Position numbers and translations under genes: made by a program | In this document: piece after piece, positions 1 through 64,000 of the stretch | How positions within the stretch are numbered: the stretch's first letter is position 1 | Layout of the letters: each line of letters begins with the position of its first letter | The notes under the pieces: model-generated | Seen by the model: the letters and a program-made list of their open reading frames with translations, nothing else | What the model was told of the DNA's origin: nothing | Database searches by the model: none | DNA from: Deltaproteobacteria bacterium | Lineage (GTDB): Bacteria; Myxococcota_A; UBA9160; SMWR01 | DNA length: 64,000 nucleotides | Assembly: GCA_032128375.1 (NCBI GenBank) | Contig: JAQBGU010000183.1 | Location: 1-64,000, forward strand | Reading direction: 5' to 3'

Positions 1-110
1 TACCGACCCAGCCGGAATATCACGCCGCGCTCGTACTCGGTGATGATCCTGACTCCGAATATGAACAGGACCGCAAGTACCCCCAATGCCACAATCAATG
101 CGAAAAACAT
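1..110 (-). CDS. Slipin/stomatin-like SPFH protein, 5' part (runs off window)
   Basis: Manual translation from ATG at 110: MFFALIVALGVLAVLFIFGVRIITEYERGVIFRLGR, with the typical slipin EYERGVIFRLGR; purine-rich RBS upstream; lies downstream of nfeD as is usual. Confidence 0.85.
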   Translation of the reverse strand, partial: MFFALIVALGVLAVLFIFGVRIITEYERGVIFRLGR

Positions 111-154
111 CTTCCCCTCCTCCTCAATCCGCGTTTTTCGATCCGTCTGCAGTC

Positions 155-199
155 ATCAACCAGAGAGATCAACCAGAATCATCAACGAAGCTGATCAAC
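155..199. repeat. Four ATCAAC cores at 13-bp period between nfeD and slipin
   Basis: ATCAAC at 155, 168, 181, 194; the last copy contains the nfeD stop codon. Confidence 0.6.
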
Positions 200-1565
200 T
201 TCCGGCGTCGCCACCACGAGCGGGTTTCGCTTTCGTGACGCGAAGTCGCAGCCCTTCTACCGCCGTGATCTCCACCCGCTCCCCAGCCGCAATCTCTTGA
301 TCGGCACTCGCAGACCAGTATTCCCCCCGCACAAATACCTTGCCATCCAGCGCCAGTTTGTCGTGGGCCCGCCCCACCATCCCGAGCAAATCATCGACAC
401 CCGCGGTCTGCTTGCGAAACAGACTTCTCGAAACGATTACCAACACCGTCACCACAGCCAACCCGAAGCCGCTCACCACGGGTACGAGTACCGTCCAGAA
501 CGAAATCGTCAGGTCGCTGACCTCGGGCAAATCGAACAGCATGCTCCCACCCACCAGGAAGCAGACAATGCCGGCCGTGAATAGCACGCCGAACGAGGTG
601 AAGAACATCTCCGCGATCAGAAGACCCATCCCGACCAGAATCAGCGCCAAGCCCAGCCAGGAAAACGGCAAGATCTGAAACGCAAACGCCGCCAGAACCA
701 GACACGCCGCGCCGAGGATTCCCGGCACCAGCATCCCGGGTTGCTGAAACTCGATGTATAGGCCCAGCAACCCAGCCATCACCAACAGCATGGCGACATC
801 GGGGCTCGCCAGGAAGCTGAACAGCTTCGTCATCTGGGTCATCTCGATGACTCGAATTTCGGCCTCGGCAACGTCGAGTATCACCTTCGAGTTGTCGAAT
901 TCGATCTCCAGCCCGTCGATTTGGCGCAACAGGTCCCTGCGGTCGTTGGCAATGTAATCGATGACACCGAGCTCCAGCGCCTTGTCCTGGGCGATGGCCT
1001 CCGCCTCGCGGACCGCAGAAACCGCCCATTCGACATTCCGGTCGCGCTCCCTGGCGATTGATTCCATGAACGCCATCGTGAACTTCTCCGCCTTCTCGGC
1101 CGAGACGTCCTCGCGTTCGTTGTCTTCGCCCCGGCTGCCACCGCTACCCGTGGCACTGATGGGTGAGGCCGCACCGATGCTCGTTCCCGGCGCCATCGCC
1201 GCCACGTGTCCCGCGAGCGTGATGAAGGTTCCCGCCGAAGCCGCCCACGCCCCCTTCGGCGCGACGAACACAATGATCGGAATGTCGGCGTTCAACATCG
1301 CCTGGATGATGTCTTTGGTCGACGAAAGCAATCCGCCCGGTGTGTCTAGCTCGATCAATAGCGCCTGGGCCTGCTCGGCTTCGCTTTGTCGAATCGCGTT
1401 CTGCAGGAAATCAGACGAAGCGGGGTTGATCGATCCATCAATGATGATGACGTTGACGTGCGCCGACGCGCTGGCCGCTCCGAACATCTGCGTGCCCAGC
1501 AACAGGGCTGCTGCCACCGAACAGGCCGTCTGAAGCGAGCGCATCCCCGCCCCCATCGCGCTCAC
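195..1565 (-). CDS. nfeD: NfeD long form (ClpP-class membrane serine protease, TM region, OB domain)
   Basis: LDTPGG, AASAG, MAPGTSIGAA and GKVFVRGEYW motifs; start uncertain (GTG 1565 overlapping coaBC stop, or ATG 1556/1544). Confidence 0.9.
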   Translation of the reverse strand: MSAMGAGMRSLQTACSVAAALLLGTQMFGAASASAHVNVIIIDGSINPASSDFLQNAIRQSEAEQAQALLIELDTPGGLLSSTKDIIQAMLNADIPIIVFVAPKGAWAASAGTFITLAGHVAAMAPGTSIGAASPISATGSGGSRGEDNEREDVSAEKAEKFTMAFMESIARERDRNVEWAVSAVREAEAIAQDKALELGVIDYIANDRRDLLRQIDGLEIEFDNSKVILDVAEAEIRVIEMTQMTKLFSFLASPDVAMLLVMAGLLGLYIEFQQPGMLVPGILGAACLVLAAFAFQILPFSWLGLALILVGMGLLIAEMFFTSFGVLFTAGIVCFLVGGSMLFDLPEVSDLTISFWTVLVPVVSGFGLAVVTVLVIVSRSLFRKQTAGVDDLLGMVGRAHDKLALDGKVFVRGEYWSASADQEIAAGERVEITAVEGLRLRVTKAKPARGGDAGS

Positions 1566-2770
1566 GACGATCCGCCCCGCAGTTTGGTCACGCGGTCCAA
1601 CAGCTGCGCAGCAACCTCTCGCTTGGGAAGAGAAGCGAGCTGTTCGATCTGGCCATCGGGCCACACGAACACAACGGTATTGGTGTCGCTGTCGAACCCC
1701 GATGCGGCTTGCGTGATGTCGTTCGCCACCAGCAGGTCGCAGCCCTTTCGCGCGAGCTTTCTGCGCGCTGCAGCGATCAAGTCGTGGCTTTCGGCGGCGA
1801 ATCCCACAATCGTCCGGTCGCCCTTTTTCTGGCTCAGCTCTGCCAGGATATCCGGATTTCGGGTCAGTTCGAGCGTCATACCGGCTCCATCGGGGAGGTC
1901 TTCCTTCTTGATCTTCTGCGCTGAGAAATGGGAGGGTCGAAAATCGGCGACCGCGGCCGCCATCACCGCGATGCTCGCAGCATCGAGTTCCGCGATCATC
2001 GCGTCGCGCATCTCCAGTGCCGTTTCGACGTCAATCCGACGTACACCCGGCGGCGTCGCAAGCGCGCTGGGCCCCGCGACGAGTACCGACCGTGCGCCTC
2101 GCAGCGCCGCTTCGGCCGCAATGGCGAAACCCATCTTTCCCGACGATCGATTCCCGAGGAAGCGGACCGCGTCGACCGGTTCCTGCGTGCCTCCGGCGCT
2201 GACCAGAACCACTTCGCCGGCGAGATCCTTGGGCGCGAGTTGTAATTCTGCCGCAGCCACGATCACATCGGGTTGGCTCATCCGCCCAAGCCCCTGCCAG
2301 CCGCAGGCGAGTTCCCCGGCGTCTGGCCCGACGGTGTGTATGCCTCGCTCACGCAGGATCGCCAGGTTCCGTTGCGTCGCGGGATGCTCCCACATGTTCA
2401 CGTTCATCGCCGGAGCGGCAAGGATCGGTGCTCGAGTCGCGAGCAACAGCGCCGAAACTATGTCGTCGGCCAGCCCATGCGCGAGCTTCGCAAGTGTGTT
2501 CGCAGTGGCGGGCGCTAGCACAACGAGTTCGGCCCAGTCGGCCAGCGAAATGTGATCGATCTCGCCTTCCTGTGACGGATCGAACAGGCGGTTCCGAACG
2601 ACGCTCCCAGTCAAGACCTGAAGCACCATGGGTGAGACGAACTCGCTGGCCTCGGGAGTCATTGCGCAGCGCACCGTGGCGCCCGCACCGATGAGCGCCC
2701 GAACAAGCTCGGGAACCTTGAATGCCGCGATGCCGCCAGTGACCGCGACTAGGATGCGTGGCTGCTCCAT
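1562..2770 (-). CDS. coaBC: Phosphopantothenoylcysteine decarboxylase/ligase
   Basis: TGGIAAFK, APATANTLAK, APAMNVNMW, GNRSSGKMG, AAVADF, VGFAAES. Confidence 0.96.
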   Translation of the reverse strand: MEQPRILVAVTGGIAAFKVPELVRALIGAGATVRCAMTPEASEFVSPMVLQVLTGSVVRNRLFDPSQEGEIDHISLADWAELVVLAPATANTLAKLAHGLADDIVSALLLATRAPILAAPAMNVNMWEHPATQRNLAILRERGIHTVGPDAGELACGWQGLGRMSQPDVIVAAAELQLAPKDLAGEVVLVSAGGTQEPVDAVRFLGNRSSGKMGFAIAAEAALRGARSVLVAGPSALATPPGVRRIDVETALEMRDAMIAELDAASIAVMAAAVADFRPSHFSAQKIKKEDLPDGAGMTLELTRNPDILAELSQKKGDRTIVGFAAESHDLIAAARRKLARKGCDLLVANDITQAASGFDSDTNTVVFVWPDGQIEQLASLPKREVAAQLLDRVTKLRGGSS

Positions 2771-2819
2771 GGGCGAAGCCCTCGGGTTTTGATAAAAGGG
2801 CGAAGCCCTCGGGTTTTGA
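2771..2819. repeat. 22-bp direct repeat x2 (27-bp period) abutting the coaBC start codon
   Basis: GGGCGAAGCCCTCGGGTTTTGA at 2771 and 2798. Confidence 0.85.
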
Positions 2820-2926
2820 AATTCCCTTTGTGAAATGCGAGGTTAACGGAATCGCAGCCAACCGACAAAGAGCCGGTCGAACCCCAACTCGAACAAGTCG
2901 TCAGGTCTCGCGCCCGCTGGGCACTC

Positions 2927-4348
2927 TCAGGCTTCGGCCGCGCCCAACAGCTCGATGCCACAGGCGAGTCTACGTTTCAAGGGAGCGTCTGCGTGGGCTT
3001 CTGCATACACCCGCAACCGCGGCTCCGTCCCGGACAAGCGAAGCATCAAGAAGCCATCGTCCAAACCGAGATGCAGACCATCTGAGACCGATACACTGCG
3101 AACGGCTTGTCCATCCAGCTTCTCCGGCGGGTCGGTCAACAGTTTTTCGAACGCCCGCCGGGCCTCGGGTCGCATGGGAACCGCTGCACGACCGCAGGCG
3201 CTGGTACCGTGACGAAGTTTGAGTTCGTCGAGCCGTGTTCGCAGCGGCGCGCGAAGGGAAGCCAACAGCTCCACCATCAGAGCACTCGCCATCACGCCGT
3301 CTTTATCGCGACTGAAGCTCGCAATCGCAAAGCCTCCACTTTCTTCTCCGGCTACGTCACAATCGCCCGCGTTCAGGGACTTGGAAAGCTGGCTGAACCC
3401 AATCGGATGACGCACCACATGCAGGCCGTGATCGGCCGCAACCTTGGCCACGAGCGACCCGGTCGCGATCGACACGGCCACGCCCTTTGCAATGCGTCCG
3501 GTCCGAGCCAGATGGTCGACGAGGAGCGCCACAGACTCCGTCTCGCTCAACAATTGACCGTCAGCATCGACGACTGCGAAACGATCGGCATCTCCATCGG
3601 TCGCCAGCCCCAGCCTCAATCCACCCATTGATTGCACTGCGTCACACAGATCCCCCAGGTTCGCCCGCACCGGATCGGGGGCTGCGCCACCGAACGTCGG
3701 GTCGGCCGCGCCGCGCCGAACGCGAACACGTGCACCCGCACGTTCGAGCACGCGATCGACGAGACCGGAGCCGGCTCCGTGCATGGCGTCATAGAAGACG
3801 CTGACCCGAGCGGCGCGGATCGCGTCTACGTCGATTCGCGCCAGGAGCTCGTGCGTGTAGGGTGTCGCGAGATCGATCTGATCGGCGTCCGCGGCCTCGA
3901 AGTCCACCGGTGCATCACTCGCCTCGGCAACCAGGCCTTCGATCTCGCTCGCAACCGCGTCGGCAATGCAGCTTCCATCGGCGCCGAAGATCTTCAGCCC
4001 GTGGTATTCCGACGAGTTGTGGCTCGCGGTGAAGACTACAGCGGCAGCGGAATGACGCCTCAGTATCCCACGGGCGGCAACTGGAGTCGCGGTGGGCCCT
4101 GCTGCGGCAACCGGCGCGAGCCCACATTCGCGAAGCAGCGCAGCCGCCGTCTGCGCCATGCGTTGGCCCATGAAACGCGTGTCGTGGGCGATGATCACTT
4201 CTCGCCGATCACTGTTCTCAGCCAGCCAATTGCCGACTCCACGCATCACGGCACGCAACCGCGGAAACGTAAAGTCTTCCCCTAGAATTCCGCGCCAACC
4301 GTTCGTACCAAAACGGAATTCCCAGCTCGTACTCTGTCTCGACCCCAT
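2927..4348 (-). CDS. Phosphoglucomutase/phosphomannomutase family protein
   Basis: FGTNGWRG, TASHN, DGDADR, GEESGG, RLSGTEP motifs. Confidence 0.93.
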   Translation of the reverse strand: MGSRQSTSWEFRFGTNGWRGILGEDFTFPRLRAVMRGVGNWLAENSDRREVIIAHDTRFMGQRMAQTAAALLRECGLAPVAAAGPTATPVAARGILRRHSAAAVVFTASHNSSEYHGLKIFGADGSCIADAVASEIEGLVAEASDAPVDFEAADADQIDLATPYTHELLARIDVDAIRAARVSVFYDAMHGAGSGLVDRVLERAGARVRVRRGAADPTFGGAAPDPVRANLGDLCDAVQSMGGLRLGLATDGDADRFAVVDADGQLLSETESVALLVDHLARTGRIAKGVAVSIATGSLVAKVAADHGLHVVRHPIGFSQLSKSLNAGDCDVAGEESGGFAIASFSRDKDGVMASALMVELLASLRAPLRTRLDELKLRHGTSACGRAAVPMRPEARRAFEKLLTDPPEKLDGQAVRSVSVSDGLHLGLDDGFLMLRLSGTEPRLRVYAEAHADAPLKRRLACGIELLGAAEA

Positions 4349-4393
4349 CACTTTCCGCCGGAATTCCCAAAAAATTGGACGGGTCAAGTGGGG

Positions 4394-4897
4394 TCAGTCG
4401 TGCCCCAGTCTCTCCCGAAGACTCTTCGCCACCGATGCGGGTACGAATTCGTCTACGGATCGGCCGAACCGGACCAGTTCCTTGAGTCGGGACGAACTCA
4501 CGTAGAGATACTTCTGGCTCGACATCAGGAACACCGTCTCGACATCTGGAGCGAGGTGCTTGTTCATCAGCGCCATCTCGAACTCGTCTTCGAAGTCGGA
4601 CATGGCTCTGACACCCCTAATGATCACGTGTGCACCGATTTCCTTCGCGAAATCGACCGTGAGCGTGTCAAACGCTGTGACCTCGACCCGGGGTTCGTTG
4701 CCGAAGACGGACTCCAACATCGCGACGCGCTCGTCACGGGTAAAAGTGCCCTCTTTGGAAACGTTGTACGCCACAGCAATCACGAGATGGCCGAACATCG
4801 CCAGCGCACGGTTCGCTACGTCGATGTGCCCATTGGTCAGCGGGTCGAAACTCGCGGGAAACACGGCCGTGGTCTGTTGCGTCTTGTTCGAGGACAT
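4394..4897 (-). CDS. coaD: Pantetheine-phosphate adenylyltransferase
   Basis: FPASFDPLTNGH, IRGVRAMSDFE, VSSS motifs; follows rsmD. Confidence 0.96.
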   Translation of the reverse strand: MSSNKTQQTTAVFPASFDPLTNGHIDVANRALAMFGHLVIAVAYNVSKEGTFTRDERVAMLESVFGNEPRVEVTAFDTLTVDFAKEIGAHVIIRGVRAMSDFEDEFEMALMNKHLAPDVETVFLMSSQKYLYVSSSRLKELVRFGRSVDEFVPASVAKSLRERLGHD

Positions 4898-4916
4898 GTG
4901 TGGTTCCAATCTCCGT

Positions 4917-5513
4917 CTATCGATGCGGTTCGATCTTCGATCCACCCAGGTCGCCTGGCAACGACTCGGTCGTGAAGCGCGTCACGACTGTGTCTCCATA
5001 ACGGCGTTCGCCAATTTCTACCAAGCCTTCGATCCTGGGCGAAGGATGACGCCTATCCCGCTCGAGCACCACCACCGCTTGCGGGGCCAGAATCCCCGTT
5101 ACCACCAATGCTTCGAGCGCCCGCTGGGGCTCGTCCGAACCATAGGGGGGATCAATCAACGCGAGATCGAAGCGCTTTTCCGTGCGCGCGAGTCGCCGAA
5201 GCGCGGGCGGCACGTCACCGGAGACGACCTGGACCATCGCTTCCAGTTCGAGCGAAGCCAGATTCGCGCGCAGACACGAGAGCGTGCGCGAGGCTCGCTC
5301 AACACAGACGACAGAACGTGCACCGCGCGACGCCGCTTCGATCGCGAGTGCACCGCTGCCCGAATACAAGTCCACTACGTGCTGGCCCGCGAGGTCACCG
5401 AGTTGCGCAAACAGAGATTCTCGAACGCGATCGGCAGTGGGACGCACATCCACTGGGGGCACGCGAAAATGCCTTCCCACGAGGCGACCCCCGGTTACTC
5501 TAAGGCCCTTCAC
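4917..5513 (-). CDS. rsmD: 16S rRNA (guanine966-N2) methyltransferase
   Basis: LRVTGG, RPTADRVRESLF, DLYSGSGALAIEAASRGA, DPPY; GTG start at 5513 inferred. Confidence 0.92.
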   Translation of the reverse strand: MKGLRVTGGRLVGRHFRVPPVDVRPTADRVRESLFAQLGDLAGQHVVDLYSGSGALAIEAASRGARSVVCVERASRTLSCLRANLASLELEAMVQVVSGDVPPALRRLARTEKRFDLALIDPPYGSDEPQRALEALVVTGILAPQAVVVLERDRRHPSPRIEGLVEIGERRYGDTVVTRFTTESLPGDLGGSKIEPHR

Positions 5514-6120
5514 GGATCTCCCCGGCAGCGATCGACACTCCGACGGTCGGTTGCTGACATGGTAGAGTGCAACGACATGCGTTCGACTGTGTACGAATAT
5601 TGTGTTTGAACACAAGGATGTTCATCGCTAAGTTCGTGAAGCGCAGCCCGCGCGTCGCGCAGCCGACCCTTCACAGGTTGCCCAGAGCGTCAACTGATGA
5701 GTCGTCTGGTTTCGACCACCCAGTCCAGAAAATGGGGTCGACGGACCGGCAGAAGGGATCACGCCTCAATCCAGCGCCGCGCAGCGACCGGATCGCTCGT
5801 CATCGCTTCTCAGTGTCACGCAGCTCACACTTGATCACTTTTCACCCTTGCCCAAACCCAACTCCGCCCCTACACTGCGCTGCCTCGCGGGTGACGCGTT
5901 CCCTTGTGACTTGTGCCTGTGTCACCAAGCAACACTGAGGCCAGCAGCAAGCAGCCAGCAGCAAGCAGACAGTGCGGTATTGCAACGACCGTGTCACAAG
6001 AGACTTTGCAATGCGATCACTGCGGATACGAACAATCACATGCTAGACAATTATGCAGAACAAAAAGAAGCGGAGAAGAAAAAGAACTGACAGAACAGTG
6101 CGTTAAGAAATTCAAAAAGC

Positions 6121-6285
6121 CGTTTGATCGACAGGATCGACGGATAACCCAAGCGCCTTTCGATTGTCTGGTTCGCAATACCCGAATGCGGTGGTAACGA
6201 GCACCGCGAAGATATTCGGGATGATCGGGACAATCGGAAAGAGAGCTCGCGTCATCGAGGACGACGATTGCTCGCTGCGCAAACG
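6121..6285 (+). ncRNA. Candidate structured RNA (long imperfect rod) in the leader of the XRE gene
   Basis: Nested complementary arms 6121-6126/6280-6285, 6161-6168/6229-6236, 6181-6187/6214-6220, 6188-6193/6202-6207. Confidence 0.4.
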
Positions 6286-6301
6286 AGGAGAAAAAATATC
6301 C

Positions 6302-6544
6302 ATGGCAACAGCTGCAGTAGAACGACTCAAGAGAAAACTGCCTGAAAGGCTCGCCGCAGTCCGCGCAGATCGATCACAGCGACAGTTCGCGCGCGATCTT
6401 GGAGTGTTCCAGCAGAACGTCAACCGCTATGAGAGCGGAACCACGCCTCACACTGATTTCCTGATCACGCTCGCTCTCAAAGAGAACATCTCCGTAGATT
6501 GGCTTCTGCTGGGCAAGGGGAAGATGCGGCGAAGCGCCCGCTAA
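6302..6544 (+). CDS. Small XRE-family HTH transcriptional regulator
   Basis: SQRQFARDLGVFQQNVNRYESG...ISVDWLLLGKG; AGGAG RBS at 6286-6290. Confidence 0.9.
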   Translation: MATAAVERLKRKLPERLAAVRADRSQRQFARDLGVFQQNVNRYESGTTPHTDFLITLALKENISVDWLLLGKGKMRRSAR

Positions 6545-6635
6545 GCCATTCGGCGCCGGCGCGGCTGCGCAGACCGTCTTGCGCAGCCGAGCACGAAGTG
6601 ACGCAGTAGCGATAACGCGATAACGCGATAACGAT

Positions 6636-6672
6636 AGAGGGGCCCGACTGACAGTCGGGTCCCTCTTATGTC
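6636..6672 (+). terminator. Strong hairpin after the XRE gene, probable intrinsic terminator
   Basis: AGAGGGGCCCGACTG-A-CAGTCGGGTCCCTCT followed by T-rich sequence; a second hairpin CGGCTGCGCA/TGCGCAGCCG lies just upstream. Confidence 0.65.
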
Positions 6673-6890
6673 GTTTTGACGGTCGTTTTGACGCGTTGCG
6701 CGAGAGATTCCGGCTGCTGACCGCTGAAAACTCTGTAGCCTTGGCCGCCCTTGGTCGGCCCGCTACTCGAAAAGAGGAAGGAACTACCCTCAGACGTCCC
6801 GGTCGGTGAGCAGCCCCGCCTCTCGCAAATGCGCAACCTTCGAGCGCAGGGGCTCGATCTTACACGGGACTCCGATTCCATGTTTCACAG

Positions 6891-6906
6891 AGGCACGGAT
6901 ATTGCT
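6891..6906 (+). promoter_or_regulatory. Sigma54 -24/-12 promoter
   Basis: AGGCAC-GGATA-TTGCT, exact GG-N10-GC spacing, about 40 nt upstream of the 6948 CDS. Confidence 0.7.
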
Positions 6907-6947
6907 CTACTTCATCTCGAATCCGCGCTTGAGTTTCGGATGATGGA

Positions 6948-7286
6948 GTGATTTTGCACCTTCTTGCGCTCCTGACACTGGTCCTTTCGGCCGCCGACCA
7001 CTGGACAACCTACCTGTGCCTGCGAAGCCCAGTGGATGGCTGGCAGGTGACGGAAGCCAATCCGATCTCCGATTGGCTCTTTCAGGGGGTGGGTCTCGTA
7101 CCCGGCCTGGTGATCGACAGCATGGTCACAGTCATTGCCGTGTCACTTCTGTTGACGACATCGAGAGTTCCGCAATACGCAAAGGGCACGTTCTTCTGCC
7201 TGGTCGTAATGACCACCAGCTATGCGGTCATCAACAATGTTGAAGCGCTCTCCGCTCTCGGCCTGTCCCCGCTGGGACAGAGCTAG
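6948..7286 (+). CDS. Small membrane protein, DUF5658-like
   Basis: Three hydrophobic segments with D..TT and EANP pattern; GGAG next to the start. Confidence 0.65.
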   Translation: MILHLLALLTLVLSAADHWTTYLCLRSPVDGWQVTEANPISDWLFQGVGLVPGLVIDSMVTVIAVSLLLTTSRVPQYAKGTFFCLVVMTTSYAVINNVEALSALGLSPLGQS

Positions 7287-7328
7287 GAGCGTGATTGGCG
7301 GAGCGAAAGCTCTGCCACAGGGATAGCG

Positions 7329-8093
7329 ATGCAGACAAAAAATCTCGAAAACGCGCGCCAGGAACCTGCTCGGAAAGTTGGGATTTCTGCCCAGCAGACG
7401 AGCCCTGTGAAGGATCCCACGCATCGCCGCAGCCCGAAGGCCTCGGGTTGGTCAGTCAGCGCGCTCGCGTGTCTGGCTCTTGGACTATCGTCTTTCACCC
7501 AACCCGTAAGCGAGCAATTCTCACGGTCCGATCCAACCGATCCGCACCGCGCGACGCAGGAAATTACCGCTGCTGTCCCGACACGTCACAGCTGTTCGGC
7601 TGATTCCCGGCGCGCTCCGGATCGGGATGCCGTGGCGAATGCTGTCGCGTACTTCAACGCACATCGATCGCACCTGACCAAAACAGAGATCCAACACGTC
7701 GCCGAAGTCCTGGTCGAGTGCGCGGCCCACTACGCCGTGGACCCCGAGCTGGTGATCGCAGTAATCCACATCGAGAGCCGCGGTAATCCGTTCGCAGTGT
7801 CTCCGGTGGGTGCCATGGGGCTGATGCAGGTCATGCCCGCGACCGGTGAAGAACTCGCCGCCGAGCTCGGCGTACAATGGGTCGGCTCGAAGCTGCTCTT
7901 CGAACCCGAGATCAATGTGCGGTTCGGTATCGCATACCTCCGGCAGCTCCGGCAGCGCTTCGGGGACTGGCCAACCGCGCTCGCCGCGTACAATTGGGGT
8001 CCGAACAGCATCTCTCAGAGGCTGCGCGCTGGTGTCGCTCTGCCAGTCCTGTATTCCACATCGGTTCTCCAGGCAAAGCGCAACCGTACCTAG
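7329..8093 (+). CDS. Lytic transglycosylase (SLT domain)
   Basis: IHIES, GAMGLMQVMP, ALAAYNWG motifs; N-terminal extension with a hydrophobic segment. Confidence 0.92.
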   Translation: MQTKNLENARQEPARKVGISAQQTSPVKDPTHRRSPKASGWSVSALACLALGLSSFTQPVSEQFSRSDPTDPHRATQEITAAVPTRHSCSADSRRAPDRDAVANAVAYFNAHRSHLTKTEIQHVAEVLVECAAHYAVDPELVIAVIHIESRGNPFAVSPVGAMGLMQVMPATGEELAAELGVQWVGSKLLFEPEINVRFGIAYLRQLRQRFGDWPTALAAYNWGPNSISQRLRAGVALPVLYSTSVLQAKRNRT

Positions 8094-8115
8094 CAACGGA
8101 CGGGCTTCCCAAGCG

Positions 8116-9651
8116 TCAACGCGTGAGTTCGAACGCGATCGCATCGACGGCATCCATCGCATCCGCCGCACCCTGACGAAACCCGTTGACCAGGATCGAA
8201 AACACGACCCGCTGGCCGTTGCCGTCGATTGCGTAGCCCGAAAGTGCGGTGACGCGGGTCAGCAGCCCGGTCTTGGCTCGCAGCCGCCCCTCGGCAGCTG
8301 TCGCGCGTTCTTGCAGCGTTCCATCGATGGACGCTATTGGGAGCGCCGCCTGAAACTCCGAGCCGAAATGAAACGAGTCGCTCGCTATTCGCAGCGCAGA
8401 AACCAGAGCGACCGGTGTCACGCGGTTTTCATACGAGAGGCCCGATCCATCGCTGAGCACCGCGCCAGTGAGGTCGATTCCGAGCGCGGTGAGCTCCCGG
8501 CGCATTGCCGCGATCCCGTTGGTCCATGTCCCTGAGGTTCGTTCCGTGGTGGAGACAGTCTCGGCGGGAGCTGTCTCGGCGCGACGGTTCTTTTCAAGGG
8601 TCCTGGTAGGAGGTGTATCGGTAGGAGGTGTCTCAGTAGCCAGCGACCCGGTCGAGAGCTCCGGGCTATGTCGACCCATCGCCTTCAGCAGCGTTTCACC
8701 GATCGCGTTGTTGCTGTATTTCAAAAACAAGCTGACGATCTGGGTCAGCGGAAACCCTTTGAACGACTTGACTAGCGTCATTTCGCTCCCCACCGCCCCA
8801 ACGAGCGTCTGTGCCCCGACCTCGATATGGTTGGCTTCGAGTTGCATGCGAAGCACCGAACCCGCGTAGCGAACCGGATCCAACACGCTCCGATAGTGGG
8901 TCATCGGATCACCTCCAGCACGTAGCAAGCCCGACACCACCACATCTTCGCCGACGTCGACCGCGCGGCGATCGAGAACCAAGCCGGCCTTGGCGCGGCG
9001 GTCGACTGTCCGCGCGCGATTGACCAATCGCAAGTATGCGACCGGGGGGTCGATCATCACACGCACCGGTTCACCAGCTTTGGCTCCGCTGCGAACACTG
9101 ACCCCATAGGCACCATAGTTCGCATTGAGAGCGGCAATCGGCGCGTTGTAGGCTCGAGACGAGATCACGCCCCAGGCCGAGTTCCAGAACTCGGAATCGA
9201 ACTGCGTGGCATCGAGCAGCAAACCACGCTTGATGTTTCGAATTCCCAGCACGCGCAGATCGGCCGCCAAGCGCCACCACTGCTCCGAGGTCAACGCGGG
9301 ATCTCCACCGCCGAGCACTCCGAGGACATCGATCTCGCCGTCGGGACCCGGCGCCGCATCGGCGTACAATTCAGTCACGAATCGGTGCGTGGGCCCAAAC
9401 ATCGACAGCGCCGCGAGCGCGGTCAGAATCTTCATATTCGATGCAGGAATCAACGCCCGGTCCGCATGGTGGGCAAAGCGCACCACGCCGTCGTCGAGAT
9501 TCGCGACATAGACCGCGACGCGCGCTCCCTCGAGCGCATCCGCGGCGAGCACAGCGTTCAACCGCGCCGCCAAATCGTCGGGGCGCGCGCTCACAGCTTC
9601 CACGCTCGTCATCAGCAGACAGCCGACGACTACGACCCACACCCGAAGCAT
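8116..9651 (-). CDS. dacB: D-Ala-D-Ala carboxypeptidase/endopeptidase PBP4 (peptidase S13)
   Basis: PASNMK (SxxK), SNN, DGSGLS, AKTG motifs; signal peptide. Confidence 0.93.
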   Translation of the reverse strand: MLRVWVVVVGCLLMTSVEAVSARPDDLAARLNAVLAADALEGARVAVYVANLDDGVVRFAHHADRALIPASNMKILTALAALSMFGPTHRFVTELYADAAPGPDGEIDVLGVLGGGDPALTSEQWWRLAADLRVLGIRNIKRGLLLDATQFDSEFWNSAWGVISSRAYNAPIAALNANYGAYGVSVRSGAKAGEPVRVMIDPPVAYLRLVNRARTVDRRAKAGLVLDRRAVDVGEDVVVSGLLRAGGDPMTHYRSVLDPVRYAGSVLRMQLEANHIEVGAQTLVGAVGSEMTLVKSFKGFPLTQIVSLFLKYSNNAIGETLLKAMGRHSPELSTGSLATETPPTDTPPTRTLEKNRRAETAPAETVSTTERTSGTWTNGIAAMRRELTALGIDLTGAVLSDGSGLSYENRVTPVALVSALRIASDSFHFGSEFQAALPIASIDGTLQERATAAEGRLRAKTGLLTRVTALSGYAIDGNGQRVVFSILVNGFRQGAADAMDAVDAIAFELTR

Positions 9652-9890
9652 GCATACTCCTCGAGAAATTTCGCAGACCTGCAGTCTCGGGGGGAGGCGT
9701 CGAGCAGCGCCTTTCCCAGCACGGCCGCTTGACGTCACCGAGCATATCCGGGAGCCTGCGAGCCGGCAATCGAGCGCACCGAGTTGCGCGTTCGGCGCTT
9801 TGCGGCGAATGCTTCCACGTCGTCGCCTGACCCTGTTGGATCAGGCTCCTGGGTTTCGCAAAACGATGCGGATGCCCGAGCGGGAGGAAC

Positions 9891-11207
9891 GTGCTCAACG
9901 GAATATTCGGCGCACTCATCGTGGGTGCGGTCGCGACGGCGGCCCTGACCGGCACGATGCCGGCGGTCAATCAGGCGTTGATGGATTCCGCGCGACAGGC
10001 GGTCGAACTCGCCCTGGGGCTGATCGGCACGATGGCGCTCTGGCTGGGTCTGATGCGGGTGCTGCGCGATGCCGGAGTGATGACCTCGATCGCTCGCGGT
10101 CTGGCGCCGCTGATGACGCGACTGTTCCCAGACGTTCCCGCTGAACACCCGGCGATGAGCGCGATGATCCTGAACCTGTCCGCGAACATGCTGGGGCTCG
10201 GTAACGCAGCGACACCATTCGGTCTCAAGGCGATCCGGGAACTCCAAGAACTCAACCCGAAAAAAGGGGTCGCGACCGATTCAATGGCGCTGTTCCTGGC
10301 GATCAATACCTCCGGAGTCGCGGTCATGCCGCTCGGCGTCATCGCGATGCGCGCCAGCATGAATTCCGCGAATGCGAGTTCGATCTTCCTGCCGACCGTG
10401 CTCGCAACGTTGTGCTCGACGATTACCGCGGTCGCGGTCGCGAAGCTACTGGCCAAGCGTCGGAGGTTTGCGTTCGACCAGTTCGAAGGCGATTCGGACG
10501 AGCCTGTCGAGACCGCGCTTTCCAACTCGGAGCCGAGCTTTTCTGACGATGGATTCGACGCACCGGATCACGCCACACAACCCACAGTACCCCTCTCGCG
10601 ATGGCGCCTCGGACTGCTGGCTTCATTTGGGGTACTGATCATCTGGGCGATCTTCCGAGAGATCACAGCGAATCCTGGCCAGGGGCTCAAGGAGGTCGCA
10701 AACGCCTGGTTGATGCCGATCCTCGCGGTCGTGATCATTCTCTACGGCTTCAGTGCGCGCGTGAAAATCTACGAATCTGTGATCGAGGGCGCGCGCGAGG
10801 GATTCGAGATCGTCGTGATGATCATCCCATTCCTGGTAGCGATCCTGGTCGCAGTCGGGGTGTTCCGCGCATCCGGAGCGCTCGATGCGATGCTTACGGT
10901 GATTGCGCCGGTTACAGCACTGATCGGTTTCCCGGTGGAGGCCCTGCCGATGGCGCTACTGCGCCCATTGTCTGCAGGCGGTGCGATGGGCGTCATGGTC
11001 GAGACGATGCAGGCCCACGGTCCCGACTCGTTCATCGGCTATCTATCCTCGGTCTTGATGGGAAGTACCGAGACCACCTTTTACGTGCTCGCGGTCTACT
11101 ACGGGAGCGTCCGCATTCGGATGACGCGCCACACGGTTGTCGCGTGCCTGTCGGCAGATTTCGTCGGCGCGCTGGCAGCGTTGTTCTGGTGTCGGATTTT
11201 GTATTGA
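9891..11207 (+). CDS. Fused SpmA/SpmB membrane protein (nucleoside-recognition Gate domains)
   Basis: ANMLGLGNAATPFGLKA (SpmA) and RPLS..GA, GSTETTFYVLAVYYG (SpmB). Confidence 0.9.
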   Translation: MLNGIFGALIVGAVATAALTGTMPAVNQALMDSARQAVELALGLIGTMALWLGLMRVLRDAGVMTSIARGLAPLMTRLFPDVPAEHPAMSAMILNLSANMLGLGNAATPFGLKAIRELQELNPKKGVATDSMALFLAINTSGVAVMPLGVIAMRASMNSANASSIFLPTVLATLCSTITAVAVAKLLAKRRRFAFDQFEGDSDEPVETALSNSEPSFSDDGFDAPDHATQPTVPLSRWRLGLLASFGVLIIWAIFREITANPGQGLKEVANAWLMPILAVVIILYGFSARVKIYESVIEGAREGFEIVVMIIPFLVAILVAVGVFRASGALDAMLTVIAPVTALIGFPVEALPMALLRPLSAGGAMGVMVETMQAHGPDSFIGYLSSVLMGSTETTFYVLAVYYGSVRIRMTRHTVVACLSADFVGALAALFWCRILY

Positions 11208-11247
11208 AGTGACTGTATCGAAGTGACTGAATCGAAGTGACTGAATC
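11206..11247. repeat. 14-bp tandem repeat x3
   Basis: GAAGTGACTG(T/A)ATC at 11206, 11220, 11234, beginning inside the spmAB stop codon. Confidence 0.9.
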
Positions 11248-11254
11248 GACGTAA

Positions 11255-12367
11255 ATGGCCGAGAAAATTGCAGAGCAAATGCAATCACTAGAATCTTTCG
11301 TCCGTTCCTCCGTGCAGGCAAATCTGGAAACACGGGTCATCCGAGTCGAGAAGCTGGCGGGTGCACTCGGGCGGCGACAGTTCGCCCGTGTCTGGCTTGA
11401 ATCCGACTCTGACGCAAAGCTTCCCGCCACGCTGATCGCGAGAGTCGAGGCGCCCGAAGATCCGCAGCGCCGCCCGGCCGGCATCGCCCCGGAACCCCCG
11501 CTGGAACCGATCCGCGCACTGCTCGAAGAACGGGGCCTCCCCGTGCCCCGATGCTTCGCTGCAGATCGAGACGCGGGCATCGACCTGCTGGGAGACTTCG
11601 GCGACGACTCGCTCAGTGTCGTGGCCGCAGCTTCGACCGCGAGCGAACGCGACGCGCTGTATCGAGAAGCCTGCGCTCTCGTTCCCCGGCTGCAACAGAT
11701 CGATCGGGTGCCGGGCGTCGCGGCATTCGATCGCCAACTCGACGCCGCGCAGATGGACTACAAGGCGCAACGATTCGCGCAGTGGAGCCTTCGCGCGACG
11801 GGATCTGCCGGAATCCAAGTCGTTCGGGAGGCGTTCTCTCTGATCGCGGACGAAGTCCTGGGCGCTCCACAACGGCTCGCACACCGCGATTTCCAAAGCG
11901 CCAATCTGTTCGTCATCGATGCCGGGAACGACGCGACACCGCCCACGATCCGGCGAGACAGCCGGATCGCGATGATCGATCTTCAAGGAGCGTTCATGGC
12001 CCCACCGGAATACGACCTGGTGTGCCTGCTTCGCGACTCCTACGTGGAACTGCCTGCATCGAGTGTCGCGGCACGCATCGCCGAAGTCCGGCCGCTCTTG
12101 CCCGATGCACCGGATCCCGAAACGTTCTTACATCGCTTCGATCTGTTGACGCTGACGCGCAAGGGTAAGGACCACGCCTTGTATCAATATGCCGCCGCCG
12201 AACTCGGCGATCGGCGCTACCGGAAATACCTGCCCGCCGCACACCGCGCGCTGCTAGCGGCGGCCACAAGGACCGCAGCGCGAGATCGACGTTTCGCGCT
12301 GCTCGCCGAGCTGATCACCGAGTCCGCCTCCGGTGGTGGTGATGGGGAGAAGCCGTGCGAGCCATGA
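11255..12367 (+). CDS. amgK: APH-family phosphotransferase, AmgK-like MurNAc/GlcNAc anomeric kinase
   Basis: HRDFQSANL and IDLQGA...YDLVCLLRDSY resemble AmgK motifs; overlaps a murU-like gene; divergent. Confidence 0.72.
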   Translation: MAEKIAEQMQSLESFVRSSVQANLETRVIRVEKLAGALGRRQFARVWLESDSDAKLPATLIARVEAPEDPQRRPAGIAPEPPLEPIRALLEERGLPVPRCFAADRDAGIDLLGDFGDDSLSVVAAASTASERDALYREACALVPRLQQIDRVPGVAAFDRQLDAAQMDYKAQRFAQWSLRATGSAGIQVVREAFSLIADEVLGAPQRLAHRDFQSANLFVIDAGNDATPPTIRRDSRIAMIDLQGAFMAPPEYDLVCLLRDSYVELPASSVAARIAEVRPLLPDAPDPETFLHRFDLLTLTRKGKDHALYQYAAAELGDRRYRKYLPAAHRALLAAATRTAARDRRFALLAELITESASGGGDGEKPCEP

Positions 12368-13380
12368 TCGTTGCGGCGGGTCTCGGAACCCGCCTGCGAC
12401 CCCTGACCCAGCTGCGTCCCAAGCCGATCCTGCCGGTGCGCGGAGTTCCGCTGATCGGATATACGCTGGCACTGCTGGCCCGCCATGGCGCCACCGAAGC
12501 GATCGTCAACGCGCATCATCTACCCGATCAGCTGGTCGAAACCGCCCGCAGGGTCTGCCCTGATGGTTTGGCTCTACAGTTTTCGATCGAGAACGAGTTG
12601 CTCGACACCGGTGGAGCGATTCGCCAGGTGGCCGAATTCTTGGGCGGCAGCGATCCGTGCCTGATCGTCGGCGGTGACATGTTGCTCGATGCAGACCTCA
12701 CAAAGCTCGTCGCCAGCCACCACCAGACCCGCGCGGCGTTCACGATGCTGCTCAAAGAGCACGATCCCCACGCGGAGGGGTTCGGCACCATCGGCATCGA
12801 TGGCCAGGGCTGTGTGCGGCGCATCGGCACGCGCTTCGACCTCGGGGGCGAGATAAAATCCGGGGTGTACACCTGGGCAAACGTCGTCTCGGCCCGAGCA
12901 CTCGAGACCCTGCCGGATCGCCTGGCATTCAATCATCTCGACGATTGGCTCATGCCACTGCTCGCAGACGGCGCACGTGACATTCGGGCAGTGCTCGCCG
13001 GTCCCGACGACTGCATCTGGGAACCGGTCGGAACGCCAGCCGAATACCTGGAAGCTAACTTGAATTTCCCGCCATTGTCGTATATGGACCGTGTGATCGG
13101 TGACACAACGCAATATGCGGGCGCCACCGATGATGTCATCCTGGGAGAAGGCGCGACCCTGGGCTCTGGAGTGAGCCTGCGTCGCGTGGTGGTATGGGAT
13201 GGAGAAGCAGTGACAGAGCGATTGCGGGCAAGCGACGGGGTCTTCGCTGGGGGCCGATTTCACTCGTGCGCGCCCGACCGGAGCCCAGGGGATAAGAGTT
13301 CAAATGGCTGGGCCGATGGCGAGACAGATGGCCCGCTGAATCGTACGGCTGACAACGAGCGCGACAGAGCAGACACGTGA
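12355..13380 (+). CDS. murU: Sugar-1-phosphate nucleotidyltransferase, MurU-like
   Basis: AMIVAAGLGTRLRPLT..PKP, NAHHL, LDTGG; follows amgK-like gene. Confidence 0.75.
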   Translation: MRAMIVAAGLGTRLRPLTQLRPKPILPVRGVPLIGYTLALLARHGATEAIVNAHHLPDQLVETARRVCPDGLALQFSIENELLDTGGAIRQVAEFLGGSDPCLIVGGDMLLDADLTKLVASHHQTRAAFTMLLKEHDPHAEGFGTIGIDGQGCVRRIGTRFDLGGEIKSGVYTWANVVSARALETLPDRLAFNHLDDWLMPLLADGARDIRAVLAGPDDCIWEPVGTPAEYLEANLNFPPLSYMDRVIGDTTQYAGATDDVILGEGATLGSGVSLRRVVVWDGEAVTERLRASDGVFAGGRFHSCAPDRSPGDKSSNGWADGETDGPLNRTADNERDRADT

Positions 13381-14114
13381 GCGAACTCGTGTTCGTGGGC
13401 ACCAGCGATGCTTTCGGAGCCGGTGGCCGGTGCCAATCAGCGATCCTGCTGCGCGCTGATTCGGGCAGCGCACTGTTGGATTGCGGCGTAACGACGAACA
13501 CCGGCTTGAGACAACAGGGGATCGAACGATCGGAGATCGATGCCATCTTGATCACGCATTACCACGGAGATCATTTCGGTGGAATTCCGCTCTTCCTGCT
13601 CGGCGCGCAATTCGAGGACAAGCGAACCCGGCCGCTCGTGATCGCCGGGCCGCCAGGCATTGAACTGAAGGTTCGCGAGCTCGCCGCGGCGATGGGACAT
13701 CCCATCGACGATCGCGGCGGCAATTTCGAACTCAGCTACCAGGAACTCAGCATTGGCTGCACTACATCCGTCGGCCCTGTCTCGGCGCGCGCCTTCGAAA
13801 CGAAACACGATCCAGCGTCTTTCCCCCGCGGACTGGTTGTCGAAGCGGGGAATCGGCGGATCGCCTATTCGGGCGACACGGGTTGGTTCGACGACCTGCC
13901 GCAGCAGGTTTCGGGATGCGATGTGTTCATCTGCGAGTGCACGCTGCACAAGCCCGCATACGCGTTTCACCTCGATCTCGAAACCCTCGAAGCAAAGCGC
14001 GGCGAGTTCGATTGCGGTCGAATGCTGCTGACGCATCTGGGCGCCGAGATGAGCAGGCGACGCGGCGAATTGCAAATCGAGACCGCGGATGATGGATTGA
14101 CTGTGGTTCTGTAG
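13377..14114 (+). CDS. Metallo-beta-lactamase-fold hydrolase (RNase Z/PhnP-like)
   Basis: GTSDAF, LLDCG, THYHGDH, YSGDT, LTH motifs; GTGA overlap with murU. Confidence 0.9.
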   Translation: MSELVFVGTSDAFGAGGRCQSAILLRADSGSALLDCGVTTNTGLRQQGIERSEIDAILITHYHGDHFGGIPLFLLGAQFEDKRTRPLVIAGPPGIELKVRELAAAMGHPIDDRGGNFELSYQELSIGCTTSVGPVSARAFETKHDPASFPRGLVVEAGNRRIAYSGDTGWFDDLPQQVSGCDVFICECTLHKPAYAFHLDLETLEAKRGEFDCGRMLLTHLGAEMSRRRGELQIETADDGLTVVL

Positions 14115-14185
14115 TTGTAGCTTTGGTTGTAGCTTTGGTTGTAGCTCTGGTTGTCGCTTTGCTTGCGGTTCTGGTTGCCGCTCTG
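14114..14185. repeat. 12-bp degenerate tandem repeat x6 filling a convergent gap
   Basis: GTTGTAGCTTTG x2, GTTGTAGCTCTG, GTTGTCGCTTTG, CTTGCGGTTCTG, GTTGCCGCTCTG. Confidence 0.88.
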
Positions 14186-14186
14186 G

Positions 14187-15356
14187 CTACCGCGCCTTCG
14201 CGCGCCCAAGTGAAATTTCACCCAACACGGTGGCATGACGGGCACCGGTGCAGCGGGGCAGATGATTCGGAATTCCCAGCAGTGCGTTGCGTCCCATCAG
14301 CGCAAAGGCCATGGCTTCTGCCGCTTCGGACGGGACTCCGGCGTCATCCATCGGACCGATCGAAGCGTCGGGTAATGCGCGCTGCATCGATTCCATGACC
14401 GCCCGATTTCGCACGCCCCCGCCTCCGACGAACACACGTTCCACCTTGCCGGGCAGAAAGTCGCGGCAGGCGCGGGCGATCGCTTCGGTGCTGAATGCGA
14501 CCAGCGTCGCGATCAAATCATCGAGCCCTACACCGCGATCGCGCGAGTCGGCCAGCAAGCATTCGGCCTGCTCGAGACCGTAACGCTCGCGACCGGTCGA
14601 TTTGGGTGGAGCTCGTCGCAGGAACTCGTCTTCGAGCAGGCTGTCGAGCAGCTGCCCGTCGACCCGACCGCGCATGGCCCTGGCGCCATCCCGATCGATT
14701 CGCTCGCGGCCTTCGCTGGCAAGTCGGACGACCGCATCGATCAGCGAATTGGCCGGTCCCACATCGAAGGCCGTCACCGCATCCGGGTCGCCGCCCGCCG
14801 GCAGCCAGCTGATGTTCGCGATTCCCCCAAGGTTCACAACCAAGCGGTTCTCAGCCGGGTCGCTGAGCGCTGCGTGATGAAAGAACGGCGCCAGCGGAGC
14901 ACCCTCGCCACCGGCCGCAATATCTCGAGGTCGAAAATCCGCGATCGTCGTGCACCCGGTCCGCTCTGCGATCACCGATGGATCCCCGATCTGCAGTGTG
15001 GCGCGCAGCTCCGGGTGATGGGCCACCGTCTGGCCGTGCGACGCGATCCCATCGATGCTCGCGAGCGGCACATCCGCCCGCCGTGCCAGGTCGATCGCCG
15101 CCTCGGCGAAACGCTCTCCGAGGCATACATCCAGCGCAGCCAGCTCGCGAATCGCACTGATCGGCGCCCCGTCGTCCGCGGGCGCCACGCGACCGGCCGC
15201 GAGACGGTGAATGTTTTCCTGGAGTTCGGGCGGATACGGCGTCTCACTGAATGCGATCAGCCGAAACGGTTTCGGGGCGGTATCCGAAGTCCATTCGACC
15301 AGGGCCGCATCGACCCCATCCGCGGACGTTCCGGACATCAAGCCAATGATGCGCAT
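14187..15356 (-). CDS. anmK: Anhydro-N-acetylmuramic acid kinase
   Basis: IGLMSGTSADGVD, SHGQT, GGEGAPLAP, NLGGIAN, FDVGPAN, PPKSTGRE. Confidence 0.96.
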   Translation of the reverse strand: MRIIGLMSGTSADGVDAALVEWTSDTAPKPFRLIAFSETPYPPELQENIHRLAAGRVAPADDGAPISAIRELAALDVCLGERFAEAAIDLARRADVPLASIDGIASHGQTVAHHPELRATLQIGDPSVIAERTGCTTIADFRPRDIAAGGEGAPLAPFFHHAALSDPAENRLVVNLGGIANISWLPAGGDPDAVTAFDVGPANSLIDAVVRLASEGRERIDRDGARAMRGRVDGQLLDSLLEDEFLRRAPPKSTGRERYGLEQAECLLADSRDRGVGLDDLIATLVAFSTEAIARACRDFLPGKVERVFVGGGGVRNRAVMESMQRALPDASIGPMDDAGVPSEAAEAMAFALMGRNALLGIPNHLPRCTGARHATVLGEISLGRAKAR

Positions 15357-15599
15357 GCGACCAGCTTACCCCCGATTGCTACCCAGATTGCTGAGATCGG
15401 CTATTGATTGGCCTGCGATTGGGAATGACGCTGCGATCGGGTATCCGATTCACCCCCGCTTTGGTACCCGCGAAACACCGATTCGACGGGGTTCGACGGG
15501 ATTTGACAGCAACGACCACGACCCGGAGTATTCGGGCCGCTTCGAATTCTAAAATGTGGTAAAAATGCCACGATTCAGGCAAGGGAAAATGGAGGGCGA

Positions 15600-15905
15600 A
15601 TGAACGACTCGTCGCGGACCCAAGGGGGTCTGATCTGTATCGGTGTAGTGATCGTGGGAGCGTGGTTTCTGCTCGCCGTGTTGCAGGGAAGTTATTGGGC
15701 ACTCGCCCTCCCGGTCTCGATCATCGTGTTCTTCGTGCTCGGACTGATTTTCTGGATCGGATATACGATCGCAACGATTCGGGTAGAGCCGGCCGACGAG
15801 TTCGACGAACTCGCCCCTCCACAAGCCCCAGACTCCGCCTACGACAGTGCCGCAGCCGACTCTGCAACTTCGACCGCGGGCTCAACCGGCGACACGGCCG
15901 GTTGA
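15600..15905 (+). CDS. Small two-TM hypothetical membrane protein
   Basis: Two hydrophobic helices and an acidic tail; GGAGGG RBS; first gene of the GT cluster. Confidence 0.7.
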   Translation: MNDSSRTQGGLICIGVVIVGAWFLLAVLQGSYWALALPVSIIVFFVLGLIFWIGYTIATIRVEPADEFDELAPPQAPDSAYDSAAADSATSTAGSTGDTAG

Positions 15906-15915
15906 GACCAGACCC

Positions 15916-17175
15916 ATGCGGATCGCTTTACTCACTTATCGTGGAAATATGTATTGCGGCGGCCAGGGCATCTATGCCGCCTACCTGGCGCGCGAATGGA
16001 TGCGCGCCGGCCACGACGTGCATGTCTTCGCCGGCCCGCCCCTGCCCGAACTCGAAGACGGAATTCCGCTGCACGAGATTCCGAATGACAATGTCTTCGG
16101 TGCGACGCACCCCGATTTCTTCGACCCCAACAAGAGATTCTCGCTCTTCAAACCGATGAGCTTGTGGGAACTCGGCGTATCTCGCCTCGGCGTGTTTCCC
16201 GAAATGCAGACCTTCGGCGTACGACTGATGATGCGTTGGCCGCGTCTGCAGGAGCGCCACCGCTTCGATATCGTGTTCGACAATCAATGCCTCAGTTGGG
16301 GGCTGCTCGGCATCAAGGCGATGGGCGTGCCCGTGGTCTCGGTGATCCATCACCCGCTCCACATCGATCGCGAAGCCGATTACTCGATCGATCGCCGGCT
16401 TTCGAAGAAGATCAAGCGCACGCTGTACTTTCCGCTCTTCATGCAGCAGCAGGTCGCACCGCGCCTCGACAAGATCGTAACCGTCAGCGAGGCGTCGCGC
16501 GTCGAGATCGAGCGCTACTTCGGAATCCCTCAGAAAAACATTTCGGTCGTATACAACGGTACCGACACCGAAATATTTCATCCCGTGGACGAAGTCGAAA
16601 AGGAAACCGATCTCCTGTTCGTCGGCCGAACAGAAGATCGCAAAAAAGGCATCGGAACCCTGCTCGAAGCACTGGGCATGCTGCCGAAGTCGATCCGACT
16701 GAAGATCGTAGACGGACGCATTCCGCCTGACGGTTTGGTTCCCAATCTGATCCGGCGATACCATCTCGAAGGCCGTGTGAAGATCATCGACGAGATGCTC
16801 AAACTCGATGACCTCGTCGCGCAGTACTCGAGCGCACGCATTGCGCTGGTCCCGTCGTTCTTCGAGGGTTTTGGCTTCCCGGCCAGCGAGGCAATGGCCT
16901 GCGGGCTGCCCGTCATTGCCAACGCGGCGGGTGCACTGCCGGAGGTGGTCGGCACCGACGGACAGTCCGGTATTCTCGTCCCGCCCCGCGACGCCCGCGC
17001 GATGGCAGCAGCGATCGCCAAGGTGCTCGCGGAACCGGGCCTCGCCGAACGAATGGGACGCAGCGCGCGCTGCCGGATTCAGCGCGTGTTCAAATGGAGC
17101 GACGCCGCGGCCGGGCTGGTGGACGTGTTCGAGGAGACGCTGCATGCTGCTCACCGTCGACCTCGAGCGGCTTAG
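15916..17175 (+). CDS. Glycosyltransferase family 4
   Basis: MRIALLTYRGNMYCGGQGIY N-terminus; EGFGFPASEAMACG. Confidence 0.92.
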   Translation: MRIALLTYRGNMYCGGQGIYAAYLAREWMRAGHDVHVFAGPPLPELEDGIPLHEIPNDNVFGATHPDFFDPNKRFSLFKPMSLWELGVSRLGVFPEMQTFGVRLMMRWPRLQERHRFDIVFDNQCLSWGLLGIKAMGVPVVSVIHHPLHIDREADYSIDRRLSKKIKRTLYFPLFMQQQVAPRLDKIVTVSEASRVEIERYFGIPQKNISVVYNGTDTEIFHPVDEVEKETDLLFVGRTEDRKKGIGTLLEALGMLPKSIRLKIVDGRIPPDGLVPNLIRRYHLEGRVKIIDEMLKLDDLVAQYSSARIALVPSFFEGFGFPASEAMACGLPVIANAAGALPEVVGTDGQSGILVPPRDARAMAAAIAKVLAEPGLAERMGRSARCRIQRVFKWSDAAAGLVDVFEETLHAAHRRPRAA

Positions 17176-17866
17176 GCTTCGCCCCGGCGAGCGACTCCTC
17201 GACGCGGGATGCGGCGAGGGGCGCCACTGTTTCGGTGCGCTCGAACGCGGCGCGCGAGTCGTGGGTCTCGATCTCGATCGCGGCTCGCTGAAGATGGGGT
17301 CCGGTGCGCTGCGCAGCCGCGCCACGGAACTCGGCTCGTTCGGGGCAATGATTCACGGTAATACCTTTGCGCTGCCGTTTGCCGATGAAAGCTTCCACAA
17401 GGTCATCTGCTCCGAAGTCATGGAGCACGTCCATGACTACCGCGCAGCTGCGCGCGAACTCGCGCGCGTGACCCGCCGCGGCGGGATGGTGGCTGTCACG
17501 ATTCCGACAGCGACCAGCGAGAATCTCTACCTTCGCGTCGGAGACGACTACTTCGAGTCGCCAGGCGGCCACATCCGCATCTTCCGGCCGCGACAACTCG
17601 CACTCGGGCTCGCTGAAGCCGGACTCGCCACCGTCGGCGTCGGGTTCGCGCACGCCCTTCACACCCCGTACTGGGTGCTGCGTTCGATCGCCGGCCTACC
17701 CAAGGCCGACGCATCCGCGCTCGTCCGCGGATACCGGCTGCTGTTGCTCCGCGCAACAGGGTCGCGGTTCATGACAGCCGTGGAACGGATGCTCAACTAC
17801 TGCTTTCCGAAGAGCCTGATCCTGTACGCGGAGAAGCGAGACAACGCCTCCGTGCCAGCTCACTGA
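17144..17866 (+). CDS. Class I SAM-dependent methyltransferase
   Basis: LLDAGCGEGRH, LPFADESF, SEVMEHV; ATG at 17144 after GAGGAG. Confidence 0.9.
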   Translation: MLLTVDLERLRLRPGERLLDAGCGEGRHCFGALERGARVVGLDLDRGSLKMGSGALRSRATELGSFGAMIHGNTFALPFADESFHKVICSEVMEHVHDYRAAARELARVTRRGGMVAVTIPTATSENLYLRVGDDYFESPGGHIRIFRPRQLALGLAEAGLATVGVGFAHALHTPYWVLRSIAGLPKADASALVRGYRLLLLRATGSRFMTAVERMLNYCFPKSLILYAEKRDNASVPAH

Positions 17867-17870
17867 GACG

Positions 17871-19223
17871 ATGGGCCGAAAGCTCCGAATCGGATTCGTT
17901 GCGTATCGCGGCAACATGCACTGCGGCGGACAGGGCGTATACCTGTGGTTTCTGGCGCGCGAACTGGCGAAACTCGGCCACCAGGTCGATGTATTCGTCG
18001 GGCCGCCCTACCCCGACCCGATGCCGTTTGTGCGCTCAGTCACGCAGGTGCCGAACGAGGAATTCTGGGCAAAATGGTTCATGGGCGATCGTTACGCATT
18101 CTTGCCGCGCGATCGACCCTTGCGGATTTTCGAGCCGCTGAACCTGTATGAACTCTGCGCGAGCCGCGCGGGCTTCCTACCGGAACCGTTCGCGTTCAGC
18201 GTCCGCGCATTCGCGGCGATCGCGGCGCGCTTGCGTGCCGGAGTCCGCTACGACGTGATCCACGACGTCCAGTGTCTGGGCTATGGGATTCTCGGTATCC
18301 GACAGCTCGGCATGCCGGTTGTAACGACGGTCCATCATCCACTGACTGTCGACCGGCGCTCGTCGTTCATCCGCGCCGACACTTTCCGCGATGCGGTGGG
18401 GACCATGAAGTTCTATCCGATTGGAATGCAGCGGTTCGTCGCGCAGCGCATCGACGCGCTTTTCACCTCCTCCGCGGTCAGCGCCCGACAAATAGAGCTG
18501 GACTTCGGCCTAGCGTCCGACAGGATCCACATGGTGGCCAACGGCGTCGACACGAACCTATACAGCGAGAACCCGGCGTCACCGCGCAACGAAGACGAAA
18601 TCCTTTGTGTGGGGCGCGCATCCGACCCGAACAAGGGCATCGGCACACTGATCGGTGCGTTGGCCAAATTGCCGCGAAGGATTCGGCTCACGCTCGTTGA
18701 CAACGACCACCCGGACAGCTCAGCGCGACGCCGCGCGCGTGAGCTCGGCTGCGAGGACCGGCTCGAGATCACCGGGCGCATCGAAACTGACGAACTGGTC
18801 GCCCTGTACCGACGCGCAGCGCTGGTCGTCGTGCCGTCTCGCTACGAGGGTTTCGGCTTGCCGGCGGTGGAAGCGATGGCGTGTGGTACGCCGGTGGTCG
18901 CCTGCGCGGCGGGAGCGCTGACCGAAGTCATCGGGGTGGGCGGCGGCGGAATCCTGGTAGCGCGTGACGACCCCAGTGCACTTGCGCGGGGCATCATGGA
19001 ACTGATCGACCAGCCGGGCAGACGCCGCGAACTCGGTCGAGCCGCCAGCCGACGGATCACGCAGGCGTATGCGTGGCCCCGCGTGGCCGAACGAACCGCG
19101 TCGATCTACGGCGAGATCGTCGACACGTTTCGAGCGACGCGCGGGCGGCCCGCCAACACGATGACATCCGACAGCGCCGGAAAGAGTCGAGCGAGCCGAT
19201 CGAGCGTTTCGAGTGTCGCTTGA
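17871..19223 (+). CDS. Glycosyltransferase family 4 (paralogue of 15916)
   Basis: YRGNMHCGGQGVY; EGFGLPAVEAMACG. Confidence 0.92.
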   Translation: MGRKLRIGFVAYRGNMHCGGQGVYLWFLARELAKLGHQVDVFVGPPYPDPMPFVRSVTQVPNEEFWAKWFMGDRYAFLPRDRPLRIFEPLNLYELCASRAGFLPEPFAFSVRAFAAIAARLRAGVRYDVIHDVQCLGYGILGIRQLGMPVVTTVHHPLTVDRRSSFIRADTFRDAVGTMKFYPIGMQRFVAQRIDALFTSSAVSARQIELDFGLASDRIHMVANGVDTNLYSENPASPRNEDEILCVGRASDPNKGIGTLIGALAKLPRRIRLTLVDNDHPDSSARRRARELGCEDRLEITGRIETDELVALYRRAALVVVPSRYEGFGLPAVEAMACGTPVVACAAGALTEVIGVGGGGILVARDDPSALARGIMELIDQPGRRRELGRAASRRITQAYAWPRVAERTASIYGEIVDTFRATRGRPANTMTSDSAGKSRASRSSVSSVA

Positions 19224-19909
19224 GCCACGGGCGGTGGCAGCTTGTCGACCGAGCGCGTCCACACCGGCAACCCCCATCCCATCGAAATACCTTCGACGAC
19301 TTCGAGGTCCAGGAAAGCCGACGCCTGCTCCCGCATCAGGTCCAACTCGTAGCGCGTGAAGTGGTCGCTGGGAACGTCGTAGTGACGACGCCCACGTGGT
19401 GTCGGCCTTTCGAGCCAGCGCTCGCGAATCCAGTCCAGCCCGCGCGCCGCGCGGCAGGACAGCGAATCGAAGTTCGCGATCGCCAGCACCACCCGACCGT
19501 CAGGCCGGGTCACCCTTGCCATTTCGCCGATTGCTTGGGCGGGGCGATCAAAGTGATCGAGCGCTCCCTTGCAAATCACTCCGTCGAAGCTGTCGTCGGC
19601 GAACGGAAGTGCGTCGCCCCAGCTGCGAATCCAGATCGGCTCGGGACCGGTCGCTTTTTGGGCCAGCATGCGCGCCAACGCCGACATCCGGAATGACGGC
19701 TCGGCCCCCACCGACCAGGCTCCACGACTCGCCAGAGCGATCGCATCCTGGCCGAAACCGCTGGCGACGTCCAGCACGCGGCGGCCGCTTGCAGGCCGCG
19801 CGCAGTCCAGCGTGGCCTGGGTCATCCGCGCGAACAGGTATTCGCTGTCCTTCGTGGTCCCCGTGGGGATTACGTCGCGCATGTCTCGATCGAGGTCGAC
19901 GACTCTCAT
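19106..19909 (-). CDS. Class I SAM-dependent methyltransferase
   Basis: VLDVASGFG, LPFADDSFD, EMARVTRPDG; 3' end overlaps the convergent GT4 gene. Confidence 0.85.
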   Translation of the reverse strand: MRVVDLDRDMRDVIPTGTTKDSEYLFARMTQATLDCARPASGRRVLDVASGFGQDAIALASRGAWSVGAEPSFRMSALARMLAQKATGPEPIWIRSWGDALPFADDSFDGVICKGALDHFDRPAQAIGEMARVTRPDGRVVLAIANFDSLSCRAARGLDWIRERWLERPTPRGRRHYDVPSDHFTRYELDLMREQASAFLDLEVVEGISMGWGLPVWTRSVDKLPPPVAQATLETLDRLARLFPALSDVIVLAGRPRVARNVSTISP

Positions 19910-20135
19910 CAGGCGGCGCACTCTAGCCCAACCTGTGAATCGATCGATTCTGGATCCAATCCAGCCTTGCCGGACGCATTGCCAGGGAGCCTCCGAATGG
20001 CCTCCCAGAATCGCAGTCGAGCCGCAATTGCAGGCGCAAGCTGTTGATCTAATGGAAATCTCATGCGCTCAGTCGCGCGGAAAACAGCGCAGGCGGACTC
20101 GATCGTTCCCGCACAGGCGATATGCTCTATGGTTC

Positions 20136-21395
20136 ATGGCGGATTCTCTGTCAGCCAGCTCTGGGTCGTTGTCTCCCTCGGTCGCTGAAGTGGGAGTCAC
20201 CACGTTCGACCGAATCGCGTCATTCCGGGTGGTCTACCTGGCGATCTTCGTGTTCGCCGCGCTCTACGTCGTTAGCCTGGATGTCGCCGAAATGTTGCTG
20301 CAGAGCCATTTCGAACTGGAAGTCCGGCGGGCGCTGCTGGTGAACCCGGCGGACGGTCCGGTGATCCCACAAATCCAGCAACGTATTCGGCGCGTGACGC
20401 GATCTTCACCGTGGATCACCTTAGGCGAAGCTCGCGTCAGCATCCATGTCTATGGGGCCGACGGTGTGACGCCGTTGTTCTTGGAGGGGCGCTCGATTCC
20501 ACCGCCACTGGCGTTCGACCCGGTCTCCGCGATGAAAGAAGCCGTTCGGTTGCTGCCGGCCAGTTACTCGATCGACGTATCGGTTCCGCCGACCGGAGTA
20601 CTCGCGATCGGTATCCTCGTCGCCTATGGGACGGTGCTCATCACGACGCTTTTTTTCTACAACCGCGCCGTCGCCAGCCGCGAGAGTATTCGGCTCGAGT
20701 CAGCGCTCGGCGCTCGCGAAGCATCGCTGATGCGTATGCACGGGATCGAATCCGAACTCGAAGAAGTCAGCCAACGGCTGCGCAGCGTCGAACCGAGCGA
20801 ACAGGCCCACGCCGAAGAAATCAAGTCGTTGCAGCGCGAACGCTCATCGCTGCAGGCGAAGCTCGACGTCTTGGCCAGCCGCGAGGGCGAGCTCCGGCAG
20901 CGTGCTGCGCGCTCGATCGAATTGGACCAGGAGCGACAGGCGCTCGAGGAACTGCTCGAAGAGGCCAGTGAGGACCTGGGAAGCAAGGAGGAGGAGATAC
21001 GCAACCTCCAAAACCGACTCAAACTCGCTACCAAGAGTTCTGGCGGGGGGCAGCGAACTCGCGGCGTGGATCAACTCGCGCGCCGGCTGCGCACGCTCTA
21101 CAAGACGATCGAGATCGACGACCATGCCATGGCGGACATCGTCGCGCTGCGCGACGAGACCATGAAGCTGAAGGCAGAAGAAGGCATCAAGCGTCTGTGC
21201 GACGAATCCTCGCTGACGACGATTCGGCGCAAGGTGGGGGGGCTACCGCCTCACCTCACAATCTACGAATTGGGTTTCGCGGGCAAGGGCCGAATTTACT
21301 ACTCGCGCGGGCGCACGCAGCGCTTTCGTATCCTGCTGATCGGCGCCAAGAACTCTCAGAATACAGATCTCGAATATCTGAGCCGGCTCGATTGA
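20136..21395 (+). CDS. Membrane-anchored coiled-coil protein with C-terminal RelE/ParE-like domain
   Basis: Two TM helices, E/Q/R-rich heptad region, C-terminus IYELGFAGKGRIYY...ILLIGAKNSQNTDL. Confidence 0.75.
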   Translation: MADSLSASSGSLSPSVAEVGVTTFDRIASFRVVYLAIFVFAALYVVSLDVAEMLLQSHFELEVRRALLVNPADGPVIPQIQQRIRRVTRSSPWITLGEARVSIHVYGADGVTPLFLEGRSIPPPLAFDPVSAMKEAVRLLPASYSIDVSVPPTGVLAIGILVAYGTVLITTLFFYNRAVASRESIRLESALGAREASLMRMHGIESELEEVSQRLRSVEPSEQAHAEEIKSLQRERSSLQAKLDVLASREGELRQRAARSIELDQERQALEELLEEASEDLGSKEEEIRNLQNRLKLATKSSGGGQRTRGVDQLARRLRTLYKTIEIDDHAMADIVALRDETMKLKAEEGIKRLCDESSLTTIRRKVGGLPPHLTIYELGFAGKGRIYYSRGRTQRFRILLIGAKNSQNTDLEYLSRLD

Positions 21396-21416
21396 CCGGG
21401 AGGCGATCCCTGCGAG

Positions 21417-21836
21417 CTACCAGCTGGTGGACGGCTGAGAGGGCAGGAGTGCTGCCGGCGCTAGACAATTGCGTAGTGTCGCCTTCAGGCGAACATCGTC
21501 CCAGGGTTTCGTGATTAGCGCGCGCACACCGACCTCGCTGAGCCGGTCACGCGGTATTTCCTCTGTCCAACCTGTAATCAATAGCAGCACGACACCCGGT
21601 TGCAGTACTCGCGCGCGGCTCAGCAGCTGCATCCCACTCATACCCGGCATCTTGTGGTCTGACATGACCGCATCGAATCGGCGCTCCCCGAGCAGGCGCA
21701 ACGCCGCTTCGGGTGTCTCGGCTGTGACGATCTCATACCCCTCCTTGCGCAGCGCCCGCCGGAGCGCTGCGAGAATCCTCTCTTCGTCGTCGACCACCAA
21801 CAGTGACGGTCTGGATCGGCTGTGTTCAGCGCCCAT
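21417..21836 (-). CDS. Single-domain response regulator
   Basis: LLVVDDE, SDHKMPGMSG, LITG, KPW. Confidence 0.92.
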   Translation of the reverse strand: MGAEHSRSRPSLLVVDDEERILAALRRALRKEGYEIVTAETPEAALRLLGERRFDAVMSDHKMPGMSGMQLLSRARVLQPGVVLLLITGWTEEIPRDRLSEVGVRALITKPWDDVRLKATLRNCLAPAALLPSQPSTSW

Positions 21837-21838
21837 AC

Positions 21839-23482
21839 TCACTCTCCCAGTCTGTCGTTGCCGTTCGCCAAAGAAGTCGTTTGGGGCAGCGTCACGACGA
21901 ATGTCGTCCGCTCGCCGGGCGTACTTTCTACGCGAATCGTACCGGCGTGACGCTCGACGATATTGAAGCAAGTGGAGAGTCCCAGACCGGTACCGGCCCC
22001 GACCTGCTTGGTCGTGAAGAACGGGTCGAAGATCCGATCAAGATTCTCCGGCGCGATTCCGGTACCCGTATCGGTCACCGAAACGACCACGCAACCGTCG
22101 CGATATTCGGTCTTCAGCCAGACGTTTCCCGTCTCCGGACCTTCACCCAGGCGCTCCTCGATCGCCTGGTAGGCGTTTACGAGCAGGTTCATAAACACCT
22201 GTTTCAGCTGCATCGGGAAGCACCAGACTTCGGGAAGCTCCTGATATTGCCTGTCGAGCACCACCAGGTGCTTCATCATCGGCCAGACGATATTCGCGGT
22301 CGAGTCGAGACACAGGTTCACGTCGGAGAGCACCCGGTTCTCGGTATCGTGGTGTGAAAAATCGCGCAGGTCGTGAACAATGTGCCGGATTCGCTCGGAA
22401 CCCTCTTGCGATTCGCGGATGGCCTTCGCGAAGTCACTCAGCACGAAGTCCACGTCGGCCTCGGCGGTTCGAGCCGACAAGCTGTCTGCGCTCTTGCGGA
22501 TCTCGGCCAGATCGCCCCGCTGTACGGTTTCCACCAGCGCGTCAACCCCTTCCCACACTTTTCGAAGATCGATCAGGTATTCAGCCATTTGAAACAAATT
22601 GGCATGAATGAATCCCATCGGATTGTTGATTTCATGTGCCACCCCCGCGGCCAGCTGACCGATCGACGCCATTTTCTCAGTCTGCAGAAATTGGCGCTGC
22701 AGCTGCTTCATCTCCGTCAGATCAGAAAACACCGCAACCGCTCCGAGTCGCGTTCCGGAGGTATCGATGATCGGCGCACAGGAGATCCCGATCGGAACCT
22801 CAGTCCCATCCGATCGGGTGATGACACTCTCGCCGCCCTTGAAGCGCGCGCCGGTCGACAGCGTTCGCGCGACGTGGATCTCGGTTGGATCGACCCCCAC
22901 GAACCAATCCCACAAGGAACGGCCCAGCAGCGTGGCTTCGCTTTCGCCTAGCACCTGCTCGGCCGGCGGATTGCAGGTGGTGATGGCGCCGGCGTTGTCA
23001 ACCACCAGCAGCGCGCTGTTGAGATTCTGGATGATGTTCTCGCTGTAACGCTCGAGATCGCGAATTCGCCGTTCGGCGACGCCTCGTTCGGTCGTGCGAC
23101 GCCAGCGCTGGATCTGCTCGAGCGCAACAATGGGCAACACGTCTGCGAACTCGGGGCCCACGGTGACGCAGTCGGCGGCGCCGCGAACGAATGCATCCAA
23201 CGCGACAGACTCACTCGCCTGCCCGTTCACGGCGATGACTGGTGGGCCGACGTCGCGCAATGCGTCGAAAATCTTCGCGCGGTCGTCCCCGAGACTTTCG
23301 TGTACAACGACGAGGTCGACATCCCCATCGCGGCAACGTGCCAGACACGCGGCAGCGTCGTGGGTCACAGCAATGATCGCTTGTGGGCCGAGCCGTTCGA
23401 GCACGGCAACCGTATCGAAAGCAGCGCCGGCGCTCTGCCGGGACGCAACAACAACGATCTGGACCTCGGCATCCGCTTGCAT
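21839..23482 (-). CDS. Cytoplasmic histidine kinase (pseudo-receiver, PAS, HisKA, HATPase)
   Basis: AHEINNP H-box, [27 protein letters not shown]. Confidence 0.92.
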
Positions 23483-23587
23483 CACGCGGTGTGCTCCTGC
23501 CGGGGGGGCTGGGGGCGATTCGAATTCTGCGAGCCCGAGGTTATCCGATCGCCGCGGGCCAGCAAGCACCCGAGGCGCGGGGGCGCC

Positions 23588-25054
23588 CTAGCGCCTGACC
23601 GGGGGCGAGCCTTCGGCCGATCCGCCGAGCTGCGACACGACCCCAGCCCCGCCGCCTGCCGAGAGTCCGTGTTTGGCGAGTTTTCGGTACATCGTGCTCC
23701 GACCGATGCCGAGCAGGCGCGCGGCGCCGAATGCATCGCCATTACACTCTGCCAGTGCTCGCTCGATTACGCGGCGCTCATAGCTATCGAGTGAGATCGG
23801 AAGATTGTGTGCAACCTCTTGAACAACGGCTCTCGGGGCGGCCCGCCGGCTCGTGAAATCGCAGGCACGCAGTCGCTGCGAGGTCGCCAGCGCCATCGCC
23901 GATTCGATCGTGTTCTCGAGTTCTCGGACGTTGCCGGGCCAATCGCATTCCATCAGGACCTCGAGCGCGTCGTCGTCCATGGCTTCGACGCGGGTGTTTT
24001 CGTTCCGGTACTTGCGCAGAAAATGCTGGGCCAGCAGCGGGATATCTTCGCGGCGCTGTCGCAGGCTCGGGATCTCGATACGGACCACATTCAAGCGATA
24101 GAAGAGATCCATTCTAAAATCGCCCGCATCTACCATGGCCGCCAAATCGCGGTGGGTAGCGGAGATCACTCGGATGTCGACCGGCAACGCGTGCGTTGCA
24201 CCGACTGGCCGCACTTCTTTTTGCTGCAGCGCGCGCAGCAACTTGGCCTGAACACTTGGCGGAATTTCCCCGATCTCGTCGAGGAATAACGAGCCAGCAT
24301 CGGCGATTCGGAAAAGCCCTGGCGATCCGACCGCTCCGGTGAAGGCGCCCTTCTGATGGCCGAACAGTTCGCTTTCGATGATCGACTCAGGCAGTGCGCC
24401 ACAGTCGACAGGTACGAACGGCCCGGACGACCGAGGACTCGATCCGTGTATCGCGCTCGCGACGAGTTCTTTGCCGGTACCGCTCTCGCCCTGCAACAAC
24501 ACATGACTCTCGTTGTGGCGCAGGCTGTGCACGGTCCGAGCGAGCGCGCGCATCACCGGCGAGTTGCCGATCAACTCCGGAAGCGTGCTGCGCTCCCCAA
24601 GCTCTGCTTCGAGTTCCCTGTTGCGGCGGACCAAGCGTCGCCTTTCGAGCGCCTGGCTGACAGTGGTCCGAATGCGGTGAATATCGTCGAACGGCTTTTC
24701 CAGGTAGTCGAATGCGCCGCGACGAATGCAGCCCACGGCACTCTCGATCGTCCCGTGTCCGGTCATCATGATCACTTCGAATTCGGGTCGATCCCCCATC
24801 AGCCGGTCCAGTAGATCCAACCCGCTGGTCCGGCCCAGTTGAAGATCCAGAAGAATCACATCCAGATTGGGGTCTGTGAGATACGGCTCGGCTGCCTCGG
24901 CCGATTCCGCCAGCGCGACCCGATGCCCGGAACCCTCCAGAATGCGCCGCAGCGAGCTGAGCAGCAGCGGCTCGTCGTCGATTAGCAGCACCAGGTTCGA
25001 TGGGTCAGCGCTCGGCAGCGAGCCCCAAGTTGAAGCCAGAGGGGAGGGATCCAT
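23588..25054 (-). CDS. Sigma54-dependent response regulator (NtrC/AtoC family)
   Basis: Receiver, GESGTGKE, GAFTGA, LDEIGE, WPGNVREL, Fis HTH. Confidence 0.94.
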   Translation of the reverse strand: MDPSPLASTWGSLPSADPSNLVLLIDDEPLLLSSLRRILEGSGHRVALAESAEAAEPYLTDPNLDVILLDLQLGRTSGLDLLDRLMGDRPEFEVIMMTGHGTIESAVGCIRRGAFDYLEKPFDDIHRIRTTVSQALERRRLVRRNRELEAELGERSTLPELIGNSPVMRALARTVHSLRHNESHVLLQGESGTGKELVASAIHGSSPRSSGPFVPVDCGALPESIIESELFGHQKGAFTGAVGSPGLFRIADAGSLFLDEIGEIPPSVQAKLLRALQQKEVRPVGATHALPVDIRVISATHRDLAAMVDAGDFRMDLFYRLNVVRIEIPSLRQRREDIPLLAQHFLRKYRNENTRVEAMDDDALEVLMECDWPGNVRELENTIESAMALATSQRLRACDFTSRRAAPRAVVQEVAHNLPISLDSYERRVIERALAECNGDAFGAARLLGIGRSTMYRKLAKHGLSAGGGAGVVSQLGGSAEGSPPVRR

Positions 25055-25152
25055 GACTACCTCTATCGGTCCCGAATCCGGGACGCTTGAATGGCCCGGC
25101 AGGGCTCCCTAGACTCGCCTGAGCCCCCCTCCGCAACGCGGAGATAATCCCA

Positions 25153-26601
25153 CTGCGCAAATCCACCGTTCTCGTCGTCGACGACGAGGAACTCTATCGT
25201 CGCGCACTCGAGCGCATCCTTCGGCGAGTCGGTCATACCGTCGTCATGGCGCGGGATGCAAGCGAGGCGCTCGCGTTGGTTGCTGATCAGCCCATCGACC
25301 TGATGTTGGCCGACATCAAGATGCCGGGCATCAACGGGCTCGAGCTGGTCCGCCAGGTTCAGGAATACAGTCCAGACCTGCCGTGCATCGTGATCACCGG
25401 CTACGGGAGCCCCGAACACTCGGTGGAGGCGCTGCGCGCGGGTGCGTACTGGTACCTGGAGAAGCCGTTCGATCAAGCCAACCTCGACATCGTTCGGAGG
25501 CTCGTCGAACAAGCGATCGAGCATGGGCGCCTGAAATCCGAGAATCGGATCCTGCAGGGACAACTGCAAACCCGGTACCGCTTCGAGAACATCATTGGCC
25601 ACAGCGCTGGACTGCGCCGTGTCCTCGACACAGTGTCGAAGGTTGCCGATTCGCACAGCACGGTATTGGTCACCGGTGAAAGTGGAACCGGTAAGGAATT
25701 GGTAGCGCGCGCCATTCACTACAACAGCCCTCGCGCAGACCGGATGTTCGTCACCGTCAATTGCGGCGCTATCCCTGAAGCGCTGCTCGAATCGGAGCTG
25801 TTCGGTCACGTACGCGGCGCATTCACCAACGCGGTCAGCAATCGCGAGGGCCGTTTTGCCCTCGCGGACGAGGGCACCATCTTCCTCGACGAAATCGGCG
25901 ACATGAGCCCGACTCTGCAGGTCAAGCTGCTGCGGGTGCTGCAGGACCGCACCTTCGAACCGGTCGGCTCATCCAGAACCCAGCGAGTCGATGTCCGGGT
26001 GATCGCCGCGACCAACCAAAACCTCGAAGAAGCGATCCAAGACAAGCGTTTTAGAGAGGATCTGTTCTATCGCCTCAACGTCATTCCAATCGAAATCCCC
26101 CCGCTCCGTGAGAGGCGCGACGACATCCCGCTGCTGGCAGAACATTTCTTGCGGGTGTCCAACGCAACGCGTGGCCGCGACCCGATCGAGTTTGGCGAAG
26201 GCGTCATCGAATGCATGGCGGCCCACGGTTGGCCGGGTAATGTGCGCGAGTTCGAGAACCTCGTCGAGCGGTTGGTGACGCTTAGCGGCGGCGGTAAAAT
26301 TGGACTCGCTGATCTGCCCGATAGCTTCCGAAAACAGCACCCCATCGACCCCGTCAGCATCCAGATTCCGCCGGGCGGTTTGAGCCTCAAAGACGTGGTC
26401 GACCGGATCGAAGCCAGGCTGATCCAGCAGGCGCTCGAACTCACCAGCGGCAACAAAAACCAAGCCGCACAACTGATTGGTATGAACCGAACGACGATGC
26501 TCGAAAAAATGAAGAAAAAGGGTATCGAGTTCGATCGCCCAATGGACGATCAGTACGGGGCGAACGGCGAGACAGACCAGAGTCAGCGCCCGAGCACCTG
26601 A
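25153..26601 (+). CDS. Sigma54-dependent response regulator, probable CTG start
   Basis: Receiver N-terminus STVLVVDDEE lies upstream of the first ATG (25246); GESGTGKE, GAFTNA, Fis HTH. Confidence 0.9.
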   Translation: MRKSTVLVVDDEELYRRALERILRRVGHTVVMARDASEALALVADQPIDLMLADIKMPGINGLELVRQVQEYSPDLPCIVITGYGSPEHSVEALRAGAYWYLEKPFDQANLDIVRRLVEQAIEHGRLKSENRILQGQLQTRYRFENIIGHSAGLRRVLDTVSKVADSHSTVLVTGESGTGKELVARAIHYNSPRADRMFVTVNCGAIPEALLESELFGHVRGAFTNAVSNREGRFALADEGTIFLDEIGDMSPTLQVKLLRVLQDRTFEPVGSSRTQRVDVRVIAATNQNLEEAIQDKRFREDLFYRLNVIPIEIPPLRERRDDIPLLAEHFLRVSNATRGRDPIEFGEGVIECMAAHGWPGNVREFENLVERLVTLSGGGKIGLADLPDSFRKQHPIDPVSIQIPPGGLSLKDVVDRIEARLIQQALELTSGNKNQAAQLIGMNRTTMLEKMKKKGIEFDRPMDDQYGANGETDQSQRPST

Positions 26602-26899
26602 GTTCGAAACCGAAACGGGCGACCAGGCCCGCTGCACCAGCGGCGCATCGCGGTGACGCAATTTGTGCAGCGCGCTGACGGATTCGTAACTCCTCGCGTC
26701 CAAAACCGTCGGATCCCTGACAGTCCTGCGCACTCCTGAGACCGACCGCCAACCTTGGCGGCGTTCGGTGTACACCGATTTTCGACAAGCTTTCGTGTGC
26801 AAAAAGCACAGGAAAGGTCTGAAAATCCGGGGACCTGAGCCCTCGTCGGCACACGATCTGCTGCTCGTTTCGAGCGGAGGGTCCCGATTCCAGCCGGAT

Positions 26900-26915
26900 T
26901 GGCACACCGCGTGCT
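26900..26915 (+). promoter_or_regulatory. Sigma54 -24/-12 promoter upstream of fliA
   Basis: TGGCAC-ACCGC-GTGCT, GG-N10-GC. Confidence 0.65.
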
Positions 26916-27010
26916 TTGTTACGCGAGACATGCACGGAGATGACGGTAGCTCGCCGGCCAATCGGAACGATGACTCAGTCGATTGCTCAGAACAGGAGAA
27001 CACACGCCTA

Positions 27011-27775
27011 ATGGAAGCTCTGCTTCGCGATGCCAAGGAACTCAGTTCCGAGATCCCTCCCCCGCTCAAAGAGCAGATCGTGCTCGAACATACACCGCTG
27101 ATTCGGTACATCGTCAACCGGATCGCGGTTCGGTTGCCCTCGCATATCGATCTCGATGATCTTCACAACACCGGTGTCATCGGTCTGATGGACGCGATCG
27201 AAAAATACGACCCCGAAAAAAATTGCAAGTTCAAGACCTATGCCGAATTCAGGATCAAGGGAGCCATTCTCGACCAGCTCCGCTCTCTCGACTGGGTCCC
27301 GCGCAGCGTTCGCCAAAAGAGCCGCAAGCTGGAGCGCGCCTACGGCGAAGTCGAACAGCGTCTGGGTCGGACCGCCAGTGAGGACGAGGTCGCCGATTCG
27401 CTGGGAATCCAGATCGACAAGTTCCACGAGTTGCTCAACCAGGTACGGGGAATCTCACTGGTCAATCTCGAGGAGATCCGCGGAACCAACCCGGATGGCG
27501 ACCGCACCGGAACCTTTTCGGACATTGTCGAAGACGTTCACTCCGAGAACCCGTTCGCATCGCTCAAAGTGTCTGAGAGCAAGCAGGTCATCGCCGACAC
27601 GATTTCCACGCTTCCGGAGAAGGAACGGCTGGTCATCTCGCTCTATTACTACGAAGACCTGAATATGAAAGAGATCGGCGCGATTCTCGGGATCACCGAA
27701 TCGCGCGTCTGCCAGATCCACACCAAATCGGTTCTGCGGCTGCGAGCCAAGTTGAAGGGCCTGGCGGAGGGCTAG
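27011..27775 (+). CDS. fliA: FliA/WhiG-family sigma factor (sigma28)
   Basis: RIKGAILDQLRSLDWVPRSVR, LYYYEDLNMKEIG, ESRVCQIH; AGGAG at 26994. Confidence 0.93.
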   Translation: MEALLRDAKELSSEIPPPLKEQIVLEHTPLIRYIVNRIAVRLPSHIDLDDLHNTGVIGLMDAIEKYDPEKNCKFKTYAEFRIKGAILDQLRSLDWVPRSVRQKSRKLERAYGEVEQRLGRTASEDEVADSLGIQIDKFHELLNQVRGISLVNLEEIRGTNPDGDRTGTFSDIVEDVHSENPFASLKVSESKQVIADTISTLPEKERLVISLYYYEDLNMKEIGAILGITESRVCQIHTKSVLRLRAKLKGLAEG

Positions 27776-27884
27776 AGGAGCCTGACCCGGCATGGGTCAG
27801 GCGGCGATTTCGCTGTGCTCACCCGGTGTCGTGCGGATGATTCGGGCCGGTCCGGTCGGATTCATTCAGACCTTCGAAACGGAC

Positions 27885-28607
27885 TCAGTGCGCTACGTCC
27901 GGGCGGAGGATGACAACTGTGATGTTGTCTTCCCCGCCGCGCTCGTTTGCTGTCTCGACCAGGCGCTGGCATGCGAGGTCGATGCTCGGAGCCGACAACA
28001 CGATCTTTCCGATCTCGTGGTCTTGAACCAGGCCTGTCAGGCCATCTGAACACAACACGAACGTGTCACCGATGCAAGTCGAGAGTTCGCCGAAGTCGGC
28101 CTCGACAGCGCTTCGCACGCCGAGTGCCCGAGTGAGCACGTGTCGATGCGGGTGCGAGCGAGCATCCTGTTCCGTGATTTCGTTGCGGCGCACCAGATCA
28201 CCGACGACCGAGTGATCGTCTGTGAGCTTTCGAATTCCCTCACCACGTATCAGATACGCGCGGCTATCACCGACATGGGCTAACGCAATGCTGCCCTCTC
28301 CGGTCAATGCGGCGACGATCGTGGTACCCATGCCGCGCAATTCCGGCAGCGACCGCGCCTGAGCGAAGATCTCGCGGTTGGCCGCAGACACTGAAGCTGC
28401 CAACCTCTCGCTCAACGATCCGGCGGAGCCGCCAACCGAAGCCACAGCGGCCTCAACGGCGAGCTTGCTCGCGACCTGGCCGGCCTTGTGGCCTCCCATA
28501 CCGTCCGCCACAATGTAGAGTCCGAGATCGGGCGCAACCGCATAGCTGTCTTCATTTGCACGGCGTTTGCGGCCCACGTCCGACACAGCTGCAGCCCGAA
28601 AAATCAT
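27885..28607 (-). CDS. PP2C-family Ser/Thr phosphatase (Stp1/IreP type)
   Basis: RRANED, VADGMGG, HVGDSRAY, CSDGL, GGEDNIT. Confidence 0.93.
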   Translation of the reverse strand: MIFRAAAVSDVGRKRRANEDSYAVAPDLGLYIVADGMGGHKAGQVASKLAVEAAVASVGGSAGSLSERLAASVSAANREIFAQARSLPELRGMGTTIVAALTGEGSIALAHVGDSRAYLIRGEGIRKLTDDHSVVGDLVRRNEITEQDARSHPHRHVLTRALGVRSAVEADFGELSTCIGDTFVLCSDGLTGLVQDHEIGKIVLSAPSIDLACQRLVETANERGGEDNITVVILRPDVAH

Positions 28608-28924
28608 CCGTTCCGGCTCCCTGGCAATGAGCTGGCGATCGTGCAATTTCGGGTCGACCGTTGTCTTTCCACGCGGGATACTCTCCACATCGATCGGATG
28701 AGCCCGTCCGACAAATGTCGGGACTCCCCTAGAGACGAGTTCGGTGGATCTCTAGGAGGTCTCATCGGAATACGACGGGGAGGCCTGAATCACCTCGCAC
28801 ACAAGATCCGCGGCTCGGATGGAAAATGCATTCAATTTCGGGGGATCCTGCGACGATACTACTTGCTGAGGAGCACCCCGCCCGAATGGCTCAGGCTGGC
28901 TCCGAAAGCATATCCGGGGGAATC

Positions 28925-30628
28925 ATGTCCAAGACTCTGCTGTTGGCAGACGACAGTGTCACGATCCAAAAAGTCGTGGGAATCAGTTTTGCCAGTGAAG
29001 ACGTGGCGGTCATCGCGGTCGACAATGGCGATGATGCGATCGCCAGGGCGCGTGAAGAGCGTCCCGATGCGATCCTTGCGGATGTCGTGATGCCGGGCAA
29101 AAACGGTTACGAAGTCTGTGAGGCGATCAAAGCCGACCCGGCTCTCGCGCACATTCCGGTAGTGCTGCTGACTGGGACATTCGAGGCGTTCGATGCCGAC
29201 CGCGCCGAGAGCGCTGGGGCAGCGGGTCACATCGCCAAACCCTTCGAATCGCAGACGTTGGTCGATATGGTCATGAAGTTGTTCTCGTCGACACCCGCTC
29301 CCGCAGTCGCCGCGGGCACGAACCCGCGGGCTGCTCGATCCCGGATCGCGATGGATATCCCGCCAGTCGCGCAGGCATCGACCCCCGACGCTCCCAGTGG
29401 GCCAGAGGCGGACGCCTTCGATTTCTTCGACGACGACCTCGAAGCGGCCGATGTCGTGGCTGAGCCGGAGCGGCTCGACGGCCACCCATCGCATGGGTTC
29501 GGCTCAGAATCCGCGTTTACTTTCAGCGAAGCAGACCTCGCACCGACAGCGGAAACGCCCTTGGCTGCTACGCAGCCGGCCCTCGCGGCCGCCGATTCCA
29601 TGCGAGTTGCAGGATCTACGGCCGAGATGCCGATATCCGCAATGGCTGACGAGATCGAACCGTTCGCGGTGGTCGGCGGGCATGAGTTCGACGATGACCT
29701 CGGCCAGGATCTGTCACTCGATTCCCAGCTGGATATCGACGCCGACCTGGGCCGACCGATGTCGGTTGCCGGTGAGTTTGATGCATCGATCACTTTCGAC
29801 GACGCACCGCAACCAGGTGACTCTCTGGCGCCGCTCGATAACGCGGGCAACTCCACCGATGACCCCTTCGACTTCGCATTCGAGTCGGGCAACCCGGACC
29901 CGCTGGCGGCAAGCGACGCCGAGCTGACGCGCGTAGACGGGATCGACCTGATGCAAGATTCGACGCTATATCCCGGAGCCGGGCCGAATTTCGACGTAGC
30001 GTCGTCCGACTTCGACCCCGCTGGGTTGGGCGGGTCCGAGATGACGGTGCAATTGGGTCTCGAGCCATCCGGGCACAACATCGATACCGGGTCGGAGCCC
30101 GAGCCGGCCGGTGACGGGGTCGTCGTCTCGCCAGATCACACATTTGGCGACTACTACAGCGCCACAGAACTCGCTACGACTGAGCCGGTCGACCTGGTTT
30201 CGAGCGAAGTCGTCGCATCGTTCGAGGGTCCCCAAACGGCACACGAACCGACGTCCGAGCCCGTATTCGAGCCGGCGGCCGACGCTGCATCCGATTTCGA
30301 AGCCCACCCGCTCCCTGACGCCCTACCCAGCTCGTCATTCGGCGCCCTCACGGCTGCTGAGACGTCTGTGTTCGATGCGTCTGATTCGAAAACAGCGGCA
30401 CGCGCGCAGGCGGTCTTGGAGCAGATCGAGCCGGAATTGCGGCTGCAGCTCCACGATACGCTCGAGAAAATCGCCTGGGAGGCGTTTGCCGACCTCACGG
30501 ACTCAATCGTTCGCCTATCCGTTGCCAAGGTCGAGAAAATCGCTTGGGAAGTCGTCCCTCAGCTGATCGAGACACTGGTCCGGGAAGAGATCCGCAAAAT
30601 GAAGGGCGAACCTCCCAGCGACGACTAG
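28925..30628 (+). CDS. romR: RomR-like polarity response regulator
   Basis: Receiver LLADDSVTIQKV...GTFEAFD...KPFESQ, long acidic linker, C-terminal EKIAWEVVPQL helix as in myxobacterial RomR. Confidence 0.85.
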   Translation: MSKTLLLADDSVTIQKVVGISFASEDVAVIAVDNGDDAIARAREERPDAILADVVMPGKNGYEVCEAIKADPALAHIPVVLLTGTFEAFDADRAESAGAAGHIAKPFESQTLVDMVMKLFSSTPAPAVAAGTNPRAARSRIAMDIPPVAQASTPDAPSGPEADAFDFFDDDLEAADVVAEPERLDGHPSHGFGSESAFTFSEADLAPTAETPLAATQPALAAADSMRVAGSTAEMPISAMADEIEPFAVVGGHEFDDDLGQDLSLDSQLDIDADLGRPMSVAGEFDASITFDDAPQPGDSLAPLDNAGNSTDDPFDFAFESGNPDPLAASDAELTRVDGIDLMQDSTLYPGAGPNFDVASSDFDPAGLGGSEMTVQLGLEPSGHNIDTGSEPEPAGDGVVVSPDHTFGDYYSATELATTEPVDLVSSEVVASFEGPQTAHEPTSEPVFEPAADAASDFEAHPLPDALPSSSFGALTAAETSVFDASDSKTAARAQAVLEQIEPELRLQLHDTLEKIAWEAFADLTDSIVRLSVAKVEKIAWEVVPQLIETLVREEIRKMKGEPPSDD

Positions 30629-30809
30629 CGCCAATCAGCTCTCCATCGCCGTCGAGCCATCGAAAGCTGCCGTCTGCTCAGCGTCCTCTCCCACGCAACG
30701 GCTGTCCTCGGCTATCCTGTAGCCACTCGAAGGCTCCCGGGTGGTTGCGGTCTGCCGCGCATACTGACATCGGAGTCAATCGGTCATGAGACCGGTCGAT
30801 GGAGACTCG

Positions 30810-31766
30810 ATGGGTTCCCGTTTCTACACGCCAGCCTCCGGACCGAGCGCATCAGCCACCGGAGCCACACTGCCCGCGACGAGGACGTGGATGCCCCTGG
30901 TCGAACTCGCGGTAGCCGAAGACGTCGGCGCAGGCGATGCGACCACACCACTGATTGTCTCAGCGAGCCGCCATGGCTCGGCGATCATCGAAGCCCGCGA
31001 GGCTTTGGTGGTGTGCGGCACGCAAGTCGCGCGCGCGGTATTCATGCTCATCGACCCGCGACTCGCGGTCACGATCCACTTGGAAGACGGATCGTTCGCG
31101 AATCCCGGGGACGTCATCGCAACCGTCAGCGGGTCGCTGCGCAACATTCTGACAGCCGAGCGCACGGCACTGAACTTCCTGATGCGGATGTGTGGAGTCG
31201 CAACCTTCACCCGGCGCTTCACCGAGGCCGTGTCGGGGACCGGCGTTCGGATCGTCGACACACGCAAGACGCTTCCCGGTTGGCGCACGCTCGACAAATA
31301 CGCCACGGTCGTCGGCGGCGCAGCCAATCACCGCGGCGGGCTCTACGACGGTGTAATGTTGAAAGACAATCATGTCGCGATCGCCGGTGGTGTGGGACTG
31401 GCAGTGAAGGCCGCGCTGGCTGGCGCACCAGCGAATCTCCGCGTACAGGTCGAGGTAGAATCGGAGCGCCAAGCCATGGAAGCGGTCGAGGCCGGGGCCG
31501 ACTACTTGATGCTCGACAACCGGACGCCCGACGAGATGCGAAGCATTGCGATCCAGCTCGGGGACCGAGCGACACTCGAGGCCACTGGCGGCGTGACCCT
31601 CGCCAACGTCCGCGAATACGCACAGACCGGCATCCATCGAATTTCGGTAGGCGCCCTCACCCACTCGGCCCCGGCCGCGGACCTCGCGATGGAAATGCTG
31701 AATCTGGAAGAGGGCGACGATCGGAGTCACGCGCCTGGGCCTGAAGACGAGGACATTGACGCATGA
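30810..31766 (+). CDS. nadC: Nicotinate-nucleotide diphosphorylase (carboxylating)
   Basis: ERTALN, DTRKT, NHR.GLYD, KDNH, MLDN; start uncertain. Confidence 0.95.
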   Translation: MGSRFYTPASGPSASATGATLPATRTWMPLVELAVAEDVGAGDATTPLIVSASRHGSAIIEAREALVVCGTQVARAVFMLIDPRLAVTIHLEDGSFANPGDVIATVSGSLRNILTAERTALNFLMRMCGVATFTRRFTEAVSGTGVRIVDTRKTLPGWRTLDKYATVVGGAANHRGGLYDGVMLKDNHVAIAGGVGLAVKAALAGAPANLRVQVEVESERQAMEAVEAGADYLMLDNRTPDEMRSIAIQLGDRATLEATGGVTLANVREYAQTGIHRISVGALTHSAPAADLAMEMLNLEEGDDRSHAPGPEDEDIDA

Positions 31767-32794
31767 AAGGCGGGCCGGCGCTGGTTCTCGAGGCGCTGCG
31801 CAGCGCCGGTGGCAAGACATGTTCAGGGCAGGCACTTTCCGAACTACAAGGGGTTTCCCGCGCCCAGGTCTGGAAACACGTACAGAGCTTGCGCGCGCGT
31901 GGATATCAGATCGACGCCGAGGCGGGCGAGGGGTATCGCCTCACCCAGACACCTGACCTCTTGTACGCTGAAGAGATTCTGGCCGAGCTGGATACGCGCT
32001 GGCTCGCCCGCGAAATCCACTACTTCGACGAGATCGACTCCACCAACCGCGTAGCGCTCGAGCTGGCCCGTTCCAGCTGCGCGCACGGAACGACCGTGGT
32101 CGCCGAGAGCCAGAGTGCCGGACGCGGCCGACTGGGTCGGTCATTCTACTCACCGCCTGCCACGAACCTCTACACCTCGATCGTGCTGCGTCCGGCCATC
32201 ACGACAGCGGTGGCGCCCAGCTGGATCCTCGCTTCCGCGGCAGCGGTTGCAACCACAATCGCCGCATGGCTGGCGGAGTTCGCCGACCCGCCCGCTGGCG
32301 ACGCAGTTGAGATCAAGTGGCCCAACGATGTATTGATCTCCGGTTTGAAGACCTCGGGCATCTTGATGGAGCTCGGTGCCGAGGCCGCTCGCGTCGATTT
32401 CCTGGTACTCGGCATCGGAGTCAACCTCAACGTCGACCGCGAGGTATTCCCCGAGGAATTTCGGTCTCGCGCGACCAGCCTCTACAGCCACAGCGGCAAA
32501 CGCGTGGATCGGCTCGCGTTCGCGCGCCACTTGTACGTTAACCTGGAGCGGGTTTTCGACCTTTGTGGATCGCGGGGATTCGATGCCGTTCGTCCTGAGT
32601 TCGAGTCGCGATTTCGCATGCCGGGCCGGCGAGTGACGGTCTGTGAGTTCGATGGATCGCGCCTCGAAGGTACTGCGATCGGGATCGATGCCGACGGTGC
32701 GCTTCGAATCCGTCGCGATGGCCGGCCGGCCGGAACCGGCGACGAGGTCCGCGTGATCGCCGGTGACGTCACTTTGGCCAAGGAGTCCATGTGA
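31763..32794 (+). CDS. birA: Bifunctional biotin ligase/repressor
   Basis: N-terminal HTH, DSTN, QSAGRGRLGR, KWPND, GIGVN. Confidence 0.94.
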   Translation: MKGGPALVLEALRSAGGKTCSGQALSELQGVSRAQVWKHVQSLRARGYQIDAEAGEGYRLTQTPDLLYAEEILAELDTRWLAREIHYFDEIDSTNRVALELARSSCAHGTTVVAESQSAGRGRLGRSFYSPPATNLYTSIVLRPAITTAVAPSWILASAAAVATTIAAWLAEFADPPAGDAVEIKWPNDVLISGLKTSGILMELGAEAARVDFLVLGIGVNLNVDREVFPEEFRSRATSLYSHSGKRVDRLAFARHLYVNLERVFDLCGSRGFDAVRPEFESRFRMPGRRVTVCEFDGSRLEGTAIGIDADGALRIRRDGRPAGTGDEVRVIAGDVTLAKESM

Positions 32795-33630
32795 CGGTTC
32801 TGTTGGTGATCGACATCGGGAACACCAACGTGGCGTTGGGAATTTTCGACTATGCCAGCGGCGGACCTATTTCTGGCAGCCCTGCGGCAGAACTCTCCAA
32901 TCACTGGCGCATGAGTACTCATCGCGAGCAAACCTCTGATGAAGTCGGTCTGACCGTTCGCACGCTGCTCGAGCAGACGGGCCGCGCCTGCTCCGACGTC
33001 ACTGACTTGATCATTTCGAGCGTCGTACCTCCTCTGCTCCCAATCTGGGAGCGGGTCTCGACAAAATTGTTTGGCCGCAGCCCGCTCGTCGTCGGGCCGG
33101 GGATTCGAACCGGAATGCCGGTTCTGTACGAGAACCCGCACGAACTCGGCGCAGACCGAATCGTCAATGCGCTAGCGGCGTTCGAACTATTCGGCGGCCC
33201 TGTGATCGCAGTGGACTTCGGGACCGCAACGACCTTCGATTGTGTATCGAAAGGCGGTGAGTATCTCGGAGGCGTAATTTTCCCCGGCATCCACACCTCG
33301 ATGGAAGCGCTTTTCGAGCGTGCCTCCATGCTTCACCGGGTCGAGATCGCACGCCCGCGCAGCGTCATTGGCCGTACCACTACGGGCGCGTTGCAATCCG
33401 GCTTGCTGTACGGCTTCGCCGGCATGGTCGACTCGATGGTCGCACGGATCCGCTCCGAACTCGGGTCGGATGCGCGTGTGGTCGCCACAGGTGGACTCGC
33501 GGGACGCGTCGCATCCGAGTGCGCCTCCATCGAGCAGGTGGAACCCTTCCTGACTTTGGAAGGGCTCCGAATGATCTTCGAGAAGAACCGACCCAATGCC
33601 GAATCATCACGAAAGGAGCCCTCCCCATGA
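32791..33630 (+). CDS. coaX: Type III pantothenate kinase
   Basis: DIGNTN, SSVVP, LGADR, DFGTATT, ATGG. Confidence 0.95.
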   Translation: MTVLLVIDIGNTNVALGIFDYASGGPISGSPAAELSNHWRMSTHREQTSDEVGLTVRTLLEQTGRACSDVTDLIISSVVPPLLPIWERVSTKLFGRSPLVVGPGIRTGMPVLYENPHELGADRIVNALAAFELFGGPVIAVDFGTATTFDCVSKGGEYLGGVIFPGIHTSMEALFERASMLHRVEIARPRSVIGRTTTGALQSGLLYGFAGMVDSMVARIRSELGSDARVVATGGLAGRVASECASIEQVEPFLTLEGLRMIFEKNRPNAESSRKEPSP

Positions 33631-35678
33631 ACGATGTGAAGGTCAACGACACTCACAGCTTTGCTCTGATTGGTCACAGTGGCGATGGCAAGACTTCGCT
33701 TGGCGAAGCGATCCTCCACCTCACCGGCGCAACCACATCGCTGGGTAGCGTCGTAGATGGGACTGCACATCTGACCTCGCTCCCCGAGGAAAAGGAACGC
33801 CAGTCGACGCTTACGACGGCGATCTTCGGGTTCGATTGGTCGAACAAGCACATCACGCTAATCGACACGCCTGGAGACTCGAACTTTCAGGCCAACGGCC
33901 GGATCGCGCTCGGCGCTGTCGACGGTGCGGTCTTGGTTGTGTCCGCGAGTTCTGGGGTCAAGGTCGGAACTGACCGGATGTGGCAACACTGCGAATCCAT
34001 TGCTGTCCCTGCGCTGTGTTACGTGAGCGGGATGGACAAAGAACACGCGAACTTCGACAGTGCAGTGGCCTCACTCAACAATATGGGCGCCAAGCCGGCA
34101 ATCGTGACGCTGCCGATCGGAACCGGAAGGGATTTCCAGGGCATCGTCAATCTGCTGTCGATGAAGTCGCAGACCGAAGACGGGGAAGCCGAGATTCCCG
34201 AGGCTCTGGCCGAAGCAGCGGAAGACGCACGCGCGCAGTTGGTCGAATCGGTCGCCGAATGCGACGACGACCTGCTCGAAAAGTACCTCGAGGAAGGGGA
34301 ACTCACCGCGGATGAGGTGGCACGCGGATTGGTGGCTGCCACCCGGTCGCGCAAGATACTGCCGGTATTCTGCGGGGCGGCTACTTCCCGGGCTTCGGTC
34401 GCTGCGATTCTGGACGGGGTGCTGGGGTTGCTGCCGTCGGCCGCCGATCGGCAAGCATGGGCGAGCGTCGACGACGGCGACCCGGTGCCCGCCGACCCCG
34501 ATGCGCCCTTTTCAGCGGTAGTGCTGAAAACGGTCATCGACCGCTACGCGGGCACCTTATCGGTGTTTCGAGTGATCTCGGGTACAGCTCACGCCGACAC
34601 GCCAGTTCTGAACATGACCCGAGAATCGAAGGAGCGGTTCGGAAAGCTGCACATTCTGCGCGGTCCCGAGCACATCGAGATCGAGAGCGCCGGGCCTGGA
34701 GACATTGCTGCGGTCGCCAAACTGAAATCCACCCGTACCGGAGACGTGCTGTGTGCTGAGAAGGGCGGCCCGCAGATCGCTCCGATCCCGATTCCCCAGG
34801 GTGTCATTTCCTACGCCATCTCCGCGAAGGTGAAGGGGGATGAGGATAAAGTTTACACCTCGCTCGGCCGACTTGTGGAGGAGGACCCGACCCTGCAACT
34901 GGGTCGAGAAGCGTCCACCGGCGAGTTTTTGCTCACCGGCATGGGGGAGCTTCACGTTCGAATTACCGTGCAGAAGCTCCAACGCTTGTTCGGAGTCGAA
35001 GTCGAACTCAAGACACCAAAAGTCCCCTACCGCGAAACCATCAGACGCAAGGTCGAAAATGTCGAAGGCAAGCTCAAGAAGCAGACAGGCGGCAAGGGAA
35101 TGTTCGGCGTGTGTTATTTGACGGTCGAACCCCGGCAGACCGGAGAGGGAATTGAGTTCGTTGACGAAATCAAGGGTGGCTCCATTCCACGGGGCCTGAT
35201 TCCGGCGGTCGAAAAAGGCGTGTTCGAAGCCTGCAATATCGGGCCGCTTGCCGGATACCCCATTGTCGACATGAGGATCCGCTGCACCGACGGAAAGTTT
35301 CACGCTGTCGATTCGAACGAGATGGCCTTCAAACTCGCGGCGCACGCCGGAATCAAGGCCGCCATGCTGCAGGCCAAGCCGACTCTGCTCGAACCGGTCA
35401 TGGACGTCGAAGTCTCGATTCCGGGACAATTCGTCGGCGACATCATGGGCGATCTGTCGAGCCGCCGCGGGCGCGTCCAGTCGAGCGACGCAAAGGGTTC
35501 AACCCAGATCATCAAGGCTCAGGTACCGATGTCGGAGATGCTCGAGTATGCAAGCCAGCTCACCAGTATCACCGGAGGTCAGGGCGAGTTCCACATGGAA
35601 TTTTCCCACTACGCGGACGCTCCGAGCCACGTGAAGGACAAGGTCATCGCTGAGGCATCCCACGCCGATCAGACGTAA
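33627..35678 (+). CDS. fusA2: Elongation factor G-like protein (EF-G2 type)
   Basis: EF-G domains I-V (GMGELH, KKQTGG.G, DGKFHAVDS); divergent G motifs. Confidence 0.9.
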   Translation: MNDVKVNDTHSFALIGHSGDGKTSLGEAILHLTGATTSLGSVVDGTAHLTSLPEEKERQSTLTTAIFGFDWSNKHITLIDTPGDSNFQANGRIALGAVDGAVLVVSASSGVKVGTDRMWQHCESIAVPALCYVSGMDKEHANFDSAVASLNNMGAKPAIVTLPIGTGRDFQGIVNLLSMKSQTEDGEAEIPEALAEAAEDARAQLVESVAECDDDLLEKYLEEGELTADEVARGLVAATRSRKILPVFCGAATSRASVAAILDGVLGLLPSAADRQAWASVDDGDPVPADPDAPFSAVVLKTVIDRYAGTLSVFRVISGTAHADTPVLNMTRESKERFGKLHILRGPEHIEIESAGPGDIAAVAKLKSTRTGDVLCAEKGGPQIAPIPIPQGVISYAISAKVKGDEDKVYTSLGRLVEEDPTLQLGREASTGEFLLTGMGELHVRITVQKLQRLFGVEVELKTPKVPYRETIRRKVENVEGKLKKQTGGKGMFGVCYLTVEPRQTGEGIEFVDEIKGGSIPRGLIPAVEKGVFEACNIGPLAGYPIVDMRIRCTDGKFHAVDSNEMAFKLAAHAGIKAAMLQAKPTLLEPVMDVEVSIPGQFVGDIMGDLSSRRGRVQSSDAKGSTQIIKAQVPMSEMLEYASQLTSITGGQGEFHMEFSHYADAPSHVKDKVIAEASHADQT

Positions 35679-35679
35679 T

Positions 35680-35710
35680 CGACCACAGGCCGCTCGACGG
35701 CCCGTGGTCG
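35680..35710 (+). terminator. GC-rich hairpin after fusA2
   Basis: CGACCAC..GGCCG / CGGCC..GTGGTCG; no clear U tract. Confidence 0.35.
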
Positions 35711-35752
35711 GGGCACGTCGGCCCGGCGCACACTGGCAGGGAAACGTGTCTT

Positions 35753-36937
35753 TTGGACAACGAACGAGATTCGGCAAAAGCTTCAAAGGCTTCTGAAGGG
35801 GCATCCGAACAGGGCTCTCTACAAGGCTCTTTACAGGCCTCTTTACAGGCCTCTTTACAAGCCTCTTTACAGGGTAAGGAACCGCAGAAGATCCGCCTCA
35901 ACCTGTCTGCGCAGGCGGCACGCTATGCGCGTCGCGACGCGCCGCGCGAAACCCGGCTGATGGCGGCACGGGGCGCCCTGCCCTTGCCGGCCACTGAACT
36001 GGCGGCCGTACTGTTCGCGCTCATGCACGACGCGGATGCGGAGGTCAAGTCCACCGCGCGCGACAGCCTCGAGAATTTACCGGAGGGTGTGACCCACTCC
36101 GTGCTGATCGGCGATACCCATTCAGCCGTGCTGGCATTTTTCTGCCACCGATTCGAGGGCAACGAAGACGCGCTCGAGAAGATCGCACTGAATGCCGCGA
36201 CATCCGATGCAACGATCGCCCTACTGGCCGCTTCACCGCATAAGAAGATCATCGACATCGTTTCGGGCAATCAGGAGCGGATGCTTCGCCATCACGACAT
36301 CGTCGAGGCGCTCGGATCCAATCCACTGACCGGGCGCTCCGAACTCGAGCGAATTCTGTCGTTCATCGATGCTCCGACCGACCTCGATGATCATCCCGAC
36401 CCATCGACGCCGATCAGTGACGACGAAGCGGAAGCCGCGCTGCGCGCCGTGTTGGGTGATTCAATGGGCCACTACGCCGGTAAATTCGTCACCGAATCCG
36501 ACATGAACGACGAGCCTGATTCCGGCGGCGGGATCTACCAACTCGTTCAGAAAATGTCGGTCTTTCAGAGGATCAAACTCGCGCGGCTTGGCAACAAGGA
36601 GGCGCGGAGCCTGTTGGTGCGAGATCGCAACAAACTGGTCTCGCTGGCGGTCGTCATGAGTCCGAAGATCACGGAATCCGAGATCGTCTCGATCGCGCAG
36701 TCGCGCAACGTAACCGACGAAGTACTGCGTGTGATCGCTCGCGGCCGGGACTGGACCAAGAATTATCAAGTCAAGCTCGCGCTCTCGACCAACCCCAAGT
36801 GCCCGCTGCCGGTCGCGATGCAATTCGTGAATTACCTGCAGGACAAGGATCTCCGCATGCTCGTGCGCAGCCGAGACGTATCACAGGGAATCTCGACGCA
36901 CGCCCGCCGGATCCTGATGAAAAAAGGGAAGCTCTGA
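35753..36937 (+). CDS. Conserved helical-repeat hypothetical protein
   Basis: Repeated LxxNP motifs, KLARLGNKEARSLL; TGATG overlap with the next gene. Confidence 0.8.
   Translation: MDNERDSAKASKASEGASEQGSLQGSLQASLQASLQASLQGKEPQKIRLNLSAQAARYARRDAPRETRLMAARGALPLPATELAAVLFALMHDADAEVKSTARDSLENLPEGVTHSVLIGDTHSAVLAFFCHRFEGNEDALEKIALNAATSDATIALLAASPHKKIIDIVSGNQERMLRHHDIVEALGSNPLTGRSELERILSFIDAPTDLDDHPDPSTPISDDEAEAALRAVLGDSMGHYAGKFVTESDMNDEPDSGGGIYQLVQKMSVFQRIKLARLGNKEARSLLVRDRNKLVSLAVVMSPKITESEIVSIAQSRNVTDEVLRVIARGRDWTKNYQVKLALSTNPKCPLPVAMQFVNYLQDKDLRMLVRSRDVSQGISTHARRILMKKGKL
35810..35873. repeat. In-frame 12-bp tandem repeat x5 (SLQA/SLQG)
   Basis: CTCTTTACAGGC-like units. Confidence 0.85.
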
Positions 36938-38040
36938 TGGCGAAGCACATCCACGATGATGCGCTCGTCAACGCGCGGATCCTGTACTGGGGCGCTGAGC
37001 ATTCAGGCAAGTCTGAGAACCTCCGCACCATCTACCGCAGACTGCGACCCGATCATCGCGGGCCGCTCAAGGCTGTCCCAACGCGAATCGACCCATCGGT
37101 CGAATACGAGGTGCTGCCGATCGAGCTGGGCGACGTGGGAGGATTTCGAACGGCAATCGAGATGATCGCGGTACCCGGCGCTGCGGATCAAGCACCGACC
37201 CGCAAACAGCTGTTAGATGAAGTCGACGGGATCGTGCTCGTGATCGACTCGCAGGCCACGCGGATCGCCGACAACGAGGCGAGCCTTCAAGAGTTGCGCT
37301 CCGCGCTTGCCGACTACGGACGGCGCCTCGAAGACATTCCGCTGGTCATCCAATACAACAAGCGGGATTTGTCGGATCCGTACACACTCGACGAACTGCA
37401 CCGCAGGCTCGACGTGCGCGGCGCGGCCGTATTCGAAGCGGTCGCCACCGAACCAACGGGGGTCCTGAAGACCCTGTCGACGCTATCCAAGCGCGTCGTC
37501 CGGACCCTGCGCGATCGGAAATTCGATACTGCTGGTCAATCGGGCAACCTCGACTTTGGCCCCCCGTCCGTAGCCGACGCCCGCAGCGACTCCGACTCGC
37601 TCGCAGAAGTCTCGGGTCGCATGGAGAAGGCCATCCTGGCCGAGGAGTCTCACCCGGAATCGGACGCGATCGCGGACCTCACAGCACGAACCGAGAGTCT
37701 GCTCGATGATTCCTGGGACCTGGTTGCGCCCGACTCCGAGGCCGATGCAGGCCTCGACGGACTCGATGCGCGCTATGCGCTCGAGCCCCTCGAAGCATTC
37801 GGGCCATTCGAGCCACTCGGGCCAGCGTCATCGAATACGCCCCAGTTGGGCCCCGAACTGTCGATCACGTCTGTCGGCGAAGCAACCCGCTGCGGTCAGC
37901 GGGCCGTGCGAGTCCCGCTCGTCGTCGCAGACAAGGAGGGTCGTTCGACCACCTTGGTACTGACGATCTCGCTCGACACCCTGTCCTCCTGCTCGCCCGA
38001 CTCGTCGCATGACGGCGCGCCAGAAGAGGCACGAGATTGA
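36937..38040 (+). CDS. MglA-family small GTPase paralogue with C-terminal extension
   Basis: Gapless similarity to MglA: ILYWG....GKS.NL, VPG, VDGIVLVIDSQ, QYNKRDL. Confidence 0.85.
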   Translation: MAKHIHDDALVNARILYWGAEHSGKSENLRTIYRRLRPDHRGPLKAVPTRIDPSVEYEVLPIELGDVGGFRTAIEMIAVPGAADQAPTRKQLLDEVDGIVLVIDSQATRIADNEASLQELRSALADYGRRLEDIPLVIQYNKRDLSDPYTLDELHRRLDVRGAAVFEAVATEPTGVLKTLSTLSKRVVRTLRDRKFDTAGQSGNLDFGPPSVADARSDSDSLAEVSGRMEKAILAEESHPESDAIADLTARTESLLDDSWDLVAPDSEADAGLDGLDARYALEPLEAFGPFEPLGPASSNTPQLGPELSITSVGEATRCGQRAVRVPLVVADKEGRSTTLVLTISLDTLSSCSPDSSHDGAPEEARD

Positions 38041-40328
38041 TGCGCAAGCGAATAGCGATCTATTGCGCAAACGATGAAGTACTGCAGCTGATCCCCTCAC
38101 TGCTTGCGAACCCCGACTTGGAGATCACGGCGATCTTCGACCGCGCAGCGTCGAAGATCCGGCAACGACTTCCTGATTTCGGCCGCGAACTGGGGCCGCT
38201 GCTCGGCGCGAAACTCACGGACCGGGTCGAAGACCTCATCGACGACGCGGCGCTTCACACGATCATCGATGCGAGTGTTGAACTCGACTTCGCGAGGCAA
38301 CATTCCGACATCGTTGACCGCGGCGTACAGGTCATCTCACCTCTGACGGCTCGCTTGCTGTGGTGTTTTGTGCCGACCTCAGCACATCGCAAGACCGAAC
38401 TTCTCGGGGTGCTCCACGAACTCGTAGAATCGTACAACCTCACCATCGATGCGGATGCCCTGTTCTCGCGCATGCTGGAGATAGCCGTCAGTGTGACGGG
38501 AGCCGAAGCCGGTTCATTGATGCTGCTGGACACCGAAAACCGAGAGCTCCGGGTGCGCGTTGCCACCGGAATCGAACCGGAATTGTGGACGAAAATTCGC
38601 GTTCCGCTCGGGGAAGGCATCGCCGGCCGTGTGGCTGCCGACGCTCGCCCTCTGCGGTTGCGCGGAAAGGCCGATGGGCGGGCGTTTCACATCGTGCGCG
38701 AACGTCTCGACGTCGAGTCGGCGCTCTGTGTGCCCATGATCTTCGAAGGGCGCGTGCTGGGTGTGCTGAATCTCCATCACTCGACGCGTCCCGACACCTT
38801 TACCGACGATGATCTCGAATTCGCTGAGCAGCTCGCCCGACTGGACGCGCAGATCATCGCGCAATCTCAGGCACACGAGGTGCTGCGCGGCCAGGCGGAA
38901 CGCTACGAGGCAGTCCGCCATGTGCGAGGCGAACTCGCGGGAAAGGCTACATTGCCAGACCGGCTGCGCGGGCTGTGTCGATTCATCGCCCGGCACGCGG
39001 GCAACGGCATCGCGACGATCTACTTGTGCGACCCGGGCGACGACGGGCTCAGACTCGGAGCCACTTCGCTAGAGGGCGGTGGCTTCGGCGGCGAGTATCG
39101 AATCGCGGTCGGCCAGGGTATCGACGGCACGGTAGCGCGCACCCGCGATGCCATGATTCTCAAGACTCCCGACGGAGCGCTCGCCTACGCCGCGCTTCCG
39201 CTCGTGGCGGGCGAGACGTTTGCGGGCGTGCTCAGTGTACAGGGCGGCGAGCGTGCACCGCGTGGCCGTGCGATGGAAGAGACGCTACTCGAAATCGCGG
39301 CCGCAGCAGCCGAGGAGATCGTCCACGCGAATCAGACTGCGGCCATGACTTCACGCGCCACGCAGCTGAGTGCCGTCAACGAGACCGGAATCAAGATGAT
39401 CTCGACCGAAGACCTCGCAGAGGTGCTGCGTCTCGGCACATCCTCCGCGGCCATGGTCCTGGAGGCCGATCACACGATCTTGCGCCTGCACGACGAACAG
39501 ACCGGACGCTTCGTGATTCGCTCCTACTTTGGCTCTGCAGACGGCCCGCTCCAAGAGCGCTTGTTTCGACTCGACAAGCAGGTCTCCGTAACCGCGATCA
39601 AGCGGCGCGGCCCCCACTTGATTCGCGACATCGCACTGCACGCCGAAACGCGAGAGTTCGACACTGAGCTGCGCAGCGCGATTGCGGCGCCTCTGATGCG
39701 AGAGGCTCATGTGATGGGGACACTGGCGATCTACGACAAGGTTGAAAGCGACCAGTTCCATGTGGGGCGCTTCTCAGACGATGACCTGAGACTCTTTGGA
39801 AAGTTCGTGTCTTACCTCGAACGCGCCCTCGCCAATGCGATGTTCCACGCCCAGGCGCGACGGTTCCGAAACTTTGATACCGAAACCGGCCTGCCAAACT
39901 CGGTCTATCTCGAAAAACGGATCGTCGAAGAAGTCGCGCGCGCGGCTGGGGCCGAAAGCGCACTCGCAATCGCCGTCTGCAAGCTCGAGAACCTCGACGA
40001 AATCGAGCGCTCCGCTGGTGCTACGCGCGTGCGCCAGGTCGTCGCTCGCAGCGTCGACGCGTTGAGGAGCCACCTGCGCGACTTCGACGTCCTCGGCCGC
40101 ACCAGCGACAACGAGTTCACGATCCTGCTGCCCGACCCTGGCGTATCCGCGAGCGATCGCGTGTTCGCGCTCGCTCGCGCGGTTGCGGACGACCTCTCCG
40201 GCAACGAAGCCCTCAACGCGGGGGCCCGGATTGCGTTGGGCTTCGGCTATGCGGTCTATCCGGGCGACGGAGCCGATTGCGGTGCGCTGCTCGAAAAAGC
40301 CTGCGAACCTCGCATCCGAATGGTGTAG
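38040..40328 (+). CDS. Multi-GAF protein with degenerate GGDEF domain
   Basis: GAF motifs (GEGIAGRVA, GQGIDGTVA), DTETGLPN, RDFD-x5-SDNEF. Confidence 0.85.
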   Translation: MRKRIAIYCANDEVLQLIPSLLANPDLEITAIFDRAASKIRQRLPDFGRELGPLLGAKLTDRVEDLIDDAALHTIIDASVELDFARQHSDIVDRGVQVISPLTARLLWCFVPTSAHRKTELLGVLHELVESYNLTIDADALFSRMLEIAVSVTGAEAGSLMLLDTENRELRVRVATGIEPELWTKIRVPLGEGIAGRVAADARPLRLRGKADGRAFHIVRERLDVESALCVPMIFEGRVLGVLNLHHSTRPDTFTDDDLEFAEQLARLDAQIIAQSQAHEVLRGQAERYEAVRHVRGELAGKATLPDRLRGLCRFIARHAGNGIATIYLCDPGDDGLRLGATSLEGGGFGGEYRIAVGQGIDGTVARTRDAMILKTPDGALAYAALPLVAGETFAGVLSVQGGERAPRGRAMEETLLEIAAAAAEEIVHANQTAAMTSRATQLSAVNETGIKMISTEDLAEVLRLGTSSAAMVLEADHTILRLHDEQTGRFVIRSYFGSADGPLQERLFRLDKQVSVTAIKRRGPHLIRDIALHAETREFDTELRSAIAAPLMREAHVMGTLAIYDKVESDQFHVGRFSDDDLRLFGKFVSYLERALANAMFHAQARRFRNFDTETGLPNSVYLEKRIVEEVARAAGAESALAIAVCKLENLDEIERSAGATRVRQVVARSVDALRSHLRDFDVLGRTSDNEFTILLPDPGVSASDRVFALARAVADDLSGNEALNAGARIALGFGYAVYPGDGADCGALLEKACEPRIRMV

Positions 40329-40353
40329 GTACACCGCGCGACGCGGATGTGGC

Positions 40354-41466
40354 TCACCCAAGCAGACTCGACAGTTCCACGAGCGGAAGATCCAGAGACG
40401 CAGCCACCCCTTCACAGACGATGTGGCCGCGCCACACATTGACACCAAGAGCCAACGCCGGATCGGATCTTGTGGCGGCTTCGACGCCCATTTCGGCGAT
40501 TCGCTCGATCAATGGCAGCGTGGTGTTGGTCAGGGCGAATGTCGACGTCCGCGGAACTGCGCCGGGCATGTTCGCGACGCCGTAGTGGATCACGCCATGG
40601 AGCTTGTAAGTTGGATTGGAGTGCGTCGTCGGGCGGATGGTCTCGATGCATCCGCCCTGGTCAACTGCAACGTCTGCGACCACCGAACCCGGTTCCATCT
40701 TTTGGATCATCGCTTCGCTCACCACAGTGGGTGTGCGACGACCGTGCAGGTAGACGGCACCGATCACCAGATCGCTCGTGGTGACGGACTTCTCGATATT
40801 GGCTGGCGTCGAATACAGCGTGTTCAGTTCGCCACCAAAAATGTCGTACAAGTACGTGAGTCGCTTCAGGTCGATATCGAGCACATCGACCTCGGTGCCG
40901 AGTGCGTGTGCGACGCGCACCGCATTGATTCCGACTGTGCCGGCGCCGATCACCGTCACTCGGCCACGCATCACACCAGGCACACCACCGAGCAGCAATC
41001 CCTTGCCACCGTTGTCCTTCTGAAGCAGCGTGACACCGATCTGGACCGCGAGTCGACCCGCCACCTCGCTCATCGGAGCGAGTATCGGGAACGAACCGTC
41101 GGGGCTGCGGATCGTTTCGTAGCCGATCGCGATCACATCGGCCTTGCACAGTCCGTCGGCGAGTTCTGGCGCCGCTGCGAGGTGGAGATAGGTGAACAGA
41201 ATTTGGCCGGGTCTCAGCCTCTGGGTCTCGTGCGGCTGTGACTCCTTCACCTTGACGACCATCTCCGGTCGGGACCAGACCTCGTCGATATCGACGATTC
41301 GTGCTCCGGCTGCCTCGAATTGGGCATCGGAAAAGCCACTGCCGACGCCGGCGGAAGTTTCGACCAGCACCTCGTGTCCCTTTGCCAGTAGCTGACGTAC
41401 ACCGTCGGGCACCATCGCGACCCGAAACTCCATGTCCTTGCATTCGCGCGGTACACCGATCCGCAT
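40354..41466 (-). CDS. ald: Alanine dehydrogenase
   Basis: [40 protein letters not shown]. Confidence 0.96.
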
Positions 41467-41508
41467 GCATTCCTTTCCCCGCGAGGCGCGCAGGAGGCGG
41501 GTGAAACT

Positions 41509-42822
41509 CTAGTGCCCCGGCGCTAGGAACTCCTCGATCAGGATCTTGGCAACTTCCGGCCGCATGATGCGCTCATCGGGCGTTACCCCACTGCGCAGTT
41601 GCTCGCGAACCTCGGTTCCACTGACCGTTACCGGTTTTTCGCCCTTGTGATTCTCGGTCAGATCGACGCGACCCATCGACTCGTAGAACGCCGCGAATCC
41701 GACATTGCACGGCGTCAAGTGCAGCTCTCCTTGCAGCTCAGCGAAAACCTCCTGCGCATCGAAGTCCCCCCAGATTGCGCTCCCGTCCTCATACGGTGCG
41801 TCGGCGTGTTTGCGCCCGATCACGAGGTCGCTGAAACCGAAGTTCTGCCGGTAGATCGCGTGCATCACAGCTTCGCTCGGACCGCCATAGAACATCTTGA
41901 TGTCCAGACCGATCAGTTCGAAGACTTCGGCAAGCGCGTAGCCGACCGATTCCCACAACGCGTCGTCCTTGTCCCCGTCTCCGAGCAAGCGTCGATCGTG
42001 AAGCTCCCGGTAGCAGCGCATTCGCGTGGCGGCCGGGACGTCGTCCCCCTTGAGTTCCCCGACCAGCGGATTGAGCACGACCCCGGTGAAGTGTCCCGCG
42101 CGTGTGAGGCTCTCGGCGCCCGACACCAGCGCGTATTCATGCGCACGATGCAACGGGTTGCGGGTCTGGAACGCCAGCGCGCGCTCCCACTTCTTCGAAC
42201 GAATGAACGCCCGGGTCATCAGCGGCGACAGCATGTACTCACCGTACTCGGGATTGAGCGGCTGCGGCAGCGCTCGAAGTGAACCGCCTAGCAATCGGGT
42301 ACGCGTGTCATTTTCGACGGCGCGGCCGCCTGGGTGATCGTAGCGATCGGTTCGATACACCTTCTGGATGTAGAGGTCCTTGTCCCAATCGAACAGTTCG
42401 AGATCATCGACGATTGCGACGACTTCGCCGTCTTCCCGGCAAAGAACCACCGAATCGCCAGCCGTCAACGCCGAGGCTTCGTCTTCCGTGACGGGGATCG
42501 AGAGCGGGATCGTCCAGGCATACGATCGGCCGCCTACATCGATCGATCGGGTATCGAGCACTCGATCCCAGGTGGCTTTCCGCATCGGTCCTTCCAGCGG
42601 CGACAATCCCCCATCCGAAATCCGGTAAACGGTAGACAGGTCGGCATTGCTGACCTGCACCGACGGGAGCTCTTTGGCCTCCGCAAGAAAGGCTTTCCGC
42701 TGCCCCAATGGCACCATGCGGTCGACCGGTGCGGAAAGCCCACCGTGAACCGGCACCAGGTCTCCATTCCACTTCGTGTTGGGCTTTCGATCGTAGGTCT
42801 TGCTGTCGTTCGACTTGCTCAT
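41509..42822 (-). CDS. sat: Sulfate adenylyltransferase
   Basis: SPLEG, FQTRNPLHRAHE, HAIYRQNFG, GRKHA, SGT..R. Confidence 0.93.
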   Translation of the reverse strand: MSKSNDSKTYDRKPNTKWNGDLVPVHGGLSAPVDRMVPLGQRKAFLAEAKELPSVQVSNADLSTVYRISDGGLSPLEGPMRKATWDRVLDTRSIDVGGRSYAWTIPLSIPVTEDEASALTAGDSVVLCREDGEVVAIVDDLELFDWDKDLYIQKVYRTDRYDHPGGRAVENDTRTRLLGGSLRALPQPLNPEYGEYMLSPLMTRAFIRSKKWERALAFQTRNPLHRAHEYALVSGAESLTRAGHFTGVVLNPLVGELKGDDVPAATRMRCYRELHDRRLLGDGDKDDALWESVGYALAEVFELIGLDIKMFYGGPSEAVMHAIYRQNFGFSDLVIGRKHADAPYEDGSAIWGDFDAQEVFAELQGELHLTPCNVGFAAFYESMGRVDLTENHKGEKPVTVSGTEVREQLRSGVTPDERIMRPEVAKILIEEFLAPGH

Positions 42823-42884
42823 TCAATCGGTCTCCATACCGCTGACAATCATCTGGTTCGAAAGGGCAAACTTTGAAGGGGCAT

Positions 42885-43979
42885 TCACCAGATGGCGTGC
42901 ATGCCATCTCCGTCCGAGAACAGCACCACATCGCCAGCGCCGTCGAATTGGCGCAAGAACAAGCGTGAACGGTTTTCCAGCACCGACTCGTAAACGACGA
43001 ACCGACCGTCGGGTGAAACGACGGGTCGGTATTCCTCTGCTCCCGAACCGACACCCAGCCGTGTTCGACCGACGCCATCGGTGCGGATTCTCCACAGTTT
43101 CGAGTCTTCTCGCATGCCGCGACCAAACACGATCCACTGCCCATCGGGTGAGAAAGACGGGGCGAGCCCGGGCGTGATGGGGCGCGCTGCCGCCCCCTGC
43201 GTCAACGATTGCACCCAAATCTGGGGTTCGCTGCTGAACACCCGAACGAACGCGACTTGCTGACCATCGGGTGAACACGCCGGGCTCCCGTCGGACGGGC
43301 CAGAGCTGATGATCTCGATGTGTCCGGAAGGCGACCTGACTGCGAGCCGCGAGGTCAGCCAGTTGCGCGCTCCCGAGCGTTCCACGCTGTGAACCGCCAC
43401 CACGATCCGTCCTTCTGATGTGTAACAACCGTGCGGATGAAAATTCGGACCGTGGGTCAACTTTCCAACTTCGCCGGTTTCCCGATCGAACTCGTACAGC
43501 TGCAGGGCCCCCGGGTCGCCCTGCGCAAACAGTAATCGCTGGTGATCGGACGACCAGGCCTGAGGGATGGCTCCTGATTGAGCGCCGCGCACCATGACAA
43601 GTTCGTCAGTGCGCGGGTCGAGCAGTGCCATGCGCCCACGAAATTTGGGATCGGACTTCTGGCCGAACGCGCTATCGAGGTAATTCTTGAGCGTGTTGAC
43701 GTTCACGACGCCACGGTTTTCGGACTGCGATCGCGGGTCATACGGTGCCTCTTCGCTTTCCGCGAGCGACTCGGCGCGCCGCCGCGCTTCTGCTTCTGTG
43801 TGATAGACAAACGCGATCGGGAACTCCGGCAGTTTCCGGGATTTCATCTCGTGCGCACACCCGGCGCTGATGATGACTGCCCCCGCAGCGATCGAACCGA
43901 TCCAGCAAATCGCCCGACTCAACGCCCGATGGGTAGCGCCGGGGCGAACGAATCGGGGTTGTTCCACGCCATGCCTCAT
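42885..43979 (-). CDS. TolB-like (PD40) beta-propeller lipoprotein
   Basis: Lipobox ISAGC, repeated SPDG motifs. Confidence 0.8.
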   Translation of the reverse strand: MRHGVEQPRFVRPGATHRALSRAICWIGSIAAGAVIISAGCAHEMKSRKLPEFPIAFVYHTEAEARRRAESLAESEEAPYDPRSQSENRGVVNVNTLKNYLDSAFGQKSDPKFRGRMALLDPRTDELVMVRGAQSGAIPQAWSSDHQRLLFAQGDPGALQLYEFDRETGEVGKLTHGPNFHPHGCYTSEGRIVVAVHSVERSGARNWLTSRLAVRSPSGHIEIISSGPSDGSPACSPDGQQVAFVRVFSSEPQIWVQSLTQGAAARPITPGLAPSFSPDGQWIVFGRGMREDSKLWRIRTDGVGRTRLGVGSGAEEYRPVVSPDGRFVVYESVLENRSRLFLRQFDGAGDVVLFSDGDGMHAIW

Positions 43980-44497
43980 TCTGCGGTCGGTACGATCGTG
44001 TGGCCGAAAAATGCGCCGGCTCGCGCATCGCGACGGAAGAACGCCACAGAATCTACCTTGCGGTCGACCACTGAGACCACGACCTGGTCTGCGCCGGGAA
44101 ACGGAAACAGCTCGCTCTCCGCAATCTCTCGATCCATAGCCGACAGATAGGCCCCCGCGTCGACATGCGAGTGGTACACCGCGGTGACTATTTCGCCTCG
44201 CTCCTCCGCCTCCTCTATGACGCGCATGTAATCCAAACCGTTCATGAGAAATGCCTGGCGTCCGTCTCTTGGGTACGCAACCCGGTCAGACTTGTGTTGC
44301 ATGGTCATTTCGTTGCGACAGCGCACGAATCGCTTGAATCGATTCTGGTCGGTGCCAACAATCAGCCCACAGCACTCCTCCGGCAGGGTCGCGAGCGCAT
44401 GGGAGTAGAGTTCGTTCAGGATGTGCCTTGGAACCTTGATCGACGACAGCGTCTCATCGACGTCGATTCGCCCGCAAGTTAGGTCCGTCTCGTTCAT
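43976..44497 (-). CDS. JAB/Mov34 (M67) metallopeptidase, Mec-like
   Basis: PEECCGL and YHSH....AYLS..D JAMM motif. Confidence 0.88.
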   Translation of the reverse strand: MNETDLTCGRIDVDETLSSIKVPRHILNELYSHALATLPEECCGLIVGTDQNRFKRFVRCRNEMTMQHKSDRVAYPRDGRQAFLMNGLDYMRVIEEAEERGEIVTAVYHSHVDAGAYLSAMDREIAESELFPFPGADQVVVSVVDRKVDSVAFFRRDARAGAFFGHTIVPTAE

Positions 44498-44769
44498 GTC
44501 GGCATTGAACCCTGGGGGGGAAAGATCACCCTGGTCCGCCGATCGGCGGTCGGCTGTACGGTCAGGGTGCGACGGCCGCAGTCTACGCAAGGCTGCGGCC
44601 TCCTGCGAGCGTTTCGGGGCCGCCGGACCCTCGATTCGGTGCGCCGGAACGCCGCCGCCACTGTTCAACGCTCACCTGGCCGAAAACAGCGTGAAATCAT
44701 CTTCGGACAGGGACGGCCTGCCCTGCTGGTAGATCCAGCTACCAGGAGAAGCCGCGAATCTCGGTCTCA

Positions 44770-45270
44770 TGCGCGCGATTTGTGTCCAGATGCAGTTGGT
44801 TCGGATAGAGATGGAACCCGTTGTAGGCAGTTTCGAAGACGTTCAGCGCGAGTCGGATTTCCGAGAGGGAAATGGTGATCACGAGCAGCACGATCGAGGC
44901 CAGTACGCCGAGCTGCCCGCCCCAAGAGTTGATGCACGCATTTGCGCCGTCCAGATAGATGATGAAAAAGGGAACGGTCACGCACGAGACGAGACGTCCA
45001 GAAATGAAATACGGGAGCTCTTTCGAGGGATAGAACCAATCTCCAAAATCAAAGTGCGTGGAAGGGAAGACCCGCTCCAGGACCGATGCGGCCACAACGG
45101 AAAAATTCAGCGCGAGCACGATTCGTCGATTCTCCTCGCCGTCGGTCTTTCTCCCCGCAAATCGAGACGGCAGAAAAGGCGAAGAACCCGCTGTGCTGAG
45201 GCGAGCGCGAAGAAGAGAGCCGAGAAGTCGTTTGTGATGGCGTAGAAGAGGTCTTGTGGAAAGAATGCAA
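44770..45270 (-). pseudogene. Remnant of a polytopic membrane protein (GT-C/DUF2142-like), split over two frames
   Basis: Fragments AFFPQDLFYAITND and FDFGDWFYPSKELPYFISGRL...YNGFHL in different frames, no proper start; family recognition from memory. Confidence 0.45.
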
Positions 45271-45286
45271 CGGACGTCGCCGCCCG

Positions 45287-45736
45287 TCAGATGAAGTACA
45301 TCGGCTCGTCGGCGCGGGCGCCGGGCAGATTCGCTCGAGCGGCTTGCCGGCATAGAGCGTCCAGCGTCGTCGCTCCGAGCGCCTCTGAAAATCGCTCTGC
45401 GAGTCCGCTCCACAGGAAATTGGGCCTATTTGCGCTTGTGCCGGCCTCCGGGGGCGCCATCTCGAGCGATTCGGCGAGCGGCCCCTCGACTGCCTCGACG
45501 ATCTCGCACAGCGTGATCTCCTCCGCGGGTCGTGCCAGCCGATAGCCGCCCCCGGGCCCTCGTTTGCTGTCGACAAGGCGCGCTCGGCGCAAGCGCACGA
45601 AGATCTGTTCGAGATAGCGGGGAGGAATCGACTGTCGATCGGCGATCGCGCGAATTTGGACCGATTCGCCCTGTCCATTGTACGCGAGATCGAAGCTCGC
45701 GCAGATGGCGTACTGAACCTGAAGCGAAAGTCGCAT
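45287..45736 (-). CDS. Rrf2-family regulator, CymR-like (no Fe-S cysteine triad)
   Basis: YLEQIF, SKRGPGGGY, C-terminal PMYFI. Confidence 0.9.
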   Translation of the reverse strand: MRLSLQVQYAICASFDLAYNGQGESVQIRAIADRQSIPPRYLEQIFVRLRRARLVDSKRGPGGGYRLARPAEEITLCEIVEAVEGPLAESLEMAPPEAGTSANRPNFLWSGLAERFSEALGATTLDALCRQAARANLPGARADEPMYFI

Positions 45737-45803
45737 ATCACTGCCAGCATCGCTGACCCGAACCCCACCCGGCAACTCGGTGCGTTTTCGTCAGCGCGAA
45801 AGC

Positions 45804-45914
45804 CCATCGCGTAGGTCCATCGCGTAGGTCCATCGCGAACTCTTTTCGAGCAGAACCCTGAGAACACTGCCCTTGGAACACTGCCCTTGGAACACAGGCC
45901 TTGGAACACAGCCC
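45804..45914. repeat. Two adjacent tandem arrays (13 bp x2.6; 14 bp x3.8)
   Basis: CCATCGCGTAGGT at 45804/45817/45830; GAACACTGCCCTTG-like at 45862/45876/45890/45904. Confidence 0.88.
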
Positions 45915-46203
45915 ATCGCGCCGCGTATCGTGTCACGCTGCACCGGCTCGAAGGCAGCCATTTCGGCGTCGGGTCTTGCCCGTGCGGTCACGCTCGGGAT
46001 ATTCTGCTCGTACCCCTGTGCCAACACAAGCATCCAGACCCAGCCCACACCAGACCAGTACACAGCCAAGACCAATCCAAAACCAAGCGACTGCAAAATG
46101 CACTCTCCTCCAACGTTCGGGGTGCAAATTGCGCGGAAACAGTGGGCTCGTCGGCCAAAACCGACGCGTGGAAGTACGGGTCAGGAAGCATCAGGGGACC
46201 CGC

Positions 46204-49200
46204 GTGGCCGAAATCGGAGAATTCGTCCGAGCGATCCAGGCACACCGCGAGCTTCGCGGAGCCGTTGCGCACCACGAAGTCCTACGAGCGCGACCGGCCC
46301 AGATCGAACCGAAGCTATCGCCCGCCTTCGAACCGCTCGCGCACATGCTCGAGCGAAGCGGAATTCGCGGACTCTACAGCCACCAGGCCCGCGCACTCGA
46401 GCTGATCGAATCCGGCGAGAACGTCGTACTTTCTACGCCGACTGCGAGTGGCAAGACGCTCGTCTACAACCTGCCGGTACTGCGACGCGCACTGGCAGAT
46501 CGGAAATCTCGCGCTCTCTACGTGTTCCCCCTCAAAGCACTGGAGTGGGACCAGCGGCGGCGACTCGAACGAGACATTGCACTGCTCGGCGACGAGGCTT
46601 CCGACATCGGGGTGGCGATCTATGACGGCGACACACCTCAGAGTCAGCGACGCAAGATTCGCGACAATCCGCCGCAGGTTCTGATCACGACGCCCGATAT
46701 GCTCCACGCGGGGATTCTCCCGCACCACGCTGCGTGGAAGACCTTTTTCGAGGGGCTGGGGTTGGTTGCGCTCGACGAGCTGCATACCTACCGCGGAATC
46801 TTCGGCTCTCACGTGGCCCAGGTGCTGCGACGCCTGGATCGGGTCGCTCGCTTTCACGGCACGCGACCGCAATTCGTAGCGTCCTCTGCGACGATCGCAA
46901 ACCCGGGCGAGCTCGCTACTTCACTCACGGGACGACGCTTCTCGGTGGTCGAAAACAGCGGCGCGCCACTCCAGCAGCGACAAGTACTGCTGTTTCGCCC
47001 GACGGGTTCAGCGTACACCCTGGCTGCCCAGTTGTTTCGACTGTCCATCGGGCTCGGTCTTCGAACGATTGCGTTCACCAAGGCGCGTGTGATCACCGAG
47101 CTGATTCACAGCTGGGTGATCGAGGCTGAGCCCGATCTCGAGCCCAAGATCAGTTCGTACCGCGCCGGATTCCTGCCCGAAGAGCGCCGCGAGATCGAAA
47201 CCCGACTCTTCAGCGGCGAGCTGTTGGGCGTCATCTCGACTTCGGCTCTCGAGCTCGGGATCGACGTCGGTGGCCTCGACGTCTGCCTGCTCGTCGGATA
47301 CCCCGGAAGCCAGGTATCAACCTGGCAGCGCGGCGGACGCGTCGGGCGCAGCCAAGAAGCCTGCATCGCTCTGATCGCCCAGCCCGATGCGCTCGATCAA
47401 TACCTGGTGTCCCACCCGCGAGACTTTTTCGACCGCGCATTCGAACACGCGATCGCCGACCCCCACAATCCGGAGATCCTATCGGCACACCTGCCTTGTG
47501 CGGCTGCGGAAGTGCCATTGCGCGCCGACGAGCCGTGGATGATCGAACCCAAAATGCAGCAGGCCGTCGAGGGCCTCGAGCAAGCTGCGCGGCTATTGCG
47601 CAGCGAATCAGGCCATGAGTGGTTCGCAGCGCGCAGAAGACCTCACCTCGATGTTCGACTGCGCCAAGTAGGTTCGAGCTACGCCATCGCGCTCGCGGGC
47701 GACTCCAACCAGAAGACCCCCAGCGATCACAACGCGCGCGCAAAGCTGATCGGTACGATCGGGTCGGCGAATGTGTTCTCCGAGTGTCACGAAGGTGCGA
47801 TCTACCTGCATCGAGGGCAGCAGTACGCAGTCACCGAACTCGATCGAGATGAACTCGTCGTATGGGTTCGGCGCGTCGACATGCCTCACTACACCCGCGC
47901 ACTGTCGGAAAAGCAGACGGAAATCCTGTCTCGTGATCGAACCCGACCGGCGGGGAACTTCCAGGTCGTGCAGGGACGCGTCAAGGTGACCAAGACCATC
48001 ACCGGCTACGAGCGGCGCCGAATTCGCGGTCAAGAGCTGCTGGGAACCGAGCCGCTCGACCTGCCCCCGACTTCGTTTGAAACCGTTGGAATCTGGCTGG
48101 AGTTTCCCGACGAAATCGAGCAGGCGCTCAAGGATGCGGGTCGCCATGTCATGGGAGGCATCCACGCCAGCGAGCATGCCGCACTGTCGCTGTTTCCGTT
48201 ATTCGCACTGTGTGATCGGCTCGATGTCGCGGGAATCTCCTACGTCCGCCACCCGCAGACGAAACGTGCGGCGATTTTCTTCTACGACGCCGTGCCTGGC
48301 GGGGTCGGTCTCGCCGCTAGCCTGTTCGATCGCGTCGAAGTTCTACTCGACGCGACGTGCGACTTGATTGCGGATTGCTCGTGCGAAGAAGGTTGCCCCG
48401 CCTGTGTACATTCGCCAAGGTGCGGCAGCGGTAACCGCCCGATCGACAAAGCCTCGGCCGTGATCGCGCTGCGCTTGCTGCTGGCCCGAGACCCACTTCC
48501 GCAGCTTCGCGACGATCGCTCCGGTGCACCCGGCGACATCGAGGATCCCGCCCGCGCGGCTGTGGCCACTGATCGCTCCGCTCCGCACGTGATCTACCTT
48601 GACCTCGAGACCCAGCGCAGCGCCAAAGATGTCGGCGGCTGGCACAACGCGCACCTGATGCGCGTGGCGCTGGCGGTCACATTCGACTCGAAGACACTTG
48701 CGTTTCGCACCTTTCATGAAAACGAGGTACACGGCCTGGTGGAGAGCCTGAAACAGGCAGACCTGATCGTGGGCTTCAACATCGTGAGCTTCGACTACTC
48801 GGTGTTGCGCGGCTATACCGATTTCGACCTGAAGGGGCTCCCGACGTTCGACATGCTGACGGCAATCCACCAGCGTCTGGGCTATCGACTCGCGCTCGGT
48901 CACATTGCCGAACAAACACTGGGTGTGAGCAAGGGGGGCGACGGTCTCCAATCTCTGGCCTGGTGGAAGGAAGGCCGCTTGGAGGAAATCGAGCGCTACT
49001 GCACACAGGACGTCTTACTGCTGCGCGATCTGCTCGATCACGCCGAGCAGCACGGACACCTGTGCTTCCAAACCAAGCGAGGGGATCGGGTGCGATTGCC
49101 CGCGCCCTGGAAGATCGATGAATTGATCGAGCAGACGAAATCGCGCTCGATCCAGCTAGCCGATTCACCACAGATCAATACATCACAGACAAGTTCACCT

Positions 49201-49275
49201 CAGACAAGACCTACCCCCAACCGAAGTCGGCTGCGATGGGTCGAACCCGCTGCCGCAGGACGCTACTCGACATGA
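46204..49275 (+). CDS. DEAH helicase with DUF1998 (MrfA/YprA-like) fused to a YprB/MrfB-like exonuclease
   Basis: TPTASGKT, DELH, SAT, QRGGRVGR, HASEH, CSCEEGCPAC..C; C-terminal DLET, GFN...FD, YC..DV. Confidence 0.9.
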   Translation: MAEIGEFVRAIQAHRELRGAVAHHEVLRARPAQIEPKLSPAFEPLAHMLERSGIRGLYSHQARALELIESGENVVLSTPTASGKTLVYNLPVLRRALADRKSRALYVFPLKALEWDQRRRLERDIALLGDEASDIGVAIYDGDTPQSQRRKIRDNPPQVLITTPDMLHAGILPHHAAWKTFFEGLGLVALDELHTYRGIFGSHVAQVLRRLDRVARFHGTRPQFVASSATIANPGELATSLTGRRFSVVENSGAPLQQRQVLLFRPTGSAYTLAAQLFRLSIGLGLRTIAFTKARVITELIHSWVIEAEPDLEPKISSYRAGFLPEERREIETRLFSGELLGVISTSALELGIDVGGLDVCLLVGYPGSQVSTWQRGGRVGRSQEACIALIAQPDALDQYLVSHPRDFFDRAFEHAIADPHNPEILSAHLPCAAAEVPLRADEPWMIEPKMQQAVEGLEQAARLLRSESGHEWFAARRRPHLDVRLRQVGSSYAIALAGDSNQKTPSDHNARAKLIGTIGSANVFSECHEGAIYLHRGQQYAVTELDRDELVVWVRRVDMPHYTRALSEKQTEILSRDRTRPAGNFQVVQGRVKVTKTITGYERRRIRGQELLGTEPLDLPPTSFETVGIWLEFPDEIEQALKDAGRHVMGGIHASEHAALSLFPLFALCDRLDVAGISYVRHPQTKRAAIFFYDAVPGGVGLAASLFDRVEVLLDATCDLIADCSCEEGCPACVHSPRCGSGNRPIDKASAVIALRLLLARDPLPQLRDDRSGAPGDIEDPARAAVATDRSAPHVIYLDLETQRSAKDVGGWHNAHLMRVALAVTFDSKTLAFRTFHENEVHGLVESLKQADLIVGFNIVSFDYSVLRGYTDFDLKGLPTFDMLTAIHQRLGYRLALGHIAEQTLGVSKGGDGLQSLAWWKEGRLEEIERYCTQDVLLLRDLLDHAEQHGHLCFQTKRGDRVRLPAPWKIDELIEQTKSRSIQLADSPQINTSQTSSPQTRPTPNRSRLRWVEPAAAGRYST

Positions 49276-49703
49276 TTTCAGCAAACGACCCGCAGCGAAC
49301 CGTTCGGCTCGCTCACCGCATTGCACTCGGTGTGCTGGCGGGTTGTGCAGTGCTGATTGCGGCGCTCTCGTTGGCACTCTCCGAGGCATCTCCAGAATCA
49401 CACAGGTCGAGAACTCCGGCCCCGGTCTTCCCGTACACAGCGGTAGCGCTCGGTGTCGGCGCTATCGCGTGCCGACAGCAGGCCGTCTCGAACGCACGCC
49501 GCGGACACGCCACACCGATGCTTTCGATCGCTTGCTTTGCCCTCGCCGCCGGAATCGGTGTAGTGGGGCTGGCGCTGTTCTGGCTCGAAAGTCTGGTCCG
49601 CCCAGCGCTGCTGTACACAGTCGGCGGCGCGATCCTCGCGCTGCGCTCCCCAGCATCGATCCAAGCGGGCTCCGGAAGCGACGACTCGGGAGCCCATTTG
49701 TGA
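49272..49703 (+). CDS. Four-TM hypothetical membrane protein
   Basis: Hydrophobic ORF with ATGA overlap to the helicase stop. Confidence 0.6.
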   Translation: MISANDPQRTVRLAHRIALGVLAGCAVLIAALSLALSEASPESHRSRTPAPVFPYTAVALGVGAIACRQQAVSNARRGHATPMLSIACFALAAGIGVVGLALFWLESLVRPALLYTVGGAILALRSPASIQAGSGSDDSGAHL

Positions 49704-49918
49704 ACTGGAACCGCACGCGAAGCTGGTTTCCTGTCACCGACGAGATCATCTACCTCAACCACGCCGGGGTCGCCCCCATCTCGACCCGGGTCGCGGATGC
49801 GCTCAACCGCTACACCCGATCTCCCGGTCGTAAAATGCGTCGCAGTGAAGTGCACCGTAACGCGTCGCTTCCGCGAGACGTGGCGTCGGTAGTGGTCAGA
49901 TGGCATGTTCTGATTTGA
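49700..49918 (+). pseudogene. Truncated class V aminotransferase (cysteine desulfurase-like) 5' fragment
   Basis: FPVTDEIIYLNHAGVAP N-terminal motif; similarity ends after about 39 codons. Confidence 0.75.
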
Positions 49919-49943
49919 CGTCTCGCGTGCTGCGCCGTAGTCT
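49915..49943 (+). promoter_or_regulatory. Sigma70 promoter for tRNA-Leu
   Basis: TTGACG-N17-TAGTCT with GC-rich discriminator. Confidence 0.7.
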
Positions 49944-49954
49944 CCGGCGCCGCT

Positions 49955-50041
49955 GCCCGGGTGGCGGAATTGGTAGACGCGCTAGGTTCAGGGCCTAGTA
50001 TTCGCAAGGATGTGCTGGTTCGACTCCAGTCCCGGGCACCA
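49955..50041 (+). tRNA. tRNA-Leu(CAG)
   Basis: Acceptor GCCCGGG/CCCGGGC, anticodon stem CTAGG-TTCAGGG-CCTAG, long variable arm, GGTTCGACT, CCA. Confidence 0.96.
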
Positions 50042-50153
50042 CTTCCTCTCCTACAGGACGGGTCACCCGTTCTGAGCCCCTGTTCCGGCCATCGTCTTCT
50101 GGTGCTCGTTTGGTGGCTCTCGTTTCCTGGCCGCCTTTTCTGGGGGGGGCGGG

Positions 50154-50181
50154 TTGACCAACCCTGCTCCGCGCTTAGCCT
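50154..50181 (+). promoter_or_regulatory. Putative sigma70 promoter for lon
   Basis: TTGACC-N16-TAGCCT upstream of a GGAGGT RBS. Confidence 0.5.
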
Positions 50182-50210
50182 TCGTCAATTGTTCGTCTAA
50201 CGGAGGTGTT

Positions 50211-52682
50211 TTGGCCGATTCCGACAACCCATTCCAGACCGTGATTGCGGCAGGCCAAGCAGACCTCGAAATTCCGATGGAATTGCCGGTACTGCCAGTC
50301 CGGGACGTCGTCGTGTTCCCCGGGGTGACGGTGCCGTTGGCGATCGGTCGTGCTCGCTCGCTGGCCGCCCTCGAGATCGCGGGTGATGGCGGCTTCATGA
50401 TTGTCGCCACCCAGCGGGACCCCGAAATGGAGGACCCGCAGGTTGCCGACCTGTACGATGTCGGTTGCATCGTGCGAGTGGTCCGGATCATCGATGCGCG
50501 GCGCGATGGCAAACAGGCGATCGTCGCCGGCGTCGCGCGGACCCGGCTCGGCCCCGCGATCGAGCAATCGCCCGCAATCACAATGCGGATCGATCCGCTG
50601 GCAGACGCTGACCCCGAAACGCCCGAATTCGCGGGTCTGTGGCGGCGAGTTGTCGAACTGGCCCAGCGCGTCATCGATCTGCACCCCGACTATCCAGACG
50701 AATGGAAGGCATTCGTGTCGGGCATTCCCAGTGGCGGGCTGACCGCAGATGTCGTCGCAGCAACGCTCCCGCTGCCGCCGGAAGTCAAGGCCGAGCTGCT
50801 TGCCGAGGCGGACGCGGGGCTGCGGCTGCGGCGCGTCGCGACCAGTTTGGAGCGCGAAGTCACCATTGCGGAAACCCAGCGCACGCTGAGTAGCAAATCC
50901 GACGCCGAAGACATGGAACCGGTTCGACGCGAACGGCTGTTGCGACGCCGAATGCGCGAGATCGAACACGAGCTCGGTGAGTCCGACCCCAATATCCGCG
51001 AAGCCGAAGAACTCCGCGAGCGGATCGAGGCGGCCGAGCTGCCAGATGCGGCGCTCGAGCAGGCCGAACGGGAGCTGAGCCGTCTCGCAGCGCTGCCTCA
51101 GCACGCCCCGGACCGTCACTTGATTCGCACCTACATCGAGTGGATGGCCGACCTGCCCTGGTCGAAGGAATCCGAGGACAAGCTCGATCTGATTCTCGCT
51201 CGCGATGTGCTCGATGCCGACCACCACAGCCTGGAAAAGGTGAAGGATCGCATTCTGGAGTTCCTGGCTGTCAGAAAGCTGGCGCCACAGGCCAAGAGTC
51301 CGATCCTGTGTTTCGTCGGACCACCGGGGGTCGGCAAGACGTCGCTCGGTCGCTCGATTGCGCGCGCGATGGGCCGCAGCTTCGCGCGGGCCTCACTCGG
51401 GGGTGTCCGCGACGAAGCCGAGGTGCGCGGCCACCGGCGCACCTACGTGGGTGCCATGCCCGGCCGAATCATCCAGAGCATTCGACGCGCAGGAACCCGG
51501 AACCCGGTCTTCCTACTCGACGAGATCGATAAGCTGGGTGGAGATTTTCGTGGCGATCCGTCATCTGCACTCCTCGAAGTACTCGACCCGGAGCAAAATC
51601 AATCGTTCAGCGATCACTACATCGAGGTGCCGTTCGATCTATCGAAAGTGCTGTTCATTGCCACCGCGAACACACTGTCGACGATCCCCCCGGCGCTGCT
51701 GGACCGGATGGAAGTGATCGAACTCCACGGATATACCGAACGGGACAAGCGCGTCATCGCGCATCAACACCTGATTCCGCGCCAAATCGAGGCACATGGC
51801 CTGCGGCCCGAGCAACTCAGCGTCAGCGATGAGGCGATCGAAAAAGTGGTCCGCGAATACACGCGCGAAGCCGGTGTGCGAAATCTCGATCGCCACATCG
51901 CGCACTTGATGCGCAAGGTGGCATCACACGTCGTAGGGGCCGCGAAGTATCCAGAACCGGGCTCTGCTGAACCAGGCTCGCTCGTTCAGAACGCTCCCAA
52001 ACACGGCCCGCTCGCACAACGCAGTGTTGATCCCATCTCGATCGACGAGGCATTCGTCGCGAATGCACTCGGTGCACCGCCGCACCTGCCGGCCACTGCT
52101 GAGCGTACCGTCCTGCCGGGTGTCGCGGTCGGTCTCGCCCACACGGGACATGGAGGGGAAATTCTTTTCATCGAAGCTGCGGTGCTTCCCGGTGGTGACG
52201 GAATCCGACTGCGACTGACGGGCCAGCTCGGAGATGTGATGCGCGAGTCGGCCGAGGCCGCGCTTTCGTGGGTTCGGTCGAATGCCGAGGCACTCGAGCT
52301 TCCCAAGCACGCCCTCGATCCTTGCGAAATTCATCTGCATGTCCCTGCGGGCGCGGTGCCGAAGGACGGGCCTTCAGCGGGTGTCACGATCGTCACCGCA
52401 CTGGTGTCGGCGCTGTGCGGGCGCAAGGCGCGCGGCGACGTCGCGATGACGGGCGAAATTTCGTTGCGGGGTCGCGTACTGCCGGTAGGCGGAATCAAAG
52501 ACAAGGTGCTCGCCGCAGCGCGCGCAGGCATCGAAACCGTCATTCTACCCAAGCGCAACGCAAAGGACCTCGTCGACATCCCCGACGAAGTTCTGAACCA
52601 GTTGAATCTTCGGCTGGTCGATGAAATCAGTGGCGTTCTCGCCTACGCACTGGAGCCAGAGTCGGCGCCGAGCGAGACCTGA
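50211..52682 (+). CDS. lon: ATP-dependent Lon protease
   Basis: LON N-domain, GPPGVGKT, DEIDK, PKDGPSAG, catalytic K; TTG start after GGAGGT. Confidence 0.96.
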   Translation: MADSDNPFQTVIAAGQADLEIPMELPVLPVRDVVVFPGVTVPLAIGRARSLAALEIAGDGGFMIVATQRDPEMEDPQVADLYDVGCIVRVVRIIDARRDGKQAIVAGVARTRLGPAIEQSPAITMRIDPLADADPETPEFAGLWRRVVELAQRVIDLHPDYPDEWKAFVSGIPSGGLTADVVAATLPLPPEVKAELLAEADAGLRLRRVATSLEREVTIAETQRTLSSKSDAEDMEPVRRERLLRRRMREIEHELGESDPNIREAEELRERIEAAELPDAALEQAERELSRLAALPQHAPDRHLIRTYIEWMADLPWSKESEDKLDLILARDVLDADHHSLEKVKDRILEFLAVRKLAPQAKSPILCFVGPPGVGKTSLGRSIARAMGRSFARASLGGVRDEAEVRGHRRTYVGAMPGRIIQSIRRAGTRNPVFLLDEIDKLGGDFRGDPSSALLEVLDPEQNQSFSDHYIEVPFDLSKVLFIATANTLSTIPPALLDRMEVIELHGYTERDKRVIAHQHLIPRQIEAHGLRPEQLSVSDEAIEKVVREYTREAGVRNLDRHIAHLMRKVASHVVGAAKYPEPGSAEPGSLVQNAPKHGPLAQRSVDPISIDEAFVANALGAPPHLPATAERTVLPGVAVGLAHTGHGGEILFIEAAVLPGGDGIRLRLTGQLGDVMRESAEAALSWVRSNAEALELPKHALDPCEIHLHVPAGAVPKDGPSAGVTIVTALVSALCGRKARGDVAMTGEISLRGRVLPVGGIKDKVLAAARAGIETVILPKRNAKDLVDIPDEVLNQLNLRLVDEISGVLAYALEPESAPSET

Positions 52683-52753
52683 GAAGGCTGGCCGCGGCGC
52701 TTCTTCGCTACCCGAAAATGGCTGGTTCCCGAGCAGTCAGCGGATGGGTTGGA

Positions 52754-53986
52754 TCACTCGGACTCGAAGTCGTCTGCGTCCACGGCCGCTCGCAGTTCGT
52801 CGAGGAAGTTCGGCAGCGCGGAGGTCACTCGGTTCCAGTTGGGAATCTGTGGCTGGCCCATCGGGTCGCGCACGAAACTCAATCCCGCAGCGTTGAGTGC
52901 GCGAGAAAACGTCTCGACGGAAACCTCTTCTTCGTGGCGATCGAACCTCAACCCATTCAACGCGGCATCGTCGCTGTACGAAGCGATTGCGTCCTGGGCC
53001 ATGCGGGTATAGGCCGCGGTCAGGGTATTGAGAAAGCCGGCGTCGAACTCTACACCGTATGAGGCGAGATTGCGGATCAACGACGAGGCGATATCAAACA
53101 CCATCCGGTGAAGGCCGGTCGTCACATCGTCTTCCGACAACTGGCGGTGCTTGTGGTCGTAGTTCTCGACGATCTCGACCTGACACACGCGCTTGAGCGA
53201 GCAGTTTCGGAACACCTCCGTAAGCATCCCGACCTCGAGCCCCCAGTCACTCGGAATCCGATTGATACGCGCGAGATCGGTCGTCATCGAACACTCGCCC
53301 GCCAGCGGGTAGCGAAATGAATCCAGGTACTCGAGTAACGGATGCGAACCGAGCACGGCCTTGAGCGCCTTCAGTAATGGCCCCACGAACAGCCGCGTCA
53401 CGCGACCGTTGAGCCTGTCGGTCACCCGGGCGTAATAGCCCTTAGCGAACTCATAGTGAAGATTCGGATTGGCGGTTGGATAACACAGCCGAGCCAGTAG
53501 TTCGCGGTCGTAATCCAGGATGTCGCAATCGTGAACCGCGATCACCCGCGACACATTGGACGCCAACACGTAGCCGTAAGCGAGCCAAGTCGCTCGGCCT
53601 TTGCCGTTGCTGCCCGGGTCCAGACCTTCGTCGCGCAACACGTCGAGCAGCGCTTCGACACGAGATCCGCTGTTCCACAGCAGCACGGGCGGATCACCAT
53701 TGGTCGTTTCCACGCCCTCGAACAGATGCCTCATCTCTTCGTAATCGGACCGCTCCTGGGTTCCGGACACGCTGACGACGATCTCTCGCAAGTACCGAAC
53801 GCCGCGCAGTGCGTCGACAATGCCCTTCAACGCCGGACCGCGAATTTCCGAAAACAGACAGGGCAGCACCAGCGCGATCGGCCGCTGCCGGCCGTAGCGG
53901 AACAACTCCGCTTCGAGCTGCTCGATCCGCTTGTCACCGAGTCGGTGAAGTGTCGTGATTACGCCACTCTGATAGAAGTCCGCCAT
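52754..53986 (-). CDS. gpgS: Glucosyl-3-phosphoglycerate synthase-like glycosyltransferase
   Basis: MADFYQSGVITTLH, GKGR, HDCDI, KGYY.R, GRVTRL, YPLAGE, WGLEVG, YDHKH. Confidence 0.78.
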   Translation of the reverse strand: MADFYQSGVITTLHRLGDKRIEQLEAELFRYGRQRPIALVLPCLFSEIRGPALKGIVDALRGVRYLREIVVSVSGTQERSDYEEMRHLFEGVETTNGDPPVLLWNSGSRVEALLDVLRDEGLDPGSNGKGRATWLAYGYVLASNVSRVIAVHDCDILDYDRELLARLCYPTANPNLHYEFAKGYYARVTDRLNGRVTRLFVGPLLKALKAVLGSHPLLEYLDSFRYPLAGECSMTTDLARINRIPSDWGLEVGMLTEVFRNCSLKRVCQVEIVENYDHKHRQLSEDDVTTGLHRMVFDIASSLIRNLASYGVEFDAGFLNTLTAAYTRMAQDAIASYSDDAALNGLRFDRHEEEVSVETFSRALNAAGLSFVRDPMGQPQIPNWNRVTSALPNFLDELRAAVDADDFESE

Positions 53987-54095
53987 CGCGCGCACGACAG
54001 TCGCACCCGCGAGGAGGCACTGTCAAGCCGAATCAAACCATGTTGCTCAGTGCCAGAATGCGAAACGAAGCGGGTGTTTGGGGGCCTCGACGGGT

Positions 54096-54434
54096 TCAGC
54101 CGACTTCGATGCCCGCGACGTCTTCGAGCAATGCGACAGCCATGGGGTCGATTTCAACGAATGCGAGACCGACATCCGTGGTAATCGGGTCGATTTCGGT
54201 CGCCCAGGTGACGCGCCCCACAGCCACGACTGTGTGATCGCCCAGGTTGAACGTCACGCGCAGCAGGTCGTCGAGGTCGATCTCACATCCGATGGCTTCG
54301 AAGCGAATCCCGCCGGGAGACAAGTCTCGGCCGACGCCGAGAAGATCGCGCTCTTCGACCGGTGCAAACGAAATGACATGATCCGTCTGGATCCGCTGAA
54401 ACTTGCGGCGCTCGTCAATTTGCGACTTTCCCAT
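54096..54434 (-). CDS. Stand-alone PilZ-domain protein
   Basis: RRKFQR (RxxxR) and DLSPGG (DxSxxG). Confidence 0.88.
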   Translation of the reverse strand: MGKSQIDERRKFQRIQTDHVISFAPVEERDLLGVGRDLSPGGIRFEAIGCEIDLDDLLRVTFNLGDHTVVAVGRVTWATEIDPITTDVGLAFVEIDPMAVALLEDVAGIEVG

Positions 54435-54526
54435 GCGCAGCCCCCAAGCCAGCAAGTGTCAACGTTTCCTTCCATCGGTTGGTGGGCCTGGGCACTTGAG
54501 CTGGGCGGGCGATGAAGATTCGCTGG

Positions 54527-55585
54527 CTAGCGGGGAAACAGATCGAGTTGCCGATCCAATTCTGAATGGAACCCCAGACGCCCGAGCGTGATCCCGACAC
54601 CCCGAGACGGCCGCGAGCCCGCTTGCGTGCGCGCCAGCAGGCGAATTGCGACCGCGTGGATTTCGGCAGAGCTTCGGACCGGGGTGCTCAGCGTCTGGCT
54701 GCGGGAGGTTGTCGCTCTGTCCGCGAATCGGACTTTCACCGCGACCCGAGCCGCCGACAGGCCCTCTGCGCGCAGCTCTCCCTCCAGTCGAACCGACAAA
54801 TCCAACAGATGCGCGATCAGCACATCGAAATCCAGCGATTCTCCCACACTCGCCTCGCGGCTGAGACTCTGTGCGTGGCGGATCACCCGAACCGGCCGGT
54901 CGTCGATTCCAGACGCGAACGCGTAGATACGCAAGCCGTGCGGGCCCAAGGATTCCTGCAGTCGTTCGCGGCCAACGGCTCGAAGCTCTCCGATTCGGCG
55001 CGCACCGAGTTCGGCAAGCGCCGCGGCCGTCTTATCGCCAACCCCTTCGAGGCGCGTCACTGGAAGAGCGCTCAAAAATTCGATCTCCGCTTCCGGGGCC
55101 AGCTGCATCACCCCATCGACACCGACTTCTTCGGCCGCCAATCGAGCCAACAACTTGCCCGACGCGATACCGACCCTGAGCGGCAATCGCAATTCTTCTG
55201 CGACCGCCGATCGAAGCTTCGCCGCGACCTCGGCTGGCGCCCGCCCTGCCAGCCCCGGCTCAAAATAGGCCCCGCCGAGACCGAAGGTTTCGAGTCCCTC
55301 GAGCCCGCGCCGCATACACGAAAACAACCGTCGCGACACCTCGCGGTAGCGGCGCATGTCGGTACGCGTCGCCCGGGCTTCTGGACACAGCCTCAGCGCG
55401 TCGACCACCTGCATGTCCAGCTGCACGCCGGCGGCCAACGCTTCGGGGCTCGCTCCTGCCACCAGGCCCCGCTTGCGAGGATCTCCGCCGACGATGACCG
55501 GCCGGCTCGCCACGGCTACGTCATCGCTGCGTTCGACACTCGCGTAGAAGCTCGCAACCTCCGCGAACAGCACGGTACGGCTCAC
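54527..55585 (-). CDS. dinB: DinB/Pol IV-like Y-family protein with degenerate active site
   Basis: FYASVE, PVIVGG, GVG.KT, little finger, C-terminal QLDLF; SLDEA replaced by GLGGA. Confidence 0.85.
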   Translation of the reverse strand: MSRTVLFAEVASFYASVERSDDVAVASRPVIVGGDPRKRGLVAGASPEALAAGVQLDMQVVDALRLCPEARATRTDMRRYREVSRRLFSCMRRGLEGLETFGLGGAYFEPGLAGRAPAEVAAKLRSAVAEELRLPLRVGIASGKLLARLAAEEVGVDGVMQLAPEAEIEFLSALPVTRLEGVGDKTAAALAELGARRIGELRAVGRERLQESLGPHGLRIYAFASGIDDRPVRVIRHAQSLSREASVGESLDFDVLIAHLLDLSVRLEGELRAEGLSAARVAVKVRFADRATTSRSQTLSTPVRSSAEIHAVAIRLLARTQAGSRPSRGVGITLGRLGFHSELDRQLDLFPR

Positions 55586-58109
55586 GGGGCGGGCTGCAAT
55601 GTCAGCCGGCGCGGGCCGAGTTCCCGGACCAAGACTTTGTCGCTGGTCATTAGCCCAGCGTGTCCACGCAACCAGTCCGACAGGTTGTCGCGATAGTGGG
55701 GATGCTGGGGATGCTCTGACTGGCCGGGCGCGATCGCCACCAGCGACTTGTCCAGCGAGCCGACGTCGACCACGATTCGAAACGTCGAGGCGACGCGCAC
55801 GTCGAACGTGTCGGAATTTTGAAACTCTCCGGTGTTCACGCTGTCAGAACTCCCCCCGTAAGGAAGCTCGAACATCGCTTCCATTCGCTCGCCACGGCGG
55901 TCCGGCCCAAACGCGCGAAAGCTCAATCGGTGCAAGCGACCCCACCCCCATTTGTCGTGGTTGGCGCCGAGCCGGTAGGAGAGCTGAAGCCAGGTATCGC
56001 GGAGGCTCTGTCGCACCGCTTCGTGAATCTGCCTCGGAGCCACTTCCTCCAATGCCTGAAGCTCGCCCGCACTCGCCAGCCGCAGCAACTCGACCAGCAC
56101 CGCATGGGTGTCTACCTGGCGAAGCGCGCGGTAGCGCCGCGTCAACTCATCGCCGATGCTGAGCCGCAGCAAACTGGCGGTCAGGTTTTCGACGAAGACG
56201 TGGTATGCGCTCGAACCGACACTCCCCGGAGTCGAACGTCCGTCCCAATCGCGCAGCAGCGAAACCACGTCTCGCGCCTGAATCGACCATTCCTGCTCTG
56301 GACCGGCCAACGCCAGTGCGGAAGCGACCAGTTTCGGCGCACGCTGAGAAACCACATCTGCCTGCAGCGCCGCCATGCGACGCAGGTCGACCCCACCGCG
56401 CTTGGATTCGGCGCGCAGTAGCGCCTCGATGCGTTGGGTCCTGGCACCCGATCGCCACAACCAATCGATCTTGGCTCGTCCGCGCCACCGGACAGGGGGT
56501 TATCGGCGGCGATCACCCAGTTGTGCCCTGATGAGTCCGGTAGCTGCTCGAAGGGCACCCTGCCCCCCCAGTCGTACCAACGCGCGCGACCCGGCAGCGG
56601 CACGAGATCGGTCGGCAGTGGACGTACCGGCAGCCAACCCGCGACCTGCAGTCCCCGGCTACCGCTGCCGTCGGCGTAAACCACTGCCAGCGGCGGCTCG
56701 TGATGCTCGGAAAGAGCGACGAGCAGCGCCTCTGCACTCTCGGCCCTGGCCACGCCGGTCATCGACACGACCGGGGATTTTACGTCCGGCAGAGCTCCGA
56801 CCCAGGCCAACGCTAGCGGTTCATTTTCGTCCGCCAGCAGCGTGTGAATCAGTGGCCCATGGCGGGTGGTGCGCACCTCTAATGGCTCGGTGGTTCCACG
56901 CTGAATGGCCAGGCTCTCGCTTCGCACGACAACGGCGCGCCAGCGACTTCCGTCGTGGTATTGGCCAGGGTCCGCCTCTCCGAGCTTTTCTTCGAAGAGG
57001 TCGATCGTCGCCGCGTTCGCATGCGTCGACGCCCATGCGACGTGGCGGTTGTAGCCGGTCCAAAACACCGGAATGCCCGGAATCGCTGCACCGGTCGCTT
57101 CGAAATCACCGCCTCTAATCTGCGACACGTGTAGCAGCGAAGGCGCCGTAGGCTCCAAATGGGAGTCCGCAGCCAATATCGGATGGCCACTCTCGGTGCT
57201 GTGGCCGTCGAGCACCCAGGCGCTGCTACCGACGCCGCGTCCATCGAGTCCCATTCCACGAGCCAGTTGCGTGAGCCCCGAGGCCTGTCTCGAGCGTTGA
57301 ACGGAAGTCTGGGCGCCGTTCTGCTGCCAGACACGGGTCCCACGACCCACGCGATTGTTCAGACCGTGAGGCACGGCGAGGTCGAGACCCGCCGTGACCT
57401 CGCCCGCGGAGCGATCCGCCCCCGCGCCGCTCCCGTTGGGAAAGAACACTTTGGCCGCTCGACTTCCCAGACGTCCGTTGATATCGCGAAGCACCAGGCT
57501 CGCCGCGACGCTGTTGGCGAGGTTCCAGCTGTAGAGCTTGGCGAGCGCCAGTGAATCGGCCGGCTGCCACGGCTCGAGCGGATCCAGAGCCCTCATCGCA
57601 ACCGGCGGTTCCGCCTGGCCGGCCCGAACCCGATCGATGTGTGCATTTACACCCGCCGCGTAGGCGACCAACAGATCGCGCGACGCCGGGTCCATGCGCT
57701 CGAATTGGGCGTCGGCGAGCCTGCCGAATGCGATCGTACGGGCCCAGCGATCGGCCTCCAGCGCGTCGCGTCCAACGATCTCGGCACTCCGACCGCGGGC
57801 GCTCATCCGGAGCGTCAACATCTGCGCAAGCCGATCCTGGGCGTGGACGAACCCCCAACCAAAGAACGCATCCGCTGCGGAGTGCGCCTCGACGTGGGGA
57901 AACCCGCGCGCATCGCGGCTGATCTGAAGCTCGCCGGCCAGGCCTCGCACAGCGACGCGGCCCTCCTCGATCGGAAATGCCGCCCGTTGTGCCGTGTGTT
58001 CGCGAAAGGAATGAAACGCCGTCCAGGCGACACCCAGCGACATTGCGAGCCAAAAAATCGGCCAGCCCCCTACCCGAGCCCAGCGGGTCCGCCTCCCCGA
58101 GCGACTCAC
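55582..58109 (-). pseudogene. Penicillin acylase (Ntn hydrolase) family gene with one frameshift near 56461-56500
   Basis: RD..G.PH, AQDRL.QM, GSSAW, RHGP in ORF 56181-58109; WG.LH and PGQSEHPQHPHY in ORF 55582-56460. Confidence 0.85.
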
Positions 58110-58504
58110 ACGCGATTCCGTTCGAACACCACCATCGCGATCGCGTGACTGCGGGTGCGGCTTACGGCGACGTGGTGCCGCGATACGCCGAGTTCGTCCG
58201 CGATTTCGCCGGCGCGGCCGTGGAACTGAAGCGCAAGCCGCGTCCGGTTCGCACCGGCCATCTGTTCGATTGTCTCAATATCCACCCAACGCACGCCATT
58301 CGCCCAGCCGGTTCCAAGCGCCTTCATCACCGCCTCCTTAACGGCGAATCGAAGCGCAAAGTGAGGACTGGGACGGCGGAAACTTCGACAGGTAGCGATC
58401 TCATCCTCCGCGAACACGCGGCGCTCGAAGCGGTCACCCGTGCGCATCAAGGCGCGTTCAATGCGGGCGATCTCGATGACGTCGACTCCACTCCCGACGA
58501 TCAT
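58106..58504 (-). CDS. acpS: Holo-ACP synthase
   Basis: MIVGSGVDVIEIARI, RFAVKEAVMKALGTG. Confidence 0.92.
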   Translation of the reverse strand: MIVGSGVDVIEIARIERALMRTGDRFERRVFAEDEIATCRSFRRPSPHFALRFAVKEAVMKALGTGWANGVRWVDIETIEQMAGANRTRLALQFHGRAGEIADELGVSRHHVAVSRTRSHAIAMVVFERNRV

Positions 58505-58799
58505 TTGCCCCCCAGGCAGATCCCACGCGCCACGGCATTGACGCGCATCGCCAGCCCGCCCACCCGCACACCGCCCATGCGCCGAGCCCCCACTTGCGCG
58601 AATCCCGTTCCGGAATCGCACTCACAGCCGGGACGCCGCTGCGTAGCTTAGCGGCAATGGGCGAGGAGTCTGCGCCATGGCGCGATGCGACTTCATCGGC
58701 ACTGACACCGAAAACTTCAGAAATCGCGGTGTTGGCGACGCGGGAGTTGCACGGTTACTCTGCCGGCCCGCGAGCTCGAGGCTCGAGGAGGAAGGACGA

Positions 58800-59015
58800 A
58801 TGAAGGAATGGAATATCGATTCAGAGATAGTTCGATCAGTATGCCGCGTGATAATGACCGGGATCGCGGCTTGGGCGCTGATCTCCTTCGAGATGACCGG
58901 AGATGGAAAATTCAGCATCAAGCGCAACCACGCGGCTGCTGAACCGGCAACATCGTCCTGCCAAGAAGCAGAATTTTCGGGAGACCACGGCGCGGTGAGT
59001 AGCGGAGGCGGTTAG
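58800..59015 (+). CDS. Possible small single-TM protein
   Basis: Strong GAGGAGG RBS and one hydrophobic stretch; no recognised motif. Confidence 0.3.
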   Translation: MKEWNIDSEIVRSVCRVIMTGIAAWALISFEMTGDGKFSIKRNHAAAEPATSSCQEAEFSGDHGAVSSGGG

Positions 59016-59051
59016 GCGTACCAGCACGGGGCCCATCAATCAGGAGAGAGC

Positions 59052-60047
59052 ATGGCGATTCGAGTCGGCATCAACGGTTTTGGTCGCATCGGGCGGCTGT
59101 TTTTCAGGGCTTCCCGCGGCAAGAACATCGAAGTCGTCGGGATCAACGATCTGACCGACGCAAAAACCCTGGCGCATCTGTTGAAGCACGACTCGATCCA
59201 CGGTCGCTTTGCCGGAACCGTAGAAGCCGGTGAAAATGAGATCATCGTTGATGGCGTATCGATTCCGATCTGCTCCGAGCGGGACCCGGCCAACTTGCCG
59301 TGGAGCAAGCTCGGCGCGACCATTGTCATCGAATCCACGGGCCTCTTCGTCCACCGTGAGGGCGCCTCGAAGCACCTCGCCGCCGGCGCCGAGCGGGTCA
59401 TCATCAGTGCGCCCGCGAAAGACCCCGATGTCACGATCGTACTCGGCGTCAACACTGACGCCTACGATCCAGCCAAACACAAGATCGTCTCGAACGCATC
59501 GTGCACAACCAATTGTCTGGGCCCCATCGCGAAGGTTCTGCACGACGAATACGGGATCGAGGGCGGCTGGATGACGACAATCCATGCTTACACCAACGAT
59601 CAGGTCACACAGGACTCTCCGCACAGCGATTTGCGCCGAGCGCGTGCCGCGGCGGTGTCGATGATTCCCACCAGCACCGGTGCTGCGAAAGCCATCGGGT
59701 TGGTCATGCCCGAACTCGCGGGACGGCTGGATGGCTACGCGATGCGCGTTCCGACCTCGGACGTCTCGATCGTCGATCTCAGCGTCAAGCTGCGCAAATC
59801 GACCGACGCGGCATCGATCAATGCGGCGATGAAGGCCGCCGCAGATGGGCCGTTGAAGGGAATCCTCGAGTATTGCGACGAGCCGCTGGTATCGATCGAC
59901 TTTCTCGGCAACCCGCACTCGTCCATCCTGGATGCGGACAACACACGCGTGATGGACGGAAACTTCGCAAAGGTGCTCTCTTGGTACGACAATGAGATGG
60001 GCTACTCGTCGCGCGTGGTCGACCTGGCGCTCTTGATGGGCAGCTAG
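59052..60047 (+). CDS. gap: Glyceraldehyde-3-phosphate dehydrogenase
   Basis: GINGFGRIGR, ASCTTNC, WYDNE. Confidence 0.98.
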   Translation: MAIRVGINGFGRIGRLFFRASRGKNIEVVGINDLTDAKTLAHLLKHDSIHGRFAGTVEAGENEIIVDGVSIPICSERDPANLPWSKLGATIVIESTGLFVHREGASKHLAAGAERVIISAPAKDPDVTIVLGVNTDAYDPAKHKIVSNASCTTNCLGPIAKVLHDEYGIEGGWMTTIHAYTNDQVTQDSPHSDLRRARAAAVSMIPTSTGAAKAIGLVMPELAGRLDGYAMRVPTSDVSIVDLSVKLRKSTDAASINAAMKAAADGPLKGILEYCDEPLVSIDFLGNPHSSILDADNTRVMDGNFAKVLSWYDNEMGYSSRVVDLALLMGS

Positions 60048-60109
60048 TGTTGGCGCGACTCCCCACGCTCGCTGCCCAGCGAGCTTCCGGGACAGGACAC
60101 TAGCGCCAC

Positions 60110-61306
60110 ATGGCCATTCGAGAGCTCAACCGCCTTCTCACGGAGGGCGTGCGCGGTGATCGCGTATTCGTTCGGGCCGACCTCAACGTTCCGCTCGACG
60201 CTGGCGAGGTCGCGGACGACACGCGGCTGATCGCGTCGCTGCCAACATTGCATCGTCTACTCGAGGCGGGAGCCCGCGTGGTCGTCGCGTCGCATCTGGG
60301 GCGCCCGAAGGGCCGACGCGTACCCGAACTGTCACTTCGGCCAGTCGCTTCGCGGCTAGCCCGGTTACTCGGTACCGGCGTGTCCTTTTGCGAAGACTGC
60401 GTTGGCGATCTGGCGCGCGCCGCAATCGACGAACTCGGCGAAGGACAACTCCTGGTGTTGGAGAACCTGCGCTTTCACGAAGCGGAGGAGCAAAACGACC
60501 CGGACTTCGCCAAGGCGTTGGCACAACTGGTCGATGTCTACGTCAATGATGCATTCGGTACTGCCCACCGCGCGCACGCGTCGACGGTCGGGATGGTTGC
60601 TTGGGTTCCGCGCGTCGCCGCGGGAGAGTTATTGGCTAGCGAACTCGAACATCTGCGCGTCGTGTTGGAGCCCGTCCGCCCGCTGATGGTCATTCTGGGC
60701 GGCGCCAAGGTCTCCGACAAGCTGGCCGTATTGGAGGCTCTTGCGCCGCACGCCGACATCCTCGCGATCGGCGGTGCGATGGCATACACATTCATGGCCG
60801 CACACGGAACAGCCATCGGCAACTCACGGGTCGAACCCGACCGCTTCGACGACGCGCTGGCTGTCGAGCGCGCAGTACACGATGCAGGCCGCCAGTTGTT
60901 GCTGCCGACTGACCACATCGTGGCCCAGCGCCTGGAGGCCGGTGCGCCGTGGCGGGTGAGCAGACAGATCCCCGAAGGACACCTCGGAGTGGACATCGGC
61001 CCGGAAACTGCGCGGCGATACGCCGAAATGGCCGGGCGCGCCAACACGATCTTCTGGAACGGCCCGATGGGCGTATTTGAAATCGACGCATTTGCGCAAG
61101 GAACCAGGACGCTGGCGACGGCAGTGGCAGCGGCGGATGCCGTCAGCGTGGTTGGAGGCGGCGACTCGCTCGCGGCCATCAACCGGCTGAAGCTTGGAAG
61201 CCAGATCAGTCATATGTCGACCGGCGGAGGCGCTTCGCTCGAGTACGTTCAAGGCCTCGCCCTGCCCGGTGTCAGCGTACTAGAACAAGTCCCCTCGGAG
61301 CGATAA
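60110..61306 (+). CDS. pgk: Phosphoglycerate kinase
   Basis: RADLNVP, SHLGRP, NDAFGTAHR, WNGPMGVFE, STGGGASLE. Confidence 0.98.
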   Translation: MAIRELNRLLTEGVRGDRVFVRADLNVPLDAGEVADDTRLIASLPTLHRLLEAGARVVVASHLGRPKGRRVPELSLRPVASRLARLLGTGVSFCEDCVGDLARAAIDELGEGQLLVLENLRFHEAEEQNDPDFAKALAQLVDVYVNDAFGTAHRAHASTVGMVAWVPRVAAGELLASELEHLRVVLEPVRPLMVILGGAKVSDKLAVLEALAPHADILAIGGAMAYTFMAAHGTAIGNSRVEPDRFDDALAVERAVHDAGRQLLLPTDHIVAQRLEAGAPWRVSRQIPEGHLGVDIGPETARRYAEMAGRANTIFWNGPMGVFEIDAFAQGTRTLATAVAAADAVSVVGGGDSLAAINRLKLGSQISHMSTGGGASLEYVQGLALPGVSVLEQVPSER

Positions 61307-61308
61307 CC

Positions 61309-62070
61309 ATGCGTAGACCGATTCTCGCCGCCAACTGGAAGATGCAAACGACGACCGCCCAAGCGATCGCCTTTGCAGAAACCTTCATCCCGCTCGTCGC
61401 CGATTCGGATGTGGATATCGTGATCGCCCCGCCGTTCACCGCGCTCGACCGATTGGGCAGCAGACTTGCAGGCACCGCGATCTCGCTGGCCGCACAGAAC
61501 GTCAACCCCTGCGACAGGGGGGCGTTCACCGGAGAAATCGCGCCCGGCATGTTGGTCGATTTGGGCTGCGCGTATGCAATCGTCGGCCACAGTGAACGCC
61601 GCGCGCTGTACGCTGAAACCGATGCGCTGGTGAGCCAGAAAGCGGCGGCATTGTTGGCCAGCGACATCCGTCCGATCGTCTGCGTCGGCGAAACACTGGC
61701 GCAGCGCGATGCCGGAACGGCCCTGAACGTGGTCGCAGAGCAATTGGCTGGCAGCCTCAACGATGTCCCCAAAGAGCGCGCCGCTGACATCGTCATCGCC
61801 TACGAGCCGGTCTGGGCTATCGGCACTGGCCGAACCGCCACGCCGCAGATCGCTCAGGAAGTTCACGCGTCGATCCGTTCCGTGTTGGGGCGGCTGTTTG
61901 GAGCGGTCGCAGCAGACATCCGAATCCAATACGGGGGGTCCGTGAAGCCCGAAACCGTGTACGATCTCATGAATCAGTCGGACATCGATGGAGCGTTGGT
62001 CGGGGGTGCGAGTCTCGACCCCGTGGCGTTTTCGCGCATCGTCCGCTTCGAGCGAGAAGGTTCCCAGTGA
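61309..62070 (+). CDS. tpiA: Triosephosphate isomerase
   Basis: NWKM, GHSERR, AYEPVWAIGTG, YGGSV, LVGGAS. Confidence 0.98.
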   Translation: MRRPILAANWKMQTTTAQAIAFAETFIPLVADSDVDIVIAPPFTALDRLGSRLAGTAISLAAQNVNPCDRGAFTGEIAPGMLVDLGCAYAIVGHSERRALYAETDALVSQKAAALLASDIRPIVCVGETLAQRDAGTALNVVAEQLAGSLNDVPKERAADIVIAYEPVWAIGTGRTATPQIAQEVHASIRSVLGRLFGAVAADIRIQYGGSVKPETVYDLMNQSDIDGALVGGASLDPVAFSRIVRFEREGSQ

Positions 62071-62516
62071 CTATTGCATTGACAGTTCTCCACATCCTCG
62101 CGTGCATCGTGCTGATTACCGTCGTACTGTTACAGCGCGGCAAGGGCGCCGAGATGGGCGCAGTATTCGGCGGCGGCGCGAGTTCCACTGTGTTCGGCAG
62201 CCGCGGAGCTGGCAACTTCCTGACCAAGCTGACAACCGGCTGCGCAGTGGTCTTCATGCTGACGAGCCTCTCGCTGTCCTACATCGGCACCCAGAACGCG
62301 GGCGACCAACTGTTTGTAGACGGCGTGATCGAGGCGCAGCCGGACGAGAGCGAGGATTCTCCGTTCGAGCAACTGGGAACAGTCGAGCCCGAACAAGCGA
62401 GCGATCTGACCGATAGCCCGAATGATTCTCTCACCGATGCCGCGGCCGAGGCCGCCCCGTCCGGTGAAGCCGGCGGCCTTGATCCGACTGCAGATCGGGG
62501 CAACGGGGCAGAGTAA
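62067..62516 (+). CDS. secG: Preprotein translocase subunit SecG
   Basis: LLQRGKGAEMGAVFGGG...FLTKLT; follows tpiA. Confidence 0.95.
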   Translation: MTIALTVLHILACIVLITVVLLQRGKGAEMGAVFGGGASSTVFGSRGAGNFLTKLTTGCAVVFMLTSLSLSYIGTQNAGDQLFVDGVIEAQPDESEDSPFEQLGTVEPEQASDLTDSPNDSLTDAAAEAAPSGEAGGLDPTADRGNGAE

Positions 62517-62527
62517 ACAGCAACGGA

Positions 62528-62555
62528 TTGTCACGGGTCCAGCGTTCGGTATTCT
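62528..62555 (+). promoter_or_regulatory. Putative sigma70 promoter for tRNA-Leu
   Basis: TTGTCA-N16-TATTCT. Confidence 0.5.
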
Positions 62556-62572
62556 GGGCCCGCTGCTAGCGT

Positions 62573-62660
62573 GCGGCAGTGGCGGAATCTGGTAGACGCA
62601 CCAGCTTGAGGGGCTGGCGGGGGCAACCTCGTGGAGGTTCGAATCCTCTCTGCCGCACCA
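62573..62660 (+). tRNA. tRNA-Leu(GAG)
   Basis: Acceptor GCGGCAG/CTGCCGC, CCAGC-TTGAGGG-GCTGG, GGTTCGAAT, CCA; classic position after secG. Confidence 0.96.
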
Positions 62661-62675
62661 TTTTCCGGGCCCGCG

Positions 62676-62715
62676 TCGTCCACTGGACACAAGGCTCGTG
62701 ACGTCCAGTGGACGA
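62676..62715. repeat. Perfect 13-bp inverted repeat after tRNA
   Basis: TCGTCCACTGGAC-N14-GTCCAGTGGACGA. Confidence 0.75.
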
Positions 62716-62957
62716 AACCCGTGGACCTCGATTGGAGCGTAGGTTCCGCCCAATGCGTTCGCCCAGATGCCGTCGCCAACCGCTCTGAGAAAAAGACTCT
62801 CAGGGTTCGGATGGTTGGCCGCATGATCGGGTGGATTCAGAGAATCCGTCGTTGTGTCCGCGAAGCGATGGTCGGCGCGAGATTCGGCCCTTTCGAGTCG
62901 CTGCGTTAGCCTGGTCGGGTTGCTGGGCTCGGCGCTCGCAGACGATGGAGTTGTAGG

Positions 62958-63719
62958 TTGAAATCGATCAGAGGGCTTGGCCCGTTGCTGGCGCTGCTGT
63001 TCAGCTCTCCGGCTGTCGCTCAGTCGGTCCCGAATGTGCTGGGGCTCTACCAGGGTTTCAGCGCAATCACCCTGTGGGGCTGCACCAACCCCTCTGACAG
63101 CAAGACCACGTCCGGCACGGGGTGGATCAACATTGCGCAACAAACCGGAAGCTCTTTTGCGGGTGACGCCGAATTCAGCACGCTGGTGGAAGGCACTTCA
63201 GTCAGCGAACTGATGAGTGTATCGGGGACCGTGACCGTGGGCGGATCGCTGAGCGGCACCGCTTCCAGCCAGGGGAGCGTCGGCGGAGCCCCCTCGGGCA
63301 GCAGACAGGCCGACTTTTCGGGAACCTTCACGCAGGCTGGCATCGAGATCCAGTTTCCCGGAGGCCCAGTCGGAATCGACAGCTGCACGCACAGCGGTGC
63401 GCGCATCTCTGTTACCCGTTGTGGAAACGGAGTCGTCGATGGAAGCGAACAGTGCGACGACGCCAACCGGTTCAGCGAGGACGGCTGTTCGTCCGAGTGC
63501 ATCACAGAATTTTGCGGAGACAGCATCGTACAGCAAGGACTCGGCGAGGTGTGTGACGATGGCAACCAGCACCCCGGCGATGATTGCGAGCCCGGTTGCA
63601 TGATGATCCCCGAACCCGACACGACGCTGTTTCGGCTCGCGGGCGTTTTGGTACTCGGGTTGATGCAGCGACGCCGAATCGCGACTGGGCGCATTCGTGT
63701 GTCGTCTCGAGGAGCGTGA
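62958..63719 (+). CDS. Secreted protein with Myxococcus Cys-rich repeats (DUF4215) and PEP-CTERM tail
   Basis: Signal peptide, CGNGVVD..EQCDD.N...DGC x2, IPEP-TM-RRR. Confidence 0.85.
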   Translation: MKSIRGLGPLLALLFSSPAVAQSVPNVLGLYQGFSAITLWGCTNPSDSKTTSGTGWINIAQQTGSSFAGDAEFSTLVEGTSVSELMSVSGTVTVGGSLSGTASSQGSVGGAPSGSRQADFSGTFTQAGIEIQFPGGPVGIDSCTHSGARISVTRCGNGVVDGSEQCDDANRFSEDGCSSECITEFCGDSIVQQGLGEVCDDGNQHPGDDCEPGCMMIPEPDTTLFRLAGVLVLGLMQRRRIATGRIRVSSRGA

Positions 63720-63749
63720 GGGTGGTCTGACTCGCGCGTCGGCGGGTTA

Positions 63750-64000
63750 CACGATCGTCCATCCGCTCCTCAGTCGCGGCAATCACCTCGGTGACGCCCG
63801 CATTGTTGACCAGACCGTCGAGTCTTCCGAACTGTCCAGGGTCTGATCGACGAGCGCATGGACAGCCTCGCGATCGGACACGTCACAGGCGACCGGCAGG
63901 ACTTCGACGCCCTTCGCGCGCAATTCGACGGCGAGCTTCTCCAGCCGGTCCGTCCGCCGTGCAGCGATCACGACATTGGCCCCGGCCACCGCAAGCCCCG
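63750..64000 (-). pseudogene. Frameshifted and truncated SDR oxidoreductase
   Basis: GANVVIAARR...CDVSD, then FGRLDGLVNNAG in another frame (shift near 63830); no YxxxK follows. Confidence 0.75.

Follow-up and report, generated by a model that had tools for sequence, protein, structure and literature searches.

An arm-less RNase Z-like MBL-fold hydrolase as a probable accessory enzyme of an anhydro-muropeptide recycling locus in Myxococcota

Introduction

Why should the gene of an MBL-fold hydrolase close an operon that carries AmgK-like and MurU-like genes and faces anmK? The locus that raises this question lies in a window (the whole stretch of DNA analysed) of 64,000 nucleotides. The sequence-only reading of this window proposed that the hydrolase stands in for MupP, the MurNAc-6-phosphate (MurNAc-6P) phosphatase of Pseudomonas (NF009696). 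The MBL protein, whose activity is predicted, would then fill the same slot, between AnmK and the AmgK/MurU pair, with an unrelated fold (MBL as opposed to HAD). The MupP step controls intrinsic fosfomycin resistance in Pseudomonas (excerpts of PMC5371407), and the text portions retrieved by full-text literature searches describe no fold other than that of MupP for the dephosphorylation of MurNAc-6P.

Organization of the locus

The features of the locus are reported in table 1. The kinase, nucleotidyltransferase and MBL reading frames overlap on the plus strand between positions 11255 and 14114 and anmK is convergent on the minus strand, with exactly the boundaries and the overlapping, convergent layout that the sequence-only reading had described. 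The kinase and nucleotidyltransferase genes overlap by 13 nt, or by ATGA if the alternative start ATG at 12364 is used for the latter, and the nucleotidyltransferase and MBL genes overlap by 4 nt (GTGA). The MBL gene and anmK are arranged tail to tail, with a spacer of 72 nt. In this order, the operon begins with the gene of the Gate-domain protein, a candidate transporter; this gene is kept 5' of the kinase within the order and is absent from the sister family f13. The PBP4 gene is divergent from the operon and syntenic in relatives.

Table 1. Features of the recycling locus and its flanks (positions in the window).
Feature	Position	Strand	Evidence
PBP4/DacB-type D-Ala-D-Ala carboxypeptidase/endopeptidase	8116..9738	-	Pfam Peptidase_S13 302.7 bits; TIGR00666 PBP4 235 (cut-off 107.8)
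Membrane protein with two Gate (nucleoside-recognition) domains	9891..11207	+	Pfam Gate 73.2 bits, two stretches
14-nt tandem repeat, 3.1 copies, gate-kinase spacer	11206..11249	.	TRF score 81
APH-fold anomeric sugar kinase, AmgK-like, 370 aa	11255..12367	+	Pfam APH 38.7 bits; AmgK NCBIfam models below cut-off
Sugar-1-phosphate nucleotidyltransferase, MurU-like but longer, 341 aa	12355..13380	+	Pfam NTP_transferase 100 bits
Arm-less RNase Z-like MBL-fold di-metal phosphoesterase (predicted), 245 aa	13377..14114	+	Lactamase_B_2 69 bits; AF2 model; fold neighbours
12-nt tandem repeat in about 6 copies, occupying the MBL-anmK spacer	14114..14186	.	TRF
Anhydro-N-acetylmuramic acid kinase AnmK, 389 aa, convergent	14187..15356	-	Pfam AnmK (PF03702) 336.6 bits; NF007148
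GT4 glycosyltransferase, methyltransferase, second GT4	15847..19223	+	Pfam; syntenic with the block across the class

AnmK is a true member of its family (NF007148, 401.5 bits; cut-off 387). The AmgK and MurU assignments, made by sequence comparison, are themselves below the family cut-offs and are given here as putative. The only NCBIfam matches of the kinase are the two AmgK models NF045759 and NF045698 (46.5 and 44.9 bits; cut-offs 550 and 500); the AmgK model has no other match in this genome and matches just two of 14 control genomes. Searched against the PDB, the kinase family profile finds 3csv with 143 bits, the next APH protein scoring 24 bits. As expected of AmgK, this APH-fold kinase adjoins the gene of a MurU-type nucleotidyltransferase. 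The latter, which is longer than MurU (about 225-230 aa), matches the MurU model NF045761 over residues 1-142 only (103.3 bits; cut-off 250) and the man1P-GTase model with 106 bits (cut-off 440); its best solved relative is Pseudomonas putida MurU (4y7t, 80.3 bits). An APH-fold kinase beside a MurU-like NTP-transferase, a position opposite anmK and a flanking PBP4 gene liken the locus to the AmgK-MurU salvage systems of Pseudomonas, Caulobacter and Tannerella. It differs from them in its longer NTP-transferase, in the added Gate-domain and MBL genes, and in that both proteins are far below the equivalog cut-offs.

Family, fold and metal site of the MBL protein

The MBL protein carries the metal-site signature THYHGDH at residues 60-66. 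Residues H61, H63, D65, H66, H144, D167 and H220 are invariant in an alignment of 55 MBL sequences, as are E187 (ECT) and H198 (FHL), which we take to correspond to the 'HEAT' and 'HST' motifs of RNase Z. The AF2 model of the protein has a pLDDT of 95.9. We read the protein as a cytoplasmic phosphoesterase of arm-less, RNase Z-like form, predicted to bind two metals. It has no HAD match in Pfam or NCBIfam and thus does not belong to the MupP family by fold; it also falls outside the PhnP family (TIGR03307 25.8 bits, cut-off 272.25; Foldseek rank 23, TM 0.71).

A profile search of the PDB with the MBL family gives the highest score to Bacillus subtilis RNase Z (121.8 bits, compared with 88.5 for YhfI), the matching parts align throughout, and the HxHxDH motif and distal His/Asp metal ligands are shared. 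The protein is also the genome's best match to TIGR02651 (78.2 bits in the genome-wide search), and 'ribonuclease BN' is the name that JGI gives to relatives. We nevertheless consider it improbable that the protein is a nuclease of RNA 3' ends, of the RNase Z/BN type, without a role in cell-wall recycling. The flexible arm that holds tRNA (the tRNA-binding exosite) is absent from this protein of only 245 aa, whose alignment to RNase Z 1y44 splits at query residues 156/159 and omits approximately residues 151-202 of that chain. Its match to TIGR02651 reaches 100.8 bits against a cut-off of 292.95. The genome has a better RNase Z candidate on contig C222 (NF000806, full length, 201.8 bits, itself below the cut-off of 363), and 41 of the 46 predicted tRNA genes already encode CCA.

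The top Foldseek neighbours of the model are BA1088 (1zkp), YhfI (6kns/6knt) and Apyc1 (7u2r/7u2s), with TM scores of 0.77-0.81. They would suit a general cytoplasmic small-molecule phosphodiesterase of the YhfI/Rv1339/CpdA type, acting on 3',5'- or 2',3'-cyclic nucleotides and having no direct role with muramic acid, its place in the operon being due to inherited synteny or loose co-regulation. The characterized arm-less relatives YhfI, Rv1339, CpdA and Apyc1 cleave cyclic nucleotides (excerpts of PMC9293780 and PMC9117128). With these proteins and BA1088 the MBL protein shares its size of about 245 aa, the arm-less form and all metal ligands; the signature THYHGDH fits [T/S]HXHXDH, the motif defined for 'atypical class II PDEs' in the available part of PMC9293780; and among full-length NCBIfam matches, the model for cyclic-nucleotide-degrading phosphodiesterases, NF041851, scores best (69.4 bits, residues 4-221). 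However, this score is far under the curated cut-off of 400, as is that of Pfam Apyc1 (PF23023, 38.8 bits, cut-off 50), the solved phosphodiesterases are no more than 20-24 per cent identical to the protein, the profile is nearer to RNase Z than to YhfI, and the setting differs, being a cell-wall sugar operon. Two further fold neighbours, known by their entry titles, are an arylsulfatase (8gyg; Foldseek E 6e-17, profile 93.7 bits) and a 'diphosphatase from the PhnP family' (6b9v), both offering precedents for monoester substrates.

Recycling genes elsewhere in the genome

According to the sequence-only reading, the dephosphorylation of MurNAc-6P was the only step missing here. This was wrong, as the genome contains MurQ (C168:144-983 of L009), with 317.5 bits for NF003915 (cut-off 168) and 292.4 for NF009222 (cut-off 255), though with 276.4 for TIGR00274 (cut-off 302). 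MurQ was found in 53 of 61 genomes of the class. The AnmK product MurNAc-6P therefore has its normal outlet and does not meet a dead end. A MupP orthologue, for which that reading suggested a search, was not found in the genome: the best HAD proteins score 76.8-78.9 and 46.5-47.3 bits against the NF009696 cut-off of 359. There are ten HAD-type matches in the genome, and a MupP-like activity could come from any of them. A search of the genome for NamZ found none, so that free MurNAc has no other apparent origin. Genes resembling those of AmpG and NagZ do occur.

Conservation of the locus among relatives

The kinase and MBL genes share a strand and are separated by about 1 kb in 28 of 32 genomes of the same order and in all five genomes of the sister family f13, even though the f13 kinases are only 27-31 per cent identical to that of this locus (MBL about 40%). 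The order kinase-nucleotidyltransferase-MBL recurs in 27 of 29 loci of relatives and in 29 of 35 Myxococcota loci of the public genome collection, two sets that overlap partly in genomes. This is far more than expected by chance. The co-occurrence that the sequence-only reading suggested examining is thus borne out, the linkage of the MBL gene to the operon being kept across the whole class.

In the rearranged genome G143, the MBL gene is still beside anmK. Genome G018 (96% complete) retains pbp4-gate-kinase-nucleotidyltransferase-anmK and MurQ and has neither an MBL gene nor a remnant of one; three others (G038, L071 and L077) keep gate-nucleotidyltransferase-MBL-anmK without the kinase. Moreover, synteny across the class extends to a whole block of 12 kb, which runs from pbp4 to the two GT4 genes. 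The position of the MBL gene may accordingly be inherited with the block, and its linkage counts as one evolutionary event. The kinase-nucleotidyltransferase pair adjoins a LysM/Peptidase_M74 murein endopeptidase in two other Myxococcota loci. Outside the phylum, none of 45 loci with MBL homologues (37-43% identity) has a kinase or nucleotidyltransferase neighbour.

In a tree of 58 rows, the linked MBL copies of the order and of f13 form one clade (SH-aLRT 96), and four unlinked paralogues that class genomes carry as second copies group with the generic type of other phyla. Distribution was compared in a sample of 201 genomes of the phylum. Kinase homologues are present in 115 of them; AnmK is present in 37 of 38 class genomes as against 4 of the 163 others. 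Kinase-adjacent MBL homologues are confined to the class, and the eight non-class genomes that hold both genes never have them on the same contig (0/8). Taken together, these distributions indicate that the MBL gene joins the kinase-nucleotidyltransferase pair just where MurNAc-6P is made. All six class genomes with AnmK and without a MurQ match keep the MBL gene, and the sole genome lacking it, G018, has MurQ.

These patterns bear on the cyclic-nucleotide phosphodiesterase in both directions. The syntenic block, the loss from G018 while the neighbours were retained and the unrelated contexts of the wider family in other phyla speak for it; the separate clade of linked copies, beside generic paralogues of the same genomes, and a position that did not change as kinase identity fell to about 30 per cent argue against it. 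We regard it as rather unlikely, though only slightly less likely than the phosphatase discussed below.

A possible MurNAc-6-phosphate phosphatase

We estimate a probability of about 60 per cent that the MBL protein is an accessory hydrolase of an anhydro-muropeptide recycling locus. Its gene would be the last, translationally coupled member of a co-transcribed gate/AmgK-like/MurU-like operon facing anmK. Its reaction is more doubtful. MurNAc-6P phosphatase is the leading single candidate, a tentative one, and cleavage of cyclic nucleotides or small diesters is nearly as likely. In the proposed pathway, the MBL protein would hydrolyse the AnmK product MurNAc-6P to free MurNAc, the substrate from which the AmgK-like and MurU-like enzymes would make UDP-MurNAc, and this anabolic branch would compete with MurQ. 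In its fullest form, the proposal is slightly more speculative still: an RNase Z-like MBL clade may have been recruited as a non-orthologous replacement of MupP, giving a locus that, with AnmK and the AmgK-like and MurU-like proteins, would hold the whole anabolic MurNAc shortcut and set the split between reuse (UDP-MurNAc) and MurQ catabolism in this uncultured class of Myxococcota.

The phosphatase is supported by the kinase-MBL linkage conserved despite kinase divergence, the separate clade of linked copies in an AnmK-bearing lineage, the failure to find a MupP orthologue or NamZ in the genome, the retention of the MBL gene in the six MurQ-less genomes and beside anmK in G143, and the monoester precedents 8gyg and 6b9v, as titled. 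It is weakened by MurQ, which leaves no step strictly missing, by the cyclic-nucleotide substrates of characterized arm-less relatives, by G018 without the MBL gene and G038, L071 and L077 without the kinase, by the 12-kb synteny with its single event, by homologues of other phyla without these neighbours, by the ten HAD candidates and by the sub-cut-off AmgK and MurU scores. The stand-in for MupP proposed from the sequence is thus supported in part: it keeps its genomic setting and loses the argument from a missing step.

The same linkage and clade evidence would also suit another reaction in the service of the locus. The protein might, for instance, cleave a nucleotide-linked or phosphorylated amino-sugar intermediate (UDP-MurNAc, UDP-GlcNAc or a sugar-1-phosphate) and so regulate the salvage pool, or act on the compound that the Gate protein imports. 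Phosphodiester or anhydride chemistry suits the MBL fold better than monoester hydrolysis, and a nucleoside-recognition membrane protein heads the operon. Yet neither recycling route includes such a step in the available portions of PMC5371407, PMC13691567 and PMC7670621, cell-free extracts of Mycobacterium smegmatis expressing Rv1339 were inactive on ATP, ADP, AMP and UMP (excerpts of PMC9293780), and f13 retains the MBL gene without the Gate gene. We hold this reading to be unlikely, less so than the RNA nuclease.

If MurNAc-6P phosphatase activity is correct, the RNase Z-like branch would gain a new chemistry, on a monoester instead of a diester, and the step that governs intrinsic fosfomycin resistance in Pseudomonas would have a second solution; the MBL gene could then serve as a marker to predict anabolic cell-wall recycling beyond Proteobacteria. 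If it is not, the locus still shows AnmK, MurQ and an AmgK/MurU-like pair together in one lineage. This coexistence departs from the pattern of beta- and gammaproteobacteria, in which either MurQ or AmgK-MurU is present (excerpts of PMC5371407), and resembles that of Tannerella, where MurQ coexists with AmgK-MurU (excerpts of PMC7670621).

Genomic organization of the operon

The window lies on contig C183 of the source genome, a metagenome-assembled genome of 249 contigs (91% complete, 2.9% contamination), whose relatives are labelled in public records as Myxococcota or 'Deltaproteobacteria' MAGs. The sequence-only reading had described a kinase–NTP-transferase–MBL operon convergent on anmK, and four ORFs with exactly these coordinates were recovered. 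The kinase and NTP-transferase (NTase) genes overlap by 13 nt, and the NTase and MBL genes by 4 nt (GTGA). The MBL gene and anmK are arranged tail-to-tail around a 72-nt spacer made of 12-nt tandem repeats; both intergenic spacers flanking the operon are filled by short tandem repeats. Rfam and promoter/terminator scans (8000-16500 and 9500-15900) gave no signal above background.

Features of the operon region and of related loci
Feature	Location	Coordinates	Strand	Details
PBP4/DacB	window	8116-9738	-	divergent, upstream of operon
Gate-domain membrane protein	window	9891-11207	+	438 aa; two Gate (nucleoside-recognition) domains; operon's first gene
14-nt tandem repeat	window	11206-11249		3.1 copies; intergenic spacer flanking operon
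APH-fold kinase	window	11255-12367	+	370 aa
NTP-transferase	window	12355-13380	+	341 aa
MBL-fold protein	window	13377-14114	+	245 aa
12-nt tandem repeat	window	14114-14186		about 6 copies; MBL–anmK spacer
anmK	window	14187-15356	-	389 aa
GT4 glycosyltransferase ORF	window	15847-17175		
ORF without family	window	15928-17325	-	465 aa
Methyltransferase ORF	window	16808-17866		
tRNA-Leu	window	49955-50041		
tRNA-Leu	window	62573-62660		
tRNA-SeC	source contig C163	7753-7851		
Phosphoglycolate-phosphatase-like HAD	source contig C61	39020-39634		locus L001 1489-2823 (-); 444-aa ORF
MurQ-like fragment	source contig C78	6-104	-	38 aa; contig end
KdsC-like HAD phosphatase	locus L168 (G076)	5642-6124	-	160 aa
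KdsC-like HAD phosphatase	locus L169 (G098)	5645-6127	-	160 aa
anmK, binding protein, MBL homologue	locus L090	3769-6729		one strand
Tandem repeat array	locus L124 (G018)	about 7000-7130		in place of the MBL gene
anmK + murQ	locus L171 (G159 contig C14)	189218-191339		adjacent

The Gate gene, divergent from PBP4/dacB, is kept in the order and is missing from the sister family f13; its product may be an importer feeding the kinase. Its pairing with PBP4/dacB resembles the dacB-spmA-spmB arrangement of Bacillus. GT4 glycosyltransferases and a methyltransferase lie downstream. The methyltransferase ORF, as listed, overlaps a GT4 ORF by 368 nt; since its domain begins near residue 117, translation probably starts at a later position than the one listed. 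The 465-aa ORF is probably a shadow ORF. The window carries two tRNA-Leu genes. A tRNA-SeC gene is present elsewhere in the source genome, which therefore probably uses selenocysteine.

Kinase, nucleotidyltransferase and AnmK

The AnmK assignment is secure (NF007148, 401.5 bits, above the cut-off of 387). The kinase has APH as its only Pfam match (38.7 bits) and in NCBIfam matches only two AmgK models, at 46.5 and 44.9 bits (cut-offs 550 and 500). It is the sole match of the AmgK model in the source genome; among 14 control genomes, the model has a match in Caulobacter and in B. thetaiotaomicron only. A profile built from 24 Myxococcota kinases gives 143 bits for 3csv, a structural-genomics protein, and 24 bits for the APH protein ranked after it; 3csv is presumably an alphaproteobacterial AmgK-type protein. 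The nearest solved relative of the NTase is P. putida MurU (4y7t, 80.3 bits). It scores 103 against the MurU model (cut-off 250) and 106 against that of mannose-1-P guanylyltransferase (cut-off 440). Because the scores lie below the family cut-offs, the names 'AmgK-like' and 'MurU-like' are only probable.

A phosphocholine system of the LicA/LicC/Pce type (kinase, cytidylyltransferase and MBL esterase) was also considered and dropped, since the kinase matches AmgK models only. It is further disfavoured by the proximity of the NTase to MurU and by the N-terminus of the MBL protein, which, judged by eye, is leaderless and runs straight into a conserved GTSDAFG motif.

The MBL-fold protein

The MBL protein scores above no curated family cut-off (Pfam, NCBIfam models). 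Its metal ligands (H61, H63, D65, H66, H144, D167 and H220) are invariant across 55 sequences, as are G8, D11, A12, R83, W170, E187 and H198. The AlphaFold model is confident (pLDDT 95.9). In a Foldseek comparison with the PDB its closest neighbours are B. anthracis BA1088, B. subtilis YhfI and Apyc1 (TM 0.77-0.81; 20-24% identity), followed by ELAC1 and RNase Z, and then by arylsulfatase, PqqB, PhnP and a 'diphosphatase from the PhnP family'. The family profile ranks RNase Z 1y44 first (121.8 bits), ahead of BA1088 (102.7) and YhfI (88.5), and its alignment with 1y44 is split in two, leaving out about residues 151-202 of that chain, which form the flexible arm. The motif THYHGDH fits the signature [T/S]HXHXDH, given in excerpts of PMC9293780 for the 'atypical class II PDEs' Rv1339, YhfI and CpdA. 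Together, the ligands, fold, profile and motif point to an arm-less RNase Z-like di-metal phosphoesterase.

Excerpts of PMC9293780 and PMC9117128 report cyclic-nucleotide hydrolysis by Rv1339, YhfI, CpdA and Apyc1. The fold argues for diester substrates; two fold neighbours (arylsulfatase 8gyg and the PhnP-family diphosphatase 6b9v) suggest, by title alone, monoester hydrolysis. The protein could be a cyclic-nucleotide or small-diester phosphodiesterase unrelated to recycling, a reading only slightly less likely than that of a MurNAc-6P phosphatase. That it is an RNA 3'-end nuclease appears quite improbable. It is probably not the tRNA enzyme: 41 of the 46 predicted tRNA genes already encode CCA, and a more RNase Z-like gene lies on contig C222 (NF000806, 201.8 bits over the full length; cut-off 363).

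A quick IQ-TREE run on 58 of the 128 extracted sequences, picked for spread, places all MBL copies of the order and f13 that adjoin the kinase–NTase pair in one clade (SH-aLRT 96). Unlinked second copies from the same class (L130, L132, L134 and L165) group with a generic type found in other Myxococcota, Chloroflexota and Alphaproteobacteria. Residues that set the linked clade apart from this generic type include G169 (E in the latter), R26 and T40. Judged from the tree, the linked MBL is a specialised lineage and more than a local copy of a housekeeping gene.

Conservation of the linkage

Linkage was compared in three overlapping sets (29 relatives, 35 public loci and a 201-genome sample of the phylum), in which related genomes are not independent. 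In the ±1.5-kb loci of the 29 relatives, the NTase gene precedes the MBL gene in 28, the order kinase–NTase–MBL is found in 27 and a convergent anmK in 25; the loci that deviate run into a contig end, lack the kinase (one locus) or lack anmK (two loci). The public genome scan for the MBL yielded, among the best 80 of at least 516 loci, 35 with at least 52% identity: 29 have the order kinase–NTase–MBL, two lack the kinase, two start at the MBL and two carry it in another context (L057 and L078). The remaining 45 of these best 80 of at least 516 come from other phyla, show 37-43% identity and have neither kinase nor NTase. They belong to Bradyrhizobium, Rhodopseudomonas, Novosphingobium, Ekhidna, Planctomycetota, Chloroflexota and Binatia, and their neighbours differ (DHODH, MatE, DNA ligase, methylmalonyl-CoA mutase). 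One of these 45, L090, comes from an alphaproteobacterial MAG; there anmK lies 1.2 kb upstream of an MBL homologue of the generic type, with the gene for a Bmp/PnrA-like binding protein between them. No other locus among the 45 has anmK near the MBL.

Kinase and MBL homologues in the phylum sample, source genome left out; kinase counts are inflated, as an NTase adjoins the kinase in only 11 of the 20 loci sampled outside the class
Group	Genomes	MBL	Kinase	Both	Adjacent
Same order	32	31	30	29	28
Sister family f13	5	5	5	5	5
Rest of phylum	163	24	79	8	0

In f13 the identity is just 27-31% for the kinase and about 40% for the MBL. None of the eight genomes holding both genes in the rest of the phylum has them on the same contig. 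Four genomes of the same order depart from the adjacency: G002 (contig end), G018, G038 and G143. In G143 the break falls between the NTase and MBL genes, and the MBL remains beside anmK. The 20 kinase loci outside the class have no MBL or HAD neighbour (64 of 124 candidate ORFs scanned, nearest neighbours); two adjoin a LysM/Peptidase_M74 endopeptidase. The neighbours scanned thus give no evidence that a HAD takes the position of the MBL beside the kinase–NTase pair elsewhere in Myxococcota.

Possible role of the MBL in MurNAc recycling

We consider it probable (about 0.6) that the MBL serves this recycling locus. The leading single candidate reaction, though less likely than not, is dephosphorylation of MurNAc-6P, since no other hydrolytic gap is known; that the enzyme would act in some different way on intermediates of the pathway is unlikely. 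By titles and abstract openings, the literature on MupP/AmgK/MurU, on MurNAc-6P phosphatases (from 2018 onward) and on AmgK with Myxococc- deals only with the HAD enzyme MupP, and describes no MBL-type enzyme at this step. MupP is also the only MurNAc-6P phosphatase named in excerpts of PMC5371407, PMC13046382, PMC13691567, PMC9293780, PMC9117128, PMC5790795 and PMC7670621. The operon can be seen as a variant form of AmgK-MurU/AnmK recycling loci already described, with a putative role for the MBL.

Searched for mupP and murQ, the source genome yielded only the latter. No MupP orthologue was found (best HADs 78.9 and 46.5 bits; cut-off 359), which is weak evidence because the model stays below its cut-off in all 14 control genomes, even in Caulobacter. 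The source genome has ten HAD-type matches; beside the two best candidates lie no cell-wall genes (luciferase-like monooxygenase, UDG-family protein, short-chain dehydrogenase). MurQ is encoded on contig C168 (NF003915, 317.5 bits; cut-off 168) and exceeds the cut-off in 53 of 61 class genomes. In E. coli K-12, deletion of murQ makes MurNAc-6P accumulate (PMC5371407). With MurQ present, the usual outlet for the AnmK product is in place, and the earlier statement that MurNAc-6P dephosphorylation is the only missing step is incorrect. AmpG-like (251 bits) and NagZ-like (266 bits) genes are also present in the source genome; NamZ was not found there. Free MurNAc for an AmgK-type kinase could be imported, as it is in Tannerella, where the two branches occur together (excerpts of PMC7670621), or could come from a phosphatase; the kinase may instead use GlcNAc as its main substrate.

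The kinase–NTase pair is widespread in the phylum. AnmK occurs in 37 of 38 class genomes (source included) and in 4 of 163 others, MurQ in 31 of 38 and 1 of 163. AnmK, MurQ and the linked MBL thus coincide in this class, as the idea of an MBL phosphatase predicts, but as a single event. All seven MurQ-negative class genomes keep MBL and kinase, and six have AnmK; G018, the sole class genome without the MBL, carries MurQ. This loss pattern agrees with a MurNAc-6P phosphatase and proves nothing, because chance alone predicts only about 0.2 double losses (arithmetic from sample counts).

Other loci count against such a phosphatase. G018 (96% complete) has pbp4, gate, kinase and NTase genes, then tandem repeats with a hairpin, then anmK, and no MBL remnant (best tblastn E 1.8). 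G038, L071 and L077 keep gate, NTase, MBL and anmK, and lack the kinase. The block from pbp4 to the second GT4 gene is syntenic throughout the class, which also counts against the idea and makes conserved position alone weak evidence. The G018 array, located where the MBL gene is missing, has a repeat unit of about 27-28 nt in roughly five copies, judged by eye, and is longer in unit than the repeats of the window.

HAD phosphatases and further MurQ loci

Two genomes of another family, f35 (G076 and G098), have AnmK and a kinase homologue; MurQ and the MBL were not found in them. In both, the 5' end of anmK is overlapped by a KdsC-like HAD phosphatase gene, and a gene for a PfkB sugar kinase comes next. 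The HAD protein may be no more than KdsC (NF007019, 90.8; cut-off 208), no other KdsC-like gene being found in either genome, or AnmK may have in it a partner phosphatase, a candidate MurNAc-6P phosphatase of another fold.

The best phosphoglycolate-phosphatase-like HAD of the source genome, on contig C61, appears to be fused to an N-terminal Nudix domain. The MurQ-like fragment on contig C78 may stem from another murQ copy or from contamination. Outside the class, G159 is the one MurQ-positive genome of the phylum sample; its anmK and murQ are adjacent in E. coli style, and it has no kinase or MBL homologue.

Follow-up and report, generated by a model that had tools for sequence, protein, structure and literature searches.

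How c-di-GMP feeds into the switch built on MglA, the main bacterial model of a Ras-like polarity switch, is an open question, and the part of the DmxA study drawn on here describes the effectors through which a c-di-GMP burst sets the polarity of RomR as unknown (PMC11255338). The locus described here raises the question of whether a bacterial small G protein can serve, loaded with nucleotide, as an adaptor that a second messenger controls, and its three small, expressible proteins make it possible to ask. In many uncultured Myxococcota, what appears to be one operon joins a member of the MglA family that has lost its catalytic residues, a protein of the c-di-GMP-receptor type and a conserved putative scaffold. 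No description of this trio was found in the literature searched. The combination is conserved and unstudied, and through it cell polarity may be linked to a second messenger.

Gene organisation and conservation

The DNA analysed, hereafter the window, is the 64-kb stretch from position 1 to 64,000 of contig JAQBGU010000183.1 of a Deltaproteobacteria bacterium (Myxococcota_A; UBA9160; SMWR01; assembly GCA_032128375.1). Three open reading frames follow one another on its forward strand: g1 (35753, with a TTG start, to 36937) encodes a 394-aa putative alpha-solenoid of the HEAT/ARM-like type, g2 (36937..38040) a 367-aa MglA paralogue composed of a G domain and a C-terminal extension, and g3 (38040..40328) a 762-aa protein with an N-terminal domain, three consecutive GAF domains and a degenerate GGDEF domain. 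The TGA stop of g1 (36935-36937) ends on the A at 36937 that also opens the ATG of g2, giving a TGATG overlap at 36935..36939; g2 and g3 are joined in the same way, the A at 38040 belonging both to the TGA stop of g2 (38038-38040) and to the start codon ATG of g3 (TGATG at 38038..38042), all on the forward strand. The reading frames and both junctions are thus as the original prediction described them. The chosen starts of g2 and g3 also fit their relatives, because M1 of g2 is invariant in 55 orthologues and nearly all of the g3 orthologues listed are 762 aa long; the latter carry no more specific name than "GAF domain-containing protein" or "diguanylate cyclase-like".

Co-conservation was surveyed in 80 related loci from metagenome-assembled genomes, with counts taken over the loci that had room for the gene in question. 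We found that g2 directly follows g1 in 77/77 loci and g3 follows g2 in 54/59, and that an overlap of 1 or 4 nt is present between g1 and g2 in 65 of 75 loci and between g2 and g3 in 51 of 60. The arrangement of the trio is not due to chance. The predicted co-conservation therefore holds within the window's class, but it breaks down outside it, where 28 of the 30 loci sampled have g1 but no g2. The five loci of 59 that lack g3 still hold g2 next to g1, with the C-terminal domain of g2 present, and the g1-g2 pair recurs with different downstream genes in two other families of the phylum (L099 and L107). These are the only two distant loci with an R53-less MglA-like gene, which in both lies directly after g1 in the absence of g3. 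Because the g1/g2 overlap is so frequent, and because the pair persists in both these distant loci and the five g3-less ones, we conclude that g1-g2 is the older and tighter pair.

The MglA paralogue g2

The G domain of g2 (aa 1-200; 36937..37536, forward strand) was delimited by residue mapping against MglA. A phmmer search of the PDB with g2 gave MglA for all of its best matches, and the alignment with M. xanthus MglA (6h17; E 3e-35) is gapless over residues 10-192 in the same numbering, with 39% identity; identity to the canonical MglA of its own genome is 38%. Consistently, the g2 model superposes best on MglA-GTPgammaS (Foldseek top match 6h17, TM 0.86 on target, rmsd 2.2 A). The guanine-nucleotide-binding motifs G1, NKxD and G5 are recognisable in g2: the P-loop G19-S26 reads GAEHSGKS, which fits GxxxxGK[ST] and carries E21, and NKRD occupies 141-144. 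G19, G24, K25, N141, K142 and D144 are each conserved in 120/120 g2 orthologues.

Switch I of g2 carries P53 and S54, and switch II reads AVPGA with A78 and A82, so that E21, P53 and A82 stand against G21, R53 and Q82 of MglA. R53 and Q82 we take to be the Arg finger and the catalytic Gln of MglA, a numbering that agrees with the canonical paralogues here. In MglA, these intrinsic Gln and Arg residues are positioned by MglB (PMC4316618). The replacements run through the 120 orthologues: position 21 is E in 53, D in 47 and G in 3 (acidic in 100), position 53 is P in 116 and S in 4 and never Arg, and position 82 is Gln in a single case. In MglA itself, Thr78 occupies the G3 position where an Asp is usual (PMC3000849), and g2 shares the family trait of having no Asp there, with its Ala78 (Ala in 113 orthologues, Ser in 4, Thr in 3, Asp in none). 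Thus g2 has the G-domain homology and fold of the MglA family, group 1 in the sense of PMC4316618, and lacks its R53, its Q82 and the coupling to an mglB gene within four genes. All other MglA paralogues in the window's own genome and in five genomes of the phylum keep (D/E)RT and PGQ, and the g2 clade is split from them in the tree with 99/98 support. Taken together, the sequence data support the call, made in the original prediction, of a hydrolysis-impaired MglA paralogue, that is, one without the residues MglA uses in hydrolysis.

The family-specific extension of g2 comprises 170 aa and contains two conserved parts, both on the forward strand: a helical segment (aa 222-262; 37600..37722; AF2 helices 222-235 and 242-258, pLDDT 72-88), seen in the conservation profile, and a three-stranded beta-meander (aa 303-350; 37843..37986), seen in conservation and in the AF2 model, in which R318, R322 and R325 are near-invariant. 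The beta-meander has no Pfam match. Its HMM matches 74/74 complete g2 ORFs in related loci, and phmmer against 1.84 billion representatives returned 58 matches, each of them at the C-terminus of a protein no longer than 400 aa. This extended g2 clade is found mainly in the window's class.

The extension invites the reading that g2 is still a cycling GTPase, in which Q85 and an arginine from its own beta-meander (R318, R322 or R325), or from g1 or g3, replace Q82 and R53, making a self-contained G protein that has its own GAP or GEF and whose cycle is tuned by c-di-GMP. Indeed, Q85 lies only three residues past position 82 and is kept in 116/120 orthologues, the nucleotide-binding motifs are invariant, every complete g2 ORF carries the arginine-bearing domain, and different catalytic arrangements have been proposed for other groups of MglA proteins (PMC4316618). 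However, the acidic residue that prevails at position 21 is the type of change that blocks hydrolysis at Ras G12 and MglA G21 (PMC3983030), the switch-I Thr54 position is Ala in 23/120 orthologues, and AF2 does not place the C-terminal domain confidently on the G domain (pTM 0.53). Moreover, two g2 lineages (L073 and L083) have lost K25 or NKxD while the gene stays next to g1, as would be expected if selection acted on binding instead of catalysis. We therefore consider a cycling g2 unlikely.

The GAF/degenerate GGDEF protein g3

The N-terminal domain of g3 (aa 1-135; 38040..38444, forward strand) belongs to no known family: it has no Pfam match at E<=1 and no usable match in the ESM Atlas. 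Within the window's class it is present in 60 of 77 genomes, elsewhere in the phylum in 1 of 323, and by these counts g3 is confined to the class. Three Pfam GAF domains follow at about aa 137-273, 304-425 and 457-597 (38448..39830, forward strand); the first matches GAF_2 at 2e-33, and the second and third, scanned as pieces, match at 4e-4 and 7e-10. No transmembrane region was found in g3.

The C-terminal GGDEF domain (aa 611-754; 39870..40301, forward strand; PF00990, 2e-15) reads RDFD-VLGRT-SDNEF across its two sites, with the RxxD I-site (RDFD, aa 680-683; 40077-40088) five residues upstream of an A-site in which SDNEF (aa 689-693; 40104-40118) takes the place of GG(D/E)EF. Among 57 g3 orthologues, R680 and D683 are each conserved in 54, E692 in 51 and F693 in 50, and GG at 689-690 occurs in 0/57. 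An active diguanylate cyclase was considered for g3 and rejected, given the missing GG(D/E)EF A-site. A retained RxxD next to a decayed A-site is the pattern expected of degenerate-GGDEF c-di-GMP receptors, and g3, predicted earlier to be a GAF/degenerate-GGDEF protein and borne out as such by its sequence and conserved I-site, is probably a c-di-GMP receptor or sensor.

Genomic neighbourhood

As predicted, no mglB lies beside g2. In the whole 6.2-Mb assembly, Roadblock/LC7 (PF03259) was matched only once, on a different contig (C68), by a gene immediately 5' of the canonical mglA, so that the genome holds a canonical mglBA operon elsewhere. The romR gene anticipated about 5 kb upstream on the same strand was also found, as a RomR-like response regulator of 600 aa (28826..30628, forward strand), 5.1 kb 5' of g1. 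Response_reg (aa 39-149) is the only Pfam domain recognised in this protein; its translation shows the receiver, a long low-complexity linker of acidic character and, at the C-terminus, a conserved helix. No second copy of its last 90 aa occurs in the genome; used as a query, they match the C-tail of a receiver/Pro-rich/C-tail protein in two Myxococcus-like, large-genome members of the phylum (E 2e-6 and 3e-6) and nothing in three other genomes. All 43 related loci with room for it carry a homologue upstream in the same orientation, with four or five housekeeping genes between it and g1. Within the class, however, synteny extends over an entire block of some 15 kb (RomR, nadC, birA, coaX, EF-G, g1-g3, ald, sat). 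Adjacency in it is partly inherited order, the related genomes cannot count as independent samples, and the closeness of RomR to the trio may reflect this order and not function. We regard the RomR-like gene as linked context and as a putative member of the module at most.

This context lends itself to a second reading, that the trio, responding to c-di-GMP or GAF ligands, regulates a process unrelated to polarity, such as cofactor metabolism or, by way of the adjacent EF-G paralogue, translation; the proximity of RomR would then be inherited order. An EF-G paralogue is found upstream of g1 in 42/64 near loci and in one distant locus (L111), and coaX directly upstream of g1 in 8 of the 30 loci sampled outside the class, where a g1 without g2 often neighbours either coaX or a TPR gene; the window otherwise consists of housekeeping genes, with no motility, pilus or gliding genes within its 64 kb, and the RomR gene is not adjacent to the trio. 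Against this, EF-G is dispensable for the g1-g2 pairing, which persists without it in 19/64 loci where coaX is directly upstream, the RomR-like gene is upstream wherever there is room for it, and the characterised MglA-family proteins named in the portions of PMC4316618 and PMC3983030 used here all act in polarity, motility or development. A function outside polarity thus seems doubtful to us.

The helical-repeat protein g1

The conserved core of g1 spans about aa 45-394, and its first 44 aa are lineage-specific and of low complexity. A 12-nt tandem repeat of 5.4 copies (35809..35873, forward strand; Tandem Repeats Finder) encodes (G/A)SLQ repeats in this N-terminal extension and, according to the orthologue alignment, is missing from most orthologues. 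No Pfam or NCBIfam family matched g1 (no Pfam match at E<=0.01), yet 1129 relatives were found at E<=0.001 among 8000 candidates scored. The AF2 model is all-helical, with 25 helices (pLDDT 79). Its best PDB matches are a designed armadillo and other generic HEAT/ARM solenoids only (Foldseek E 4e-4, TM 0.25), and the best Z in the VIA structure comparison, 6.9, is under the level that the tool deems meaningful for helical repeats. The earlier call of a helical-repeat protein is supported by sequence and agrees with the all-helical model and its solenoid matches.

Of 401 genomes of the phylum, 358 contain a profile match to g1, which makes it a phylum-wide protein family without any annotation. 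Since g2 is missing beside it in 28 of the 30 loci outside the class, g1 is not a dedicated partner of g2 and must have a function independent of g2. It is nevertheless very unlikely that g1 is merely an independent housekeeping-like protein on whose expression a true g2-g3 pair, inserted downstream, is riding: the varied genes downstream of g1 in distant loci and the near-restriction of g3 and the extended g2 clade to the window's class would agree with this, but g1 and g2 overlap in most loci, g2 stays beside g1 in all five g3-less loci, and both distant R53-less MglA-like genes directly follow g1 without any g3.

Proposed mechanism

Taken together, we propose that the operon encodes a signalling or assembly unit around an MglA-type G protein that is no longer a hydrolysis-driven switch, gated by c-di-GMP or a GAF ligand and polar in its output. 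This explanation as a whole, which includes a single translationally coupled g1-g2-g3 operon, has in our estimate an even chance of being correct. Judging from the alignment, g2 keeps the residues for binding guanine nucleotides and lacks the small residue 21, the Arg finger R53 and the Q82 of MglB-stimulated hydrolysis. In this explanation it would most likely be fixed in one nucleotide state, presumably GTP-like, and act as an adaptor and not as a timer. The obligatory adjacency and overlap of the two genes suggest that the g1 solenoid could be a scaffold or effector of g2. The g3 protein is probably a GAF-mediated dimer whose GGDEF domain is predicted to make no c-di-GMP and to retain RxxD for binding it, and g3 may be the regulated step: c-di-GMP, a GAF ligand or both, instead of GTP hydrolysis, would set assembly or action. 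The likeliest output would be protein placement at a cell pole or landmark, in parallel with the cycling MglA/MglB encoded elsewhere, because of the analogy with MglA/RomR systems and the conserved upstream RomR-like gene. We infer the "polarity or landmark complex" of the original prediction from the same analogy.

A bolder extension, which we hold to be improbable, is that switching has passed from the GTPase cycle to the second messenger. Loaded g2 would sit on g1, an ancient Myxococcota solenoid, and be assembled or released by g3, giving a transient c-di-GMP-dependent landmark for RomR and polarity proteins of the kind that the DmxA work postulates. The older g1-g2 pair would in that case represent a class of G-protein landmark, independent of hydrolysis, that has not been seen before.

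Comparison with known systems

With the M. xanthus MglA/MglB/RomR-RomX module, in which RomR binds RomX and MglA-GTP and is localised at the poles, the locus shares the fold of g2, a RomR-like gene nearby and a canonical mglBA in the genome. Unlike MglA of that module, g2 has no MglB partner, G21, R53 and Q82 are replaced, Ala78 stands in place of Thr78, and the protein carries a C-terminal extension and is coupled to g1 and g3. SofG, an orphan MglA paralogue of M. xanthus, is likewise an extra paralogue with extensions and without a cognate MglB, but it keeps the arginine that g2 lacks and hydrolyses GTP in vitro (PMC4316618). In the two large Myxococcus-like genomes, none of the extra MglA paralogues found belongs to the g2 clade, and all retain (D/E)RT and PGQ. 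With its 367 aa, g2 also exceeds the size class of 150-240 aa given in a 2014 survey of prokaryotic small GTPases (PMC4316618).

The GGDEF domain of g3 resembles those of degenerate receptors such as CdgA (GVNEF), with RxxD five residues before the A-site position; PopA-type proteins are c-di-GMP receptors of the same degenerate-GGDEF kind. Like DmxA of M. xanthus (GAF-GAF-GGDEF), in which the GAF domains mediate dimerisation and the I-site Arg is required for c-di-GMP binding (PMC11255338), g3 has GAF domains before its GGDEF domain. It differs from DmxA in its SDNEF A-site, which is not that of a cyclase, and in its third GAF domain, its class-specific N-domain and its lack of a transmembrane region.

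The closest system is the invasive-pole hub of Bdellovibrio bacteriovorus, in which an orphan MglA (Bd3734), the helical-repeat TPR protein Bd2492 (SgmX1), the degenerate GGDEF receptor CdgA (Bd3125) and RomR (Bd2761) come together at the pole (PMC3983030, PMC11025332), although the RomR-Bd2492 interaction was not reproduced in a 2024 study (PMC11025332). Both sets comprise an MglA-type protein without a cognate MglB and with a residue other than Gly at position 21, read as non-cycling; S21 of the Bdellovibrio protein has been read as GTP-locked, and G21V lowers hydrolysis (PMC3983030). Both further comprise a partner with helical repeats, some 350 aa long, a (here, putative) c-di-GMP receptor whose GGDEF domain has a degenerate A-site, and a RomR homologue. 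The hub genes are scattered in Bdellovibrio, whereas three of their counterparts overlap in one apparent operon here. Bdellovibrio MglA is the only MglA of the cell, with most functionally important residues conserved (PMC3983030), whereas g2 exists in addition to a canonical mglBA, lacks R53 and Q82 and carries its 170-aa extension. Unlike the TPR protein Bd2492, g1 has no TPR Pfam match, and g3, unlike CdgA, has an additional N-domain of no known family and three GAF domains. In our reading, which draws on this analogy, the trio would comprise a non-cycling MglA-like adaptor, a scaffold and a c-di-GMP receptor, nearest among known systems to the MglA/Bd2492/CdgA/RomR hub of Bdellovibrio.

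Layout and conservation of the three-gene operon

The genes for a 394-aa helical-repeat protein (g1, 35753-36937), an MglA paralogue (g2, 36937-38040) and a GAF/degenerate-GGDEF protein (g3, 38040-40328) follow one another on the + strand. The TGATG stop/start overlaps claimed for them in the original prediction are indeed present: base 36937 is common to the stop TGA of g1 and the ATG of g2, and base 38040 to the stop TGA of g2 and the ATG of g3. Inspection of the sequence also revealed purine-rich stretches a few bases 5' of the g2 and g3 starts. Since all 55 g2 orthologues compared share M1 and the g3 orthologues listed are almost all 762 aa long, the start choices for both genes are those of their relatives. 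Upstream on the + strand lie the gene for a 600-aa response regulator (28826-30628), nadC (from 30786), birA (from 31763), coaX (from 32791) and, directly before g1, a gene for an EF-G paralogue (33519-35678), whose score of 620 bits with the EF-G equivalog TIGR00484 stays below the cut-off of 659 and which passes a subfamily model only. An alanine dehydrogenase gene (40354-41466) is convergent with the trio. PADLOC returned no defence-system match for g1-g3. Further along the window, 45901-49275 (+) encodes a 1124-aa protein that combines a DEAD/Helicase_C core with an MrfA Zn-binding domain (MZB) and an RNase_H-superfamily domain, and a JAB-domain gene and a PD40 gene lie on the minus strand downstream of the trio.

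The suggested gene-neighbourhood survey was run by scanning one genome per species, which yielded 80 loci, all from MAGs, with g1 relatives of 52-82% identity, and within the window's class the trio proved to be co-conserved. g2 directly follows g1 in 77/77 loci with at least 650 nt of room, and g3 comes next in 54 of the 59 loci with at least 3.9 kb (it is absent in L024, L030, L057, L076 and L083). A RomR-like gene lies 3.1-7.7 kb upstream on the same strand in 43/43 loci with at least 7.9 kb. Among 64 loci with room, the gene immediately upstream of g1 encodes the EF-G paralogue in 42 and is coaX in 19 and another gene in 3. Overlaps of 1 or 4 nt occur at the g1/g2 junction in 65/75 loci and at the g2/g3 junction in 51/60; because these genomes are relatives and the entire block is syntenic, none of these counts represents independent events. 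Most of the 80 loci are labelled Myxococcota or Deltaproteobacteria, and the few with other labels show unchanged synteny. With g1 identities of 55-66%, the RomR...g1-g2-g3 arrangement is found in several of the latter (L005, L008, L015, L020-L022 and others), and the labels of these MAG records (Spirochaetales, Opitutales or Gammaproteobacteria) look unreliable.

The response regulator at 28826-30628 had been called romR, and its architecture agrees with that name: a receiver domain is followed by a ~350-aa linker and a conserved C-terminal helix. Its last 90 aa occur nowhere else in the assembly. Used as a query, they hit the C-terminal end of a protein with a receiver/Pro-Ala-rich/C-tail layout in two large genomes of Myxococcus-like type (E 2e-6 and 3e-6) and nothing in three other genomes. 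RomR is described as a receiver domain plus a conserved C-terminal region (PMC3983030); the product fits this published build, which falls short of proof of orthology.

An MglA paralogue lacking key catalytic residues

In Pfam, g2 gave only a weak Arf-like match, and among PDB sequences it matched only MglA (M. xanthus and Thermus, E 3e-35). Residues 10-192 align without gaps with M. xanthus MglA, so that MglA numbering can be used directly for g2. For the AF2 model (pLDDT 75), the best superposition was with the GTPgammaS-bound M. xanthus MglA (6h17), at an rmsd of 2.2 A and a TM of 0.86 on the target. A canonical mglB-mglA pair is encoded on another contig (C68) of the assembly; its MglA shares 38% identity with g2 and bears the motifs GPGLCGKT, ERT and PGQ. 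g2 is thus an extra paralogue. The mglB of that pair is the only gene of the assembly in which a Roadblock domain was found, in line with the reported lack of mglB beside g2.

Compared with MglA, g2 carries E21 (G21), P53 (R53), S54 (T54), A78 (T78) and A82 (Q82). R53 and Q82 are the Arg finger and the catalytic Gln of MglA, and this numbering agrees with the (D/E)RT and PGQ of every canonical paralogue compared. Across 120 g2 orthologues, G19, G24, K25, N141, K142 and D144 are invariant; position 21 is E in 53, D in 47 and G in 3, position 53 is P in 116 and S in 4, position 54 is T in 79, A in 23 and S in 18, and Q occupies position 82 in just 1. MglB is reported to work by placing MglA's own Gln and Arg finger (PMC4316618). 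The G21V substitution reduces hydrolysis by MglA, and on the basis of a natural S21 Milner et al. proposed that Bdellovibrio MglA is permanently GTP-bound (PMC3983030). We infer that g2 would bind nucleotide but could not hydrolyse GTP by the MglA mechanism. One caveat is a possible shifted catalytic residue, as Q85 is kept in 116/120 orthologues. Taken together, the MglA-only PDB matches and the residues P53, A82 and E21 uphold, at the level of sequence, the view of g2 as a hydrolysis-impaired MglA paralogue. In two class MAGs (L073 and L083), the MglA-like protein adjoining g1 is without the P-loop Lys (K25; GSESAGLT) and/or NKxD and is probably a true pseudo-GTPase; L083 is without g3 too.

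At 367 aa, g2 is long compared with the 150-240 aa small-GTPase size class given in a figure legend of a 2014 prokaryotic survey (PMC4316618). Residues 200-367 comprise a conserved helical segment (~222-262) and a three-stranded beta-meander (~303-350) with near-invariant R318, R322, R325, D332, G335 and D347, and the meander had no Pfam match. An HMM of the meander matched 74/74 complete g2 ORFs of the related loci, including five loci without g3, which rules out a dependence of the meander on g3. Against 1.84 billion representative proteins, phmmer gave 58 matches, always C-terminal and in proteins of at most 400 aa; the meander looks confined to the g2 family. Used as a single-sequence probe, the g2 C-extension hit 38/401 phylum genomes, mainly of the window's own order, a figure that gives no distribution because the extension diverges too fast for such a probe. 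Apparent g2-g3 fusions (open frames of ~1100 aa) were rejected as stop-to-stop extension in GC-rich DNA, in a frame other than that of g2.

A helical solenoid and a candidate c-di-GMP receptor

No Pfam or NCBIfam match was found for g1, although it belongs to a large family with strong conservation. Its relatives numbered 1129 at E<=0.001 among 8000 candidates scored; the best 120 of them are 58-98% identical across ~90% of the protein, and all of these are nameless or 'hypothetical'. The AF2 model, from a 28-sequence alignment, is an all-helical solenoid of ~25 helices (pLDDT 79) whose structural matches were all armadillo, HEAT or alphaRep solenoids, either generic or designed (Foldseek E 4e-4, TM 0.25; VIA Z at most 6.9). 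The description as a helical-repeat protein is therefore correct, yet no specific family can be named. A g1 profile found nothing significant among PDB sequences (a single match, E 2.3), and the ESM Atlas gave nameless clusters plus one with HEAT in 19% of its members. Residues 1-44 are confined to close relatives, and most orthologues are without this extension; its (G/A)SLQ repeats stem from a tandem repeat with a 12-nt unit and 5.4 copies (35809-35873, +). Comparison of class with far homologues pointed to no clear g2-specific surface on g1.

Pfam assigned to g3 a strong GAF domain (137-273) and a GGDEF domain (611-754), and scanning in pieces added two more GAF domains (4e-4 and 7e-10). 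No Pfam match and no usable ESM Atlas match came up for residues 1-135. In the GGDEF domain, the sequence RDFD-VLGRT-SDNEF combines an RxxD I-site, the canonical five-residue spacing and an A-site that is degenerate. Of 57 orthologues, 54 keep R680, 54 keep D683, 50-51 keep EF and none has GG. An I-site that is kept while the A-site has decayed is the hallmark of c-di-GMP receptors of the GGDEF type. The three GAF domains, SDNEF and conserved RxxD bear out, as far as sequence goes, the assignment of g3 as a GAF/degenerate-GGDEF protein. The Bdellovibrio c-di-GMP receptor CdgA has a degenerate GGDEF domain with GVNEF (PMC3983030), and in DmxA the I-site Arg is required for c-di-GMP binding and the GAF region mediates dimerisation (PMC11255338).

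History of the operon beyond the class

The g1 profile matched 358/401 sampled phylum genomes (74/77 in the window's class and 283/323 elsewhere), and the N-domain of g3 was found in 60/77 genomes of the class and 1/323 elsewhere, at E 8e-5. Outside the class, 30 loci, one from each of 30 genomes, had g1 homologues of ~30-35% identity; coaX lies directly upstream of g1 in 8 of them and coaX-EF-G in 1. The link between the EF-G paralogue and g1 is also old, given their adjacency in 42/64 related loci and at the distant locus L111. A TPR protein gene is immediately 3' of g1 in 5 of the 30 far loci, and it is possible that this protein is an alternative partner of g1 outside the class. In these loci (L096, L098, L100, L102 and L110, from Myxococcus-like and related genomes), the g1 homologue is followed after 9-92 nt by the gene for a TPR protein of ~390-430 aa, and in L096 it lies between an enoyl-CoA hydratase gene and panB/panC. 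Neither the Myxococcus-like g1 homologue nor the TPR protein next to it could be named by a cluster look-up.

In only 2/30 far loci (L099 and L107), from two other families of the phylum, is g1 followed immediately by an MglA-like gene. Their order is nadC-(birA)-coaX-g1-MglA-like, then phoH and a 7TMR-HD gene, not g3. The two MglA-like proteins (751 and 887 aa) have P53, are without R53 and Q82, and bear a long unannotated extension. Maximum-likelihood analysis of 37 G domains split class g2 from all paralogues that keep R53/Q82 (support 99/98) and put the L099/L107 proteins on a long branch between both groups, their exact placement being unsure. Our reading is that g1 is an old Myxococcota gene to which a catalytically decayed MglA paralogue became attached in some lineages, g3 being added later in the window's class.

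The search of Myxococcus-like genomes found neither g2 nor g3. In two large genomes of this kind (G240:C1, ~7.02-7.05 Mb, and G355:C20), a distance of 15-25 kb separates the g1 homologue from the MglA-like match with the best score (E 3.5e-35 and 1.6e-37), which has canonical-type GPGLCGKT, ERT and PGQ. Another MglA paralogue in G240, with a 186-aa C-extension, is 3 kb from the best-scoring MglA-like gene.

Comparison with known polarity systems

A search of the open-access literature found no account of this operon or of an MglA paralogue without R53 and Q82. It is a reasonable inference that the trio may form a polarity or landmark complex that does not cycle and is gated by c-di-GMP. Researchers on polarity and on c-di-GMP should find the trio of real interest, although its host is uncultured and the Myxococcus-like genomes searched have neither g2 nor g3.

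The closest parallel is the Bdellovibrio invasive-pole hub, in which an MglA that has S21 and no MglB binds the TPR protein Bd2492 (353 aa), and Bd2492 and RomR bind CdgA (PMC3983030); the RomR-Bd2492 interaction was not reproduced in a later study (PMC11025332). The trio has the same cast, g1 being likened to Bd2492 by type. Unlike the Bdellovibrio hub, however, it is hard-wired in one operon, its genome also has canonical mglBA, g2 has lost more catalytic residues than Bdellovibrio MglA, and the partner domains differ. We rate the trio as a variant that belongs with the MglA-type polarity modules linked to c-di-GMP receptors.

Follow-up and report, generated by a model that had tools for sequence, protein, structure and literature searches.

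The question raised by this locus is what a MglA-type small GTPase does when the residues on which its GTP hydrolysis depends have been replaced. The gene lies at positions 36937..38040 (+ strand) of the window, the stretch of 64,000 nucleotides of DNA analysed here, and codes from an ATG start for 367 residues that comprise a G domain, an acidic linker, a helical motif and a C-terminal β module. MglA is the model for a Ras-like polarity switch in bacteria, and its mechanism rests on an arginine finger and on Gln82, which is positioned by MglB. According to the published description of the MglA active site, Arg53 serves as the catalytic finger, Thr54 coordinates Mg and the Q82L variant is unable to hydrolyse GTP (PMC6876712). 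The mutational study in which G21V and Q82A were engineered as analogues of Ras-activating changes describes T78A as poorly functional (PMC3000849). An earlier note, made from the nucleotide sequence alone, had singled out the protein encoded in the window as a MglA paralogue that naturally carries changes at positions 21, 53 and 82.

The G domain (residues 1–194, 36937..37518, +) has the MglA fold. Its residues 10–192 align without gaps and in the same numbering to residues 10–192 of the M. xanthus MglA chains 6h17_A, 6hjh_A and 5ymx_A (phmmer against PDB chains, E 3.3e-35), as the earlier note had proposed for the first ~190 residues. The match to T. thermophilus MglA is of similar quality (E 6.8e-35) and the next-best PDB protein that is not MglA, Arl3, follows at E 0.004. 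The AlphaFold2 (AF2) model, whose residues 10–200 have pLDDT >90, superimposes on MglA structures with TM scores of 0.83–0.89 (normalised to the target) at 34–38% identity, and the top 12 Foldseek matches are all MglA. The G domain is thus nearer to MglA than to other Ras-superfamily proteins. The comparison does not discriminate between nucleotide states, GTPγS-bound and GDP-bound MglA structures being ranked nearly equally (rmsd 2.0–3.0 and 2.1–2.4, respectively).

The alignment to M. xanthus MglA bears out the substitutions listed in the earlier note and its view that the lost residues are equivalent to MglA positions important for hydrolysis. The P-loop GPGLCGKT reads GAEHSGKS (G19-A-E21-H-S-G-K25-S26, 36991..37014, +), with Glu instead of Gly21 at the position of Ras G12 and Ser for Thr26. 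The acidic residue 21 is unexpected for a simple loss of function, for which Ala or Ser would suffice, and may serve a separate function. In switch I (D52-P53-S54, 37090..37098, +) the DRT motif is changed to DPS, so that Pro stands in place of the arginine finger and Ser in place of Thr54. In G3/switch II (V79-P-G-A82-A-D-Q85, 37171..37191, +) VPGQ has become VPGA, with Ala for the catalytic Gln. Two further differences from MglA, T78→A immediately before this motif and Y85→Q three residues after position 82, had been overlooked, and Trp18 replaces a Tyr. Features shared with MglA are K25, the VPG core of G3, the guanine-specificity motif G4 (N141-K-R-D144, 37357..37368, +), the acidic residue 58 and R89; S26 is likewise present as first described. 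In MglA, the acidic residue 58 takes over Mg coordination.

These residue states were followed in 62 loci from species-representative genomes, in a set of 120 sequences (the window protein with the 119 relatives closest to it) and in 59 diverse representatives of its clade, with 17 control loci and a 78-row side of the tree as the canonical comparison. Pro53 is found in 62/62 loci and in 116 of the 120 closest relatives, and Gln82 is left in two of the 62 loci and in none of the 120. Position 21 is Glu or Asp in 49/62 loci and 100/120 close relatives and is never Gly among the 59 clade representatives, while Ala78 occurs in 52/62 loci. The canonical control loci have G21, R53, T78 and Q82 in 17/17 cases. 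In the tree the family makes up the 59-row side (SH-aLRT 97), on which no sequence combines R53 with Q82; R53 and Q82 are each present in 71 of the 78 rows with canonical forms on the opposite side. The replacements common to the subfamily are Gly21→Glu/Asp, Arg53→Pro, Thr78→Ala and Gln82→Gly/Ala/Ser. The nucleotide pocket is kept (P-loop Gly/Lys/Ser-Thr, NKxD, G5 Ala, acidic residue 58), with N141 and D144 present in 62/62 loci, 120/120 close relatives and 59/59 representatives and, like G19 and G24, invariant in all sets. The switch residues D52, P80 and R89 are each found in 62/62 loci. Full-length homologues (39–93% identity) fall into hundreds of clusters, and the mean column identity of the GTPase alignment is 36%. 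Of the 569 relatives from species-representative genomes, the best 80 all stem from metagenome-assembled genomes (MAGs), most of which are labelled Myxococcota or Deltaproteobacteria. Complete MAG chromosomes with the locus include CP070734.1, OZ245002.1 and OZ245015.1. The window protein is therefore not the single odd paralogue that had been supposed but a member of a large, hitherto unclassified subfamily of MglA-type small GTPases.

The group definitions of Wuichet & Sogaard-Andersen (2015) state that Gly21, the Arg53 finger next to the G2 threonine, Thr78 and Gln82 are conserved in all Group 1 members, to which M. xanthus and T. thermophilus MglA belong (PMC4316618). The window protein lacks these four residues: its Pro53 is shared by the whole set of loci, and its G3 is AVPGA instead of TVPGQ, with P80 and G81 kept. 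The Group 1 G4 motif [NT]KxD is found as NKRD. The Thr-Thr pair in G2 and the GTPGQ of G3 that characterize MglA Groups 2–5 are absent too, their places being taken by DPS and AVPGA. The published survey left out sequences >240 aa (PMC4316618), and the subfamily consequently lies outside its classification. The window protein also differs from Group 1 MglA by its length with C-terminal modules, by the Gln/His at position 85 and by its lack of a nearby mglB. Pfam scans of the 47 window ORFs gave no canonical mglA or mglB within the 64 kb, which leaves 'paralogue' a provisional label, and neither these scans nor synteny gave any Roadblock/MglB gene in the window, the intended positive control having yielded a Roadblock domain in 0/9 scanned ORFs next to canonical mglA at loci L066 and L078. 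Orphan MglA proteins are known, and the absence of a Roadblock neighbour alone would not exclude membership in Group 1. One of them, the M. xanthus paralogue SofG, resembles the window protein in having extensions beyond the G domain and in not being served by MglB; compared by its description only, it differs in its length (239 aa) and in keeping an arginine finger that is needed for GTPase activity (PMC4316618).

The region downstream of the G domain has the composition first noted, an acidic linker (24 D/E and 6 K/R over residues 195–304) followed by a short β-rich module. Within the linker, the model and a hidden Markov model (HMM) delimit a conserved helical motif, RME.AIL.E..HPE...LD..W (residues 226–262, 37612..37722, +), which the HMM detects in 22/59 clade representatives. 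The C-terminal module (residues 305–349, 37849..37983, +) is predicted with pLDDT about 95 as three β strands (309–313, 323–331 and 337–345) and is present in 46/59 representatives by HMM. It also occurs in 10–24 of 70 tails of canonical long MglA-like proteins, with ≤1/280 in controls, and is thus common to long MglA-like proteins that are catalytically intact. The C-terminal region matched no Pfam family at E≤10, no PDB sequence at E≤10 with a profile of 41 orthologues and gave no usable match in the ESM Atlas, and Foldseek matches of the whole AF2 model were limited to the G domain, with none for the β module.

The GTPase gene is the central one of three. Directly 5' of it, in 59/59 loci, is up394 (35753..36937, +), whose TGA overlaps the ATG of the GTPase gene by one base. 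Its product is modelled as an all-α, putatively HEAT/ARM-like solenoid of 24 short helices (pLDDT 86) that belongs to no curated family. Searches of Pfam, NCBIfam, PDB sequences and PDB profiles gave nothing significant for it. Weak Pfam matches of its orthologues, all below the gathering score, are to HEAT_2 (23/56) and LRV_2 (14/56); the best Foldseek matches are a designed ARM protein, PP2A-A and importin (E at least 1.7e-3, TM about 0.2) and those in the ESM Atlas are 'hypothetical' clusters only. On the 3' side, in 51/54 loci, the GTPase gene is followed by a gene coding for an N-terminal domain, two GAF domains and a degenerate GGDEF domain (38037..40328, +). This gene probably starts with the ATG at 38040, which shares one base with the TGA of the GTPase gene. 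The three genes, with TGATG overlaps at both junctions, form a translationally coupled operon. The RxxD I-site of GGDEF domains is placed five residues upstream of the A-site, and in the window protein RDFD is separated by the five residues VLGRT from a degenerate A-site, SDNEF (40077..40118, +). The orthologues show GG[DE]EF in 0/43 and RxxD in 42/43. By these sequence features the downstream protein is a candidate degenerate-GGDEF receptor that would bind c-di-GMP. Conserved synteny extends far past the three genes (nadC-birA-coaX ... sat), so part of their adjacency reflects genome relatedness and not selection for linkage. A response regulator in this syntenic region, considered as a possible RomR, has only generic receiver-domain matches in the PDB.

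The reading preferred here, with a probability of about 0.55, is that the protein acts as a GTP-binding, hydrolysis-deficient adaptor in a three-protein hub linked to c-di-GMP. Every element of the MglA cis-acting hydrolysis machinery is replaced across the family and the nucleotide pocket retained; it is a reasonable inference that the protein binds GTP but is incapable of MglA-type hydrolysis, the most likely outcome being bound GTP with very low intrinsic hydrolysis. A MglB-type GAP could presumably not act on a subfamily protein, because such a GAP works by positioning Arg53 and Gln82. In that case the subfamily protein would act as an adaptor that is always 'on' and not as a timer. The degree of conservation in its switch regions matches that in real MglA, and these regions are therefore probably still binding surfaces. 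The GTPase, the α-solenoid and the GAF-GAF-GGDEF protein may interact physically as one hub, which would be regulated by c-di-GMP (and GAF ligands) and not by a GTPase cycle, with a putative link to polarity. The eukaryotic pseudoGTPases Rnd and RhoH, from a different branch of the superfamily, follow a similar residue logic: they carry natural changes at the Ras G12/Q61 positions, keep the pocket, are constitutively GTP-bound and are regulated otherwise. The window protein shares with pseudoGTPases the replaced catalytic residues together with intact G1, G4 and G5.

Other readings of the same residues were weighed against the adaptor. Decay of a lineage-specific paralogue or pseudogene, with the substitutions as mere noise, deserves almost no credence: beyond the substitutions themselves nothing favours it, the ORF is intact, homologues are full-length, and conservation extends to the switch regions, the C-terminal modules and the operon. 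Since the same substitutions are fixed across the family, they are not lineage-specific decay, and the orthologues retaining R53/Q82 that the earlier note had named as a sign of it are reduced to the two loci with Q82 and to none with both residues in the 59-cluster clade. It is also improbable that the protein is a nucleotide-free pseudoGTPase, that is, a pure scaffold that kept the fold and lost binding of GTP and GDP. An acidic side chain beside the phosphates could indeed disfavour GTP. The P-loop Lys25 is missing from 5/62 loci and 9/59 representatives, and Thr54 is changed to Ala in 5/62 loci, so that some members of the wider clade may no longer bind nucleotide or Mg. Yet K25 is kept in the other 57 loci and in 120/120 sequences of the window protein and its closest relatives, and the invariance of the pocket glycines and of the guanine-specificity motif would be difficult to account for if no nucleotide were bound.

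A working GTPase with rewired catalysis is possible, if unlikely. It would rely on residue 85 as a putative water-positioner, perhaps on Glu/Asp21 and Arg50, or on the solenoid as a GAP in trans that would provide an Arg finger and/or an Asn/Gln. Since GTPases classically use Gln or His to position the water, hydrolysis through a displaced residue 85 is conceivable; this position, missed in the first description, is Gln or His in 59/62 loci and 51/59 representatives and Tyr in 72 of 78 canonical MglA sequences. The prevalence of Glu or Asp at position 21 is specific rather than random and points the same way. Arg50, put forward by the earlier note as an alternative finger, is a weak candidate: Arg is found there in 46/62 loci, 35/59 representatives and only 40/120 close relatives, 52 of which have Leu, and a universal replacement finger at this position was rejected. 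With regard to catalysis in trans, GTPases devoid of the catalytic Gln can hydrolyse GTP with residues supplied by a partner, as in Rap–RapGAP. The up394 protein is better conserved than the GTPase (mean column identity 64% vs 36%), its gene overlaps that of the GTPase, and it is rich in invariant Arg, Asn and Gln (R27, N106, N132, Q133, R138, R154, R159, R237, R244, R277, R285, R344 and R345), although scaffolds built of HEAT/LRV repeats typically have invariant Arg and Asn as well. A predicted complex of the GTPase, GTP, Mg and the up394 protein scored 0.00 in two runs without controls and carries no weight either way. The joint fixation of three independent changes that impair hydrolysis looks more like abandonment of catalysis than its rewiring.

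The adaptor reading has a functional analogue, for which no homology is claimed, in Bdellovibrio bacteriovorus. The report on its MglA (Bd3734) describes a natural Ser21 and no MglB, and its authors predicted a permanent GTP-bound state; this MglA binds the 40.5-kDa TPR protein Bd2492 in a 1:1 ratio and Bd2492 binds CdgA, a c-di-GMP receptor with a degenerate GGDEF domain (PMC3983030). The two systems are alike in the substitution of residue 21, in the lack of MglB and in combining a ~40-kDa α-helical repeat partner with a degenerate-GGDEF protein. In the window, the GTPase's own operon codes for a solenoid of comparable size and for a GGDEF domain that is degenerate but has an I-site, whereas the passages of the Bdellovibrio report dealing with these proteins do not present their genes as one operon (PMC3983030). 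Bdellovibrio MglA further differs in its 197 residues with the other motifs conserved, Arg53, Thr78 and Gln82 being additionally lost from the window protein, and its partner is a TPR protein instead of a HEAT/ARM-like one. The parallel leads to a tentative and rather doubtful extension, in which the adaptor would be permanently loaded and control would have shifted from a GAP/GEF cycle to the co-encoded c-di-GMP receptor and solenoid scaffold. The operon would then hard-wire a hub like MglA-TPR-CdgA, which in Bdellovibrio is built from dispersed genes. In a bolder variant the solenoid could represent a novel type of GAP that acts in trans and provides the lost Arg and Gln/Asn; if true, the cis-finger mechanism of MglA would have been converted back to a eukaryote-like trans mechanism.

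Membership in a conserved family that is encoded in a constant three-gene operon shifts the interesting question away from one odd paralogue. Equivalents of the laboratory changes that impair hydrolysis at positions 21, 53 and 82, plus T78A, are naturally fixed across a family, a sizeable part of whose diversity escaped the earlier classification of small GTPases from prokaryotes (≤240 aa). The C-terminal β module and the solenoid partner are two uncharacterised modules to study. The subfamily offers a natural test of what a MglA-type protein unable to cycle does, and its operon is a candidate for a direct connection, at the genetic level, of small-GTPase to c-di-GMP signalling.

The ORF at 36937-38040 (+) is intact, with 367 codons and an ATG start. 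The best matches of its product among all PDB chain sequences (phmmer) are the MglA proteins of M. xanthus (E 3.3e-35) and T. thermophilus (6.8e-35), followed outside MglA by Arl3 (E 0.004), and the sole Pfam match is a weak one to Arf (28 bits). Residues 10-192 align without gaps to residues 10-192 of M. xanthus MglA, and the numbering of the two proteins is therefore identical. The P-loop GPGLCGKT of MglA is GAEHSGKS in the window protein (G21E, T26S), DRT of switch I is DPS (R53P, T54S) and TVPGQVFY of G3 is AVPGAADQ (T78A, Q82A, Y85Q), while NKRD 141-144 is the same. The AlphaFold2 model, built with 60 family sequences, has a pLDDT >90 for residues 10-200; on superposition with crystal structures of MglA it reaches TM scores of 0.83-0.89 (target-normalised) at 34-38% identity. 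The phmmer alignment and the superposition thus bear out the description in the earlier note, which had read the protein by eye as a gapless MglA paralogue changed at positions 21, 53 and 82 with NKRD kept. Arg53 is the catalytic arginine finger of M. xanthus MglA; MglB shifts the finger loop so that Arg53 and the Mg-binding Thr54 enter the active site, and GTP hydrolysis is impossible for MglA Q82L (PMC6876712). MglA G21V and Q82A were designed as counterparts of the activating Ras G12 and Q61 mutations, and Ser alone is tolerated in place of Thr78, T78A complementing poorly (PMC3000849).

The substitutions at catalytic positions are a character of the whole family, beyond the window protein. 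Of 8000 candidates scored in a word-seeded search across 5.8 billion proteins, 2716 were matches, the best 120 of which are 302-393 aa long and 49-93% identical to the query over ~95% of its length; a filter-only HMMER search against 1.84 billion cluster representatives found 4920 with E<=1e-3, of which 357 reach E<=1e-30. Position 21 is Glu in 53 and Asp in 47 of the 120 closest relatives, which all carry Pro (116) or Ser (4) at 53 and Gln (116) or His (4) at 85. Gln is never found at position 82, which is mainly occupied by Gly (71), Ser (16), Ala (13), Asn (8), Pro (5) or His (2); N141 and D144 are present in all 120. Among the 62 of 63 family loci that cover the GTPase N-terminus, position 21 is acidic in 49 and Gly in one, P53, N141 and D144 are found in all, Q82 in two, Q/H85 in 59, A78 in 52 and K25 in 57. 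G21, R53, T78, Q82, Y85, K25, N141 and D144 are each found in 17/17 canonical mglA control loci. G19, G24, P80, R89, N141 and D144 are invariant in every sequence set; at the acidic position 58, 44/62 loci have Glu and another four have Asp. The earlier note had proposed R50 as an alternative finger. Arg is found there in 46/62 loci and 35/59 clade representatives, but in only 40 of the 120 closest relatives, where Leu is commoner, and R50 is thus rejected as a universal replacement finger.

A maximum-likelihood tree (quick search in IQ-TREE under LG+G4, with SH-aLRT as the only support measure) was computed for 137 sequences, those among 161 selected in which the G domain is near-complete. 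A branch with SH-aLRT 97 parts a side of 59 sequences, including the query, from one of 78. R53 (71), Q82 (71) and Y85 (72) predominate on the latter. The earlier note had raised lineage-specific decay, with orthologues retaining R53/Q82; no sequence on the query side has both residues, and none has Gly21. Note that a small group on the canonical side (P0171, P0174 and P0176, 411-516 aa, SH-aLRT 99) has Pro53 and Asp/Glu82 beside a P-loop closer to that of MglA (YYGP.G.GKT), and a similar module at the C-terminus; here the catalytic pair may have been lost a second time, independently.

The GTPase gene is the middle one of three. Both junctions overlap by one base: the final A of the TGA that closes the upstream ORF (35753-36937) is the first base of the GTPase ATG, and that of the GTPase TGA is the first base of an ATG at 38040 in the downstream ORF. 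No terminator-like site rises above shuffled expectation. The upstream gene has a homologue directly 5' of the GTPase gene in 59/59 family loci with room to see it (of 63), and the downstream gene one 3' of it in 51/54, the exceptions being loci L021, L050 and L060. The abutting or overlapping junctions persist at 39-69% protein identity. Synteny extends beyond the three genes (response regulator, nadC, birA, coaX, EF-G paralogue, the triad, ald, sat and others) and the linkage therefore partly reflects relatedness of the genomes. All 63 loci are MAG contigs, labelled in their record titles as Myxococcota or Myxococcales (34), Deltaproteobacteria (18), Spirochaetales/Spirochaetaceae (8), Proteobacteria (2) and unclassified 'bacterium' (1); the best 80 of 569 relatives include no cultured organism. 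The Spirochaetales/Spirochaetaceae-labelled loci (L004, L009, L018, L020, L027, L043, L044, L046) have the synteny of the Myxococcota loci, and one upstream-protein homologue is assigned to Spirochaetaceae by one source and to Myxococcota by another; these labels may therefore be artefacts of binning or of taxonomy.

Searches of Pfam, NCBIfam and PDB sequences gave no significant match to the upstream protein. Conservation is higher among its orthologues than in the GTPase (mean column identity 64% versus 36%), and the protein is modelled as an all-α solenoid with two repeat arrays (pLDDT 86, pTM 0.76) for which Foldseek returns generic ARM/HEAT matches only; weak Pfam matches to HEAT_2 and LRV_2 occur in 23/56 and 14/56 orthologues. 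The first ~41 codons of its ORF (35753-35875 (+), an SLQ-repeat stretch with a TTG start) are not conserved, the orthologues are mostly 355-365 aa long and homology begins at residue 42-47, so that the real start is probably 3' of 35753. In the downstream protein two GAF domains are accompanied by a GGDEF domain, whose A-site is SDNEF with RDFD five residues upstream. GG[DE]EF is found in 0/43 orthologues with this region aligned and RxxD in 42/43; as is usual for domains of this kind, we read the protein as a c-di-GMP receptor and not a cyclase.

Other genes of the neighbourhood deserve mention. The response regulator at 28826-30628 (+) has 600 aa: a receiver (39-149) is followed by a long low-complexity region rich in acidic residues and by a helical segment, conserved, at the C-terminus (~530-595), a layout reminiscent of RomR; it is syntenic, with receiver and C-terminus conserved, in most family loci, and its PDB matches are to generic receivers only. 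The EF-G paralogue (33519-35678 (+); NCBIfam 'elongation factor G' subfamily, 794 bits) lies directly 5' of the triad and is there in 35/50 loci. As listed, the ORF starts at a GTG that lies ~110 nt inside coaX, and homology begins only near residue 37; translation therefore probably starts further downstream. A stand-alone PilZ-domain gene (54096-54455 (-), E 1e-9), coding for another type of c-di-GMP receptor, lies ~14 kb from the operon. Elsewhere, tandem or near-tandem MglA-like gene pairs occur in cyanobacterial and Melainabacteria MAGs (L078, 9971-11123; L064, 8484-10597; L068, 8530-10675); no Roadblock gene was found among the ORFs scanned around mglA in loci L066 and L078.

The closest precedent is found in Bdellovibrio bacteriovorus, whose MglA has a natural Ser21 in a genome without mglB and was proposed to be permanently GTP-bound. 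It binds the TPR protein Bd2492 (40.5 kDa) at 1:1 stoichiometry, and Bd2492 and RomR bind CdgA, a c-di-GMP receptor with a degenerate GGDEF (GVNEF) (PMC3983030). The same three kinds of protein are coded side by side in the window operon; the comparison is an analogy of parts and no homology is claimed.

On balance we favour, with a probability of about 0.55, that the window protein binds a guanine nucleotide, with hydrolysis very slow or absent, lies beyond the reach of an MglB-type GAP and serves as an adaptor complexed with the solenoid and the c-di-GMP receptor. Its nucleotide pocket and switch surfaces look under selection: switches I and II are conserved to the level of canonical MglA, with different residues, and neither the protein nor any of its 119 closest relatives has lost K25 or Thr/Ser26. 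This argues, at least for the window protein, against a nucleotide-free scaffold, which we hold unlikely, and against simple decay, which is most improbable given also that no sequence on the query side of the tree has both R53 and Q82. In the wider clade the loss of K25 (9/59 representatives, 5/62 loci) indicates that some lineages may have gone further. The main rival, possible if tentative, is that catalysis was rewired, either in cis, by way of Q/H85 and E/D21, or in trans, by residues that the solenoid would supply. An acidic residue is specifically favoured at position 21, and position 85, which lies three residues past the lost Gln and is Tyr in canonical MglA, is Gln/His in 51/59 representatives as in nearly all loci; either residue could have a role in such a mechanism.

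The C-terminal extension agrees with the acidic linker and short β module announced in the earlier note. The linker (residues 195-304; 24 D/E versus 6 K/R) is weakly conserved apart from a helical motif, RME.AIL.E..HPE (226-262, pLDDT 70-83), and is disordered at 263-299; it leads to a three-strand β module (305-349, pLDDT ~95). The module HMM matches the extreme C-terminus of 46/59 clade representatives and 10/70 tails of canonical representatives (R53 and Q82 present, 260 aa or longer), rising on iteration to 24/70 versus 0-1/280 shuffled or reversed controls per round. The module therefore predates the loss of the catalytic residues. It matches no PDB sequence in a profile search and no Pfam family, and among 120 listed of its 186 matches in longer proteins PF00025 is the only precomputed Pfam domain; it thus appears confined to MglA-like GTPases. 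Other canonical long forms end, by eye, in basic amphipathic tails or hydrophobic segments. Catalytically intact long representatives (P0175-P0269, 270-810 aa) have varied C-termini past disordered acidic linkers: the same β module, basic amphipathic tails (e.g., ...KKKGLLGRLFG...) or hydrophobic TM-like segments.

Relatives are publicly annotated as 'ATP/GTP-binding protein', 'ADP-ribosylation factor-like protein', 'signal recognition particle receptor subunit beta' or 'hypothetical protein', and the family is undescribed among the papers listed in searches of open full text on MglA, pseudoGTPases, SofG and GGDEF. The small-GTPase survey PMC4316618 left out sequences >240 aa, which are 39/488 of its MglA subclade; the family is outside all five of its groups and beyond its scope by design. 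The varied C-termini of the catalytically intact long representatives suggest a family of MglA proteins with built-in localisation modules, omitted by that 2015 classification, which was restricted to 240 aa or less.
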